A stretch of DNA of 62,929 bases, counting the filler, from Alcyonidium flabelliforme (taxonomy: Eukaryota), in assembly GCA_026167845.1 (NCBI GenBank). It is 25 parts of 25 records of this genome, joined end to end, with 100 filler letters (N's around TTAATTAATTAA, not from the genome) between each part and the next. Parts side by side here need not be neighbours in the genome. Positions count along the whole stretch, not along the records: positions 32,049 to 34,438 come from JAOQFJ010000040.1; 24 more parts are not named here. One strand, 5' to 3'. This document shows positions 1 through 62,929 of this stretch, piece by piece. The translations under genes and the position numbers were made by a program. Each line of letters opens with the position of its first letter. The first letter of the stretch is position 1. The notes under the pieces are model-generated. The model was not told the origin of the DNA and made no database searches. It was given only the letters and a program-made list of their open reading frames with translations.

Positions 1-77
1 GGTAGCTTTATGGGTCGTAAAAGGTAGCTTTATGGGTCGTAAAAGGTAGCTTTATGGGTCGTAAAAGGTAGCTTTAT
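1..77 (+). repeat. Plasmid iteron array, 22-bp unit GGTAGCTTTATGGGTCGTAAAA, 3 full copies plus 1 partial (may extend beyond the contig start)
   Basis: Exact tandem copies at 1, 23 and 45 and a partial at 67. The 22-bp period and the adjacent AT-rich tract fit Rep_3-type theta replicon origins. Confidence 0.8.
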
Positions 78-116
78 CAGTCCCAAACTCCTTTACCAGT
101 AAGCTCTGTAGCGAGC

Positions 117-195
117 CTAAAAGCTTTTAAAAACTATTAAAAACATTAAAAACCTTTTTACTTATTTTTTAATAAAATTTACTTCAAAAAATCAT
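117..195. promoter_or_regulatory. AT-rich unwinding element of the plasmid origin
   Basis: Repeated TAAAAAC motifs and A/T runs directly after the iterons. Confidence 0.55.
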
Positions 196-418
196 CCTTA
201 TCAAAGTACATTCTGTACTGTTATTTTTAGAAAAATTGCTCAGTGTAGAAATCACAATGATCTTTAAATCCACAGGAAATACTAGTAACCATTGTTCAGT
301 TTTAATAGATATGAGTTAATTTTTTAAAAGTAAAAGTGTTAACATAGTGCACTAACAAACGTGTTTTGAAACAATTTGTTACAAATTACATGAGTATTGA
401 TTCTATTAAGGGATTTAA

Positions 419-1486
419 ATGGATACAACTATTGATATTAATGAACTACGTGAAAATATAGCTGATTTAGTTGATAAAGCTTCTGAGAGAGAAATCCCTT
501 TATATGAAGTTAGATCTGTTTTTAAAACAACCAAAGCAGGACTAAGTGCAAGAAATTTTGATGGGCTGAAAAATAAGCTGAACAGTGAGTTTGATATCTC
601 TAAACTAAATGAACTTGCTAAATCTATGCAGGATCTTGTGGTTTCTCATATAGATTTTGATGACAAACTCATTTCAATTTTTAAAGACATACCGGATATT
701 TCTGATTTATATGACAAGCTTACAGATGTCTTTTCAAGTGATACAGATATGGCTACGGAGCCAACTAATTACTGCATTTATGCAAGAAAAGACTTATCTC
801 CTTATCAAACAGTATTTCAATTCGTTGTTTCTAGAGAAATAAGTGTAAGAAAAACACTAAGTCCAGATGATTTAAGAGAAGATATGTCAGAAGAGTTTCA
901 AGAGGTTATAGGCATCAAAAAGACCCCTCTCGACTGTCACGACTTTATCATGATAGACACCAAAGAAAACTTAGTGATTATAGGAATTGACTTAGCACTT
1001 ATATTAGGAAGAAATGAGCTAAGTGTTGCCCAGCATAATTTTCATAATTTCTTAAGAAGAACATTAGGTATTGTTCTTAGTAACGAAGTTGATTTATTTC
1101 CGAAAATACAAGAATTTTATGATTTCCCAATTGATAAGTCTAATGGAGTAACTGAGATATATTTTATGACCCCAGCTGGTACTGCTCATCACGAAACCCT
1201 TAAAGGCCATGGTAAAGATTTAAGAGAAGCAACTTATCATAGGAAAGGAACTGAAGGGGTACGTAATGAGAAGTCAAATGGTAAATTACTACACAATGAT
1301 ATTACGCCATATAGAATCAGTACGAGGTTTTACAGAGAATCAGATACACCAATAATCGATATATCACTAAAAAGCAGTTATTTAGCTATTAATACTAATA
1401 ATGGATCTCACCTTTATGACGCCTATATCTACGGCTCAAGAAGCAAGATAGATTTAGACTTCATTTTAGACAAGCTAATTAGCTAA
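419..1486 (+). CDS. Hypothetical protein, 355 aa, gene 1 of a three-gene operon
   Basis: Long ORF with AAGGGA RBS, low GC, 13-nt gap to the next gene. Confidence 0.85.
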   Translation: MDTTIDINELRENIADLVDKASEREIPLYEVRSVFKTTKAGLSARNFDGLKNKLNSEFDISKLNELAKSMQDLVVSHIDFDDKLISIFKDIPDISDLYDKLTDVFSSDTDMATEPTNYCIYARKDLSPYQTVFQFVVSREISVRKTLSPDDLREDMSEEFQEVIGIKKTPLDCHDFIMIDTKENLVIIGIDLALILGRNELSVAQHNFHNFLRRTLGIVLSNEVDLFPKIQEFYDFPIDKSNGVTEIYFMTPAGTAHHETLKGHGKDLREATYHRKGTEGVRNEKSNGKLLHNDITPYRISTRFYRESDTPIIDISLKSSYLAINTNNGSHLYDAYIYGSRSKIDLDFILDKLIS

Positions 1487-1499
1487 CGGTAAGTTCAAA

Positions 1500-1925
1500 A
1501 TGGAACATAAAACTGTGTCTAGTATAAAAAATAATATTATTGAGAACAGTCATATTGGTAAACAGATGGCAGATATCTGTTTGTCAATTATTGACCATGT
1601 TTCTATTGGTTCGAAAACAAGAACCCATCTAACCTTCAAAGATTTACATAACCTCAACCCTAATGTTGATGAAGATGTATTTTATGATGCTGTATTTTAC
1701 CTAACTAGAGTGAATGTTAACGTCCTTGTTCAACAATTTGAAGCTTTGCATCCAAGAAATGGTTTTGTAGCTGTTCCAAATAGAGAAGAAATTATTGAAG
1801 ATATGAGAAATGATGAGCTTTCTAACCCATTTACAGGTGAAGAGTTAAGTGAGGAAGAGTTTGGAAGACAGGTCATTACTTACTTTTCTGTGTCACCTGA
1901 GTTTATGAGGTTGTCGAATGCCTAA
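1500..1925 (+). CDS. Hypothetical protein, 141 aa, gene 2 (possible winged helix plus NPFTGE knuckle)
   Basis: ORF overlaps gene 3 by 8 nt; the fold is an inference. Confidence 0.8.
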   Translation: MEHKTVSSIKNNIIENSHIGKQMADICLSIIDHVSIGSKTRTHLTFKDLHNLNPNVDEDVFYDAVFYLTRVNVNVLVQQFEALHPRNGFVAVPNREEIIEDMRNDELSNPFTGEELSEEEFGRQVITYFSVSPEFMRLSNA

Positions 1926-2604
1926 TACACTCACGAACGCAACTCTATCCAATAAACGTAATCGTCAACGTTCAGTTGAACCTGAAGTTAGTAATTATCT
2001 ACAGTTTATAGATACTTTATACGATGATTTAGAATTTGTGATTGGAAATTTGAATAAGTATAAAGATAAATACTATCAAGGTATGAAAGACAATTCTAAA
2101 CAAGGGGAGAACTTAGTAAACACTACCATTTGTAATATGTTGAATTGCCGTGGCTGGAAAGCTGATCATGATGTTCATATTAATGGTAATGCTGATATCG
2201 TTGTTACTCTCCCTTATACCGATTATCAGTGGCTAGGTGAAGGTAAGATAAATAGTAACCAAACAAGCTATACCGATGCGTATCAAGGATTAAAGCAACT
2301 TTTATATCGTTACTCTACAGGACTCGACAATCAAAATTCAGGTGGCGTGATTTTATACATTACAGAAACTCAAAAAAACCAATTAGATATTTTGAACAAT
2401 TGGAAAGAGGTAGTAGAAAAGAAAGTAGATATAGCCGATGACGATGATATGCCATATGCACCTGCTCTTAGACTAGAAGTGTGCCCTAAAAGTAATTTAG
2501 TGTTTTATAGCTATCATATACATTCATCATCGGGATTAGAGTATACCGTACGCCATATGATTATCGACTTTAGACATCAACCAAAAGATAGAAGAAAGAA
2601 ATAA
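1918..2604 (+). CDS. Putative PD-(D/E)xK restriction-like nuclease, 228 aa, gene 3
   Basis: E...GNADIVV...WLGEGK...GLKQL..RY motif pattern. Confidence 0.65.
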   Translation: MPNTLTNATLSNKRNRQRSVEPEVSNYLQFIDTLYDDLEFVIGNLNKYKDKYYQGMKDNSKQGENLVNTTICNMLNCRGWKADHDVHINGNADIVVTLPYTDYQWLGEGKINSNQTSYTDAYQGLKQLLYRYSTGLDNQNSGGVILYITETQKNQLDILNNWKEVVEKKVDIADDDDMPYAPALRLEVCPKSNLVFYSYHIHSSSGLEYTVRHMIIDFRHQPKDRRKK

Positions 2605-2616
2605 TCTCGCTTTTAT

Positions 2617-2635
2617 AAGAGCGTATGCTCTTTTT
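2617..2635 (+). terminator. Short intrinsic terminator after the operon
   Basis: AAGAGC-GTAT-GCTCTT hairpin running into a T tract. Confidence 0.5.
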
Positions 2636-2924
2636 ACTTATAAGAAGCCACTAAAATATCTAACTTGTCTCATAGCTAAGTTAATGCCATAGTTGTTCAC
2701 TGAACGTTCTGGACAGTTGTACTGGACAGTTGCTAAAAACGTACTTGAACACTANNNNNNNNNNNNNNNNNNNNNNNNNNNNNNNNNNNNNNNNNNNNTT
2801 AATTAATTAANNNNNNNNNNNNNNNNNNNNNNNNNNNNNNNNNNNNNNNNNNNNCCTCTCAATCAGGTGACGCCATAGCCCCGGACCGTTCCAGCGGTTG
2901 CGGGGTTTTTTTTGGCCTTCACCC

Positions 2925-2952
2925 AACCTAACTCATCCGTTCAGGTTGTCAA
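2925..2952 (-). promoter_or_regulatory. Putative sigma70 promoter of rep (reads across the circular junction)
   Basis: TTGACA-16 nt-TAGGTT on the minus strand. Confidence 0.5.
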
Positions 2953-2961
2953 GTAGGCATT

Positions 2962-2986
2962 GAACCATATCCGGTATAGAGCGCTC
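2962..2986 (+). promoter_or_regulatory. Candidate ColE2-type replication origin
   Basis: CATATCCGGTATAGAGCGC resembles the ColE2 ori core TATCAGATAACAGCGC. Confidence 0.4.
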
Positions 2987-3144
2987 TTGGGGGTCCCCGG
3001 TGTAGGGAAAACCTTACCCCCTCCCCCAGCCCCGAAGGGGGCTTTTCCGGGGTTGAGGAAAGCCATACCCGCTTTTGGGTGTAGGAAAACCAAAATCGGG
3101 CGCATCACGAAAAATGGCGGCTGCAGGACGCACTAGGGCACTGC

Positions 3145-3390
3145 TTACGCATCGCCCTGGTGCTGATTGTTCCCCTTGGTTCCCATCAAGGCTTCCCAGT
3201 TGGCCAGCACTCGACTGATGAAATATTTCCGTTGCTCAGCGGTCAGAGCGGCTACCCGTTCGCCGAGTGGTTCCAGCATTGCGCCCACTTCGATGAGCCG
3301 CCGTGTTCGTTGCTTGCGTTCGTCGGCCTTGGCTCTCGCTAACTTCGCTTCGAGCAGGGCAATGCGTTGGCTTGGTGTTTTAGTCGTCAT
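3145..3390 (-). CDS. Mobilization accessory protein (MobS/TraD-like), 81 aa
   Basis: Divergent from the relaxase across oriT; ERKQRTRRLIEVGA motif. Confidence 0.75.
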   Translation of the reverse strand: MTTKTPSQRIALLEAKLARAKADERKQRTRRLIEVGAMLEPLGERVAALTAEQRKYFISRVLANWEALMGTKGNNQHQGDA

Positions 3391-3554
3391 GGATTTTTTT
3401 CCTCGTTGTGATGTTCCCTAACGAGTAACAAAAAATCCGACGCTGGCAAGACTGCATTGACGAAATCGCAAAGCCTGCTTGAATGAAAGAGGGGCGCAAG
3501 CGAGCGAAGCGAGCAGCCCAAAATCTATTGCGCAGAGCGAAGCGAAGCACCAGC

Positions 3555-3594
3555 AATAGCGCACTTATACATCGCTTCGCGATGTGTGCGCCCT
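3555..3594 (-). promoter_or_regulatory. oriT, MOBQ type
   Basis: Inverted repeat ACATCGC-GAA-GCGATGT followed by TAAGTGCGC nic consensus on the minus strand, between divergent mob genes. Confidence 0.75.
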
Positions 3595-3642
3595 GCGGGG
3601 CTAAGAGCAAAGCAAAAACCACAACAGGAGCAACAGCAAAAC

Positions 3643-4428
3643 ATGGCAATCTTCCACCTCCACGCACAGGTGATAAAGCGCAGCGAAGGACGTTCGTCCG
3701 TTGCTGCTGCTGCCTATCGCCTTGGCGTTTCGTTGGAAGATCCTCGCACTGGGTTGACCCATGATTTCAGCCGCAAGGGTGGTGTGTCTGGCTCGCTGAC
3801 ACTTGCCCCCGACAACGCTCCGGCTTGGGCATCGGACCCGGCTCAGTTGTGGTCCAATGTTGAGACCATCGAGAAGCGCAAAGACGCACAACTTTGCCGT
3901 GAGTTCGACATTGCTCTACCCCGCGAACTGACCCCCCAGCAGTGTGCCACGCTGGCCCGTGCGTTCGTCCAAAAAGAGTTCGTTGACCGGGGCATGTGCG
4001 CAACGATTGCTTTCCATCACATCGGTGGAGACAACCCCCATTTCCACTTGATGACCACCATGCGAGACATTGACCAGAACGGGTTCAAAAATAAAAACCG
4101 TGACTGGAATGACAAGCAATACCTAGACCATTGGCGAGCCGAATGGGCACGCTATGCCAACCATGCGTTGACCTTGGCCAACTCACCAGCACGCATTGAC
4201 CACCGCTCGTTGAAGGCCCAAGGCATCGACCGCGAACCGACCCAACATCAAGGGCCGAAGGCGTTCGCCATGCAGGCCCGTGGTGTGGTTGTTGACCGGT
4301 TCCGCAGGGTGATGGTGGACCTCGTAACCATGCTCAAAGCCCGGAGGGTGGCCCGTCAGGGCCTTTCCCCTTCCCCTCCCATCACAACCCCGCCCCGCAA
4401 GGGGTGGGGGATGGGGCGGGGCCGGTAG
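3643..4428 (+). CDS. mobA: MobA/MobL family (MOBQ) relaxase; likely start at MAIFH
   Basis: MAIFH...SSVAAAAYR, EFDIALPREL, HxxxxDNPHFH, IDHRS motifs. Confidence 0.92.
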   Translation: MAIFHLHAQVIKRSEGRSSVAAAAYRLGVSLEDPRTGLTHDFSRKGGVSGSLTLAPDNAPAWASDPAQLWSNVETIEKRKDAQLCREFDIALPRELTPQQCATLARAFVQKEFVDRGMCATIAFHHIGGDNPHFHLMTTMRDIDQNGFKNKNRDWNDKQYLDHWRAEWARYANHALTLANSPARIDHRSLKAQGIDREPTQHQGPKAFAMQARGVVVDRFRRVMVDLVTMLKARRVARQGLSPSPPITTPPRKGWGMGRGR

Positions 4429-4684
4429 GCTCCGCCAGTGAGGTGCGATAGCGCCTCACCAACGCACGGGCAGACCATTCGCTGCCCCCAACCGCCGCGG
4501 CGATTTCAGCCCATGATTTCCCTTGCGCTCGCATGGTCCCGGCCAGATTGCGCCGGTAGTCTGCTCGGGCTTCGTAGGTGTCCCGTTCCTCCGCCATGTG
4601 GTTGCGGACAGTGCGTTCCGATACGCCAAAATGTTTGGCGACTTCTTTGGCGGTTTTTTTTCGTTTTTGGCGAACGGGCATCAT
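4382..4684 (-). CDS. RepB-like double-HTH origin-binding protein
   Basis: TAKEVAKHFGVSERTVR and GKSWAEIAAAVG HTH motifs; ATGA overlap with the rep stop codon. Confidence 0.8.
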   Translation of the reverse strand: MMPVRQKRKKTAKEVAKHFGVSERTVRNHMAEERDTYEARADYRRNLAGTMRAQGKSWAEIAAAVGGSEWSARALVRRYRTSLAEPTGPAPSPTPCGAGL

Positions 4685-5517
4685 CGGGCATACCTCACAA
4701 TTTCAGCGGTGAAATCCATCGCAGCGATTTTTTTATTCGCTCCGTTCTGGCTTCCTCTTTCTGCCTGTATTTTTGAAAAAGCGGTTGGCGTGATGTTGGT
4801 CCACGTCCACTTGGCAACGCTCTTGGCCACCTGATGCGCTTCTCGTGTTGTGAGTGGGCTGGCAAAGGCGTTTAAGGCGTCAGCGTGGGAGCGACAAGCA
4901 CGCTCCCACAGGTGCCAATCCGAGTAGCCCAACCGTGCTCGATATGCCCACTTCCGCAGGCCATCGAACAGCGTGACGTTCCTCCCCTCCCCCACCGCTT
5001 CCAGTCGTGCGATACGCAGCGGCAGACGGTCGCCAAGGTAGTCACGTAACTCCCCCAGCTCGTAGGGGTCAGGGCGCTCCCAAAATGTGCGCCAGGTGGG
5101 ATGGTCGGGGGTCTTGGTCAGCCGGTGGGTGTAGGCCCTGTCCGCATCGAGGGCCATGGTCAAGCCGTGCTGGATGCGAGCCAAGAACCGTTGAGGGGTC
5201 GCCCGTGCTTTCAGTGTCCTGGACACCGGAGAGGCCAGCACGTAGCCCAGATGCGCATGACCGTTCCGGGGGTTCTGGGTGACCCAGTTGGGCCGAGGGC
5301 ACTCCGTAGGGGCGTCCTGCCACGCTGTAGCGGCCTCTGGGCGGTCCACGTCGAACACCATGGCCCAAACCAGCGCCGAGGGGTTGGGGTCGATGTAGGC
5401 CCGTTTGAGGGCCTTCTGGCGGGGGTGGTGCTGGATGCCGGCAGCCAGTTCATCGGTGCAGGCCAGCCATTTTGGAAGGCTGGACTCAAACAGGGCGGGT
5501 TGGTAGGGTGGTGACAT
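4681..5517 (-). CDS. repA: ColE2/pAL5000-type replicase-primase (Replicase plus PriCT); likely start at MSPPY
   Basis: VFDVD, NGHAHL, DRAY..LTKTP, GRNVTLFD..RKWAY, AKSVAKWTW motifs; GAGAGG RBS. Confidence 0.88.
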   Translation of the reverse strand: MSPPYQPALFESSLPKWLACTDELAAGIQHHPRQKALKRAYIDPNPSALVWAMVFDVDRPEAATAWQDAPTECPRPNWVTQNPRNGHAHLGYVLASPVSRTLKARATPQRFLARIQHGLTMALDADRAYTHRLTKTPDHPTWRTFWERPDPYELGELRDYLGDRLPLRIARLEAVGEGRNVTLFDGLRKWAYRARLGYSDWHLWERACRSHADALNAFASPLTTREAHQVAKSVAKWTWTNITPTAFSKIQAERGSQNGANKKIAAMDFTAEIVRYAR

Positions 5518-5582
5518 GCGGAGCCTCTCAATCAGGTGACGCCATAGCCCCGGACCGTTCCAGCGGTTGCGGGGTTTTTTTT
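5516..5582 (+). ncRNA. Putative antisense copy-control RNA over the rep leader
   Basis: TGGACT-17-TAGGGT promoter at 5481-5509, then a GC hairpin and T8 terminator antisense to the rep RBS. Confidence 0.5.
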
Positions 5583-5916
5583 GGCCTTCACCCAACCTAA
5601 NNNNNNNNNNNNNNNNNNNNNNNNNNNNNNNNNNNNNNNNNNNNTTAATTAATTAANNNNNNNNNNNNNNNNNNNNNNNNNNNNNNNNNNNNNNNNNNNN
5701 GAAAGTTTTTGAACACGATTGAACAGAAAGTTGATCCACCTTCAGATGTACCTATCAAAACTGTATTAGTATCTACTTGTGGGGCATTGTCGGTAGAATA
5801 ACGCTGTTTTGTAGGGCTTAAATATTCCATAATGCACGGGTAGCCGGGCCGCAAATGACATTTGCAGCCCGGCTCCGAGTTTCACGTTTGAAAAACTGTT
5901 TTAGGAAAATTGTTTT

Positions 5917-5997
5917 GAGGATGGTGGGAATCGAACCACCGACCAAATGATTTTGAAAACCTGAATGCCGCGCTGTTGTCCACTCGACCACAGAGCC
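5917..5997 (-). pseudogene. tRNA-derived sequence (SINE head or tRNA pseudogene) in a eukaryotic AT-rich contig
   Basis: A box TGGTCGAGTGG and B box GGTTCGATTCC; the acceptor stem does not pair. Confidence 0.6.
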
Positions 5998-8483
5998 AGC
6001 GTTAGATACAACGCAAATTTTGATATATTTAACTTTATTGCGTGTTTTATAGTGCGCGTGGTCAATGACGTTAACAATGACGCGCAATTCACGTGACTAG
6101 TCTCAATAGGTGCCCAAAGTGTTAGAACGAAGTCTCTCAATCTGCGCCTCTATCGGGAACTTCTTATACTAAATCTATTTCCGGTTGAGTCCCTGAGGCT
6201 ATAAAATTCGTCTGCTAGGAATGGGTGCAACCAAAATGGATTTATCTTTCTCTTTCATCAAACCCAAAGCTAAACTACGAAGTGGTTTGTTGTTCCGATT
6301 AAAATCCAAGATTCTCACATCACACTTCATTTGATATATTTTCAAATTGCTTAAAAAGCGTATAAAATTGGTCAATTTCTCCCATGGTTACTCAAAAGCG
6401 ACCCCGCATATATCTAGGAAAATGACGGAAAAGTACGCGAAATCGTGGCAGGTTATTGCAGTGGAGACTATATTTTATCGATGTTTTATTGAGTATTTCA
6501 ACATTTGACATGGTCCAGGGGTAAGGTGAGTTTTGTCAGTAAACATTTTACATATGTCAACTTTTCCGGCATCGCGTTTTGTTTGGACCAGTTCGTGCTG
6601 ACCCAACAAGACATCTAGTGATTTCGGAGCACAATGAAAACAGACGACGGAAATAGCCTCGTCCGGACCAGCTAATGGCGGCGGTCACATGACTTTGGTG
6701 CCCTATTGAGATATGCGCTTTACAATCACAAGTTAAGGTGGATTCACACCATTTCTTGAGACATCTAGCGGCAAACGACGTTTTTAATTCACTATTAGTG
6801 CAGAACAATGGTTTGACGTCATAAATAGAAGTAAGACAATGGAATCAAAATCGACTGGACTTTTATTATTAACCGTAACTTTAAAAGTAGACTTCGAACA
6901 CCCGTTTTATTTTACGTTTTTCGATGATATATACCCGAAATAACTACTTTCTAAATGTTTAAGGAAAATTGTGGGACGGATTTTTTTTAAAATTGAAGTT
7001 TTCTTCATCAAAAGGAACTGTTTACGTCTGAACCAATGTATTTCTGTTGCAGATATCCGTTGATTTGAAAGCCCCGTAGTTTTAAAATTAGACTTAATCC
7101 CCTATGTTTTTTTGGAATAATTCAGTCGTGCATGATATAGATTAGATTTTTTTTAAATCTTAAAGAAATCGTTACTGGAATTTTAAATATATTTTGTTTT
7201 TTATGAAAAAGAGCATTATTTATGAAATTTACGTCTGGCGTAATGTAAAATATTCAATAGAATGACGTTTAAATAGAGTTACAGTTCTCGAACGCGTATC
7301 ACAACCAATTTTTCAATAGTGATTTTAAAAACTTCACGTACTCGCCTGTAACCTAAGTGAATTTCATCAAATTCTGACGACCTTGGGAAATGGTGGGAAT
7401 CCACCTTAAATTGAAAGACAGCCAATTAGTACACCCAGCTCTAGTTTTTTGCTACAAAAACCATTTTAGAGTATCCCAAAGACATGTGACTCATTGTTAT
7501 TGCATTCTGGGATACTTTGTGCCCTAGTTTATCACATAATATGACCGAATGAAGATTCATGCAAGATTCTATGTGGCAATGAAGTTTTACAAATGGATTT
7601 TTTACTACAAAATGAAGGAGTGCGGTACTTTTGACTTACTAGGAATGTTTGTATATGTTTTGTCTTTCATTCTGCCAAATTTAAAAAAAATCCTCCGTGT
7701 TTATTTCTTTTTATCTGTATTTGAAATTTATTAAAAACTCCTTCGTTTTAAGGATAATGCACCGAGTTGTCCTTAAATTGAAGGATTTTTGGTCTTTTTT
7801 TAAGTAAAAATAACGAAAAAAAAACACGGGAGACTTTTATGATTTTTTGATATGTTAAAATACGGCCTTACAGCTATCTGACAACATTTTCAAAACCTTC
7901 GCACTCTTTCTATAAGTTGGGAAAAAAAGGAAGTGAAATGTTTGCATGCAAAATTAAACTACTTGTTCAACCATTCAGTGTCATTCAATCTGATATTCTT
8001 GGCCCCTCATCTTTTAAGAAGTCTTTTCAATGAAAAAACATGTCCGTAAGTCTTCTGTTAATTAAATAATTGCTGCTAATTACGACTTGGTGAAGATTTC
8101 AAATGTCCTTCCATTTAAGGGTTAACATCCTTAGATCTGGGCGCCTCCTTAGAAGGAAGGATTTTCATTTTTATCCTTAGATCTAGTAAGCACCCCGACC
8201 TGTTAAAGTCATCGAGTTTTGCCAAAAAGATCCCACCTCTTGTAGTTACTAATTATTTTGGGCCGAAATACAGGACGTTTTACCGTACACATTTTTATAA
8301 AATAGTATACAATTTTTGAATGAGGTGTTTTTTTCATTATTCATTCAGTACTTAATTAAGGATTTCATATAATCATTCCAGTTNNNNNNNNNNNNNNNNN
8401 NNNNNNNNNNNNNNNNNNNNNNNNNNNTTAATTAATTAANNNNNNNNNNNNNNNNNNNNNNNNNNNNNNNNNNNNNNNNNNNN

Positions 8484-11161
8484 GCCAGTTCTGAGTCTGG
8501 TTTTGTCAATTATCAATCAGGCAATGATGTCTATGACTTTGGCATTAAATATACAGTGACGGATACTGTCAGAGCTACGAATAATGAGACGGCAGATATC
8601 GTCTATCAAACATCACAAACCCGTGAGACGAACTTCGTCGTAGATGTCTTACCTATTACTAATGAACCAAAATTTGTCAATCTTGCTGAGATTAAGACTT
8701 CAGAGACTATTGATATCGTTAACGCCGATACGGCTGATAATGAATTTATTAAAACCGTCACTCTTACCTCACCAGACTTAGATGGTTCAGAGGTGTTTAC
8801 ACGAATGCAAGTAGACGGTGTGCCTGATGGTATTTTGGTGCAAGTGGATGCTAATGGTGATGGCACCTTCGTTGACGCGGTCAAAGCGGGTGATACCTGG
8901 TATGTCGACTTTGATGATGAAACCATAGACACATTTATTACGGCGAGTGTGGACATCAAGTTCAGTGTAAAAGCGGGTTATGATGTAGATAATGCAGTGG
9001 ACTTGCCCATTACAGTTACCGCCTATAACCAAGATGCACCTGATGTTGAGCAATTAGCACGGGAAACCTTTGAGTTGACGCTTGTTACGGGTACGGACGG
9101 TGGTGGAGAGGTGCCTCCTGAGTTAGTAGCCGATCTCATCGTGCAGCCGATAACTTTGACTGAGGATGAAGATGGTCAATCTTTAGATAGCTTTATCACT
9201 GGCACACTTAATCAGGTGGCTTATGACAACCAAACGTCTGCACCGATATCATTCACCATTGCCAACTTGCCTGATGATGTGGTGTTACAAGCGTCTAACG
9301 GGGTCTCGTTATCCAAACAAGGCAATACATGGTTAATCAGTGGTAATGTCACCAGTGATAGTGATATTGCTGATTTACTGTCTAATATTAGTATTATTCC
9401 CACCAGTGATTACAGTACAAACAACCAAAGTGAGGCAGTTACTTTAGATATCTCATTTACAGTGACTGACAGTAATGGTGACTCTGAGACTGTGACAGCA
9501 GACGATCCAGCGTTTCCAATAGGTGATCCAGGCACTAATGACAGCACATTGATTGTGCTGCCCATTACCGATTACTTCGATTTCCATGAAGAAGATCCTA
9601 CAGCAGCACAGAATGATGACAATATCGTTATAGCAGAAGATGAAGAAAAAACCTTAACATTGAATCTGACAAGTACTGTAGACGTAGGTAATGTCGAAGT
9701 TATCGATGGTAATGTTTATCTTCAGTTCGCTGATAATGCTTCCGTTAATGGTACGCTTGAGGACTCTAACGGCGTGCCTTTAGATACAGCTACTAATCCT
9801 GCAGGATTGCCTGTAGGGGAGTATTTTGTATTGCCAGTAGGCGCAAACAATCCTACGTCTGTAAGTTTCAACTTCGTTCCTGAACCTAACAAAGATGGCG
9901 CGACTACAATTGAGGCTTACGTGGTACACAAGGAGACGACAGATATTCCAGATTATGATACGACGACACTAGTATCACGCAAAGACTTTGAAGTCACTGT
10001 GGAAAAAGGTCCTGATCCCTTGCTATTAGTCGTCAATGAGGCTGAGTCAAACTTAACTGTAGATGAAGATCAGGGCGAGATCGGTGACACTACTGACGTC
10101 AATGTCGTCAGTATCGTGTATACCACCGAACAAACTGATACAGATGAAGGTGATAACGATCAGCCTGCTTCCTTCATAATCAACAATATCAATGATGACT
10201 TTACCGTGTACTATGTCAATGATAGCCAAGATATTGTTATAGCCAATAAAACAGGGACAGGGTCGTGGAGCTTGCCAAGTACTGAGGCAAATCCGACGCC
10301 CGAGATATTTATCCAAGCACCAGAGAATTATAGCGGTACGAGTAACGCAGTTATTTCAGTATTAAGTACAGACGGCCTACAGGGTGACGCCACGACCGTA
10401 GAGCTAGTATTTAACCCAATAGCTGATGGCGTCGAGTTAACCCCGCAGAACTCAGCTGGCAAGGCCTATACATGGGTCGAGTTAAATACCAATGCTAAGA
10501 TGGAAGACACCGACAGCAATGATATTGGTGAAGGAGGTAGTGAAACACTAACTTTGACAATCACCCCTGAAGATGGCAAACCCTTCGATGAGTCCATGCT
10601 ATTTAGGATTGGCGACACAGGAGAGGTCATTGGCTTACGTAATGCTGACGACGATGGCGATGGTATCTCTGAAAGCTTAGATGAGGTATCTGTTGAATTT
10701 GTAGCGGGTAGCTATGTATTAAGTGGCGTGCCTAGCAGTAGTATTAACGATATACAGATTCTGTATCAGGCTTATAACGGCACCATCACTTATACAGGCA
10801 AAACTGTCGAGACCTCAGACCCTGATCAAGTCTTCTCTAGCGAAGAGATCAAAACTGCTGTACTGAACCTGAGTGAGTCTGTCGCTATCGAAACAGGGGC
10901 GCAAAATGACACTATCACTACCGCAAATCGTAGCACTACCGTAAACTCTGGCGCAGGTGATGATAACATTACCGGCGGTGCTGGTGATGACTTCCTAGAT
11001 GGCGGTACTGGTATCAACACGCTAGTAGGCGGCGCTGGGAATGATACGCTAATATTCTCTGCTGACAATACCTTGATGGATGGTGGTGACGGTATCGATA
11101 CTCTATTGATCAATGTGGCTAATACCACTATCGATTTTGGTGGCTTTGATAGTGGCGTGAT
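8484..11161 (+). CDS. Giant RTX/T1SS-secreted adhesin, C-terminal part (partial at both ends)
   Basis: Open across the whole contig; acidic Ig-like domains; GGAGDD/GGTGIN/GGAGND/GGDGID calcium-binding nonapeptides. Confidence 0.88.
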
Positions 11162-12139
11162 NNNNNNNNNNNNNNNNNNNNNNNNNNNNNNNNNNNNNNN
11201 NNNNNTTAATTAATTAANNNNNNNNNNNNNNNNNNNNNNNNNNNNNNNNNNNNNNNNNNNNCTTTTCATTTTCTAGAGAACAAAAGCGAAGAATTGACAA
11301 TGAATTTCGCTAATAATTGCTCATGAAAATTCTGAATAAAGGTATTCCCCGGTGATAACACCGAGTATTACAATCTAGTGTAGTATCATATGTAAGGAAC
11401 TTGTTTACCGTTTGCAGGATCCCTGAACACGCTTTTTTCTCTACAGAAATATATTGTCTGGAAGGAATCATTTCAGAAATGATTTAGTAACAAACTATGA
11501 GCTGTCGATAAGACAACGATCATACAAATTTTCTTGAGATTTATATTTCTTTGATACATCCATTATTTCCAAAGCAGTATTGTTTGCGCGCCTTTGCGCT
11601 TCCCTCGCGCATCAAATTATGATACTGCGTTATCCGTTCAATTTCGCGCCATTTTCACAATTTGCAGAGACATTGTTATGGTTTGCAAGTCATGTACGTT
11701 TCTTAATGCAATAAACTGTGGGGCTTACTCGTGATGTTGCTCTGTTATAACCTGGCAATTACAATAATTTACAACTGTCGGGACAAAAATGGAACGTTGA
11801 TCTTTAATTATCTTAACACTGTTCATTAAATACCCCATGAAAACATATACTGTAGTTGAGTAAGACAATTAACGTATGCTTTAGGCTATTAAACTTTTAA
11901 ACATATTTATCAACTGGTTTATTGTTAAAACGACGTCGTAAAAACTGCAACCAAAATAAATTTGAAAACTGAAGATGAAAGAGAATACAATTTTGCAAAA
12001 AATATTAAACCGGCGAAATGCAGTATGCATATACAGAGTTATATAGTTGGGCGATAATGTGTTCCGAAAAAAGATTTGAAATAAACCATAAATGGTGAAA
12101 GAAAATATAATTTTTCTGTCGAATGCCATAATGTAATTA

Positions 12140-13860
12140 AATGTAGTAAAATGACTTCAGTGAGACAACATTTATGTGCGCAACGCGATTTTTAGAGATC
12201 AAAACCTGTATATTTGTCTCCTAAAGACAGTGATGACGTCATAATAAATCTGCTCGAGGCGGCGTTGAGACGATTGCAGAATTTTTTGGAACCAACATTT
12301 TTGGAATCAGCACATACTACAGAATATATATTTGCAAAAATATTGAAGTCTTCACAAAACGGCTTTTGGGAAATTCGAGTTCTATAGAGGGCAATAATTG
12401 CAATAAAAAAATATTGAAAAAGTGATCTTACAAAAAGACAAAAATAAATATTTAAAACATTTTAATTTCATTCTAATGTTATTTTCTTAGTTTATACAAA
12501 AATTAAGGATCTTCGTTGAATCAATATTTTTTTGCAAAACGCTCATTTCAAAATAGTGCAGCAACTGTTATTCACGTAAAATTTTGAAAAAATGATGATG
12601 ACGTCATAAAAAATCTGCTCGAGTCGGCGTTGTGACGATTCTAGAATTCTTTGGAACCAAGATTTTCGGAATCCAGATACACAGCAGAATGCATTTTTGC
12701 AAAAATGTTAACAATTTCACAAAATAGCTTTTGGGAAATGCGAGTTCCATAGAGGGCAAAAACCAAAAAATCAAAAAGTGATCTTACAGAAAACAAAAAC
12801 AAAATATTCAAAAAATGTTTATTTTCGTCTCATATTGCTTTTTTTATTTCGAATGAAAGTAAATTATCTTCAGCATATCAATATTCATTTGAAAAACGCT
12901 TCTTTCAAAATAATGCAGCGACTGCAAACCCCATAAAATTTTGGCCAAAATAGTGATGACGTCATAATACATTTGAGAGAGCGGCGTCTAATAAATACCA
13001 GCAAAATTTTTACTTGAATTTTTTGGAATAGCCATATGTGGAAGAATACATTTTCATCAAAGCATCGAACTGTTCACAAAATATCGGGTGAAAATACCGA
13101 ATTCTTTAAATGGGTCGTAAAAATACACCCAAAAAATGACCGTTTTAGTCACCTAAAACCTACAAAAATATGAGTTTCGTTTCAAAATCAGATTTTTTTT
13201 ACGACTAGATGTATAACATCTACATTAAGTCAAAAAGTCTTTGCACTTAACAATGTAAGGTAATACTGCATCCAAAAAGGATCGTGTACAGATTAGCTCT
13301 TAAATACTGATGACGTCACATCAAACTTGTATAATTGGCGTCTTTACGGCGTCGGAAAATTTTCAACTAGAGCTTTTTGAAATTTGCATATGAGAAGTAG
13401 CACATTTCTACCAAAAAAATTTTAAAAAATATGAAACGCGGTTTCTTTATAACGACTTTTGTTCATGCCTAGTAACAAAAATTCGTAAAAACTAGACTTC
13501 AAATCCCCCGCAAAACGTTAAAAACTTGTTATTTCCCACTATTTTGTTTTTATCAGATCAAATGGTATTCACGCATCCCAAAAAGTATGTGTTTGTGAGC
13601 GCAACAATATCTTTAGGACAACTGCATCCATCAAAACCCCTATAAAGATGTCTCAAATGATGATAATGACGTCATAATAAAACAGGACGTCATGGCGTTT
13701 TAAAATTATCGGAACGCTTTTTATACGTTTTTTTGTGGTTCAGCGTATGTTACACTGTATGTTTCCGCAAAAAAAGTAGCGTGTTCACGAAATTGCAAAC
13801 GGAAGCCTTATTTTTTACATATGACACTGCACTACAAAGTTCAATTGTTTCACTAAAGTA
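12140..13860. repeat. Degenerate tandem array of about 354-365 bp units (about 5 copies), eukaryotic
   Basis: TGACGTCA anchors at 12234, 12599, 12957, 13311 and 13667 with shared downstream blocks. Confidence 0.75.
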
Positions 13861-14000
13861 TGAAAAGTTCCCCGCTTGTTCTTCGAAATGAAGTTTATTT
13901 NNNNNNNNNNNNNNNNNNNNNNNNNNNNNNNNNNNNNNNNNNNNTTAATTAATTAANNNNNNNNNNNNNNNNNNNNNNNNNNNNNNNNNNNNNNNNNNNN

Positions 14001-16594
14001 AAAGAGAGGTTCTCCTATAGCTATCTCTATAGATCTTGCTCACCGATATATATATTATACTAGCGAAGACTATATAAAAAAGATCGAAATTTATATAGAT
14101 AGGATTATATTAAAACTACGAACTAGCGTTACTTTCCTATATATTTCTTATATTAAGAGAAAAAGTTATTTTTTACCCTTTAATAAAGTTAGATCTATCC
14201 GGTCTAAACCTAGTGAATTTATTTATCTTAACGTCTAGAGACCGATTTTAATTATATCTTATAGTAGAGAACACTATTTTATTACCTTCACTAACGATAC
14301 TACCCGGTTTACCTAGCTCTTCTTACTAAAATCTAGAGCTAAAGTTATAGAGAAATTTATATAGCTAGAAGGCTATTTAAAGACTTAATTCTCTTTTACT
14401 ATAAAGAAGGTGTGTAGTGATAATACTCCTAAGTATAAACCCCTTACTACCTATCTCTCTTCCTATAGTGTTATATAGGACCCTACCCCCCTATATATAA
14501 AGTAGCTAAACGGTGTCGCCGAGATTAAAAATTGTCACCTTATAGAACCGCTTATTACTATTATAACCGAGTACTAGCTTCTAAAATACCTCTAGGGTTA
14601 TCTTCTTAGTGGTATAAACTATACTATAAATAGACTATATACCTCACGTATTAGTATATCCCTATACGAAGCTCTCTATAGGAAGAAACCAGATCTATCT
14701 AACCTCCGCGCCCTTAGGTACTAATGCTAGTTCTTAATTCCTAAAGAGAAACGGGCTATAAAGCTAGATCTGTATATAGAAGAAGCTCGGTTTATCGCTT
14801 ATAATAAAGGAGATAACTACGTGTTATATAATGTTCGCACTAAGAAGATCATTTGTTCTCGAAATATCATTTTTAATAAGAATCTAACACTAAAGGACCT
14901 TCCTAATCCTACCTATGATCTTAACATTACTAGCTAAGGTGGTGAAACATAGTCTCTAGTATAGAGAGTTTAATCTCTCTCTAACTATTATATCCTAATT
15001 GATTTTCTTAATAAATATAACTACTATAGTGATCCGTTTCTACGTGATAAAGACCCTATTCGTACTAAAATTTAGGCGATTCCTCGACGTTTCGAATCCC
15101 CTCCTCCCCCTACTATCGAAGATATAGACGATGTAGATCTCTTTAGACCAGCGAGTCCACCCCTCGATCTATCTGATCCAGCCGTACTTCGTGGGATCCC
15201 GATTTCCGAAATGGAAGACCGACTTCTAAATCCAGATACCTTCGAGATCGACGACGATCAGGTTAAAATGGCGGGTAGTATTGGTTCGAGAGTGGAGGCA
15301 TAAAGTGGTCAGGAGACTAGTTATACTAGTCAGGATACTATACAGATCTCTTCTCGGTAGGACTATTCCTTTATAGACTAGATTCCTAATAACACTAGTG
15401 ATATAATATATAGACCTTCTTTAACTATCTCTATTAATATATCTATAGACCTAAGACGTTTAACTAGACTAAAGAAGCCCTCCTAGGCCTATCTTAATAG
15501 TCTCGCTTCTAGGACTTTCTTTAATACTAATATATTATAATTTCTTACTAGTTCCCCGGATATCTTAATAAAGCTTTTTACCGCTATTACTTCTAAAGAG
15601 TAGTACGCACCTTCTAAATTGAAACTATAGGATATTAGTTTTAAACCTAATAGATAGAAAGAAGTAATAATATACGCGGAAAAAGATAAATAGCTAGTAG
15701 CTATATATAAAGAGCTCTCCCGCTATAATAAAAATAGAACTTAGAGAGTTATTTCTCGGTTAAATTCTAAGGGCCGTAAACCTCTTACACTTCGCTAGGT
15801 CTTTAAAATTAAATATAATAGGACGTATAAAGCTCGCTTAGTAGCTTATAGTTTCCGGTAGGTAAAGGACCTAGACTTTTATAAGGTTTATACTATTATA
15901 GCTAAACTAATATTTTTTTAGATTTTTACTACTATTACTATAGCTAAGCGCTAGTTTTTATATTATATAGATATTATAACTACGTTTCTTTATATAGAGC
16001 TAAAAGAACCTATTAAAATTAAACTCCCTAAAGGTATATAAGATAACTATCCTACTAATTAATTTATTAGATTACTTTAAAAACTATTTATAGACTAAAA
16101 TAGAGTCCTTATAAGTGGTATTAGCTACTTTATAACGTTCTAATTTCTATAGGATTCTACCGTATATAAGTAGACTATTCAATTTTTATAAAGGACGGTC
16201 TCTATATTATAGTGTACGTTAATAACCTACTAGTCCTATCTCTATCCGGAGATATAATTAAGCATTTTAAAACTACTATTTCTAGGCATTTTAATATCTC
16301 TAATAAAGGGATCCTAGAAAGATATCTAGCTATTAACGTATACTATAGAGAAAGTAGTAGAATTTATCTCTCTTAGTCTAACTATATTAATTAGATTCTT
16401 ACCCGCTTTAGTCTTAAGAAATATAATACTATCGCTACCCTAATAGATAAGAGAGCGGTTTTAACCCCTTTCGATAGTACCGCTATAAAGATATAGATAA
16501 AGGAATATTAGATAAAAATCGGCACTTTAATCTAGTTAATAGTATTAACTAGGCTAGATATCTTATTTATAATAATTAAGCTTACTAGATATAT
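14001..16594 (+). mobile_element. RIP-degraded fungal Ty1/copia retrotransposon pol (integrase to RT)
   Basis: NGVAE integrase motif, YKARLVA, and YVNN in place of YVDD at 16215-16226; many TAG/TAA stops and strong TpA excess. Confidence 0.88.
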
Positions 16595-16694
16595 NNNNNN
16601 NNNNNNNNNNNNNNNNNNNNNNNNNNNNNNNNNNNNNNTTAATTAATTAANNNNNNNNNNNNNNNNNNNNNNNNNNNNNNNNNNNNNNNNNNNN

Positions 16695-19241
16695 CGGCAA
16701 CCCTGTCGTGGTTACTCAAGCCACTGATGTTACCGTCACCTTTAACAATATCAGCACCCAAGACGCCGACACCGACTATAACAATGCCCAAACCATCACG
16801 GTCACCATACCCGCGGGCCAATCGAGTGCCGCGCTTAACGTTGACACCATAGATGACTATCTTGCCGACGATGGCGAAAACTACAGCCTCACCATCACCA
16901 GTGTTGGTGCCAACGAATTTGAAGCCGTCGACTTTAGTGACGAGGCGACCAACACCGTCACCACCACCATCGACAGCAACAATGCAGGCGACAGCGCGAA
17001 TGAGGGTGGACTTGATAGCAATGATGTTGTGTATATCAAACTAACTGGCGATGATAGCCAAATAGAAGCAGACAATGCTGCGCTGACCCATACCTTATCA
17101 CTTGTGGATGCTGACGGTCAGCCTGTCACCTTACTTGAAGGACAATCCATAGAGGTCACCTTAAGCTACACTCGAGATGGCACCGATGCTGATGACTTTA
17201 GCAGTGTTAAACAAACCACAGTGACCATCATCGGTAATGCAGCAGGTATTTCAAGCACCGACATCATCAACCGCATCCAAGATGACCTAATTAGTGAAGG
17301 GGATGAGTCTTATACCCTCACCATCACCAATGTGGTGGATACTAATGGCAGCTTTGAGAAACTCAGTATCGATAATCAGAACAGCGTCACCGGCGAGATC
17401 ACAGACGAAGCAGCGGGTAATGCAGACGTCACCACCATCAGCCTCACGGGTGATGAGAGCGTTGAAGAGGGCACTGCCGCCACCTACACGGTGAACATAG
17501 ACAATGCCCCAGTGACTGATGTCACCGTTGACATCACTTACACCTACACCAACAGTCAGACCGGTGACATCGAAACCAACACCCAAACCGTCACCATCTT
17601 AGCTGGGACCACTGAAGCAAGCTTCACCGTTAATACTATTGACGACTTACTTGCTGAAACTGACGAGAACTTCACCGTCACCATCAGTAACCCGCAAGGC
17701 GGTGGCCTTGAGTCCATCGTCATTGATGACGCTGCTGCCAGTGTCGTCACTGGCATTACTGATGGTACGCCTACTGCTGAAGACACGGTTTATGCCCGTA
17801 TTGTTGAAGATGACAGCACGGCTGAAGGCGGTACGCTGACGCACCGAGTGGAACTGGTCGACGTTGACGGTAACCTGATTGAAGTTGTAGAGGGTGAAGC
17901 CATTACCGTCACCTTAGCCTACAATAATGAAGGTATCACTGCCAACCCGGATGGCAGTGCCGACTACACCCCAACCACCAGTGTTACTATACCCGCCGGA
18001 CAATCAAGCGTTCTTATCAACAACCCAACGCTCGATGACCGCTTTAGTGAAGCGCCTGAGTCTTACACGCTTAGCATTACCGATGTCAGCCAAAGTAATG
18101 ACAGCTATGAAGCTGTTGCTATTACTAGCGACGTAGAAGATCAAAGTGTCATCGGCACCATTACCAGTAACACTGATACCAATAACGAGACTGAAGGTGG
18201 CTACAATAGCAACGACACCGTCCTCGTTCAGATCACAGGCAACGACAGTGCGATTGAAGGTGATGGCGACAGTCTTACCCACACCATCACACTCGTCGAC
18301 AATGCTGGTAACCCCGTTGAACTCTATGAAGGTCAATCCATAGAAGTCACCTTAAGCTATACCAATGATGACACGGTAGATGCTGACTATGAAGGCGAGC
18401 GCATTGCTGAGACTATTACCATTTCCGGCACAGCAGCAGGCGTCAGTACAATTGATATCAGCCAAGCAGTGGCAGACGACATCCTAGGCGAAGGTCAAGA
18501 GACTTACACCTTAAGCATTGCTAGCGTGAGTGACACAGGATCAGTGCATCTTGAAAACCTAGCGATTGATACGGACAACCAAAGCGTTACCGGCGAGATC
18601 ACAGACGAAGCAGCGGGTAATGCAGACGTCACCACCATCAGCCTCACGGGTGATGAGAGCGTTGAAGAGGGCACTGCCGCCACCTACACGGTGAACATAG
18701 ACAATGCCCCAGTGACTGATGTCACCGTTGACATCACTTACACCTACACCAACAGTCAGACCGGTGACATCGAAACCAACACCCAAACCGTCACCATCTT
18801 AGCTGGGACCACTGAAGCAAGCTTCACCGTTAATACTATTGACGACTTACTTGCTGAAACTGACGAGAACTTCACCGTCACCATCAGTAACCCGCAAGGC
18901 GGTGGCCTTGAGTCCATCGTCATTGATGACGCTGCTGCCAGTGTCGTCACTGGCATTACTGATGGTACGCCTACTGCTGAAGACACGGTTTATGCCGTCA
19001 TTACTGGCGATGAGACAGTGATCGAAGGTGATACTGCAGACTATAGTGTCAGCTTACAAGACAATGACGGCAACCCTGTCGTGGTTACTCAAGCCACTGA
19101 TGTTACCGTCACCTTTAACAATATCAGCACCCAAGACGCCGACACCGACTATAACAATGCCCAAACCATCACGGTCACCATACCCGCGGGCCAATCGAGT
19201 GCCGCGCTTAACGTTGACACCATAGATGACTATCTTGCCGA
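16695..19241 (+). CDS. Giant repetitive surface adhesin (Calx-beta/Ig-like repeats), internal fragment
   Basis: Open throughout; D/T/E-rich repeats such as TVTIPAG..S...VDTIDD..AE..ENF. Confidence 0.88.
17389..18996 (+). repeat. Identical 408-bp direct repeats (17389-17796 and 18589-18996)
   Basis: Direct comparison; offset is exactly 1200 bp. Confidence 0.9.
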
Positions 19242-19341
19242 NNNNNNNNNNNNNNNNNNNNNNNNNNNNNNNNNNNNNNNNNNNNTTAATTAATTAANNN
19301 NNNNNNNNNNNNNNNNNNNNNNNNNNNNNNNNNNNNNNNNN

Positions 19342-19401
19342 GGTATCGTCAATAGCAAGGTTGCTTAAAGGCGCGCGTTGTCCGACGGCGAGATGGTTCA
19401 T
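19342..19401 (-). CDS. 5' end of a gene (MNHLAVGQRAPLSNL), possibly TerD-like; truncated
   Basis: ATG with AGGA RBS at the contig edge; the family guess is weak. Confidence 0.4.
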
Positions 19402-19741
19402 GGTGTTCCTTACTTTAGAGTAGAACCCTTTATAGAAAATACAACATAATTTTTAATATAGAAAAATTGCTGACAACTAGATTATTAGCAATTTTCTATT
19501 AGGTCTCTTGCAAAAGCACCAGTTCATTAACTTCCACTGACGGAGTTACGAGGGCTAGCAATGATAGTCAATCCCATATAAAAGAGCAACAGCGTTAACA
19601 TAGCTTGAAGCATCACATATACATTTGCACTCGGTTACCTGTGTCTCTTTTAAGCTGACTCAACTATATTCTATATGAACTAAATTTTAGACAATAATGA
19701 ATTACGTATACATCTTTAGTATAGATTTTAATTACTAATAC

Positions 19742-20602
19742 TTATAATTTCATCATTCCTAAAGAGTTCAATTTTTTATACAATTCAAAAGACTTAAAAT
19801 TATTAATAGAAAAAGAAACCCTTAAACTACTCTCTAACTTATCAGCACTCTGGTTTTTTCCTTCAAAATATTTTGATTCCTTTAGAAATATAGCTAATAA
19901 TTTAGTGAAATCATGTCCACAACATATCTGCTCTAACTGGAAAGAGTCATCTTCCAATTCCATTAATTTTCCTTTTAACACATCTATACTTACCTTTCTA
20001 TTTTCTGATCGCTGGATTAGTTTATTTAGAAAAAAATCTAAATTCAGAATCAAACTATCATCTTTAAATTCAATACAATCATCATAGCTTATATTTTTAA
20101 ATTTTAGATCGTATTCATTTATATAATTTAAATATCTAATATTACCTAATTTTTTACAAACCTCAAAAACCTTTGACTTCAATTTATTAGCATCCATTGA
20201 ATGACTTTCAACTGAATAATCCCTGTATTCATTAAACAACCTATCAAAAGACTCTGATAACACCATTATAATTTCCATGTCATGAAAGTCTGTGATGTAG
20301 ATCTTATTTCTTTCTCTTTCATCTTTTCTATCGAAAATATGATCAAAATCAGCGTCTACTACAGCGTGGATTAAATGCTTTTTATCCACTGGAAAGCCGT
20401 TCATTACCTTTAGGACATTGTCTTTACCTGTCACAGCTCTAACCTTAACCTGTTCTTCATTGATAAAGTTCTTAAATAGCTTAATATCTGTCTTACCTTC
20501 AATTATTAAATTTTTTCTTTTCCCATCTGGATGATTGAAGCTCATTAGGATAGAATTTATAATATTTACAGGCTTATTCGACGCTTCTTGAAGTGAATTC
20601 AT
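19742..20602 (-). CDS. DUF4435/TOPRIM-like protein (AriB-like effector)
   Basis: IIEGKTD, VDADFD, TDFHDME and CGHD motifs; lies 10 nt downstream of the ATPase. Confidence 0.75.
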   Translation of the reverse strand: MNSLQEASNKPVNIINSILMSFNHPDGKRKNLIIEGKTDIKLFKNFINEEQVKVRAVTGKDNVLKVMNGFPVDKKHLIHAVVDADFDHIFDRKDERERNKIYITDFHDMEIIMVLSESFDRLFNEYRDYSVESHSMDANKLKSKVFEVCKKLGNIRYLNYINEYDLKFKNISYDDCIEFKDDSLILNLDFFLNKLIQRSENRKVSIDVLKGKLMELEDDSFQLEQICCGHDFTKLLAIFLKESKYFEGKNQSADKLESSLRVSFSINNFKSFELYKKLNSLGMMKL

Positions 20603-20612
20603 TTTTTATATC

Positions 20613-21870
20613 CTAAACACTAAGCTTTCTAATTTCTTCTAAATCTATAACCAGATCCCAATAATCGCCAATAATTTGCGGTGAATGTGTAGCAATTATT
20701 GCTTTAGCTTTATTCATCTCAGTAATCATTTTTAAGTCATCAAGAAATTGTTCTTGCCATACAACGTGCAAGGAAATCTCAGGTTCATCTATTAAAACGA
20801 TACTATGTTCTTTCGTGTTAAAAATAAGTTCGTAGATAAGTACAACCTGATGCTGCTCTCCTGAAGAAAGCTGAGAAAGACTCAAAATATGTTCTTTTTC
20901 ATCATCAGTATCACTTTCAATTTGTCGAACGAAATAAAAACCTTTTTCTGAATCGATCTTAATCTTCTTGAAAGACAACTTAGTATTTAAAATATTTGAA
21001 AACAAATTTATTTTTTTATAAATATCATCAAACTTTTGCAGCTTAATCTTTGTGTCATTTAAATATAAATTAAGAACAGAAACGTAAATATCATCGATAT
21101 TATTAGCCGTAATCAGGTTATCTACACTAGTGTTTTTTGGAAGAATATCAAATTTCTTTAAATTTTCACGATTTTTTTGGATATTATTAAGCTCATTAAC
21201 AATTTCCTCTTTAGTAATATCTTGATTATTATTATTTTTAGATAACAATCTCTGAGGAAAAGAAGAGTCTAGATCCTGAGACACTACTGAGAAATCCAAG
21301 CTTGCTTTAACAAGATTATTTTTCAACTCTTTTGCATATGTATCAATTGCTTGAACGTAAGAATTAAGATTTTTTTGAGAATTGTTATTTATTCGCTTAA
21401 GTAGACGTTGATCCTGAATAAGATAACTAGTATTGTTGGTGGAAAAACTACTTAACCATTCAGGTAATAGGCTTTGTATATGATTTCTAAAATCTAATTC
21501 TTTAAATAACTGTTCAGCTCCTTTCATTTCTCCAGTTTTAATATCATACCACTCATCACGACCTGCTCTACGTAAATTAGACATATCAGACAAACAGTTC
21601 AACAGCTCTTTTTTAAAAATTTTTTCTTTTAATACATACTCCTCCTGATTGAAAATAAATTTTAAACTGATGCTTTTATTAATATTTTCAGAATCATGAA
21701 TATCATCGTAAACCCTATCTCCAATATCATTCTCAAAACTAATGAAATTATTTTTATTAGACCTCGTATTACACTCAATCACTTTATCGCTTAGCTCTTT
21801 TGATATTGTAAGAATTCCAGATTCTGTTACGAATACAATTTTAGAAAAATCCAAACTTAAATAGTATAAA
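20613..21870 (-). CDS. ABC/AAA_15-21 ATPase (AriA-like), 5' truncated
   Basis: LSSGEQ signature, LIDEPEISLH Walker B/D-loop, ATHSP H-loop; Walker A would lie off the contig. Confidence 0.85.
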
Positions 21871-22409
21871 NNNNNNNNNNNNNNNNNNNNNNNNNNNNNN
21901 NNNNNNNNNNNNNNTTAATTAATTAANNNNNNNNNNNNNNNNNNNNNNNNNNNNNNNNNNNNNNNNNNNNGCCGCGCGTCAACCGCTACTGCTACTCAGT
22001 GATGAGACTGAATTACACTTTATGGCCCCTCAAATCCAAACAGAAGCAACGCACTCCTTGTGTTATATAGACCCTAGTTAAGTAGGCGATAAACGAATGC
22101 AAAAATATGCAAATAAATTGACAATACCGATGGGTCATATAAGTAAGAACTGATTATAATACTGTAGCAGGTCGCAAATTGAGTGTAGTCGAGGGGCTAT
22201 CCTGAACCTACTATATTTGTTCGCTTGAAGAGCGTTTGAAACTACCACCGTCTGAACCATACTCCATCTACCAATCTGCCGTACCTAGCTTTTCTTATGC
22301 ACCAATAATATATTGTCCGAACAGCACAGATGGAAAATAGGATCGCGGGTTCCTTCTCAATTTGGTAGGCCTCAAAAAACAGCCGAGCAAAAGCCAATGA
22401 GTTTGTCCT

Positions 22410-23333
22410 TCAGCAACGAGCATAGTAAGATTTGATACCGTGATAGGCAGTCTTGTTGGCTACACTGACCAACAATTTCAACTCTCCCTCGCATGAATCT
22501 CGGGTAAACATCTCATTCTGTCACATTAGCCGAGAACATGATGAGACAGCATGAACTTACCTGCAAGATTTCCTCGACGGAGATACTTTCCAGTTGGCAA
22601 GGTAAGTTCTGAATCTCCGTTTCCCACTCGTATGTACGATTTTTCAACATCAATTTCGTGACAACATCGGCTAGAGCGCATAATTTCGTCGTCGCAGGAT
22701 TCATTTCCGATTCTTTAATTTCGCAGCTATTCTCGACGCCCACTATTGAAAGTCAGTTTTCATCAATTTTCGCAATATCCGCGGATACCTCACTAATCTT
22801 GACATCACCAGACTGCGTAAGCAGGATTGTTTCCGGGCCTAGGGTAGCGAGTGCTCGCCCGAGCCCGCGCAGATATTGGATTCCTTCTAATACCTATCCC
22901 ACGTTAGTTTCGTTTGCACCTGCAGGAGATTCTATTGACTCACCGGTTTGACAATTCCAACAAGTTCATCGGTGGTGATCGAGCAGCTGGAGGCTAAAAT
23001 GTGGCTGACTGACACTTCCGTTGGTTCCCAAATCAATGTGCATGAAGCATCATGATGGTAACATTCGAGCAATTTTAGGAAGCTTGGATGGGCGACTTGT
23101 TCCATCAGTTCTAGGAAACCTGTGGCGGGAGAGAACTGTTTTTCAAGTTGTTGGATATGCACCAACTTCCCTCTTTCCGACTTATTTCGGGCAAATATCA
23201 GAGACCGATCTTGGGATGATCCAGCGGCAGGTTCAAAAGTATCCCATGGGTTCTGATTCAGTTGTGGGATCCTTGCGTTCGGGCGACCCGGGTGTGGCTC
23301 CATTGAACCAGGTGTGATTACGGCGGTGGCCAT
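22410..23333 (-). CDS. Spliced fungal protein-kinase-like gene with 3 short introns
   Basis: HPSFLKLLECY...LEGIQYL...ILLTQSGDVKI; GT-AG introns with CTAAC/CTGAC/CTAAT branch sites, e.g. 22894-22943. Confidence 0.65.
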
Positions 23334-24552
23334 TTTCTGTATTGTTGGGGGTTGGATATGCGGAGACGCCGTTAAGTTTAGACTCAGCTACTGATTGCAG
23401 AAGGCCGACTCATCAAGCCACACGGTAGAAGGTCGGCTGTGTTTGGTCTTAGCGCGATTCATAATGCTGTGTTGGCTTCCCGGCGTGAAAAATCATAGCG
23501 AGGATGGACAAGGGCCAAAGAAGCATTTATAGCTCCAAGATATTATTCTGACACATGACCTTCGTCTTCGCAATGTCAGTCCATTGGTAACAACATAACG
23601 ACGTTGGATCTTTAAGTGTGGTGGTGAATTGCCGCAATTATAGTAGGTTACGGTGAACCTCTGTTGATCGGGATTTCTATCACCGTCAATTGAAGTGTGG
23701 AAAGTTGAGGTGCGGTTGCTCAGCATCATAAAATAGCCTATAATTTTCAGTCTATTTTAACAGGTCTACTTTCAACATGTTCAGATGCTGTTCCCCTTGA
23801 ATATCCAACATTTTGTTTTCCTTTTTGCCTCAGTCTCGCTGCAGAAAAGGACAACAGGGGGTAAAGTTATTCCTGGACAGAGACAGATATCGTGAGCTAG
23901 CCCTATTCTGCTCCTCCGTGGAGGATGTTGAGCAAATTAAATGGATCGACTTTCATCAATTATTTTGACAACTAGGAGGAGCAGATAGCATAAAGTCAGC
24001 CATCGAGTGGTCGATGACCACACCACATTTCCAGACCCTTCAGCCGGTATGGTAGGTCCGATTCGTGTAGGGGCAGGAATATGAGCTGTTGTGATAGCCT
24101 CCACCGTACCCCCAGTTGGCAGTGTGAATGTTGGAATTATCAAAGCTAAGGGCATGGCGGCGTTGTTCCAGGAGGGCGTTTGGGTTGTCTTCATGCTTTG
24201 AGTGGATGCCATTTCGTCTCCGACACCTGGGCCGACAGTAGGGCGGGTCGTAATTATATCACGTGCAAAACTCTCGGTACTTGAAATTGTCAACCCATAA
24301 ACATAGCAATGTCGGTAATGTTGGTTGATCTACGTACTGGTTTTGTGCGTGAGGCACTGTTTCCGGCGTCACGGTAGTCGTTGGGACTTTGGTAGACATG
24401 TCATTTGGCCCAGGCTAGATTTGATTCCTCTATCGAAAACACCTGTCTCCTANNNNNNNNNNNNNNNNNNNNNNNNNNNNNNNNNNNNNNNNNNNNTTAA
24501 TTAATTAANNNNNNNNNNNNNNNNNNNNNNNNNNNNNNNNNNNNNNNNNNNN

Positions 24553-25156
24553 CCTTGCCAAGCGATGCAAACATCTCTTTAGGCTTGCGGTCTGACCATA
24601 GGTATTTAAGTGCCTTTTTCTGACCACCTAAAAGCTGATCCAAATTGTCACCGTGATGATGGGGGTTTGTGAGAGTGAGAAGGTACACAGCGCCTTCCTG
24701 CTCGCGCCATGCAATCATGGCTTTTCTTAATTCTTGGCGTCTGCCCTCGCTTATCTGACCTGCACACACAGGGCACACCCATACACTGCCACAACGCTGC
24801 ACGTTGCTGTAATGGGCTTTTTGCCTACTTTCGTTATAACGTACCGTTACGCACTCATCAGCCGTTACACGGTGACGAAGACAGAAGCGCACGCGCTCAT
24901 TTGGCAGCAGTTTCACTGCTTGATTTTGCAAAGCATATTTTTCACTGCGTCGCAGTGCATTCTCTCGCAACCCTTTAAAATCAGGGTTGGACGCATATTT
25001 CGTAATAGTACCAAGGGCACTATCGCAAATGGCGTGTGCGTTGGCGGTCGGGGGAGCGCAAGCCACCACGCAATTTGCTTTAAAAGCTAAAGGATTTTTG
25101 ACGGCAATACCGCTAGAAAGGGGGTATAAAGGGGGTGTAAGGGGGGTATGATTCAT
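24553..25156 (-). CDS. rep: Rep_1 initiator, N-terminal half (continues at 26879)
   Basis: CGSVWVCPVC zinc motif and LLTLT motif I. Confidence 0.88.
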
Positions 25157-25169
25157 GTTATAATAGCCT

Positions 25170-25221
25170 TGTCATTTAATGATAAAGCCCCGTAGGATGC
25201 CAGTCCTAAGCGGGGCTTTTT
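25170..25221 (+). ncRNA. Putative countertranscript RNA antisense to the rep leader
   Basis: Extended -10 TGtTATAAT at 25156-25164; AAGCCCCG...CGGGGCTTTTT terminator at 25184-25221. Confidence 0.5.
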
Positions 25222-25226
25222 ATTGT

Positions 25227-25529
25227 CTACGCTTTAGCAAACGAGGATGTTAGCTGTGGCTTAGAACCTTTTTTGATGAAGTAAATAATATTGCCTTTAG
25301 CTGGAGCATAAACGCCAATATCAACAGTGACGTTTTTGCCTTTGTGTGGCGTCCAGTCAATCAGGTTATCAACCTTCAAATCAACCAAATCATTCTTTGT
25401 GTCGCCATTGGGCAGCTCGAAAGAGCCTAGCAGCTGCACTTTGTGCCGCGCATCATAGGCTTTGCCTTCTTTATCCTGTCCGCCTTCCTGCGTGAAGGTA
25501 TTAACAACCATGCCTGTAATTTGTAGCAT
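25227..25529 (-). CDS. Small beta-rich protein, putative ssDNA-binding (OB-fold)
   Basis: 100 aa; TAATG coupling to the upstream gene; function inferred from context. Confidence 0.65.
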   Translation of the reverse strand: MLQITGMVVNTFTQEGGQDKEGKAYDARHKVQLLGSFELPNGDTKNDLVDLKVDNLIDWTPHKGKNVTVDIGVYAPAKGNIIYFIKKGSKPQLTSSFAKA

Positions 25530-25852
25530 TATTTGCTCTCCATTGCTTTTGCAAACATTTCTTGTTCAATGACACTAGAAGCATCAATCAAGGTCTTGAT
25601 TTCTTCATCACTCATATTTGCAATAAGAGTGCCTAAAGCGACCTGAACAAGCTCATTAACTACGATATTAAGACTATTGCCTGATAAATCCGCTATAGCC
25701 TTAATTTTTGGATAAGTAGTTGTGCCGAAACGTATACTACAAGCCTTCTCTATGCCCATAGCGTCCATGTCACACTTGCCGTTTACAGACGCAATTAGAT
25801 TGTGCAAACTTCTTTCATGTGGCGGTAACGAGTTATAATCAAAAGATTCCAT
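25529..25852 (-). CDS. Putative ribbon-helix-helix/CopG-like regulator
   Basis: CSIRF..TTYPKIKAIADLSGNSLNIVVNELV pattern; AGGA RBS. Confidence 0.65.
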   Translation of the reverse strand: MESFDYNSLPPHERSLHNLIASVNGKCDMDAMGIEKACSIRFGTTTYPKIKAIADLSGNSLNIVVNELVQVALGTLIANMSDEEIKTLIDASSVIEQEMFAKAMESK

Positions 25853-25943
25853 GTTTTATTCCTGTTTTACTGTTTAATTTATAACTAAAATACATTGTAA
25901 CTTATGTAATGTCAATAGGATTCTAGAGTATTGATAAATCATC

Positions 25944-26102
25944 TAATGCCTTAACGCTTGCCCTTGGCAAAGTGCCGCCAAGTGCGCTACAGGCTGCACT
26001 TCAAGAACTATGACATACGATAGACAAAAGACGTTAACAGGAGGGCAGAGGGTTAAATGCTAATAGCTAAGACAATACACCGCCAGAGCCATTGAGAAAT
26101 TA
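25944..26102 (-). promoter_or_regulatory. Conserved structured cis element (candidate single-strand origin or packaging signal)
   Basis: Homologous block by block to 61144-61306. Confidence 0.6.
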
Positions 26103-26193
26103 ACGCAGTTTCTACCCGAAGGGAGAAACGTCTAAGCGTGCCTTGTGGTATACATAGGTATACCTTTTAGGTACTTGGGTATAAGAAAGTATA

Positions 26194-26956
26194 CTAGGAG
26201 AGTACTTGCGACCTCACATGGTGTAGGTCGGCATCTGCCATAAGCTCATTGGGGTTTTCTATTGTGTGTCTAATTGCTAAATCAATAATCATGTCATGTG
26301 CTCGGTTGTCACCGTCCAGCATGTCCATTTCTACAGCTTTCAAGAAATCAGCACGAGCATTAAAACGCTTAATCAAACGCCAAAATTCAAGAGCTAACTG
26401 ACGGACTTCTACACTGTCCTTTTCTGTTTCGGTTGCCAGTGCTTCGTCTGTCGTTTCTTCTACCAATAGCAACGCTTTTAGACCATTTGACCAGTTAAGC
26501 TGTCGCTTGCCTTTGAAAGATACGGCATATTGTTGGAATAGATAGCCTGAACGCTCACAGCCTTCTTCTGACTGTCTTAGCAAGTCCCAAGGTGTGGCAC
26601 TACCTTCACGCCCTTTTTTGGTGTGTCCTTTCGTCATTTCATCTTCTAAGCCCCACTTACTGACATACTTATCTGCATATTTTCCGTCTTGTAAGTCGCA
26701 ACCATGTTCGATACTAGGTACTTTTAGCCCTGCCTTTTTACAGCAATGCTGCCATTGGAGAGCTATGAACGTCTGCAAAGCCTTGTGATTGATAGCACCT
26801 TTGAAAAACATCAAAATATGGTAATGGGGGTGCCAACCGTTTACGCCATGCGTAACCTCGCTTGCTGTGATGTGACCAACCTTGCCAAGCGATGCAAACA
26901 TCTCTTTAGGCTTGCGGTCTGACCATAGGTATTTAAGTGCCTTTTTCTGACCACCT
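26194..26956 (-). CDS. rep: Rep_1 initiator, C-terminal half (joined protein up to about 429 aa)
   Basis: WHPHYH HUH motif and YVSK catalytic tyrosine. Confidence 0.88.
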
Positions 26957-27056
26957 NNNNNNNNNNNNNNNNNNNNNNNNNNNNNNNNNNNNNNNNNNNN
27001 TTAATTAATTAANNNNNNNNNNNNNNNNNNNNNNNNNNNNNNNNNNNNNNNNNNNN

Positions 27057-28418
27057 AACAGGACATCTCACTCCGACCCGTTGCCTCAAGTATTGGGAGT
27101 GTTAGTTATGCGACAGCCAAATATTTGGCTGGCATACTGGGTCCTATGGTAGGACATACCCCCCATCACATTAAGAACACTGAAGACTTTGTAAATAAAA
27201 TCAGAGGATTGGAAGTGCGCCCTGGTATAACTATTGTGTCTTTTGATGTCAGTGCTTTTTTTTATACCTGTGGATGAAGCCATACGTGTCATTGATCTAA
27301 AATTGGAACAGGACCAATCATGGACTTCGGTCACCACTCTTGACAAAGATCAGATTCTTGAATTACTCAAGTTCTGTTTGAATACAACATACTTTGTGTA
27401 CAAAAACGTGTATTACAAACAACAACATGGTGCTGCAATGGGCTCTCCCATCAGTCCCATTGTAGCGAATTTCTACATGGAGAACTTTGAAGAGAAGGCC
27501 ATTGCCACAGCTATTAATCCACCATTGATATGGTATAGATATGTCGACGATACCTTTGTCAAGATCCATGAATATTACGTCGAGGACTTTTTGAATCACA
27601 TCAACAACATCGACCCTAGTATCAAATTCACTATAGAACATCCCAAGGACGGTCGTCTCCCGTTCCTGGACACATGTATTAACATCAGTGATGACGGTAG
27701 CACTACTGTAACTATGTATAGAAAACAAACGCACACAGATCAATATTTGAACTTCAATTCTAACCACCATCTACAACACAAACGATCTGTGGTTAGAACA
27801 TTATTACACCGAGCTGAGAAATTAGTCACCGAGGAGGAAGATAAACAACTAGAATTGGCACACGTCAGGGACTCCCTTAGGGACAATGAATATAAAGACT
27901 GGATGTTTAGGATTCCCCCTGTCAGGAATCCCAATGCCAACCAAGACCATACTGTGAGTGTCTCTCTACCATATGTTAGGGGACTATCTGAAAAACTCAC
28001 GAAGATTTTCAGAACTCATGGAGTTGGCATATATCATAAACCGGGTAACACTCTGAGACAGTTATTAGTTCACCCTAAGGACAAGACTGAGGATATTAAA
28101 AAGTGTGGTGTAATATATAAAATTGAATGTCCGGAATGCAAAGACGTTTACATCGGTGAAACTGCACGTAATCTAGGCACCAGAATCAAAGAACATCAAA
28201 AGAAAAACATTCCCAATCCTACAGCAGTTGCAGATCATTGTGCTACAACTTTACATAACATCAGTTCAGACAATGTCAGTGTTATTGCTAAGGAGGACAA
28301 ATTCTGGAGCAGGAAAATACGAGAGGCAGTTGAAATTCTGTGGGAAGATCCCAACCTAAACAGAGATCATGGTTACGAACTTCCCGCCATCTACAAACAG
28401 CTGACTCCACGTCAGTAG
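27057..28418 (+). mobile_element. Penelope-like retroelement ORF (RT plus GIY-YIG), frameshifted at the poly-T at 27256-27263
   Basis: SFDV in one frame; AMGSP, RYVDD, LPFLD and VIY...YIGET in the next. Confidence 0.88.
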
Positions 28419-28475
28419 CACGCTAGGTGTCACACCTAGTCACGTGGGCTGATGACGTCACACAAACATCAGTAC

Positions 28476-28514
28476 GAACCGACGAAGTGACCGCGATGGT
28501 CACGAAAGCTCTTC
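28476..28514 (+). ncRNA. Minimal type I hammerhead ribozyme variant in the Penelope pLTR
   Basis: GAA-CCGACGA-A-GTGACC-gcgat-GGTCAC-GAAA-GC-TC-TTC. Confidence 0.65.
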
Positions 28515-29555
28515 ATGCTCAACAAAACTGGACTCTGACAAGGTAACTACCTTTGATATTCAACTTAAAGAGACACACAGCGATGGGTATCACAGCAAAT
28601 ACCACCCACTTACAAACGCCAAATACAGCTTTTCGCTGCACTAAAGTTGCCTTTTTATGATCGCAAATCGCTCAGAACATGTCCGAGTCTCAACGCTGAT
28701 AACTACAGCGCACAAGATTACCTAGTTTAAAAGCTCAAAGTGATGGGTACCACCCTTGATTTCTGTTATTGTTCGATCGAACGGCCAATCGCCATTTCCG
28801 TGATGCGTGATTTACAAATCTTGCGTATCGGAGATTCGCATTATGTGACACAGTTCACCAACATCGCTTCATGTATTAAGCGTGTAAGGTCGCGTGCGAT
28901 GTTAGAACTCGGTCGAACCAAGTAAGACTGTAAGACCGTCTTTAGGTATGGCAGGATTTCTAGATAGGGTATAACGTTTAAAACTGCAGCGGAGTATCAT
29001 TAAGAATATTTTGCACTAACACAGATTGCACGCTTTATATAAGCGAAGGGTGTGGAAATACCCCACTCTTTTCATCTGGCAACGATACAAAAGGTAATCG
29101 GTGTCATCAAGACAGTCGGCGAGTTGTAAGGTTTTTGCCCCATTCAGACAAATTCGGCGAGTGATAATTGAGCGTTATATGCCCGGTTATATGTTTACTG
29201 ACTTAATGACCCTCAATAAATGTGTGACTTCTATTGTATGCGAAACACTTATTCTAATTGAATAACATAAACACAATAGGGTAATTACAAATGGTTTGGA
29301 GAGTTATTTACACCTGTCTGGATTCTCTGAGCGAAGTGAGGTTTTTGATTTGTAAAATGTGTTAATGGGTAAATTTCCTCATGATAGTCCTACGGTGTCG
29401 TTGTATCGCAATCGTAGGACCAACATGTCGTAGGACCATGGTGTCGTTTTATCGTNNNNNNNNNNNNNNNNNNNNNNNNNNNNNNNNNNNNNNNNNNNNT
29501 TAATTAATTAANNNNNNNNNNNNNNNNNNNNNNNNNNNNNNNNNNNNNNNNNNNN

Positions 29556-31313
29556 ATTACGAGATAAACACATAACCGTTATGGACACACCGAGACACTT
29601 TTCCAATGAGAGTAGGTCTTTTTGGTCAACACCTTGAAATGAATCTTCTTCCTCATCGCTTCCTATGTATCGAAGGTATCGCTCAAAAAGTTCATGTGTC
29701 TTTGTTTCTAAAACTCGCAATTGTTTTTTGCTGCATGTGCACTCTTTGTTCTTTTTACATTGACACTTTAAACGAGATGCGAGACATCTAAAAAAACACA
29801 GTTTGTCTGTGTATGGTTTTCCCGTTTTCCTTTTTATAGTCATAGACACAATATGTCTGTTGTTTTTAATGTGAGGTGGTAAAGTGATACCTTTTGATGT
29901 TTCTCCATTATCTGTAGCGGTACCGACTTTCCCCATACCCAACAATTTATATACATAAAACGAGACGTTTGTTACACTTTCTAGAGCCCATGCTGTGCTT
30001 GGTCTACGAAGACTCGCCCTCTCGCGAAGGTCCAGCGCTGCAAAATATGTATAAAAATCTTTTAGTCGTTGCTCAGACGGTATCAGGATGGGGTGTGGAA
30101 ACTCTGTTGCATTGTTTGGGGAAGCGTGGAAATACCTTATTTCATCCGTAGTCTTGTGATTTAGCAGTGCTCCCACACTACAGTTTATCTTTATTCTACA
30201 TTCTAGTTCTCTCCAGAGCGTTAGTAACAATTCCCAAACACCAACATCATAGCCTTCTCCCGTTCCAGCTTCGTTTACATTTCCATCCCACACTCGAACG
30301 TTCAAAACATCGACAACAGTTCGGCGACTTAGCTTTGTTTTTATCGCTCCCCAGTATTCACGAACGACTTTGTCTATTCTCTCGTTACCGGTAACAACAG
30401 GATCCAAGGTTCTATCTATAAAGGGTAGAAGACGTTTCTTTTTTCTCTCCACTTCATCATTACCTATGTCAGTGTCTGACGTTCGTTTTCTGTTTGATAC
30501 GGTGCTAGCACTCGATGCGGTGTGATTGTGAGACAGAGCATGTTTTTTTGTGTCAAACGTTTCATCACACATCTCACAGTAGAGGTGAGCGGTTATTTTA
30601 TGTCTGCGGAGATGACCACCTCCTTTTACAAAAGTTTTATCGCACAGTGTGCAAGGTTGTCTGTTTGACAATGAGCTATCTTGTGTCGACTCAGCAATAC
30701 TGTGCTTTGTTGTCACATGTCTCTTCAGGTTGTCCGCTCTATCAAACACCCTATCACACACTTTACACTTAAAGACAGACTGATGAATTGAGTCCAGCTC
30801 ATGCTCTCTCAACGACTCTACGGTAGAAAAACTAGTCAGACATACGGGACATGTAAGGTCTTTGTTCTTGTTACTATCACCACTGAGACCTATTGCCTCT
30901 TCATCTGTGTGAAGCTTGTTTATGTGTCTCCGAAAATTCTGTTGTTTTAGAAACGTTTTTCCACACAAGACACACTCATAAGGTCGTTCACTGCTTCCAT
31001 TGACATTGCTAGTTGTAGGAGTAGTATTGTCATCTGACTAAACAAATTAAATAACAAATGCATGTCAAATATTGATTACATAAGAAGAAAAAAAACCAGC
31101 AATTGTACATCTCGTTAAGTGTCCACTATTCAATACTATAGCTTTAAGTTAAAGACCAAGAAAATTATGAAAACAATGATGGGTATCATTCTGAACGTCT
31201 AACGTCGTCACCTTTAAATCAATACTGACAAACATAGTTTTTGGTATGATTATGATATTTAACGATAATTAACATAACACATGTACTATTTGTGATTTAG
31301 TTACCTCATCCAT
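29556..31313 (-). CDS. Spliced multi-C2H2 zinc-finger protein fused to a Polinton/adintovirus PolB-like N-terminal region (3' truncated)
   Basis: About five C2H2 fingers, then RYFHASPNN and TGKPYTDKLCFFRCLA; mini-exon ATGGATGAG|gt at 31305-31313; acceptor before 31037. Confidence 0.6.
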
Positions 31314-31664
31314 CTGAATGTGTTTGTGTCCTCTTTTAGTTCATAACAATAGATATCAACAAAGAGAAAGGAAATTTACCTTGTACACCAAAATACGCGT
31401 CTAAGGACACTCTATTCACATACCCCAAAGAAATGTCGATTTTATACGTTTTCTACTCTGTGAACAAACTAATACTGTAAGGTCATTGGATAAGGATTAA
31501 AAACGATAGGATAGGGGTCAAAGGACGTCAAATCAATAAATCCGTTAAGGTTTGTTACTTATCCAACAGGGTTATGAGAATGACTGTGGACAGACTAGGG
31601 GTATAAAGCAACAAGCGTTAACGTTGAATTGATTGTATACGTGTGTTATTGGATAGGGGATAAA

Positions 31665-31946
31665 TATCAAGAGTTGCCAATAGACTTGTCCGGTTATTTT
31701 TATCATTAACATTACAATACATTACATCATCACCACATCCCTTGTGACTATTTTTATCATTAAGTGATCAAGAGTTGCCAATAGTCTTGTCCGGTTATTT
31801 TTAGGTTTTTTCTATTATTAAGCGACGTTTGTTGTAAAACGTCGGCCGACGTTCATTATTTAATATCAAGTTGTATATAAATATACAAAGTTATTTTTTG
31901 TACATTACATCATCAAATTACATCACAACCCTTGTGACTATTTTTA
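31665..31946. repeat. Interleaved short direct repeats upstream of the zinc-finger gene
   Basis: ATCAAGAGTTGCCAATAGnCTTGTCCGGTTATTTTTA twice; CCCTTGTGACTATTTTTAT twice. Confidence 0.7.
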
Positions 31947-32048
31947 TTNNNNNNNNNNNNNNNNNNNNNNNNNNNNNNNNNNNNNNNNNNNNTTAATTAA
32001 TTAANNNNNNNNNNNNNNNNNNNNNNNNNNNNNNNNNNNNNNNNNNNN

Positions 32049-32316
32049 TGTAGATAGCCTAGTGCCTGAAATTTTAGGGGGCGATTTTTCTGATAATGAG
32101 GTGAGCTTAGGGCGCATACTTGCAGGCAAGCAAGAAATGCAAATTGTGCTTAAAGTGGTGGCGGTTCGTGAAAACTTTATTTTTGACGAATTTGAAGATT
32201 TAACCGAGTTGGGGCAGGCAAGGGAAAAACAAGACTGTGATCACGATTGGGAAAACATGGGCGGTCACTTTCAATGCACTTACGCCGATTGCCAAGCGAT
32301 AAGTAAGGGGGCTTAA
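32049..32316 (+). CDS. Phage hypothetical protein, 5' truncated (C-terminal CDHDW...CxxxxC)
   Basis: ORF ends 1 nt before the next start. Confidence 0.6.
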
Positions 32317-32317
32317 A

Positions 32318-32917
32318 ATGGAATTAATAAACGATAGCCGATTAACACCCACAATGGACGTAATGCGCAGTGGCAGCACCATGCTATTTAGAAAGGTTAA
32401 AACCCGCGAATCTATAACTAAAGCTAATGCCGATGTAGTATTAAAACACTCCACTAATAAAGCAATGTACGCCAAGCTTATTAAAAGTAGTTGGTATTGG
32501 GTAAATGGTTGTAGTCATTGCGACCCTACTCAGTCGCCGTATGTTGTATGCGATGAACATGACAAATGTATAACATGCAAGCAACCACGCAGCGCACAAA
32601 CTCAAGCTGTTTGGGGTTGCCTTAATAACGCCTGGCGTTGCGCTCCTTGCCAAACAAAGCTAGACAATGAAGAAAAACAAATCGCATTAAAGCGCGTAGC
32701 TAAAGCCGTTGAGAATAATGGCGGTTATGATAAGTGGGAGTATCGACTGCAAGATAATATAAAATGCCCTCATTGCGCCACTGAATATGAACCAGATGAT
32801 GTACCTGAAGGTGAGCAAAGCTGCGATACTTGCGGGGGTTCTTATAACGTAGAGCCTGAGCATTCTATTAGTTATACAACAACGGTTATTGGTGAAAGGC
32901 TTTTGCCTGATGAATAA
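32318..32917 (+). CDS. Phage hypothetical protein with multiple CxxC zinc-binding motifs
   Basis: CSHC, CITC, CAPC, CPHC, CDTC; AAGGGG RBS. Confidence 0.75.
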   Translation: MELINDSRLTPTMDVMRSGSTMLFRKVKTRESITKANADVVLKHSTNKAMYAKLIKSSWYWVNGCSHCDPTQSPYVVCDEHDKCITCKQPRSAQTQAVWGCLNNAWRCAPCQTKLDNEEKQIALKRVAKAVENNGGYDKWEYRLQDNIKCPHCATEYEPDDVPEGEQSCDTCGGSYNVEPEHSISYTTTVIGERLLPDE

Positions 32918-33063
32918 TTCACATGTTATAAAATGGTGCCGTTATAATTGTTGGCGGGCCATGCAAGCAAACCGCCAATTAGGCCAATTGCATTGGGCCA
33001 CTCAAGAACGGATAGAGCGCAAAAACAATAATAAATAGGTAATGAGTGATTTATTACAGGCAC

Positions 33064-33127
33064 AAAAAAACCCGATTGGAAGTCGGGTTTTTTTGTTTTT
33101 ACACATAAGCGCACAAATCTTAGACGC
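33064..33127 (-). ncRNA. Putative antitoxin sRNA, about 63 nt
   Basis: TTGACG-17-TATATT promoter; intrinsic terminator at 33064-33094; 5' 20 nt complementary to 33340-33359. Confidence 0.72.
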
Positions 33128-33131
33128 TCCG

Positions 33132-33160
33132 AATATAACGCTTATTGACGGCTTCGTCAA
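33132..33160 (-). promoter_or_regulatory. Near-consensus sigma70 promoter of the sRNA
   Basis: -35 TTGACG (33155-33160), 17-nt spacer, -10 TATATT (33132-33137). Confidence 0.75.
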
Positions 33161-33437
33161 TGTACTGCGCAACAATATAAAGTTTGTAATTGGGTTGTTT
33201 ATTGGTTATAAAGTGAGGGTCTAAGGCGCTTGCTACGTTGCGTTTGAAGTGTTTAACACTTGAATAGAGAGTGAAATGCTCAGCAAATTTAATAGCTTGG
33301 TTGTTGGTGTGGAAACTAACGGCGCGCCCAACTGGGTGCAAGCGCGCAAATCTTAGACGATTGGCAGTGAAGGTGATCAGGTTTACCTATGGCGCATCCC
33401 TTTTGCTTGTTACCCCTATTCCAAAAGGGGGCACGTG

Positions 33438-33530
33438 ATGTTAGAGCTATGTATTTTAGTTGTAACCTTGCTTGTATCGGTAGTGCGGTTAATCGCACTG
33501 CTTTTGCAGTTCAAACGCAAAGGCAAGTAA
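33438..33530 (+). CDS. 30-aa hydrophobic peptide MLELCILVVTLLVSVVRLIALLLQFKRKGK, putative DinQ-like type I toxin
   Basis: AAGGGGG SD paired with upstream CCCTTTTG; single TM helix with a basic tail; own terminator. Confidence 0.75.
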   Translation: MLELCILVVTLLVSVVRLIALLLQFKRKGK

Positions 33531-33545
33531 GTATCTACGTTAAAT

Positions 33546-33575
33546 AAGGGGTCGCTAATGCGACCCCTTTTTTTT
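33546..33575 (+). terminator. Intrinsic terminator after the small peptide gene
   Basis: AAGGGGTCGC-TAAT-GCGACCCCTT plus T run. Confidence 0.85.
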
Positions 33576-33963
33576 ATGCGTAATGATTAAGCCCTTTTTG
33601 CAATTCGTCGCTGCATTCAGGGAATGCTTTAATATTTCGCTTTATGTCTGTTTTACTCATCCAAACCCAATAGCTTTCGCCCTCATCATCTACAATGTCA
33701 AAACGTGCGGCCTCTTTACCGCGCGCTTTACGTACTAAATTAAACTCACTAAATGTTATTTGGGTGGTTAATTTATTTTTTCGGTATAACACCCACAAAT
33801 CTTCACATCCTTTGTTAAACACTTCGACGGCTTTGGGTGTTGTTAATTTGGCGCTGAGTATTTCGCGGTGGGTTTCGGTTACGGCCACGTCGTTTAATAT
33901 TGCTATGCCGCTTACACGTTCGTACCCTTCGGCTTTCATTTTTGCGTCAATGGTTGGGTTCAT
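33574..33963 (-). CDS. Phage hypothetical protein, 129 aa
   Basis: ATGA overlap with the upstream gene; GAGG RBS. Confidence 0.7.
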   Translation of the reverse strand: MNPTIDAKMKAEGYERVSGIAILNDVAVTETHREILSAKLTTPKAVEVFNKGCEDLWVLYRKNKLTTQITFSEFNLVRKARGKEAARFDIVDDEGESYWVWMSKTDIKRNIKAFPECSDELQKGLNHYA

Positions 33964-34211
33964 GGTTTTGCCTCGCGATTAATCCAGTTATTGTAAACGC
34001 CTAAACACCACGAATACGTATAAAGCAATGTTAGTAAAAACATTCCGTATTGCTGTGATTGCAATGTTGAAAACCACCAAAAAGGCTGGCTAACTAAGCC
34101 AAATAGGCATGCAAACTTTTTTAATCTATCGTTATTTTGTTGTGATAAATAAACAGCTATACCGCCAGTTACAGCTATTAAAATTTGAGAAAGAACCTCA
34201 AACATAAACAC
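33960..34211 (-). CDS. Small phage membrane protein (about 3 TM, GLVSQPFW)
   Basis: AAGGAG RBS; hydrophobic segments. Confidence 0.7.
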   Translation of the reverse strand: MFMFEVLSQILIAVTGGIAVYLSQQNNDRLKKFACLFGLVSQPFWWFSTLQSQQYGMFLLTLLYTYSWCLGVYNNWINREAKP

Positions 34212-34214
34212 TCC

Positions 34215-34438
34215 TTAATCGTTTGTTTTAGGGCTTATGCGTTCTATGATCACGTTACCCAGTTCGCTGTTAAATTCAATATCGTTTTGTTGGTTATGAG
34301 CTAGCATGATCAGTGTGCGGGCTAATACGCCCGCCACTTTTTCTAAACCATGCGCTTTAATGTCGGCCGCTATGGCGTCAGGCAATTGCATGGTTATCCT
34401 TACTTTACTGGGCTTAGGTCGGGGCAAACTAGCGGTAT
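34215..34438 (-). CDS. Phage hypothetical protein, probably 5' truncated
   Basis: ORF in the operon, ending 3 nt before the next gene. Confidence 0.55.
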
Positions 34439-34538
34439 NNNNNNNNNNNNNNNNNNNNNNNNNNNNNNNNNNNNNNNNNNNNTTAATTAATTAANNNNNN
34501 NNNNNNNNNNNNNNNNNNNNNNNNNNNNNNNNNNNNNN

Positions 34539-34586
34539 ACACCCAGCCAACGCTAAACACAGCGCAACCACTGCCAGTCGCTTCAT
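34539..34586 (-). CDS. Lipoprotein N-terminus (MKRLAVVALCLALAGC), truncated
   Basis: Signal peptide with LAGC lipobox; AGGTG RBS. Confidence 0.6.
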
Positions 34587-34628
34587 ATCTCACCTATGAT
34601 AAATATATTATTTATCGCATCATAACCC

Positions 34629-34664
34629 AAAAAAGAGCAGTAAACAAAAATTGTCTACTGCTCT
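34629..34664 (-). terminator. Terminator after the tail tube gene
   Basis: AGAGCAGTAGAC...GTTTACTGCTCT followed by a T run. Confidence 0.7.
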
Positions 34665-34697
34665 CTGGATAATACCTAACTCATATAGCTATCAGAC

Positions 34698-35438
34698 TTA
34701 CGGCGCGAGCTTGTACTCAGTAAAGCGCATCGTTGGCTTGCCCGTATCTTTGATGAGCGGCCCTGATAAACCACCTTCCCACCAGTCGTCACTAAACCAG
34801 TTGATATCGCTATCACTAGACAAGTCAGCATGTGGCATGTCCAAGATGCCATCTTGACCAGAGATACGGTCTTTGCCATCCAAATACATCTCAAGCGGTA
34901 AAGACGTCAGCGTGTTTGCATCGATTTGATAGCCTGCTGAGCCAACTGTTGAGCCGCTATATGTAATGACTGCGCCCGGCTCGAGTGTGCTATCAGCCGT
35001 AAACTGGATCATACCCAAGCGAGGGTTGACCTTATAAGTACTGGCATCAATGACGACATCGGTCGAATCAGTCAACACCAGCTGCGTCTCATCGATATCA
35101 CGATGAGCAAGCTTTAGCCAATTCAGACCGACGGTCAGTGGCTCATCCGCAAATACAACAGGCGTGGTCGATAGGTCAATCGCTTCACCCATCATGACTC
35201 GCGCCATCGCCGTCTTATCAAAAGTATTAAACTTGATAGCCAGTTCGGTGGCGCCAGGGATACTTTCGTTTTCGATGACTTCGCCATACTCACCGCGACC
35301 AGTGCTGGTCAGTTGGTCGCTGTCAGAGTCTTTACTGGTCGATAGCTCAGTGACGTTACCCACTAAGATAAAGCCATCCATCGTGCCGTGTTTGCGAGCG
35401 TACAAGTCGCCGCTATACTTCTTACCTCGTTGTGCCAT
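34698..35438 (-). CDS. Phage major tail tube protein
   Basis: 246 aa, acidic, VGNVTELS motif, downstream of the neck genes. Confidence 0.7.
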   Translation of the reverse strand: MAQRGKKYSGDLYARKHGTMDGFILVGNVTELSTSKDSDSDQLTSTGRGEYGEVIENESIPGATELAIKFNTFDKTAMARVMMGEAIDLSTTPVVFADEPLTVGLNWLKLAHRDIDETQLVLTDSTDVVIDASTYKVNPRLGMIQFTADSTLEPGAVITYSGSTVGSAGYQIDANTLTSLPLEMYLDGKDRISGQDGILDMPHADLSSDSDINWFSDDWWEGGLSGPLIKDTGKPTMRFTEYKLAP

Positions 35439-35506
35439 GATCGTATTCCTTCTGGTTTAAATGTCGTTTAATGCTTACTTAACGTTTGATTGATAAAGAG
35501 CTAAAA

Positions 35507-35725
35507 TTACTTTTTGCGTTTAGCCTTGGTGCGGATGTTATTGCGCGAATTGTGTGCGATAAACAACCAATGCGCGGGATAGTCCAAAATATTAGATGAC
35601 CACATGGTATTGTCCTTATTGATAGTAAATAATAATTGATGGCAGCGCTCAACTGCTTGCGCGATTAGCATCAGCGCTTTTTTAAGGGCGTCCGCCAAAG
35701 TGAAACTTTTAAACATAGCAGACAC
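35507..35725 (-). CDS. Small phage hypothetical protein
   Basis: ORF begins 3 nt after the upstream stop. Confidence 0.45.
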   Translation of the reverse strand: MSAMFKSFTLADALKKALMLIAQAVERCHQLLFTINKDNTMWSSNILDYPAHWLFIAHNSRNNIRTKAKRKK

Positions 35726-35728
35726 CTA

Positions 35729-36202
35729 TTAATTATCAGAAAGTATGGCCACTTCAGCAGTGAAGCGCAGCGGGAAAAAAGCAAAGCCATCTTCGTATTG
35801 GATCGGCAGTGGTGGACGCGACTCGAATGGATCAGTCACCAACGCACGGCCTTGTTCATCGCTTGGATCAAAACCTTGCAGCGCTTTTGATAGCGCGGTC
35901 AGTGTTTGACCGACACCATCGGTAGCAGGATTAGGGGTGAATTGCTGCTTAGTCAATATCACACTAAAGCCAATCTCAATCAGCTGCTCACGTCCTTTGC
36001 CATTGCTGGCGGTTGGCGTATAACCGTCCAAGATGAGATAGACCGCACCATCGAGCGGGACTTGCTTACGCTGAGCACCGCTAATGGCTGCAAAGTCAGC
36101 AGCTTCTAGCACACGCTTGACTTGCGATACTTCCCGTAAACGCTCAAGCACATATGGATAGCACGCCAAGGCGTTGTCGTTCCATGCCGGTACATTAGCC
36201 AT
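35729..36202 (-). CDS. Mu gp37-like tail terminator protein
   Basis: Position after the morphogenesis gene; C-terminal FAFFPLRF. Confidence 0.65.
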   Translation of the reverse strand: MANVPAWNDNALACYPYVLERLREVSQVKRVLEAADFAAISGAQRKQVPLDGAVYLILDGYTPTASNGKGREQLIEIGFSVILTKQQFTPNPATDGVGQTLTALSKALQGFDPSDEQGRALVTDPFESRPPLPIQYEDGFAFFPLRFTAEVAILSDN

Positions 36203-36644
36203 TGACTACTCCTGCCATAAAGTCGTTCATTAAGTCCAGCACGTCGGTACGGTCATCGACTGATATGCCAAATATCGGACGGGCTTCCATACGTTCAGAG
36301 CCGTCGCTATTCTTAGTGCCTGTTTGATGATACTTGGCATACGGTCTATCTGTACCGACTGCCGCCGAGGAGCTATTGGCGTAGCTGGTGATAGAGCGCA
36401 TCAAGTCGCCATATTCAACCATCTTACTACCGCGACCTTTTTTAGCTTTGAGAGTAGATGGCTTGAGGTCTGCCCATGTACTGCCGTCAGGCGCGGTCTT
36501 GGTGCGGAATCTGTCACGGCTGCTGTTTTCAATGACGGCAGCGACGCCACGCATGAGCGGTGTTAAGTCGCCATTCAGCTTGAGATAAATCTCGCCAACC
36601 TTGTCACGCAGCTCTGGCAATTGACTATCGACATTGATTTGCAT
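36195..36644 (-). CDS. Phage virion morphogenesis protein (Mu gpG/P2 gpS family)
   Basis: APDG.TWADL, VGTDRPYAKYHQ.G and ARPIFG motifs. Confidence 0.85.
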   Translation of the reverse strand: MQINVDSQLPELRDKVGEIYLKLNGDLTPLMRGVAAVIENSSRDRFRTKTAPDGSTWADLKPSTLKAKKGRGSKMVEYGDLMRSITSYANSSSAAVGTDRPYAKYHQTGTKNSDGSERMEARPIFGISVDDRTDVLDLMNDFMAGVVNG

Positions 36645-36646
36645 AA

Positions 36647-36920
36647 TCAGTCCTGGTAAATATTCGGTACCGGATTTGGTATGACGCTGATACCACCGCT
36701 CGCCGTTGGCTGCTCAGCGATAGGCCCAGTGAGCATCGTCGGGTCTTTTTTGACCTTATCGAGCCACTTGATCGCATCGTCATAGCGCTTTTCGACCGTT
36801 TCAGTGACGCCATTGTCGTACAGGTTGTAGCGAGCAATATTGCACGTATGCAGTGCTAAATCAGAGGGTAGATCAGCGCCATTACGATAAACGACATTAC
36901 CCAAAGCGTCTTTGCTGACT
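36647..36920 (-). CDS. Mu gp36-like (DUF1320) head-tail adaptor, 5' truncated
   Basis: CNIARYNLY...V.KRYDDAIKWL motif. Confidence 0.8.
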
Positions 36921-37020
36921 NNNNNNNNNNNNNNNNNNNNNNNNNNNNNNNNNNNNNNNNNNNNTTAATTAATTAANNNNNNNNNNNNNNNNNNNNNNNN
37001 NNNNNNNNNNNNNNNNNNNN

Positions 37021-38083
37021 AAACGGAGGAGATGACTGGAGCACAAGCACTATAAGTGGTCTACGTATTGACTTTCCAAGGGGTCGGGGTATACGGACAT
37101 TTGATTTAGACTACATAGCAATTGGTAAGGTGGGTGCAGCCGTTGATGGGGCAGATGGTAGCCGTGGTTCCATCGAGGTTCAAATCGCTACATCAACCGG
37201 AGTTTGGTCAGACGCAACAGCAAATTCCAGCGTCCCAGGCTCACCGGTTGAGCATGACCGGGTTACCATTTATAAAGCCAGTAACCCAGCGGTGCAAACT
37301 ATTAAGCGCTATAACGGGAGGGCATGGGTGTCGTACACCCTGCACGTACACGGCAGTGCTTTAATTGAGGACACGCTAGACGCTAATGTGATACGTGCGG
37401 GGACGCGTCTTACATCCCCTCGCATCGACTTAATTGGCGATAATTTTATGAAAATAGAACTGGCAAGTGGATTTGGCCCTGATGATTTATGGTATTGGAT
37501 GGGTCCGAAGATTTATAGAAATGGGGCGCCCGACCTGGATAACTTAACTAAAGCTAACGCGAAAGAGTGGAAAGACCGCAACGCTAACAGCTTTACGGTG
37601 GGTACATTTGTTTCTGGGGCTATTTCTAATAGTGTTTCAACGACCCAACAAACCTCGACACCACTTGTGGAGCTGGCGTTTACAAGTAACGGCGGCAACA
37701 TTAATTTTGCGGTTAGTTATAGCTATCACAGAAACTATACGGGTCCTAGGGATGGGGGTATTACTTCGGTGCAATGTCCATCTAGTCCGGTAATGACGCC
37801 TGTAAGCGGCACAATCTACTTAGAAAGAAACGCAAACGGCAGTTGGGTAGTTGTTCAGAGCAAGACGGTATCAGGGACGTACAATTGTGCTAATGGCTAT
37901 TATGAAGGGGAGCGAGGCACACCAAATTCACCTTACAGAGCAGCTACCAGCTCAAGCGTCTCGTTTACGGATATCGAAAGCCCAGGATCGGGTTATCAAC
38001 TATATCGAGTTCGAGGGAGCTTAAACAACTATGTTGGCGGCAGCTTTGCTGGACACTATCTATCAGTAGCGGCCAGTGAATAA
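37021..38083 (+). CDS. Phage tail tip/central fibre protein, C-terminal part
   Basis: GADG repeat and LHVHGSALIEDTL.A motif; upstream of the fibre gene. Confidence 0.65.
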
Positions 38084-38253
38084 CTGGCCTAACAAACTTT
38101 AATTTAGCTGCGGGCTTTAAAATTAAGTCGCTAAAGGCTGAGTTTTAAAGCGGGGCAATTTACTTACCCCCAAATAACACATATATTGATACAATTACAA
38201 AAAAACACATTTATTGTTAATTTTGTAACGCACTCTATTTAAAAGGAAAACTC

Positions 38254-39330
38254 ATGGCAGCATATACAGCAAGCCAAGTAAGCGTGAATAACGGCGACAA
38301 AGCCGTTGTTATTGATAGTAATGAGAGCCCCGAGAATATATCACAGGGTGATTTTTTATATATCTCAGGGTCAGATCCCAAAGAGATTAACCGAACATAC
38401 ATTAACGAGGCTCAAAAACATGTTATCGAACTCGTTGTAAAATGGGATAGTGGCAACAAAACCGGACAGCCCGCAATTGTTATCCCGACAACGGTTAATT
38501 TTAGAGCCACCGTTGACGCCATTCAGAATGCCAACCTACTAATCAACGATAACATGCAAGCTATGAACGACTGGCAAAGCAAGCTTGGCACAGTCACGTT
38601 CATTGGTTTAGATGGCACAGAGCGCACCGTACCTACATTGGCGAGCTTTTTAGCAACGTTAGGCACTGCAGCGACTAAGGATGTGACAACAAGCGCAACA
38701 GACACAACAAGTGGAAGACTTCTTAAGGTTGGGGATTTTGGGGTCGGCACTGAAATAGGATTACCCTATACGGACAATGACCTGAATGACATTACTGCCT
38801 CTTTATCTGGGTACTTCACAAACACTACAATCAACACACCATACGCGAATGCATTTGGGACATTCTCCTATATACCGCTTGGTACTGGGGGGGGTGCAAT
38901 GATAGCAATGACAACTTCATCAAATGATGAGTCTATGTATTTCCGAGTTAAGAAGGCTAATACTTGGCTTTCTTATAATAAAGTATTAGACAGCAGAAAC
39001 ACTAATTTTAATGAGTTTGGCGGAATATCCTCAAATAAAATTGTAGCTTCAGGCGCAGCACTTAATAATAACTATATTGTTTTTTACTTACCTATCAACA
39101 GTCACTCCGAGCCAACAAGTATATCCGTTACAGGTACATTTAAAGTCACATCCATTTTAGATAATGCGCAAATAGCGACAGGTGTTAAGCCTATATTTTT
39201 TGCAGGTTCGAGCAGCAATAAAGTAGCAGCTATTGGTCTACCTTCTGCTGGAGGTTCTGGCCTGTCAATGGGCTACCCTCTTGAGCTTAGGTCTGAATCT
39301 TCAACATCAAAAATAACGGTGAACTTCTAA
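38254..39330 (+). CDS. Phage tail fibre protein
   Basis: LGTAATKDVTTSATDTTSGRLLKVGDFG fibre motif; AAGGA RBS. Confidence 0.8.
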   Translation: MAAYTASQVSVNNGDKAVVIDSNESPENISQGDFLYISGSDPKEINRTYINEAQKHVIELVVKWDSGNKTGQPAIVIPTTVNFRATVDAIQNANLLINDNMQAMNDWQSKLGTVTFIGLDGTERTVPTLASFLATLGTAATKDVTTSATDTTSGRLLKVGDFGVGTEIGLPYTDNDLNDITASLSGYFTNTTINTPYANAFGTFSYIPLGTGGGAMIAMTTSSNDESMYFRVKKANTWLSYNKVLDSRNTNFNEFGGISSNKIVASGAALNNNYIVFYLPINSHSEPTSISVTGTFKVTSILDNAQIATGVKPIFFAGSSSNKVAAIGLPSAGGSGLSMGYPLELRSESSTSKITVNF

Positions 39331-39397
39331 TGCTAAAATTTATAGATGAAAACGACTTTTTGCTAGTCGATAAATATAAGCAAAACGATGACGGTTC
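39330..39397 (+). CDS. Start of a probable tail fibre assembly protein (truncated)
   Basis: TAATG coupling to the fibre gene. Confidence 0.5.
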
Positions 39398-39497
39398 NNN
39401 NNNNNNNNNNNNNNNNNNNNNNNNNNNNNNNNNNNNNNNNNTTAATTAATTAANNNNNNNNNNNNNNNNNNNNNNNNNNNNNNNNNNNNNNNNNNNN

Positions 39498-41791
39498 CAG
39501 GGTCGGCCCACCGTCCCGTTCTTCGATCCGCGCACATTGAGCGCACGGGTCGGATCCAAGGTCGGACCCGCGGTCGGCCACGCGGCGGCTCATGCCATCC
39601 GCATTCCCATGCTTGACGCCGGGTCGGTGTTCGATATCGTAATCAAACTCGCCCAAGATTTCGAGCCATCGGGCTATCTGCCCGGAGGGTTCCTTCCGTC
39701 GGCATAGCCACAACAATGATGCATGGTCGGTGCGTAGGAGGAACTCTCGACCGTACAAGTACGGTTTGAATTGGCGGACTGCCTTGACGACCGCCAGTAA
39801 TTCGCGGCGGGTGACGCAGTAGTTGCGTTCTGAGCTAGACAATGTCTTGCTAAAGTAGGCGATGACTCTCTCCCTTCCAGCTTGGACTTGGGAGAGCACG
39901 GCCCCGACTCCATCATTGCTGGCATCCGTATCCAGTATGTACTTCAAGGCTGGGTCTGGATACCCCAAGATGGGAGCCGTAACCAAAAGGTCGCGTAACG
40001 ACATAAAAGCGCTGCGTTCGCTCGGACCGAAACTGCAGGTAACTCCTTTACCCTTCATCGTGGTCAGCGGTTTGGCACGTGTGGCGAAGTCAGGGATGTA
40101 CTGGTGGTAGTACCCCACCGTTCCCAGAAAAGCCCGCAGCTCAGTCAAGTTCCGCGGCTCAGGCCACTCCTTGACGGCCGCGATCTTCTCTGGGTCGGTG
40201 GAAACTCCGTCTTCACTCACGATGTGCCCCAAGTATTTTACTCGATGTTGGAGTAAATCGCACTTGGACGGTTTGAGTTTCAAACCGGCGCTCCTCAGCC
40301 TTCGGAAAACTTCCTCCAGGCGTTCGAGGTGCGAGTCAAAGTCGGGCGCGATCACGATGACATCGTCCAGGTACAGCAATACGGAATGCCAATGCAATCC
40401 TTGCAGCACCTGTTCCATAAGCCTCTGGAAGGTGGCCGGCGCGGAGGTCAGCCCGAAGGGTAGCACCTTCCACTTCCAGAGTCCGTCTCGTGTTACGAAG
40501 GCCGACTTCTCGCTTGCCTCCTCACTGAGGGGCACCTGCCAATACCCGGCCGTGAGGTCGAGCGTACTGAAGTACCGACTCCCTGATAGGGCGTCAAGGC
40601 TTTCATCAATACGAGGCAATGGGTAGGCATCTTGTATCGTAACGGCATTTAACTGCCGATAGTCAACGCAAAACCGCCACTTCCCATCCTTTTTACGGAC
40701 GAGCACAACCGGCGAGCTCCAAGCTCCTCCTGCCGGTTCGACCAAACGACGTTCGATCAGGTCCGCCACCTGCCGGCGGACTTCGGCCTCCTTCTCCGGG
40801 CCCAATCGGTGTGCTGGTACCCTTACGGGACGCGCGTTAGGCACTGTGGGGATGCAGTGGGTCGCGAGCGAAGTGCGACCCACGTCCATGTCATCCTTAC
40901 TGAAGACATCCGCATACCGCCCCAACAACTGTCGTAACAGCTGCCTCTCCCTGTCGTTCTTACAGGTGCTACGCGCGGCCTCGTACATACTTCCCAGGTG
41001 CGTAGGGATATGTACCTCCCTTCCATCCATCGATCCGATCTGGCGGACATCCGGGTCTCCCGCAGTCTGAGGCGCGCCGCCTACGTCCTGCTCCTCGACC
41101 CCATGGTAGACTCCCACTACCTGTCCCGCGTCAATGACCAATGGCTCCCCGCTGGGGTTCCAACAACGGACCCAAACACCTCGGTCCGTACGCAGCTGAT
41201 TCAGGCTAGCAGCGACCCAAGGGCCGCCCGACACGCCTTCAACTACACCAAGGGGGGTGACCCCCTCGACTCTCGTTCGACAGAGCAAGAGAACTTCCTT
41301 TCCAGGAAGGATCGTGGTTTTCTTATTGGACACTACCCCGCAGACCATTACTCGACCGTAACGATCTACACACGGAATCTCTTTTCCGTGCAGCCGGACG
41401 ACCGGGCGTCCGAACTCGACCACGCACTTGTGGTCGGCTAGGAACGGCATTCCTAGTATCGCATCTTCGTTGATGCTGCTAACCACAAATACGACGGCCA
41501 TCACGCTTCCGGCGATACGCACAGGCAGCTCTACAACTCCATACAGAGGAAGCGGGGAACCATCGGCCATGGTCCCGCCATCCACCATAGGTTGCAGCAG
41601 CTCCTGAGATGCCGGAGGCAGACGATTGAAGACTTGCTTGCCTAGCAAGTTGGTGGTGGCCCCAGTGTCTACCAGGAACCTCGACTCCCTTCCCGCCACT
41701 CGTCCTGCCAAATAGTAACTAGGTCTATGAGGCTTGACGGGTAGCGAAACTGTCCTTGTAGCTTGGTACCCTGATAGGGTTCCGTCGAGTC
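39498..41791 (-). mobile_element. Ty3/Gypsy LTR retrotransposon pol (protease, RT, RNase H), truncated before the integrase
   Basis: LVDTGA, WSSPVVLV, FCVDYR, LPFGL, YLDD, DTDAS, RTDH, NADGMSR. Confidence 0.93.
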
Positions 41792-42015
41792 GTTAGACCC
41801 GATTGCGCTCGCTCTCGCGGAGGCCCGACGCTCCATTTCGGGACGGTNNNNNNNNNNNNNNNNNNNNNNNNNNNNNNNNNNNNNNNNNNNNTTAATTAAT
41901 TAANNNNNNNNNNNNNNNNNNNNNNNNNNNNNNNNNNNNNNNNNNNNCTGGTTCCGCGCAACCTCAAACTTTAATCAAGCACTGTATATCTGCTTAGCCC
42001 ATACCGGGTGTAGGT

Positions 42016-43614
42016 TATATCGTACCTAAAATCCATAAGCCTGAGGTTCCAGGTAGACCCATTGTATCTTGCATAAATACGTTAACGGAAAAGATTTCAG
42101 GTTTTATTGCCAACATTCTTAAACCTGTTGCTGCCAATGTTGACTCATATGTGCAAGACACTACTGATTTTCTCAATAAACTTAGCAATATTGATATACC
42201 TAATAATTCGTTACTTGTAACCATGGACGTCAGCTCGTTGTATACTAACATTCCGCATTTAGATGGCATTGATGCTGCTGTCACTTATTATGAGGAATTT
42301 TACAATGTTGAAGAACTCCCTATACCCGGTGCTGATCTTCATAAACTTATAGAATTTATTCTCAAACACAATTATTTTGAATTTAATGAAAAATTCTACC
42401 TACAGGTTACTGGCACTGCCATGGGTACTAAAATGGCCCCGCCATATGCTGTCATTTTCTTAGCTTGCTTGGAAGATAAATTTCTCAACGACTGTTTATT
42501 CAAACCTTCTCTTTATGTCAGGTATATTGACGACATATTCATTATATGGCCTCATGGACAAAACCATCTCGTGGAATTTCACAATTCCCTCAATCTTGTC
42601 CACCCGGACATTAAACTTGATCTTCAATATTCTGATGACCAGGTTAGTTATCTTGATACTACTGTCAAAATAATTAATAATAATATTGTCACTTCCGTAT
42701 TCCATAAACCCACTGATCGTAACACCATTCTTCATCATGATAGCTTCCATCCCAATCACATCAAGAAGTCTGTCGTTAAAAGCCAGGGTATTCGCTGTCA
42801 TCGCATTTGTAAACTCAATACTGATTCCGAGAATGAACTTAAAGAACTTGCTCATAAATTTACCCATCGAGGTTATTCTGAACCTGAGGTTACTCAAATT
42901 TTGGAAAATGTTTCTCATATTCCTAGAGCGAATCTCTTAAAGGCCAACAACCACAAAGACACTCATAATAAATCTGTCAGATTTATTACTAATTTCCATC
43001 CGTATGTTAATGACAGTCTTCGTAAGATGTTCAAAAACCTTAACCCTATACTAGAACATGAATCTCTTGCTGGTGTTTTTCAGGATACCCCCTGCATTGT
43101 TAACCGTCAGCCTCCTAACTTTAAACGTATTATTGTTTCTAGTAAATTTTGTAGTTTGGATTCTTCGAATAAGGCTGGAACTTATAAATGTAACAAACCT
43201 AGATGTCTTACTTGCAATCATGTAAGTAATGAAACTACTCTTAGATACCACGGACGTACTCTGTATATCAAAGGTCATTATTCATGTAGCAGTACTAATG
43301 TTGTTTACCTTATTCGCTGTAAAAAATGTATCGACGCCTGGTATTTTGGAGAAACGTGCAATGCTCTCCACATACGTTTGAATGGTCACCGCCAAACTGT
43401 TACTCATAACAATACGTCTTTACCCATTGGTGAGCATTTCAATTTGCCAAATCACAGTTTTGATGACCTCACTATTTTAGTTGTAAAAGACAATTTTGTT
43501 GACATTCATTCCCGTCAAAAATGTGAAATTGAAAATATATTGAAATTTGGTACCAACAATTCTGGTCTCAATAGAGACATAGGTTTTATGTCTCATTATA
43601 AGGCATTCGTATAA
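42016..43614 (+). mobile_element. Penelope-like retroelement ORF (RT plus GIY-YIG), 5' truncated
   Basis: PKIHK, GRPIVS, MDVSSLY, GTAMG, RYIDD, C..PRC.TC, NVVY...YFGET, GLN. Confidence 0.9.
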
Positions 43615-43883
43615 ATCATAATTTGTATTTGTCACAGTGCCTCTTTAATTGTACTTATATTTCGTGTTAGTGTTCCTTTAATTTTTGTGTGGTAGTGTTC
43701 CTTTAAGAAATTGTTTTCCTTGCAGGGGTTCATGCCTGGTTGACTTCTGTTTGTGAGTACCATTCAAACTATTCCTTTGTGGTATTTTCACACGTTATTC
43801 ATCCAGTCATGGACTCTTGTATGGTTTTGTTATTATTATGTAATCTAGCCCTGTGCTCTTCATTCCTGTTTGTACTTGTCATT

Positions 43884-43920
43884 ACCCAGTGACCAAGCCT
43901 TGAGGCGAAACTGTTTGGGT
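43884..43920 (+). ncRNA. Degenerate minimal hammerhead-like motif in the Penelope pLTR
   Basis: ACCCA-GTGACCA-AGCC-ttga-GGC-GAAA-CTG-TT-TGGGT. Confidence 0.5.
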
Positions 43921-44381
43921 TTTTATTCTTCAAATATATACATCTTTTATACCGGATTTCGTCTTTAACTTCGTTTTTATCTATTTTATTATGCGTCCGG
44001 TAACGGCTATACTGATTTTAATCGTTTTAGAAATAAAGCCGGTCGTCTAATTTTCGCAAAAACCATTTGGGTGGTGATTTCGACAACTTAAAAGAAAAAA
44101 TCTTTTAAGTTATTGTCAATAATTTAATTAAAATGTGAATGAAAAATGGCATTTTTTAACCGTAAATCCCAGACGCCAGGAGGCCGGGGAAAAGTGTATC
44201 CACACGAATTTGAAGCCTCTATGACTTTTTATATCAGCATGTAAAAACGTGTTGTATTGTTATGTAACGTCTCTTCAATTTNNNNNNNNNNNNNNNNNNN
44301 NNNNNNNNNNNNNNNNNNNNNNNNNTTAATTAATTAANNNNNNNNNNNNNNNNNNNNNNNNNNNNNNNNNNNNNNNNNNNN

Positions 44382-45018
44382 CAGTATTTTGTTGCTGCAG
44401 TTCCTTAAATTCTAGATTTAGTTTTTCTAGCTTTTTCTCGAGTTCAATTACATGTTCTTTGTCAGTTTTAGGTTTGCCATGTTTTACCCCTAGATTGCCA
44501 AAACCTCCTGTGGTCGCTGGCGGTGATGAGTTGTCCAACTCATTATCATTACTACACTTTGATATATATCTTTTCACCTGTTCGATTGGGAACAATAAAT
44601 TTTTTACACTTATACAATTAGTATCACCATCGCAGTAGCTATCATGACCGGCAAAGTCTTCAAAGCGGTCATAACCGTAATCCTCTAAAGAAACAAAAAT
44701 ACCTTTATTCTCTTTACCTATTTCCTCATAAATATAAGCAGTACTTGTAACGACTGTTTCTGTAAGCTGAAATAATAAGTTAGTTAAAGCTGGCAAGGTA
44801 AGATAACCATTGAAATCTCTTGTAAGTTCTTTGATGTACGTAGGAAGTTCGCGTTCGTTAGCAAGCCCTTCATTGATATATTTATCGTAAGAGAATACTG
44901 GAGTTACTTCTCCACGCCTGCATAAATCTGCAAGTTGTGGTGAGCCAAAAGGTAAAAGCGTTTCAGGTAGGTTTTTTTGGAATACTTCTAGAGTTTGCTC
45001 TAAATTATAGTAGCTCAT
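44382..45018 (-). CDS. Island hypothetical protein downstream of the integrase (3' truncated); likely start at MSYYN
   Basis: Open ORF in the position typical of P4-type islands. Confidence 0.7.
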
Positions 45019-45056
45019 AATCACACGCCTTGACTCACACACCTTTGAAAAATAGG

Positions 45057-45122
45057 TGCAAGGCATGCCAGCCTAGGCGTGTGAAAATGGCTGGCGTTCG
45101 GGTAATTAGTCCTAGCCTTGCA
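45057..45122 (-). ncRNA. Structured RNA between the integrase and the next gene (int-alpA-like motif)
   Basis: Outer stem TGCAAGGC/GCCTTGCA, inner stem GCCAGCC/GGCTGGC, TAGG...CCGAA core. Confidence 0.6.
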
Positions 45123-45141
45123 TAGTTGTTATAGCAGAGTG

Positions 45142-46506
45142 TTATCCCTGCTTTTGTTCTGCATGTTTGAAGTTTGCATAGATAACATTGTCTATCTTAT
45201 TGGCTCGCATCTTGTCGATATAGTCCGCCCATTCATCCATCATCTTGGTTCTTACTTCGATAAACTTAAAACGGCTATATGCTCTGCCATACTTATTAAT
45301 CATCTTATGCCCTAGCTGCATTTCAGTAATGAGTTCGTCATAACCTAGGCGCTCCATTTGCATAGTCTTGGCGCTGGCACGAAAACCATGTGGTGTATGT
45401 ACGTCTAGATAGGTTTTACCATCATTGCCATAGTGGTTAAGCGCGTAATTAATCCTGCCAGTAGGCAATATTCCTTTCTTGTTTTTTGGACTATGAAATA
45501 CAAATTCATGGTTGCCTGTTTGTTTATGCTGTTCTTGCAATATGGCAATGGCTTGCGGTGCCAGTGGTATTACTAATTCATCTACCATGTCCTTACGCCC
45601 TTTGCCTTTCAATGGTTCAAAAGTCCATTGTTTAGCGTTGAAGTCTATATCAGCCCATTTCATAGCGCATATGTCACCTACGCGAGCATAAGTTAATGCT
45701 AATAGTTTTAAGGCTGTGATTGTTGAGGGCTGCCTAGGGGTCATTTGGTCAATATCTCTAAGCAGTTGACCGAACTCACTAGGAGTAGTGATTGCTGGCT
45801 TGGGCTTATTGGCTGATGCTTCTAAACTTCTACTAGGGAATGCTCTTACTGGGTTCAGCTCTACCAGTCCACGATTGACAGCATGGTCAAAGACATAGTT
45901 CAGCACTGTCTTTGCATCTTGTCCTACTTCTATACCGCGTTCCTCTTGCAAGTCTTGGCAGAATGTTAATAGCATAGTCATCTTTAATTGGTCTATAGGT
46001 ACATCAGCCAACTTAGCATTGATATATTTCAGCATTCGATTGTAGGTTTTTAATGTAGATACGCTAGGCTTTTTGCCTACAGCTAATCTACGCTCTAACC
46101 ACTGTTCAGCAACTTTCTTAAAAGTGTTGTTATAGCTGTTTTCAAGGTTTCTTTGTTGCTGCTCTCGGTGTTCTTTTGGGTCGATACCGTCAGCCAATAG
46201 AGATAAATTATCGTAATACAGCTCTTTAGCACGCTTCAAACTGACGGCTGGATAGTCACCTATAGATAAGCGCGTTCTTTTGGTTCTTATGATGGGGTGA
46301 GTGTAGCGGTGCCTAAACTCTCTTTTGCCACTGGGTCTAATTCTCAATAGCAAACCATCGCACCCAGCTATGTTGATTTCGTAGTCTGCACTCATCAAAG
46401 GCTTAGCTTTTATTTGCTTATCATATTCAATAGGTTGCAAGCGTACTTGCTGATGGTCTGCGGACTCGTCTTTGATAGATGGTAGATTATTGGACTGCTT
46501 AGCCAT
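45142..46506 (-). CDS. int: P4-like tyrosine integrase with an arm-binding domain; likely start at MAKQ
   Basis: GLLLRIRPSG..IGDYPAVSL arm domain; catalytic R (ARVGD), HGFR, LGH and RAY. Confidence 0.92.
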   Translation of the reverse strand: MAKQSNNLPSIKDESADHQQVRLQPIEYDKQIKAKPLMSADYEINIAGCDGLLLRIRPSGKREFRHRYTHPIIRTKRTRLSIGDYPAVSLKRAKELYYDNLSLLADGIDPKEHREQQQRNLENSYNNTFKKVAEQWLERRLAVGKKPSVSTLKTYNRMLKYINAKLADVPIDQLKMTMLLTFCQDLQEERGIEVGQDAKTVLNYVFDHAVNRGLVELNPVRAFPSRSLEASANKPKPAITTPSEFGQLLRDIDQMTPRQPSTITALKLLALTYARVGDICAMKWADIDFNAKQWTFEPLKGKGRKDMVDELVIPLAPQAIAILQEQHKQTGNHEFVFHSPKNKKGILPTGRINYALNHYGNDGKTYLDVHTPHGFRASAKTMQMERLGYDELITEMQLGHKMINKYGRAYSRFKFIEVRTKMMDEWADYIDKMRANKIDNVIYANFKHAEQKQG

Positions 46507-46538
46507 TTCGTACTCCTTCCAGTGGGTACCGTGATAGT

Positions 46539-46681
46539 TGGTGCCCAATATGGTGCCCAGTAGTAGAGTGTTTAGACAAGTTCCTAGGCGTTATCATAGG
46601 TTATATGATACTGGCTTAGTCCTTTATTTACAATGGCTTTGAAAGTTATTGTAGAGTATAGGGAGTTACTAGGCGTTATCA
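46539..46681. promoter_or_regulatory. Candidate att-arm repeats upstream of the integrase
   Basis: TGGTGCCCA twice (46539, 46551); AGTT(C/A)CTAGGCGTTATCA twice (46579, 46664). Confidence 0.55.
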
Positions 46682-48065
46682 ATAATATACCCTAGGTTCG
46701 GGGTTTTTCTTTNNNNNNNNNNNNNNNNNNNNNNNNNNNNNNNNNNNNNNNNNNNNTTAATTAATTAANNNNNNNNNNNNNNNNNNNNNNNNNNNNNNNN
46801 NNNNNNNNNNNNTCGAACCAGAATAAAATTTTCTTTCTCTTGTCAAATTTTCAGAAAAATCTAATGACGCTGAACGAAATGCCAGCCCTTTTTGTGATAT
46901 TTTTTTCCGTCGCCCGCTTCCATTTTTTTTAAAGACAATCGCGCTATTTGTTTATGCGCACATAAATGACGCATTGTTTTCTCGCTTAGTTTTAGCATAG
47001 CGTAAACAATGAAATATTGTGAAAACGTAAAGTTGAATTCAAATTTTAGTGAATTTGAACATCGGTTATTTTTATAATCTTGATTTTTTCGGGTAGAGAG
47101 TTTGATATCACTGTTTACTATAATGTTATGCTTTTTCAAATATTAATGTGATAATAAAAAAATATGTCATCTTCATTGCATTTTCAAGTACGGCGCTACA
47201 CTCATATATGGCATAAGTGGGGGTTGAAACGACTCGAAAAATATTTTTATGAAAATCTCTTTGTATTCAATAGTTTGTGTGACAAACAAAGTTCAACTTC
47301 TTCATATACAAATAATGCCTGCTATTGAGGGAAACATTTTCAGGTAGTGTAGCGGTGTATTTTTAACGTTTTGGCCAACACCCAACTACATGTAAGCGGC
47401 TGTATCGTAAAAAGTATCTCGGTGACCCCCAATTTTTATTACACTAATTTAACGAAAAAGAAATTATAAAACTTTTACCAAATTTTCAAAAAAAGTTACG
47501 GTCCCAGTTTTTTTTTATTCAGAAAAATATGTCACGATTTTTGACTTTTTTCCATTTCTCTTGGATTAAATACGCACGTGCAAATTGTTATTGGCGTTCG
47601 GCGTTGCAATAATGTGTACAGTTAATTACGCATATACAAACTCTGTCATGTACAGCGTTTGAACAATCTTTATGGGGACAAATTTGTTTGGAAAATCAAA
47701 TTAATCATGGGGTGGTTTTTACTGGACATTTTCCAAATGGCCGCCAGGTGGCAGCCGTGTAGCTCCGAAATTAATTCGATGACCCCTTGTTTTTTTTTGC
47801 AATTTCGTGTCAGGTATGACAGACCTCCATCTCTGCCAAATATAAAAAAAAGTTACGGTTGGATCTATAATAGCGCGATTGTCTTTAAGGGTTCTATGCA
47901 CAGTGACTTAAAGTCCCTATACCCTCGTAAATTCCACATTTGAAATAATCGATTCCAAGGCTTGTATTTAATTTTAGTACGACGACATTGTATCCAATGT
48001 TATAATCTCGTGAAGTTTTGTTCTATTTTGTGCCTAAAAATTACAAAAAAAAACAAAAAAGAAAG

Positions 48066-48138
48066 TGTCTGCTGCCGGACTCGAACCCGGCATCTTCAAA
48101 ACGTAAGTCTGACGCTCTACTAGCATAGCTAACCGGAC
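48066..48138 (-). pseudogene. tRNA-Val(TAC)-like pseudogene or SINE head
   Basis: Cloverleaf-like with CTTACGT loop and GGTTCGAGTCC; mismatched acceptor stem. Confidence 0.6.
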
Positions 48139-48575
48139 GAAGTTGACTGAACCGTGATTTTATAAGTAATGTTCAATAGGTTCACCTTTTCGTTCATAAT
48201 TCCAGTAAAAACTCTATCAAACAACTAAAGTATGGCGATAAATCAACTTACAAAAGCACATTCTATCTAATTCTATTGATTCCGTCCCTTAGAATGTATG
48301 TTAGTCTAATTTATTCATAAAAACAACAATCAACCGACATCTTGTAGATCATGTGACTAGCTTGTTGCTGTTGTGGATTTGCCGATTTGTCTACGATTAG
48401 CAAAACATCTCCAAATTCATTATTTTCAACAAATTGTTACGTTTTAATATTTGGAAGGTGTAAAAGTTAGTATTTAACTATAATAGGGGTGCCAAAAGTG
48501 CGCTGGGGCTGGAAAAAAGGACCAAACGGGAGATTAATGTATCTTTAAATAATATGCCATACTTTTATTGAGCAG

Positions 48576-49104
48576 TATAGAATAGAATAGAATAGAATAG
48601 AATTTTTTATTATAGTGACTTGTGTAAACACCCAGCCCTATTTGGGCTTATAAGTCACTTTATATATACAAACATTACAACAATTTACATAACTAATAAA
48701 TACAAAATTGTGTTATAGCACAGACTACAGGAGTAAACATTTCAAATATAAATACAGCCAGTTCTACGTTCAAAAGCAAGTTTAATAAACCACCCTGTAT
48801 GCTTAAAAACATCTTTTTCCATTAATATTTTTAGTTTTTCAATATTATCAAGTCCAAGAAAATGAGGATACTTTAAAATAACTTTAGAATAAGGTTCGTT
48901 TCTTAAATCAGTATATAAATTACATTCAAATAAAGAATGACACTGATTCAGGGGACATCATCAGTATTACAAAAAATACAAACTCTTTCATTTAATTGTA
49001 AACCTTGAAAACGTCCTGTTTCAATCCTTAATTGTAAAGTGCCTATTCGTATTTGAGCTATGTACGACCTAAGTGATCTTGAAATATGCATACAAATATA
49101 TGGT
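48576..49104 (-). mobile_element. 3' end of a CR1/L2-group LINE (decayed)
   Basis: AQIRIGTLQLRIETGRF...ERVCIFC C-terminal motif, 3' stem-loop, AATAAA and (TTCTA)n tail. Confidence 0.7.
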
Positions 49105-51576
49105 NNNNNNNNNNNNNNNNNNNNNNNNNNNNNNNNNNNNNNNNNNNNTTAATTAATTAANNNNNNNNNNNNNNNNNNNNNNNNNNNNNNNNNNNNNNNN
49201 NNNNTCAGTTTGCAGGTCGACTCTAGGGGCGTCTGGCAGAGTAAGGAATGTCGGCTCCAGCGACATGCTCTCCTCTCCTCCGCCTCCAGACACTAGCTCG
49301 AGGTTTGGCTTGGTCTGGGGTGGCGGCATTGATGTTGCTCCCGTCGCAATGGTGACCCTGTCATTGCGACTCGACAACATCTCGCCAGTTGAGATAGCTC
49401 TCGCAGCCCCCCTTATTGGAACTGACGCACTAGCTATCTCCCTAGTACGTCTCAACAATAAGGTGCTCTTTCTAGCTGGGATGGCTCTAAAGTCGAGTGG
49501 TTGCTACCGTCGGACTAGCCATCTCTCTAGTCCGACTCGACAACGACCGACCCTCTCTGCTGTATTTCTCAGGTTCTGGATTGTGCCTTAAACTGCGACA
49601 ATCCGTCTCGTGTATACTATCGTGGTCAGGAGTCGTGCTATCTCTTAATAAAGAGTTGATCACGACCTGGCGACTACGGGTGTAACGGTGCGACTGCAAG
49701 GAGTCGAAACCTGGTGGTTCTAAAACCCTTTCTCCATTAATGGGTACTCTCTGGCTGTCGGAGCTATCCATCTTAACGTAAGTCTCACGACTCAGTGCAA
49801 ATGAATTTACTGACTAAACCTCTGTCGAGGTCTCCCTTATTTGATAAGGGGTAGGATTTTCGACTTTACTACCGAAGCTAACCCGACTTTACAGAAGGGC
49901 GAAACGTGCAGTAGGTCGAAAATAACTCCGAAGAAACCGGAACCAGCGTGAATTCGATTACAAGAAGTTGCACAATGAGTAGACTAAGTTGAAATTAATG
50001 CCTTCACAAAAATTCCAACTAAATGTGATATAGTTAGAAACAGATGTTTGGACAAGAATTCCTAGCTACTATTATTGTACAAACTTACAAGAATCGTCAC
50101 TGCTGCCTCCAATGAAGTGTAGAAGGTACTTCCAGTTCCAGTTGCTACTTGTACTTATTTAGACAAGACAGTTAACACAGAGAGCAAGAATGGCATTGGC
50201 GGGGCCAACACAGGTAAAGTGAGTGTTTATTGCCCCTTGGATAATAGTTACAGCAGAAGATGACAATATTACAGTGTATATAATATTGTGTAAGAGTAAT
50301 GCAATACGGAGGTACTTAGCAAGTCTATGACTGCACAATACAACGAATATCACAGAACTGAAGGCTGTTAGACAAGGTACAAATAAGCAGTAACGGGTAG
50401 CAATGTAATTACGTTAGAGTTCTGAGGATTACTGCTTATTAACTATTGTCCTCCAGAAGGTACATGCTACATGCACACTAGTTAAGGCAATTACTGTTCT
50501 TAACTAATAGACTGGTAGTAATCTATGCAAGTAGCGATACAGATATATTATGGCCGAGTGGTATCCATAATATATTAACTGTTTCCAACATGTATGTCTT
50601 CTGGGTAGGAAAGGATAACTGGATCTTGTCAGCGTATAGGATCTGCATGCAGTAGACTTGGCTAGGCCATCAATAATCATACAGCATGCTAGTATCTTCT
50701 ATAAGCTTGTGGTCATCCTTCTATGCCATGTACTGTGGGATGATGTGACTTAGGTGGATCTGCAGGCCCAATAGCTGCCTGGTCACAAGAGAGGGTAAGA
50801 ATACATTTACATAACATATCCCGCACCATTTGAGAGTTAGGGCCCCCCAACTCTCCAAATAACCACTCCAGGGTTAGGATATCTTGGGACCCAGGAGGTC
50901 GCAACCATAGCTTCATACACATGTGTATGGCGGCACTCACCGCTACTCCCAGACCCCTCAATCCCTATATACAGTATGAGATATGCTATGCTTATGCAAC
51001 TTACATGACTCCGTAGGCCAGGTCCTGTTACGGGTTCCACGTCAGAGTCCAGAGCAATCTCATCATTCTGTGTGGGTATGGAGGTGGTAAGTCCAGTGGA
51101 GATCTTGTCCTTGGTGTTAGGTAGGCTATCTACATCACTGTCATCCATCCATCCATCCTCACTAGTGATCTCACTTCAGTTCATGGTACGTGGTGCGTCT
51201 TCTGTTTTGTCAACTTCTGCCGCTGGAGAGACATCCTTCTGTAGTAGTAGTTGTATGCTGTGAGAGGTCCTTAGTGTAACGCAGTTCAGAGTAGAATGAA
51301 TGTCTAGAGCCTTGCAATTTCCTTGAACTAATTGTGCTTGGCAGCTTTATTCCAAAAAGCGTCCTCCAAGCCACAACTTAGTCAAGAAATGCTAAACTAC
51401 TAAACACCCGGATGTACTCTCTGATTGGTTACTGACGTCTCATGTTTCCAACGTACTACTCTAGCGTGAGTGTTCCNNNNNNNNNNNNNNNNNNNNNNNN
51501 NNNNNNNNNNNNNNNNNNNNTTAATTAATTAANNNNNNNNNNNNNNNNNNNNNNNNNNNNNNNNNNNNNNNNNNNN

Positions 51577-53826
51577 TCAGATGCTTGATCTAAGTCAGAC
51601 TTGAGCAGCTCGCCAAGATTGTTTGCTTTGGCTTCCAGATGCATCGCTTCTAGGCGAGTTTTTGTTTCTGGCAGATCGTTAGATAGATTTTTATAAGCGG
51701 TACTATTTGCCTCGCCATTCACTGCCATTTCAGTGAGGGCGCTGGACAGCTGTTTGACATTTGCTTCAGTAATCAATATTTCATTGACCAACTGACGGTT
51801 AGATTCGGCTTGCTCTAGCGCAGCGCTGGCGGCTTGCTCTTCAGCAACGACCAATTCATCAGCCGTTTGGATGACATTTTTTTGTGCTTCAGCCAATCGC
51901 TCAGCAGACTCAGCGCTGGTCTCAAAGTTATTGCGCACATCATCGAATGAGCGGTCAGTGACCATCGCATCAAGATAAGCGACGCCACGGCCTAGCTCAT
52001 CACCAAACGAGCGTACGGCTGAGCTGTTTTCGTACATACTATCGCCGATGGCTGACCCAATCGTCCATCCGGCCGCCGCAGCGAATAGCCCACTAAGACT
52101 GGTCATACGTGCCGCTAAGCTACCAGCTGCGACATTTGCACCTAGTATTGAGGTTGTCGCTCTTGTCATACCAGCACTGATACTAGCGCCCGCCGTTACA
52201 CCAGCAGCACCCGCTAGAGCAATCGTACTCTTGAGAGCAACCATTGCTACTTGAGCACCGGCAACCAGTACCAGCAGCTTAGTGACCATCGGAAAGCTTT
52301 CGGCAAAGCTATTAATCGCACCCGCAACGCCTGCGACACCACTAGCAGTCGCGCTAACGATAGGTAGTAAGTGCTGACCCAGTGTTTGAGTTAATGCCAT
52401 GAGCGATGCTTCAGCGCGTGCAGCACTGGCTGCTGATGTAGACATCTGCGCTTCAAACTCAGTCTGCATTGCGCCAGCAGTTTTGTTTTTGTCCGCAGTC
52501 AGACCCAGCGCGGCGTTATAGGTGTCCAAGCTACCGACCAATAGATTGACATCATCAGAGTACTCTTGACCAAACAGCTTAAACGTAGCGATAGCACGCT
52601 GTTGGTCGTCAAGCTCACTCAATGTCTCCAAGAAATTGGATAATGCTTCTTGTGGATTGGCATTGATGTCTTTTGCTAATTGCTCAGATGACAGTCCGAT
52701 GCCGTCAAGCGCATCTTGGAAGCCTTTGCCTTGTACTTGTGCGGTTTGCAACTTAGTTAACAAGCCATTGACGGCAGTAGCAGCGACTTCTGGCGTCTTG
52801 CCTAAAGCGATAAAAGCAGCTGACAGTGCAGCAGCTTACTCTTCAGCCAGTCCAAACTGCTTAGACGTACCACCAATGCGGATCATTGAGTTGATAATGT
52901 CAGGCTCAGTCGCAGCGGTATTATTGCCTAGCGTATTGATGGCGTCGCCGAGCGCTTCTACGTCCTGCATTGAGATGCCAAAGACGTTGGCAAGCTGTGC
53001 CGCAGACTCAGCGGCTTCATCGGCTGAGATACCGAAAGCGACTGACATCTTGCCCGCCATTTCAGTAAATTCGCCGAGCTGCTCGATAGGTACGCCAAGC
53101 TGACCGCCTTGTGCCGCGATGTCTGCTACTGCCTCGCTGCTTAAGCCTAGATCAATCGATAGTTGCTTAATCTCGGTAGATAAGGCTTGGATTTGCTCTG
53201 GTGAGCCATCAACGGTCTTTTTGACACCAGCCATGGCTGCTTCGAACTGCATTGCTGCCTGCACGGCCACAGTCAATCCGCCAGCCGCAGCAGTGACCTT
53301 GCCAAGCTCGGTTGCAAAGTCGGTCGTTTCATCGGTGGCATCAGATAGGCTGTCTTCTAGCTCTTGCACCCGCTGTGTGTGTATTTCAGTTGCGGCCGCT
53401 AGCTCTGAGCTAGACAATGTGCCGCTATCGCGTAGCAGCTCGTAGGCTTGGTTGATTTCTTCGATTTGTGCTAGAGCCGCGTCATCAGTCTCGATACCAA
53501 GGATTATTTTGGCTTTGGCGATTTCGCTCAGGCTTTCAGCTTCAGCATTCAGCTCTGCGAGGGCTTCGGTCGCGGCGGCGCTTTGGGCTGACAGTTCGGC
53601 AGATTGACCAGCGAGGTCGGTAGTAGACAGACCAGTATCTGCCATCGCCTGACGGGTCGCGCTTAGCTCGCCGTTTAGATTGGTGTATTCGTCTTTGAGC
53701 TTGCCCGCAGCTATGACAGACTGTTCATGCGCCTTGGCGTAGTTTTCGACTTCCTTGGCGGCCGCTTTGTATTCATCTTTTTGAGCCTTAGTGACTTCGT
53801 CAGACGCTTCCATTGAGGCTTTTAGC
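51577..53826 (-). pseudogene. Phage tail tape measure protein (TP901-type core) with an in-frame TAA at 52836-52838; partial at both ends
   Basis: FEAAMAGVKKTVD, AAQGGQLG, GDAINTLGNN; the frame continues unchanged after the stop. Confidence 0.85.
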
Positions 53827-55279
53827 NNNNNNNNNNNNNNNNNNNNNNNNNNNNNNNNNNNNNNNNNNNNTTAATTAATTAANNNNNNNNNNNNNNNNNN
53901 NNNNNNNNNNNNNNNNNNNNNNNNNNTTGTTTTAGAATAATTAGTTAAATGGCTCAATTTCAAAAATATAAACAATTACAGGTTTGTTACGTATGTTAAC
54001 AATGTTATTAACAAACAAACCAATTTCCTTTTCCTAAATATTAATGGGCATAAAGTTTTCAAAATTCAGTGGTATTAGTTTTAATTGAAGGCTGTAACTG
54101 AGTTGCATAGAATCAGTCCGATTGAAAAATTCCACAAGTTCAGCATGTACATGTCAGAGAAAATAACATCGTCAACAGTATTTAATTGAAGCGCCTACTT
54201 CCTGATGACATCATCAATTAGTTAAAACGAATTCACAAATGTAGTGTTGTAGTACAATTCTAATAAAAACAGCAAAGTCGCAACATGTTTTGATGGAGCC
54301 TCCTCTATTGTCATGGTTTATCACAACCCGATAGAACATACATCAACATTTTTCCAAAGTTGTTATGAAAAATTAAACTCAAACCATTCCCTTCATACTG
54401 GACGAATCATCGCTCTCGTTTTACAATCATCGCCATGCTTCCATCATCACTGCAGTGCTTCCACAATCATCGCAGAGATTTTGAAACGACTGTGCAGTGA
54501 TTCTTCTAATATTATGGGAATCACCTACCATAACTATCAGCCTCCAGTTAAGACAAAGCTCCAAACTTCTTGAATCATCGGAAACGAGGACTTTTCCGAA
54601 AATCGAATTTTTGGGGCGCTTTTTTTAATCATAACAAATATTCACTGCATGTGTTTTTGTGAAAAGGAACTTCCATTCTGACAGTTTTAAATCAGTGTTA
54701 TAACCAATGTAAAAGAAAGCAGAAAAAATAATAAAAAATCTCCCTCTCCATGTTTCTTTCAGTCAACTTTGAAAAATCATTTATTCGTCCTATAAAAAGT
54801 GTGTCAGTTAACAATAGATTTCCATAACAGTAGGGTTTCCTGCTAGCAGTCAGTTGGATCATTGATTCCTGATGATGTACAGATTATAAATATCTTTTTA
54901 ATGTTGAGGGAAACTTTGATTTTCTTCCACATTGGGTACCGACGTTCCGCAGATATTGGTCTGGATTTCAGAAATGTTGATATAGTAAAGGTCTGGTACT
55001 CACTGATTTCAGTATATTGATTGTGATTTTTTGGAAAATTTGTGCATGATGGTATTGACAATTTGCATTTTTTTTATATGGGTGCCTTAGCGTTGCTGGG
55101 TATTGAAATGGATGTGCTTCTTGCCTTGAGCGCCGGGACCTTATTGTACATTCTATCAAAGACCCCCTCTCTACGACGTCAACATAGCATGCACAACTAA
55201 ATATAAAAATTCCTACGTATTAAACTAGTGACAAAAAAGGGATTTGAGTTCAAATTTTTTGAAACATATAGAAATGATC

Positions 55280-55750
55280 ATGTTGAAACAACATAGAAAA
55301 TAACATAGTCGGACATTTTTAAGGACACAACCAATTAACCAAATTCATTTGATGTCATTTTCACACTACAATTACCAAAAAGTGAGAAAAAATCTGGAAA
55401 AAACAGAAACTAGCACATTTGACCTTCATACGACTTTGACCTATGAAATATACAAAAAATAATTCACATATCTTCATTTCTTATGAATAAACCAATTGGT
55501 ATCATTTTAAAACTACTATCACCAAAACGGCGGGCAAAAGATCGACAAAAAGTAGGAAATTGCAACTTTGACCTTCAAGTGACCTTGACCTTACGTGCAG
55601 TGTTGAATAAAAATGGTTTATTAAACATCAGTTCTCATGAATAAGTCAACTGATATCATTTTCAACCCAAATTGCCAAAAGAATGGAAGAAATTACAGAA
55701 AAAAATGCAAAATGCAACTTTGACCTTCAAATGACCTTGACCTTGACCTT
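55280..55750. repeat. About three 150-bp degenerate tandem units rich in TGACCT, in a eukaryotic repeat contig
   Basis: TTTGACCTTCA...GAC(C/T)TTGACCT at 55418, 55567 and 55719. Confidence 0.65.
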
Positions 55751-56317
55751 TTCATATGTGGAAATGAAGAAAAAGAATCACAATAACTTAAAGCATTAAG
55801 TTTTATTAAATAATAATGTCAAAAAATCCTTATGTTGAGCTTTAACAAGCCAACACCCTATTTGACCTAATTAATATGCTAATTATGCTAATTATGCAAA
55901 TTCCCCAGAGGGAATTTTGAAAAAAATGCTCATTTGGTTCATTGCTCATCATAAGGAAGGTTTGCTGAAAAAATCAGCTTTCTACATTTTTTTTCCGGGT
56001 CAAGTGCTAATTCTCCTGAGGTATCTGGGAAAAAGTTTGAATTTTTGTAAACAAAGGTTTGTTTACATTGTTTCAAAACAATTGCAAATTTTACCAAATT
56101 GTAAACAAAGTATAAATTTCAAAACTGTCGAACTAATTNNNNNNNNNNNNNNNNNNNNNNNNNNNNNNNNNNNNNNNNNNNNTTAATTAATTAANNNNNN
56201 NNNNNNNNNNNNNNNNNNNNNNNNNNNNNNNNNNNNNNCGTCCGATGTTTTTTAAAGGAATGTTGCCCGACGTTCTTATCAAAAAACGTCGGCCAGAACC
56301 ACGACGTATAGAAAGAC

Positions 56318-56719
56318 CCATCGTTGTCTCTTCTCACTTCGAACAATCCATTCATCATGATCAACCGAACAAACGTATGTTGTGTTTGCAAACTCCAAAC
56401 ATTATCATTACTTCGTTTTACTCCGAACAACGTTATGATTAACCACACACCCGGAACATTATTGGAAGAACGTCTAGGAATTTGTTCGCGTTGTAAACGA
56501 CTGAACCGTGTAATATTGTTTGATTTAAATACAAACTTTATAAAACTATATCTATATCGTTGTTACCTTTTGTATCTTACTGCTAGAAATACTTTTTATC
56601 TTGATTAACACCTCGATTAAACGTTTTGATTTATAAAAAAAAACCATCATTGTCTCTTCTTACTTTGAACAATCCATTCATTATAATTAATCGAATAAAC
56701 GTATGTTGTGTTTGCAAAC
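56318..56719. repeat. Direct repeat pair of about 76 bp (starting near 56318 and 56644)
   Basis: Direct alignment shows 8 substitutions. Confidence 0.8.
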
Positions 56720-56930
56720 GATTTATTTGTGTAAATATATGGTAATGGTATAAAAAACGTATATCGGTAACAGAAAAAGTATAGTCTTATAATATAATAT
56801 ATATATAATATACAGCATAATGGTATAAAAACATATATTAGTATTAGAAAAGTATACAGTCTTATAATATTTAATATATTGGTATAATGGAATAAAAAAC
56901 ATCTATCAGTAACAGAAAAGTATACAGTCT

Positions 56931-57518
56931 TTAGACAAAGGAAGTCTCTATAGACGGTACGATTGTAGCTGCTGGCTCAGAAGTACCAGATCCATAGACA
57001 TGAGTACCATCCCATCCTTCTGTTCCACCATCAGCGAGGATTCCACCAACACTTTCAGACCCAAAAAGACACGGCACAGTGTATCGGACTGCGTGATCCA
57101 GTATTTCGCCTCCAGGAATTTCGACCATCCGGTTGCCAAAACGTTGAACAGTCCATTGTTTTGAAAGTAGTATGAGGAACAAAACGCAGTAGTCTCCACA
57201 AACGGTTGAGAGGAGTTCCTGGAGTCTGGGCCTCACGCGAGTAAATACTTTACCTCGAGAGCCTCGTCGAAGAATCGACTCTAAACCATCATAAGCGGAT
57301 GGTGGTAGTGCATATGAGTCAAAGAAAGTCACAGACAGTCGGGACGAGCTGATGGCGAGCCAATGCTCGCCGGGTTTGTCAGAGGTCTGATTGTTAAATA
57401 CATAGAAACCATCCCCGCTTATGGGAAATAACGTTTCAAGTTCATCGAGAGCAAACACCCCTTTGAAACGAGTGCCTCAAACCTGACGGAGGGCTCTGTC
57501 AATGTTTTCTCCATTCAT
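56931..57518 (-). pseudogene. Polinton/adintovirus adenain-like cysteine protease with an in-frame TGA at codon 14
   Basis: F.GVF, PGEHW, FFDS and LQ..STVCG catalytic motifs; TGA at 57477-57479. Confidence 0.82.
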
Positions 57519-57592
57519 TTGTAGACTGCAAAGACCCGTCGTAAGTAACCACTAAGACAACAATGAGTGTTGTATTGCTATCCTCAGCGTTA

Positions 57593-58425
57593 TTAAAGAC
57601 CTCCACTAGCAAAGGTCACCCGTTGTTCGTGATCGAGTGAAATAAGATCATCTCGTAGTTGATAGACAAACATGCTGAGGGTGTGAGGGGTCGCCTGAGA
57701 GAAGCGAACGTTGAGTATGAGCGAACCTGTTTTGAGCAAGTGAGCCCCGGCTCCGGATCCTCGCTCACATGGAAGATCACCGGTGCGATCAAAACCAAAA
57801 AAGGTGCGTCCGTCCGCATAAGCCGCAGAAGTTAGACCATTTGAGGACTCGGGGTAGGCAGCACCCACAGATGACATAAGATTCATGTATGAGCGAGCAT
57901 AGTTGTTGGTGGTAAAGTTGGGTTCATACCGTTTTCCAATGGGAACACCATCAACGAGAAGTTCTACGGAAGAAACGTTGTTGTGTTTGAATCTGAACGG
58001 ATTCTTTGTGTAGTCACCAGTCTTTGCATCATGGTCGACGACTCCACAGATGAGAATTTTTGGATGTTGTCCATTGTGTTCTACGGGTATGCGAACTTCC
58101 TGTAATCCAGCGCCAACAACGTGGAACTGTGTTCCGACTTTATTGATGGGATATTTGAGTTCTCCTCCATCTACCAGTACAGCCAACTGTGCTGCATGAA
58201 TGGACGGATTAGGCGTAACCTTTCTAACGTAAAGTTGTATTTTTTTAATGGAGAATTGACAACCACCACCGGGAGCGTTATTTGCCGAAAGTCCACAAAA
58301 CGATGGTTCGGTTCGACGGAGTTGGAGTGCGCAGCGGGTGCCCGGAAATATATACCGTTCCTGCTCAAAAACGCTCAAACGCAGCTTTCCATAATATGAA
58401 AAACTGCTGTCACCGCCATACGTTC
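57593..58425 (-). CDS. Polinton/adintovirus major capsid protein, C-terminal part
   Basis: G...KNPFRFKH, YEPNF, G.TFFGFD and GSLILNVRF motifs; adjacent to the protease. Confidence 0.8.
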
Positions 58426-58525
58426 NNNNNNNNNNNNNNNNNNNNNNNNNNNNNNNNNNNNNNNNNNNNTTAATTAATTAANNNNNNNNNNNNNNNNNNN
58501 NNNNNNNNNNNNNNNNNNNNNNNNN

Positions 58526-58674
58526 GCCGGCAGTTGGAATTGCGTGAGGCAATAACCGATCGGAAAGAATACATCGGCCTGAGCAGTTGGATCGCTCTCG
58601 ACAAAGATCCCAATGCGGCCGGCAATCTTCACTAGTTCGGCAGCCGCTGCGACTGTTGGTAGTACGTTAGCCAT
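58526..58674 (-). CDS. Probable major tail protein, N-terminus (truncated)
   Basis: Starts 1 nt after the upstream stop; inferred from position in the module. Confidence 0.5.
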
Positions 58675-58675
58675 T

Positions 58676-59245
58676 TCAAATGCTCTCCCAATAAGGTCTT
58701 AGTTCAACGCTCAAGGAGCGCACAAAGCCGCCAAACGAAGCGGCCAAAATGTTTGCGTATTGATATTCGTCGGATGAGTTGACGACTTTGGCCTGTTGGA
58801 TGTGCATACCGCCCATACACTTTAAGCCCGTCGTACAATCCCAACACAAATCGGCGATCGCTTCACGTAGCGCCAGCTTGATCGCGTCGGCCTCCTCCAG
58901 ATCGAATGAGACGATCTCCACCGCGAAACTCACCTCGATTGGCTTCGTGGAATCGTTGCAACCGGTGACGCATTCGGAGGTGATCTCATCCTCAAGCTCA
59001 TACCACATATAAGGCCGAGCGTGCCGCGTATCATCCTCGCACGGCATCCACGTTTGGTTTTTGGATTGCTCACGGTTTACACACCATTTATCCCACATCC
59101 ACTGCTGCGGTACCGATTCCTTGTGGATGGCAACCTCATCATGCTCACCGTTTTTGTATCCGAGCAAATTCAGCAAACCGGCATCGGCCGCGAGGTACGC
59201 ACGGAAAGCCGGAGATACGTCGTTGATGGTTAGTATGCTACCCAT
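58676..59245 (-). CDS. Probable tail terminator/completion protein
   Basis: Gene order; RPY.WY and AD.I..ALR.A pattern. Confidence 0.55.
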   Translation of the reverse strand: MGSILTINDVSPAFRAYLAADAGLLNLLGYKNGEHDEVAIHKESVPQQWMWDKWCVNREQSKNQTWMPCEDDTRHARPYMWYELEDEITSECVTGCNDSTKPIEVSFAVEIVSFDLEEADAIKLALREAIADLCWDCTTGLKCMGGMHIQQAKVVNSSDEYQYANILAASFGGFVRSLSVELRPYWESI

Positions 59246-59804
59246 TAAATAGTCGTTTCAATTCTCGTGTGAGCACTCGGTGGAATCCTTCACTAAACCA
59301 AGTCATCACGATGACGATTGGAATACTCCGCGTGACCTGATCTCTAATGTGCTTGCCGGCAAATCCCGGATGCTGGCTAGCCTGTCCCGAGAGCGTGCCG
59401 ATGCGACGCGTGTTGTCGTGAGGCTTAACTCCTAAGTTGATCAAGTGCCATGTTGCCGCTTGTTCTCTAAACGTTTTTCGTGGAGCAATCCGGAGCCGAT
59501 ACGATCGGCCTTTGCTCTTTGCCCTGCCTACTTTGTTTCCTGTCCTCTTTGCAATGGCCTCTTGCGCCCTCGCGAGATTTTTAGCCGAACGAGAGACGGT
59601 AACCTGTTGACCGATAGACCGAGCATGATTGCGATAGCCAGCGGATCGCGTTCTCTTCTTGAGCTTCTTGTTGAAGTTTCCGCCGATCTTCGAAAAGCCG
59701 GCACGCGTTGCCTTGTTGAGAATTTTGTCATCGGCCCCAAGCTTTCTAGCCGCACGCTGTAGGCGGACAATTTCTTTCGTGTCTGCTTTCACCAGCGGTT
59801 GCAC
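59238..59804 (-). CDS. HK97 gp10-like tail-completion protein (very basic)
   Basis: WHLINLGVKPH...HPG motif; gene order. Confidence 0.6.
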   Translation of the reverse strand: MQPLVKADTKEIVRLQRAARKLGADDKILNKATRAGFSKIGGNFNKKLKKRTRSAGYRNHARSIGQQVTVSRSAKNLARAQEAIAKRTGNKVGRAKSKGRSYRLRIAPRKTFREQAATWHLINLGVKPHDNTRRIGTLSGQASQHPGFAGKHIRDQVTRSIPIVIVMTWFSEGFHRVLTRELKRLFNG

Positions 59805-60117
59805 TTTGCCACTCCATTACAAAAATGATATTCGGCTCATCGAATCCAAGAATGTCAAACGTTCGCGTACCTAACTTCAGTCGATTGGATGTGCTCAATC
59901 CCTGGACTCGACTTGACGTTATCACCCCCGTTGCGGTTGGCCACTTCACGCGGAATTGCTCGGTGAACGTCACACCGGTTTGATCGTAATGGCCACGCAT
60001 CCAACCAATCTGTTGTTCTCCTTTGGTCTCTTGGCCTTGTGTCCCAAGCGGCCCGTGATTAGTTGAGTGGATCGAAAACCGCTTGTTGTTACGGCCGGCA
60101 TCCTGTCGAACGGCCAT
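59746..60117 (-). CDS. Probable head closure (head-tail joining) protein; likely start at MAVRQ
   Basis: TAATG coupling; RL..G.RTFDI motif. Confidence 0.55.
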   Translation of the reverse strand: MAVRQDAGRNNKRFSIHSTNHGPLGTQGQETKGEQQIGWMRGHYDQTGVTFTEQFRVKWPTATGVITSSRVQGLSTSNRLKLGTRTFDILGFDEPNIIFVMEWQSATAGESRHERNCPPTACG

Positions 60118-60686
60118 TAGCAATCGCCTCCGGCACACGGGTCCATTGGCTTGGCAAGGAGCTTGAGAATCCGCTCAAGTCCCATCGGCACCGCGTTGGC
60201 TTTCTCCGAGCCAACCGCGTCGCGATACTTGTCAATGTGCCCGGCCATCGCGATCATTGCTCGCTTGGCCATCGGATCAATGTGCTCGGCGTCTTGGCCG
60301 GCGGTGTACGAAATCCGATAATCGTAAATAACTGAGCAACCACAAACCGGCGTGATCTCGTGATGGCAACCGCACTCCGGAGTCCAGCAAACCTCATCCC
60401 CGTCGTCGTTCCGGATCCAACCCTCAATCGTTGTGATCGGCTCCCAAGCTGGAGTTGGCGACTTGATGACGTACTCACGCCGCTCAATAGTTTGCACGCT
60501 GCAAACGGGCTTGAGTAAACAGAAACAACGGTACGGATGGCGGATTACGTCCACCACCCTGGTGAGCGAATACGTATTCCACGTCTCCGCCTCCACCATC
60601 GCTACGGCTTGAGGTATGGCCTGAGTCTCTAGAAAGTGAACATTACAATCATTGTCCTCATCCTGGATTGACTCTTGGACTTCCTC
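60117..60686 (-). CDS. Head-tail connector (gp6-like), 5' truncated, Cys-rich
   Basis: ISYTAG, AKRAM..MAGH..KYRDAV and VPMG.E.IL motifs. Confidence 0.7.
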   Translation of the reverse strand, partial: EEVQESIQDEDNDCNVHFLETQAIPQAVAMVEAETWNTYSLTRVVDVIRHPYRCFCLLKPVCSVQTIERREYVIKSPTPAWEPITTIEGWIRNDDGDEVCWTPECGCHHEITPVCGCSVIYDYRISYTAGQDAEHIDPMAKRAMIAMAGHIDKYRDAVGSEKANAVPMGLERILKLLAKPMDPCAGGDC

Positions 60687-60786
60687 NNNNNNNNNNNNNN
60701 NNNNNNNNNNNNNNNNNNNNNNNNNNNNNNTTAATTAATTAANNNNNNNNNNNNNNNNNNNNNNNNNNNNNNNNNNNNNNNNNNNN

Positions 60787-61088
60787 TAATGAAAGGTCTA
60801 GAAATGAGTAATAATATGCGATTAACCGATGATATTGTTAAGTCCTTACCCTCAGGTATGGCTATGGCTTATTTGTCTTGGTGGCATGGCTCTGACTTGA
60901 AGCAGATACTCTCTAAAAATACCTTTTACCGCTATCGTAGGAAGTTGAAAGAATATGATATTGATATTGGTATCATGAGAGACGTTCAGGAAGACACAAA
61001 TAATGTTATTCCGCTTATCAGAGTCTTAGAGGCTGCGCCAGTCGGCATACCTGATTGGGCTTATGAGCAGAAACTTGTTGCTTGCTGA
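60787..61088 (+). CDS. C-terminal (gene X-like) part of the gII/X Rep
   Basis: W..G.DL...LS..TFYRYR..L...IDI and P.WA motifs. Confidence 0.85.
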
Positions 61089-61110
61089 AACGACAGACAG
61101 CTATGAAATG

Positions 61111-61137
61111 ACCTCGCAATTAAGCGGGGCTTTTTAT
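61111..61137 (+). terminator. Terminator after rep
   Basis: ACCTCGC-aattaa-GCGGGGC followed by a T run. Confidence 0.65.
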
Positions 61138-61143
61138 TGCCTG

Positions 61144-61306
61144 TAATTTCTTCAAAGGCTCATGCTGGAGCCGATCATTATCTATTAGCAGAAGTCCCCT
61201 TGCCCTTTAGTTACAGTCTTTTGATAAGAAACGTTAGAGACCCCTCAATTATCAGCCTGTAGCGGTCAATAACATCCCTTCGTTATTGACTAGCGTTAAG
61301 GCATTA
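61144..61306 (+). promoter_or_regulatory. Conserved structured cis element (candidate single-strand origin or packaging signal)
   Basis: Homologous to the reverse complement of 25944-26102. Confidence 0.6.
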
Positions 61307-61464
61307 AAACTCTTTCAAAACTGTCAATAAACCCATAAATGCGCACTTACGACTTGGAAACTACCCAAGTCTAAATGCTAAGCGATTAAATATAATGATG
61401 ACCGAGAATGACGACTGGAGGAGGAAGAGGAGGCAACGACGATTGACGACGATAGGAGGATTTG

Positions 61465-61490
61465 AGGGATGTACTTAGTAATACATCCCT
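61465..61490 (+). promoter_or_regulatory. Candidate double-strand origin hairpin
   Basis: AGGGATGTA-CTTAGTAA-TACATCCCT perfect 9-bp stem carrying TAGTAATAC. Confidence 0.5.
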
Positions 61491-61667
61491 TTAGTACCAA
61501 ACTTGGTAAATACTCCATGCCTTGACCTCGCTCAAGCCTTGCAAATATGGCTTTTAGTCTTTTTACCCCCCCCCATCCCTTTTGTACCACTTTTCTAGAA
61601 AAGTGCTTGCTTACCCATATACCTACTGTTACTATAATTAAAAATAGTTACTCCTAAGGATATTGAT

Positions 61668-61865
61668 ATGTCACGCACATTTAACTTGGAAATCGATTGG
61701 AATATGTATGATTGCCTGCAACTTGCTGTTGTTGGATTGAGAGACGAAATAGACTCTGGTGATTTAGTGCTTGGTGATGACTCTAGAGACGATATTCTTG
61801 CTAATTTGTCTCGTTTGGAGAATCTTCTTTCTATTGCAGAAAAGGAGTTAAAAGAAGATGCCTAG
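61668..61865 (+). CDS. Small acidic hypothetical protein, 65 aa
   Basis: TAAGGA RBS; overlaps the next gene. Confidence 0.65.
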   Translation: MSRTFNLEIDWNMYDCLQLAVVGLRDEIDSGDLVLGDDSRDDILANLSRLENLLSIAEKELKEDA

Positions 61866-62148
61866 CCAAAAACCTAGAATTGCTTTAACCGTTGATGATG
61901 ATTTAAATGAAATATTAGAAGATTTAAGTAAGTTGATGGGCAATAAGCCTAAATCTAGGATAATCACTGATTTGCTAGTTGATGTTACTCCAATGCTTAT
62001 AGACCTAAGAGACGCTTTACAGTTAGCAGAACAGAAGAAAGACATTAAGCCTGTCTTAGCTAGAATGACAGCCAAAGCAAACATTGGGACAGCACAAATG
62101 AACAATGACATGCTTAACCAATTTGACTGGGTGGATAAAAATGATTGA
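61858..62148 (+). CDS. Putative ribbon-helix-helix regulator, 96 aa
   Basis: MPSQKPRIALTV...ILEDLSKL....SRII.DLL pattern; AAGGAG RBS. Confidence 0.7.
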   Translation: MPSQKPRIALTVDDDLNEILEDLSKLMGNKPKSRIITDLLVDVTPMLIDLRDALQLAEQKKDIKPVLARMTAKANIGTAQMNNDMLNQFDWVDKND

Positions 62149-62929
62149 TTGGGTAACGATGAAAATATCCTGCGATCATGATGGAATAATATCCAATGGT
62201 GAAGTTGTATCTTTATCAAAAGATGGTGATTCTATTGAATGGTCACTTGTTAAATATCTTCCTGTAGTTGGTTCTCATGATGCGACAATATCTATTAGGT
62301 CAATAACTCAACATACTATAGAAATATCAGGTAATCCTACTAAGTGGTTACAAGGTCATAATTTATTCGGTACAAATGATTTAAAGCGTCTTGTGTGGCT
62401 ATTTTTTAAAGAATTAGCAAAGATACCAGAATTAAAGTTAAGCCCTACTATGGAGCAGTTAAAGAGCATTAAGAACGGCAATTACACGTTATCGAGAATA
62501 GATATAAATGAAACTTGGCATTTGAATAACCGTAGTGAAGTTTTAGCGTGGATACGTGCTGCTGGTCAAAAGATGCGTCTTAAACATCGTGGTGCTGGTC
62601 AGTTTAGAGGTGACACACTTTACTGGGGTAAAGGCTCTAGACGTTGGATTTTAAAGTGTTACTCCAAAGGAGACGAAATAGACGGTAAAAAGAGTAATTT
62701 CCCTAATGATTTACGCACTCCTGAAATGCTTGATTATGCTGATAAAGCCTTACGTATAGAGCTAACTCTTAAATCTAATCAGTTAAGAGAGTGGTTACTT
62801 CATGATGGCTCGATATGGACGCCTGAAACTGCTAAAATGTTACTCCTAGAGTTAATGAAAGGTCTAGAAATGAGTAATAATATGCGATTAACCGATGATA
62901 TTGTTAAGTCCTTACCCTCAGGTATGGCT
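62141..62929 (+). CDS. rep: Phage/plasmid replication protein, gII/X family, N-terminal part (joined protein about 337 aa; absent from the ORF track)
   Basis: MIDW, GSHD, ISGNPTKWLQGHNLFG, SRIDIN, TLYWGKGSRRW.LKCYSK and LRIEL motifs. Confidence 0.9.
   Translation, partial: MIDWVTMKISCDHDGIISNGEVVSLSKDGDSIEWSLVKYLPVVGSHDATISIRSITQHTIEISGNPTKWLQGHNLFGTNDLKRLVWLFFKELAKIPELKLSPTMEQLKSIKNGNYTLSRIDINETWHLNNRSEVLAWIRAAGQKMRLKHRGAGQFRGDTLYWGKGSRRWILKCYSKGDEIDGKKSNFPNDLRTPEMLDYADKALRIELTLKSNQLREWLLHDGSIWTPETAKMLLLELMKGLEMSNNMRLTDDIVKSLPSGMA

Follow-up and report, generated by a model that had tools for sequence, protein, structure and literature searches.

The window, by which we mean the whole stretch of DNA analysed (62,929 nt), consists of 25 unrelated contigs of 2.1-2.8 kb between N spacers. 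One of these contigs carries, between two convergent genes, a cassette of about 550 bp in which a short hydrophobic reading frame on the plus strand is faced by a predicted small RNA gene on the minus strand. Neighbouring contigs hold other phage fragments, a tRNA (48066-48138) and ORFs that look retroelement-like by eye (27234-28418 and 39450-41711). The features of the cassette and its contig are as follows.

32049-34438: host contig of the cassette, 2390 nt
33020-33569, unstranded: entire accessory cassette, ~550 bp; its slot is swappable and flanked by convergent genes
33062-33096, unstranded: bidirectional intrinsic terminator (14-bp perfect inverted repeat with A/T runs, giving U-runs both ways), predicted 3' end of the sRNA
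33063-33125, minus: predicted antitoxin sRNA, ~63 nt, whose 5' 19-20 nt form the seed for a duplex with the leader
33107-33126, minus: seed, first copy of the direct repeat, 19/20 match to 33340-33359
33132-33160, minus: candidate sRNA promoter TTGACG-17-TATATT, 10/12 consensus matches
33184-33212, plus: candidate toxin-mRNA promoter TTGTAA-17-TATAAA (33184-89; 33207-12), predicted +1 at 33219
33219-33233, plus: mRNA 5' lock element, which can pair with the sRNA target in an interrupted helix of 15 bp
33276-33356, plus: possible 26-codon uORF ending inside the sRNA target, not significant and a lead only
33300-33323, plus: leader hairpin, with a compensatory change in L002
33340-33359, plus: sRNA target, direct-repeat copy, 98 nt before the start codon
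33391-33437, plus: SD-sequestering structure (anti-SD 33398-33405 or CCCC 33413-16; SD 33425-33431)
33438-33530, plus: 30-aa hydrophobic peptide, predicted membrane toxin, with a polar stripe (3/10/17/24) and a basic tail
33546-33576, plus: intrinsic terminator of the toxin mRNA (hairpin 33546-33569 and T-run)

The predicted small RNA and the leader that it faces

An earlier note on this DNA had described a 30-codon ORF in a region bounded by two intrinsic terminators, and both observations were borne out: the frame at 33438-33530 translates as claimed (best 19-residue hydropathy 2.9), and the terminators lie at 33062-33096 on the left and at 33546-33569, followed by a T-run, on the right. Conservation was assessed over four distinct variants of the cassette, that of the window included (90-97% identical, 62 variable columns; L044 was not counted separately, its alignment figures being equal to those of L002). 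Among these variants the ORF shows four synonymous and two replacement changes, namely V16A and a change at position 17, where the window alone has R and its three relatives have Q. In the toxin-mRNA terminator only a loop base has changed, plus one pair that becomes U:G.

The opposite-strand promoter proposed in the note, TTGACG-17-TATATT, is present at 33160-33132. Its match count alone is not above chance (two sites found vs 4.0 expected); all 12 hexamer bases are invariant in the four variants, and 4/17 spacer bases vary. The -35 hexamer also forms the right arm of a palindrome, TTGACG-N4-CGTCAA (33145-33160), which is imperfect in L001 and L002. This palindrome was rejected as a phage-wide operator, copies of TGAC-N6-GTCA numbering only 1, 2, 0, 1 and 0 in the related virus records G001-G005 respectively.

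The direct repeat on which the proposed antisense pairing depends was likewise recovered, with 19/20 matches between 33107-33126 and 33340-33359 against 16/20 for the best of 300 shuffles. The seed duplex has a predicted energy of -35.0 kcal/mol (500 shuffled seeds, -17.7 +/- 2.5), and an sRNA:leader duplex of 19-20 bp is retained in 4/4 variants at -32.3 to -34.3 kcal/mol. One of 20 bases varies in the target and two of 20 in the seed, all of them G:U-compatible or at the edge of the duplex, and some of the substitutions in relatives turn G:U into G:C. Two-sided covariation was not seen among these variants, no seed change being matched by a target change; evidence of this kind is thin because there are only four variants, at 90-97% identity. 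The earlier note had held that homologues keeping neither the ORF nor the complementarity would count against it, and both are kept in all four. Promoter, terminator and the 19-20-bp duplex thus point to a small RNA gene adjacent to, and complementary with, the predicted toxin mRNA. The sRNA has a fold z of -4.9, mainly owing to its terminator.

For the mRNA itself, the note had reported no clear promoter, a statement that has to be withdrawn, as a candidate, TTGTAA-17-TATAAA, exists at 33184-33212. It was not listed by a consensus promoter scan; 10/12 of its hexamer bases are invariant in the four variants and 9/17 of its spacer bases are variable, the changes coming mostly from L002. LexA-type boxes, a trait of the SOS-regulated members dinQ and tisB, have the motif CTG-N10-CAG, and none occurs within 33020-33580, in agreement with the note.

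The heptamer GTCTAAG opens both predicted transcripts, in each case six bases after the -10, and, because they share it, the 5' end of the mRNA can pair with the sRNA target. This lock helix reaches -21.4 to -23.1 kcal/mol in 4/4 variants. About 11 bp of it are populated in full-length L001 and L048 RNA and in nascent window RNA, and 0 bp in full-length window RNA, in which a 5'-3' fold-back is favoured instead. The fold-back is the minimum-energy structure of the window RNA, and was discarded as the mechanism of the family since it weakens in the relatives without compensation (-28.8 kcal/mol in the window vs -21.4, -16.7 and -16.6 in three relatives). The mRNA region as a whole has a fold z of -5.4, and the leader hairpin of L002 carries a compensatory change from U-A to C-G (33304/33319) together with a G:U to G-C change (33306/33317).

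The SD and anti-SD were found where the note had placed them. Its account of how the SD is closed stands in part: pairing with 33398-33405 is possible, but this is not the sole partner, as the nearer CCCC at 33413-16 also fits. Whichever is used, the SD remained shut in every fold computed (unpaired probability 0.03-0.31; four variants in nine constructs each, target blocked or free), and no opening on 5' truncation was seen across that set. The 2:3 switch of dinQ is therefore not reproduced. With regard to activation by 5' processing or refolding, the lock helix is possible in 4/4 variants and truncation leaves the SD closed in silico. No tisB-type pseudoknot was evident on inspection. The features that mark the tisB/dinQ/shoB class, a long structured leader in which the SD is sequestered and a distal target duplicated as a direct repeat, are all found here.

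Contigs of 224-251 nt spanning 33217-33480 (the leader and the start of the ORF) and resembling the L002 variant were found in RNA libraries from four runs of one study; they show presence only, and neither strand, start nor level. The same libraries contain long contigs of a cassette-less relative. Contig ends near 33217-33243, and missing cover of the sRNA and both promoters in these runs, were accordingly discounted, the contigs carrying no strand or start and the cassette-less relative being co-present. Run X5 of a second RNA study did not cover the cassette.

An accessory slot and its probable phage-plasmid carriers

The nearest relatives of the cassette contig are five virus records, G001-G005, of 46-51 kb and 92-100% completeness. 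The cassette was carried by G001, G002 and a metagenome contig (L048) and was present in 2/5 of the near-complete relatives and lacking in 3/5; L052, L053 and L054 were likewise without it, and two of five metagenome matches to the cassette were true (L044 and L048). At the corresponding position of G003 (L049) the flanks are the same and about 26 nt, a single terminator, sit where the cassette would be, and in the contig of another relative, from an RNA library (run X3), 682 different letters lie between 33019 and 33570.

A 109-nt non-coding element (32911-33019) adjoins the slot on its left. It includes a GC hairpin and, at 32943-48, the hexamer TATAAT, and in all cases seen a terminator comes next. 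The element is 83-95% conserved in G002, G003 and G005, even where the cassette is lacking, and is missing from G001; it may be a phage small RNA in its own right.

G001 encodes terminase, portal, capsid and tail proteins, a CI-like repressor, a tyrosine recombinase and ParA, as well as an IncFII-type RepA (PF02387, E 9.5e-24) with 48% identity to that of a circular 36.9-kb Vibrio plasmid, which has the same set of phage genes, head and tail genes included. RepA and ParA were both encoded in 5/5 near-complete relatives. Virion genes (in G001) together with plasmid initiator and partition genes, the combination by which phage-plasmids are defined, are thus present in these relatives, and Pseudoalteromonas is the named source both of the proteins that cluster with the right-hand neighbour gene and of the G001 ParA. 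The carrier is most likely a Pseudoalteromonas phage-plasmid, since RepA and ParA occur in all five of these virus records; what is seen in the relatives is extended to the 2.4-kb contig of the window. An integrated prophage state is also possible, because the carriers encode a tyrosine recombinase.

Two observations on G001 stand apart from the cassette. The record encodes two initiator-like proteins, one matching Rep3_N and the other IncFII RepA (L056:4422-5303 and L056:6427-7329). At L056:8212-11413 a reverse transcriptase lies beside a tail-associated gene, and the family matched by the C-terminus of this gene is matched again at the beginning of the reverse transcriptase ORF; the arrangement looks like a diversity-generating retroelement.

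Searches for homologues

The earlier note had called the peptide DinQ-like. The resemblance stands, in size, in pattern and in an ungapped register with nine identities, although the peptide is without K4 and R20 of DinQ; membership does not. The NCBIfam DinQ/DqlB profiles (NF041472 and NF041473) did not match the peptide, and an HMM built from the fetched peptides gave it -0.7 to 3.7 bits (shuffle p 0.03-0.79), although as a control of sensitivity DinQ itself reached only E 0.018 on DqlB. Similarity z scores were 4.7-5.1 for DinQ, 5.8-6.2 for one DqlA-type peptide, 4.1-5.0 for TisB, which thus scores as well as DinQ, and 2-3 for ShoB; for scale, DinQ-TisB gives 4.9 and DinQ-DqlB 4.4. These reference peptides were picked after the note's suggestion of DinQ.

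Nucleic acid comparisons gave no closer link. Leader, 3' UTR and ORF DNA had insignificant segment z scores against dinQ/dql (0.03-1.3), and nhmmer found no hit of the cassette leader to these loci at E 10. Close nucleotide similarity of the 5' UTR is given as a trait of the DinQ/Dql family in an extract of PMC5066626, and the cassette shows none in these comparisons. Rfam scores for AgrB (24 bits, minus strand, vs a gathering score of 40) and OrzO-P (28.4 bits vs 60) were below threshold. The sRNA terminator is identical to that of an IncX agrB at 40/45 nt; this was set aside as evidence of homology, the 5' half being generic and occurring in five unrelated phage terminators.

Wider searches were similarly negative within their respective scopes. 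No named phage or plasmid was matched by blastn of the cassette, and plasmid records matched by DNA numbered 0 for the cassette and 3754 for dinQ. In tblastn against plasmids neither the peptide nor the DinQ control found any record; searches with such small peptides are nearly blind, because DinQ peptide finds no plasmid record though its DNA finds 3754. A peptide profile search over 1.84 billion representatives returned 0 hits, the peptides were absent from the sequence collection on exact look-up, and the best match in the ESM Atlas (0.84, to unnamed clusters) is a lead only. When viral sequences were scanned for the motifs of the SD hairpin, the leader and the terminator and for GGCAGTG, only the two known carriers were recovered. 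Six single seed matches in unrelated taxa, from a scan of genome contigs, were put down to chance, only one of them (L041) having recurred, at E 0.07.

An architecture detector (SD, short hydrophobic ORF and upstream direct repeat), with thresholds set when the cassette was already in view, was positive on 5/5 control loci (dinQ, shoB, tisB and two dqlB) and, over seven phage or phage-plasmid records (~320 kb), found only this cassette and one 14-nt chance repeat. In the 251 phylum-level and 401 order-level genomes sampled, neither DNA nor peptide-profile searches found a homologue; the weak matches obtained there failed the detector.

Proposed function and likeness to known type I loci

The cassette is very probably a type I toxin-antitoxin pair. 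By its layout, an mRNA of ~360 nt would start near 33219 and its own 5' end would pair with the target; in this locked form the mRNA would be stable, untranslated and out of reach of the sRNA. If the 5' end were lost or refolded, the target region would become free as a ribosome-loading (standby) site, which we infer because the SD stays folded in silico, as that of TisB does. The 63-nt sRNA would bind the active mRNA over 19-20 bp, block loading and invite cleavage by RNase III. In a daughter cell that had lost the plasmid prophage, the sRNA would decay and the stored mRNA be translated, and the peptide would then depolarise the inner membrane.

The earlier note had left the role between prophage maintenance and abortive defence; its toxin-antitoxin module is likely, and of the two roles maintenance is favoured, the carrier having RepA and ParA. 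With rather less assurance than the pair itself, maintenance of the plasmid state (addiction) of a Pseudoalteromonas phage-plasmid is probably the main role, and it is the most economical reading because of this carrier and the precedent of DqlB-agrB, which, according to excerpts of PMC12365149 and PMC12317039, kills plasmid-free cells and stabilises plasmids. Addiction is evidently dispensable for the phage group, because 3/5 relatives are without the cassette and NCBIfam, applied to 145 of the 197 small ORFs predicted in G001 and G003-G005, recognised no named toxin-antitoxin protein.

Alternatively, the same pair may serve mainly in defence, host shut-off by a superinfecting phage depleting the short-lived sRNA so that the peptide aborts the infection. 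Defence genes typically occupy accessory slots of the kind seen here, left empty or filled with other DNA in relatives, and type I systems may protect against lytic phages, as an extract of PMC11228461 has it. We consider a mainly defensive role unlikely, given the plasmid replicon of the carrier, the plasmid-stabilising function of the nearest architectural match, DqlB-agrB, and a cassette in which no trigger element was identified.

The closed SD raises the question of how ribosomes reach the start codon, and a hok/mok-style coupling would be one answer: the uORF and a second open frame, which stops at TGA 33436-38 and overlaps the toxin ATG (TGATG, 33436-33440), would carry ribosomes through the SD structure, the sRNA blocking this relay. 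The uORF is open in 4/4 variants with 4/6 changes synonymous, and its invariant ATG, with a purine-rich run upstream, stands in a variable stretch (9/24 columns). However, chance alone usually keeps a frame open when changes are so few, L002 has lost the GTG with which the long overlapping frame begins, both replacement changes of the uORF are accounted for by the leader hairpin, and no such relay was seen to be needed in the fetched dinQ/dql loci, all of which makes coupling improbable. We give similarly little credence to the broader proposal of a deeply diverged sister family of dinQ/dql/tisB/shoB on marine Pseudoalteromonas phage-plasmids, in which the promoter-repeat-terminator geometry would have been kept and the leader replaced, and in which neither RNA processing nor a pseudoknot standby site but a uORF relay, with its end in the antitoxin target, would switch the toxin on. 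An sRNA-regulated but non-toxic small membrane protein, such as a superinfection-exclusion or lysis-timing factor, is very improbable: no profile links the peptide to a toxin family and its similarity to DinQ and TisB could come from any amphipathic helix, but profile searches are insensitive, as the DinQ control illustrates, and both the double locking (SD sequestration and 5' lock, with antisense) and the geometry common to the cassette and proven toxin loci speak against it.

If the toxin-antitoxin reading is true, the apparently narrow distribution of divergent, trans-pairing type I systems would in part be an artefact of detection, and a search by architecture, for a repeat plus a short ORF, could bring up such cassettes that profiles miss. 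Extracts of the literature place TisB and ShoB in Enterobacteriaceae alone and never on a mobile element (PMC5367252), describe dql as confined to Enterobacteriaceae (PMC5066626) and remark on a gap in knowledge of toxin-antitoxin distribution (PMC12648545). Full-text searches of mostly open-access literature brought up no account of such a system from Pseudoalteromonas or from phage-plasmids. The 550-bp cassette is also a candidate stabiliser for Pseudoalteromonas vectors, and phages with and without it form a natural comparison pair.

The divergent layout of dinQ/agrB, tisB/istR-1 and shoB/ohsC, to which the earlier note had likened the locus, is supported by conservation, by retention of the duplex and by geometry relative to the fetched controls (dinQ, shoB, tisB and ten dql-matching plasmid loci). 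On this evidence the cassette appears to share the mode of action of dinQ/tisB, but it cannot be shown to belong to either family. The likeness to hok/sok, a post-segregational killing system with a cis-overlapping antitoxin, lies in the role proposed here and in the possible 5'-3' fold-back of the window variant; it differs in that the antitoxin of the cassette does not overlap in cis and the fold-back is weaker in three relatives. With shoB/ohsC of E. coli the cassette shares much of its spacing (in shoB/ohsC, target at -95, 24-nt repeat, spacing 248), whereas peptide similarity is weaker (z 2-3) and shoB is chromosomal. The tisB/istR-1 locus of E. coli has the divergent layout, a 23-nt repeat, a peptide with a basic C-terminus (z 4.1-5.0) and, in excerpts of PMC5066626, PMC11228461 and PMC13000454, an SD that remains closed and an upstream standby site required for loading; the cassette differs in having no LexA box, a target at -98 rather than -123 and no equivalent pseudoknot by inspection.

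The closest correspondence is with dqlB/agrB of IncX and IncL plasmids and with dinQ/agrB. In these loci, as in the cassette, a divergent sRNA has at its 5' end a direct-repeat copy of the target that lies in the leader ~95 nt before the start, the SD lies in a hairpin, and the peptide (27-31 aa, hydrophobic) is in register; in dinQ and in two plasmid dql loci (L059 and L065) the mRNA and the minus-strand sRNA start with a common word 6 nt after the -10, and a lock between 5' end and target is described for dinQ in part of PMC5066626. Two other plasmid dql loci are irregular: at L066:230-410 the agr terminator runs directly into the target, as if two repeats had collapsed, and at L068:300-440 the 5' leader is missing. 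Unlike dqlB and dinQ, the cassette has no profile hit, insignificant leader and 3' UTR homology, one sRNA, no LexA box, a peptide with a basic C-terminal tail and an SD predicted to stay closed after 5' truncation, and its host is a Pseudoalteromonas phage-plasmid, as inferred above, rather than Enterobacteriaceae. In common with dqlB/agrB, on the other hand, it most likely sits on a mobile low-copy replicon, and its dimensions (target at -98 in the window and -96 in G001, 20 nt, spacing 233 in both) are nearly those of the dqlB locus L059 (-95, 20 nt, 234).
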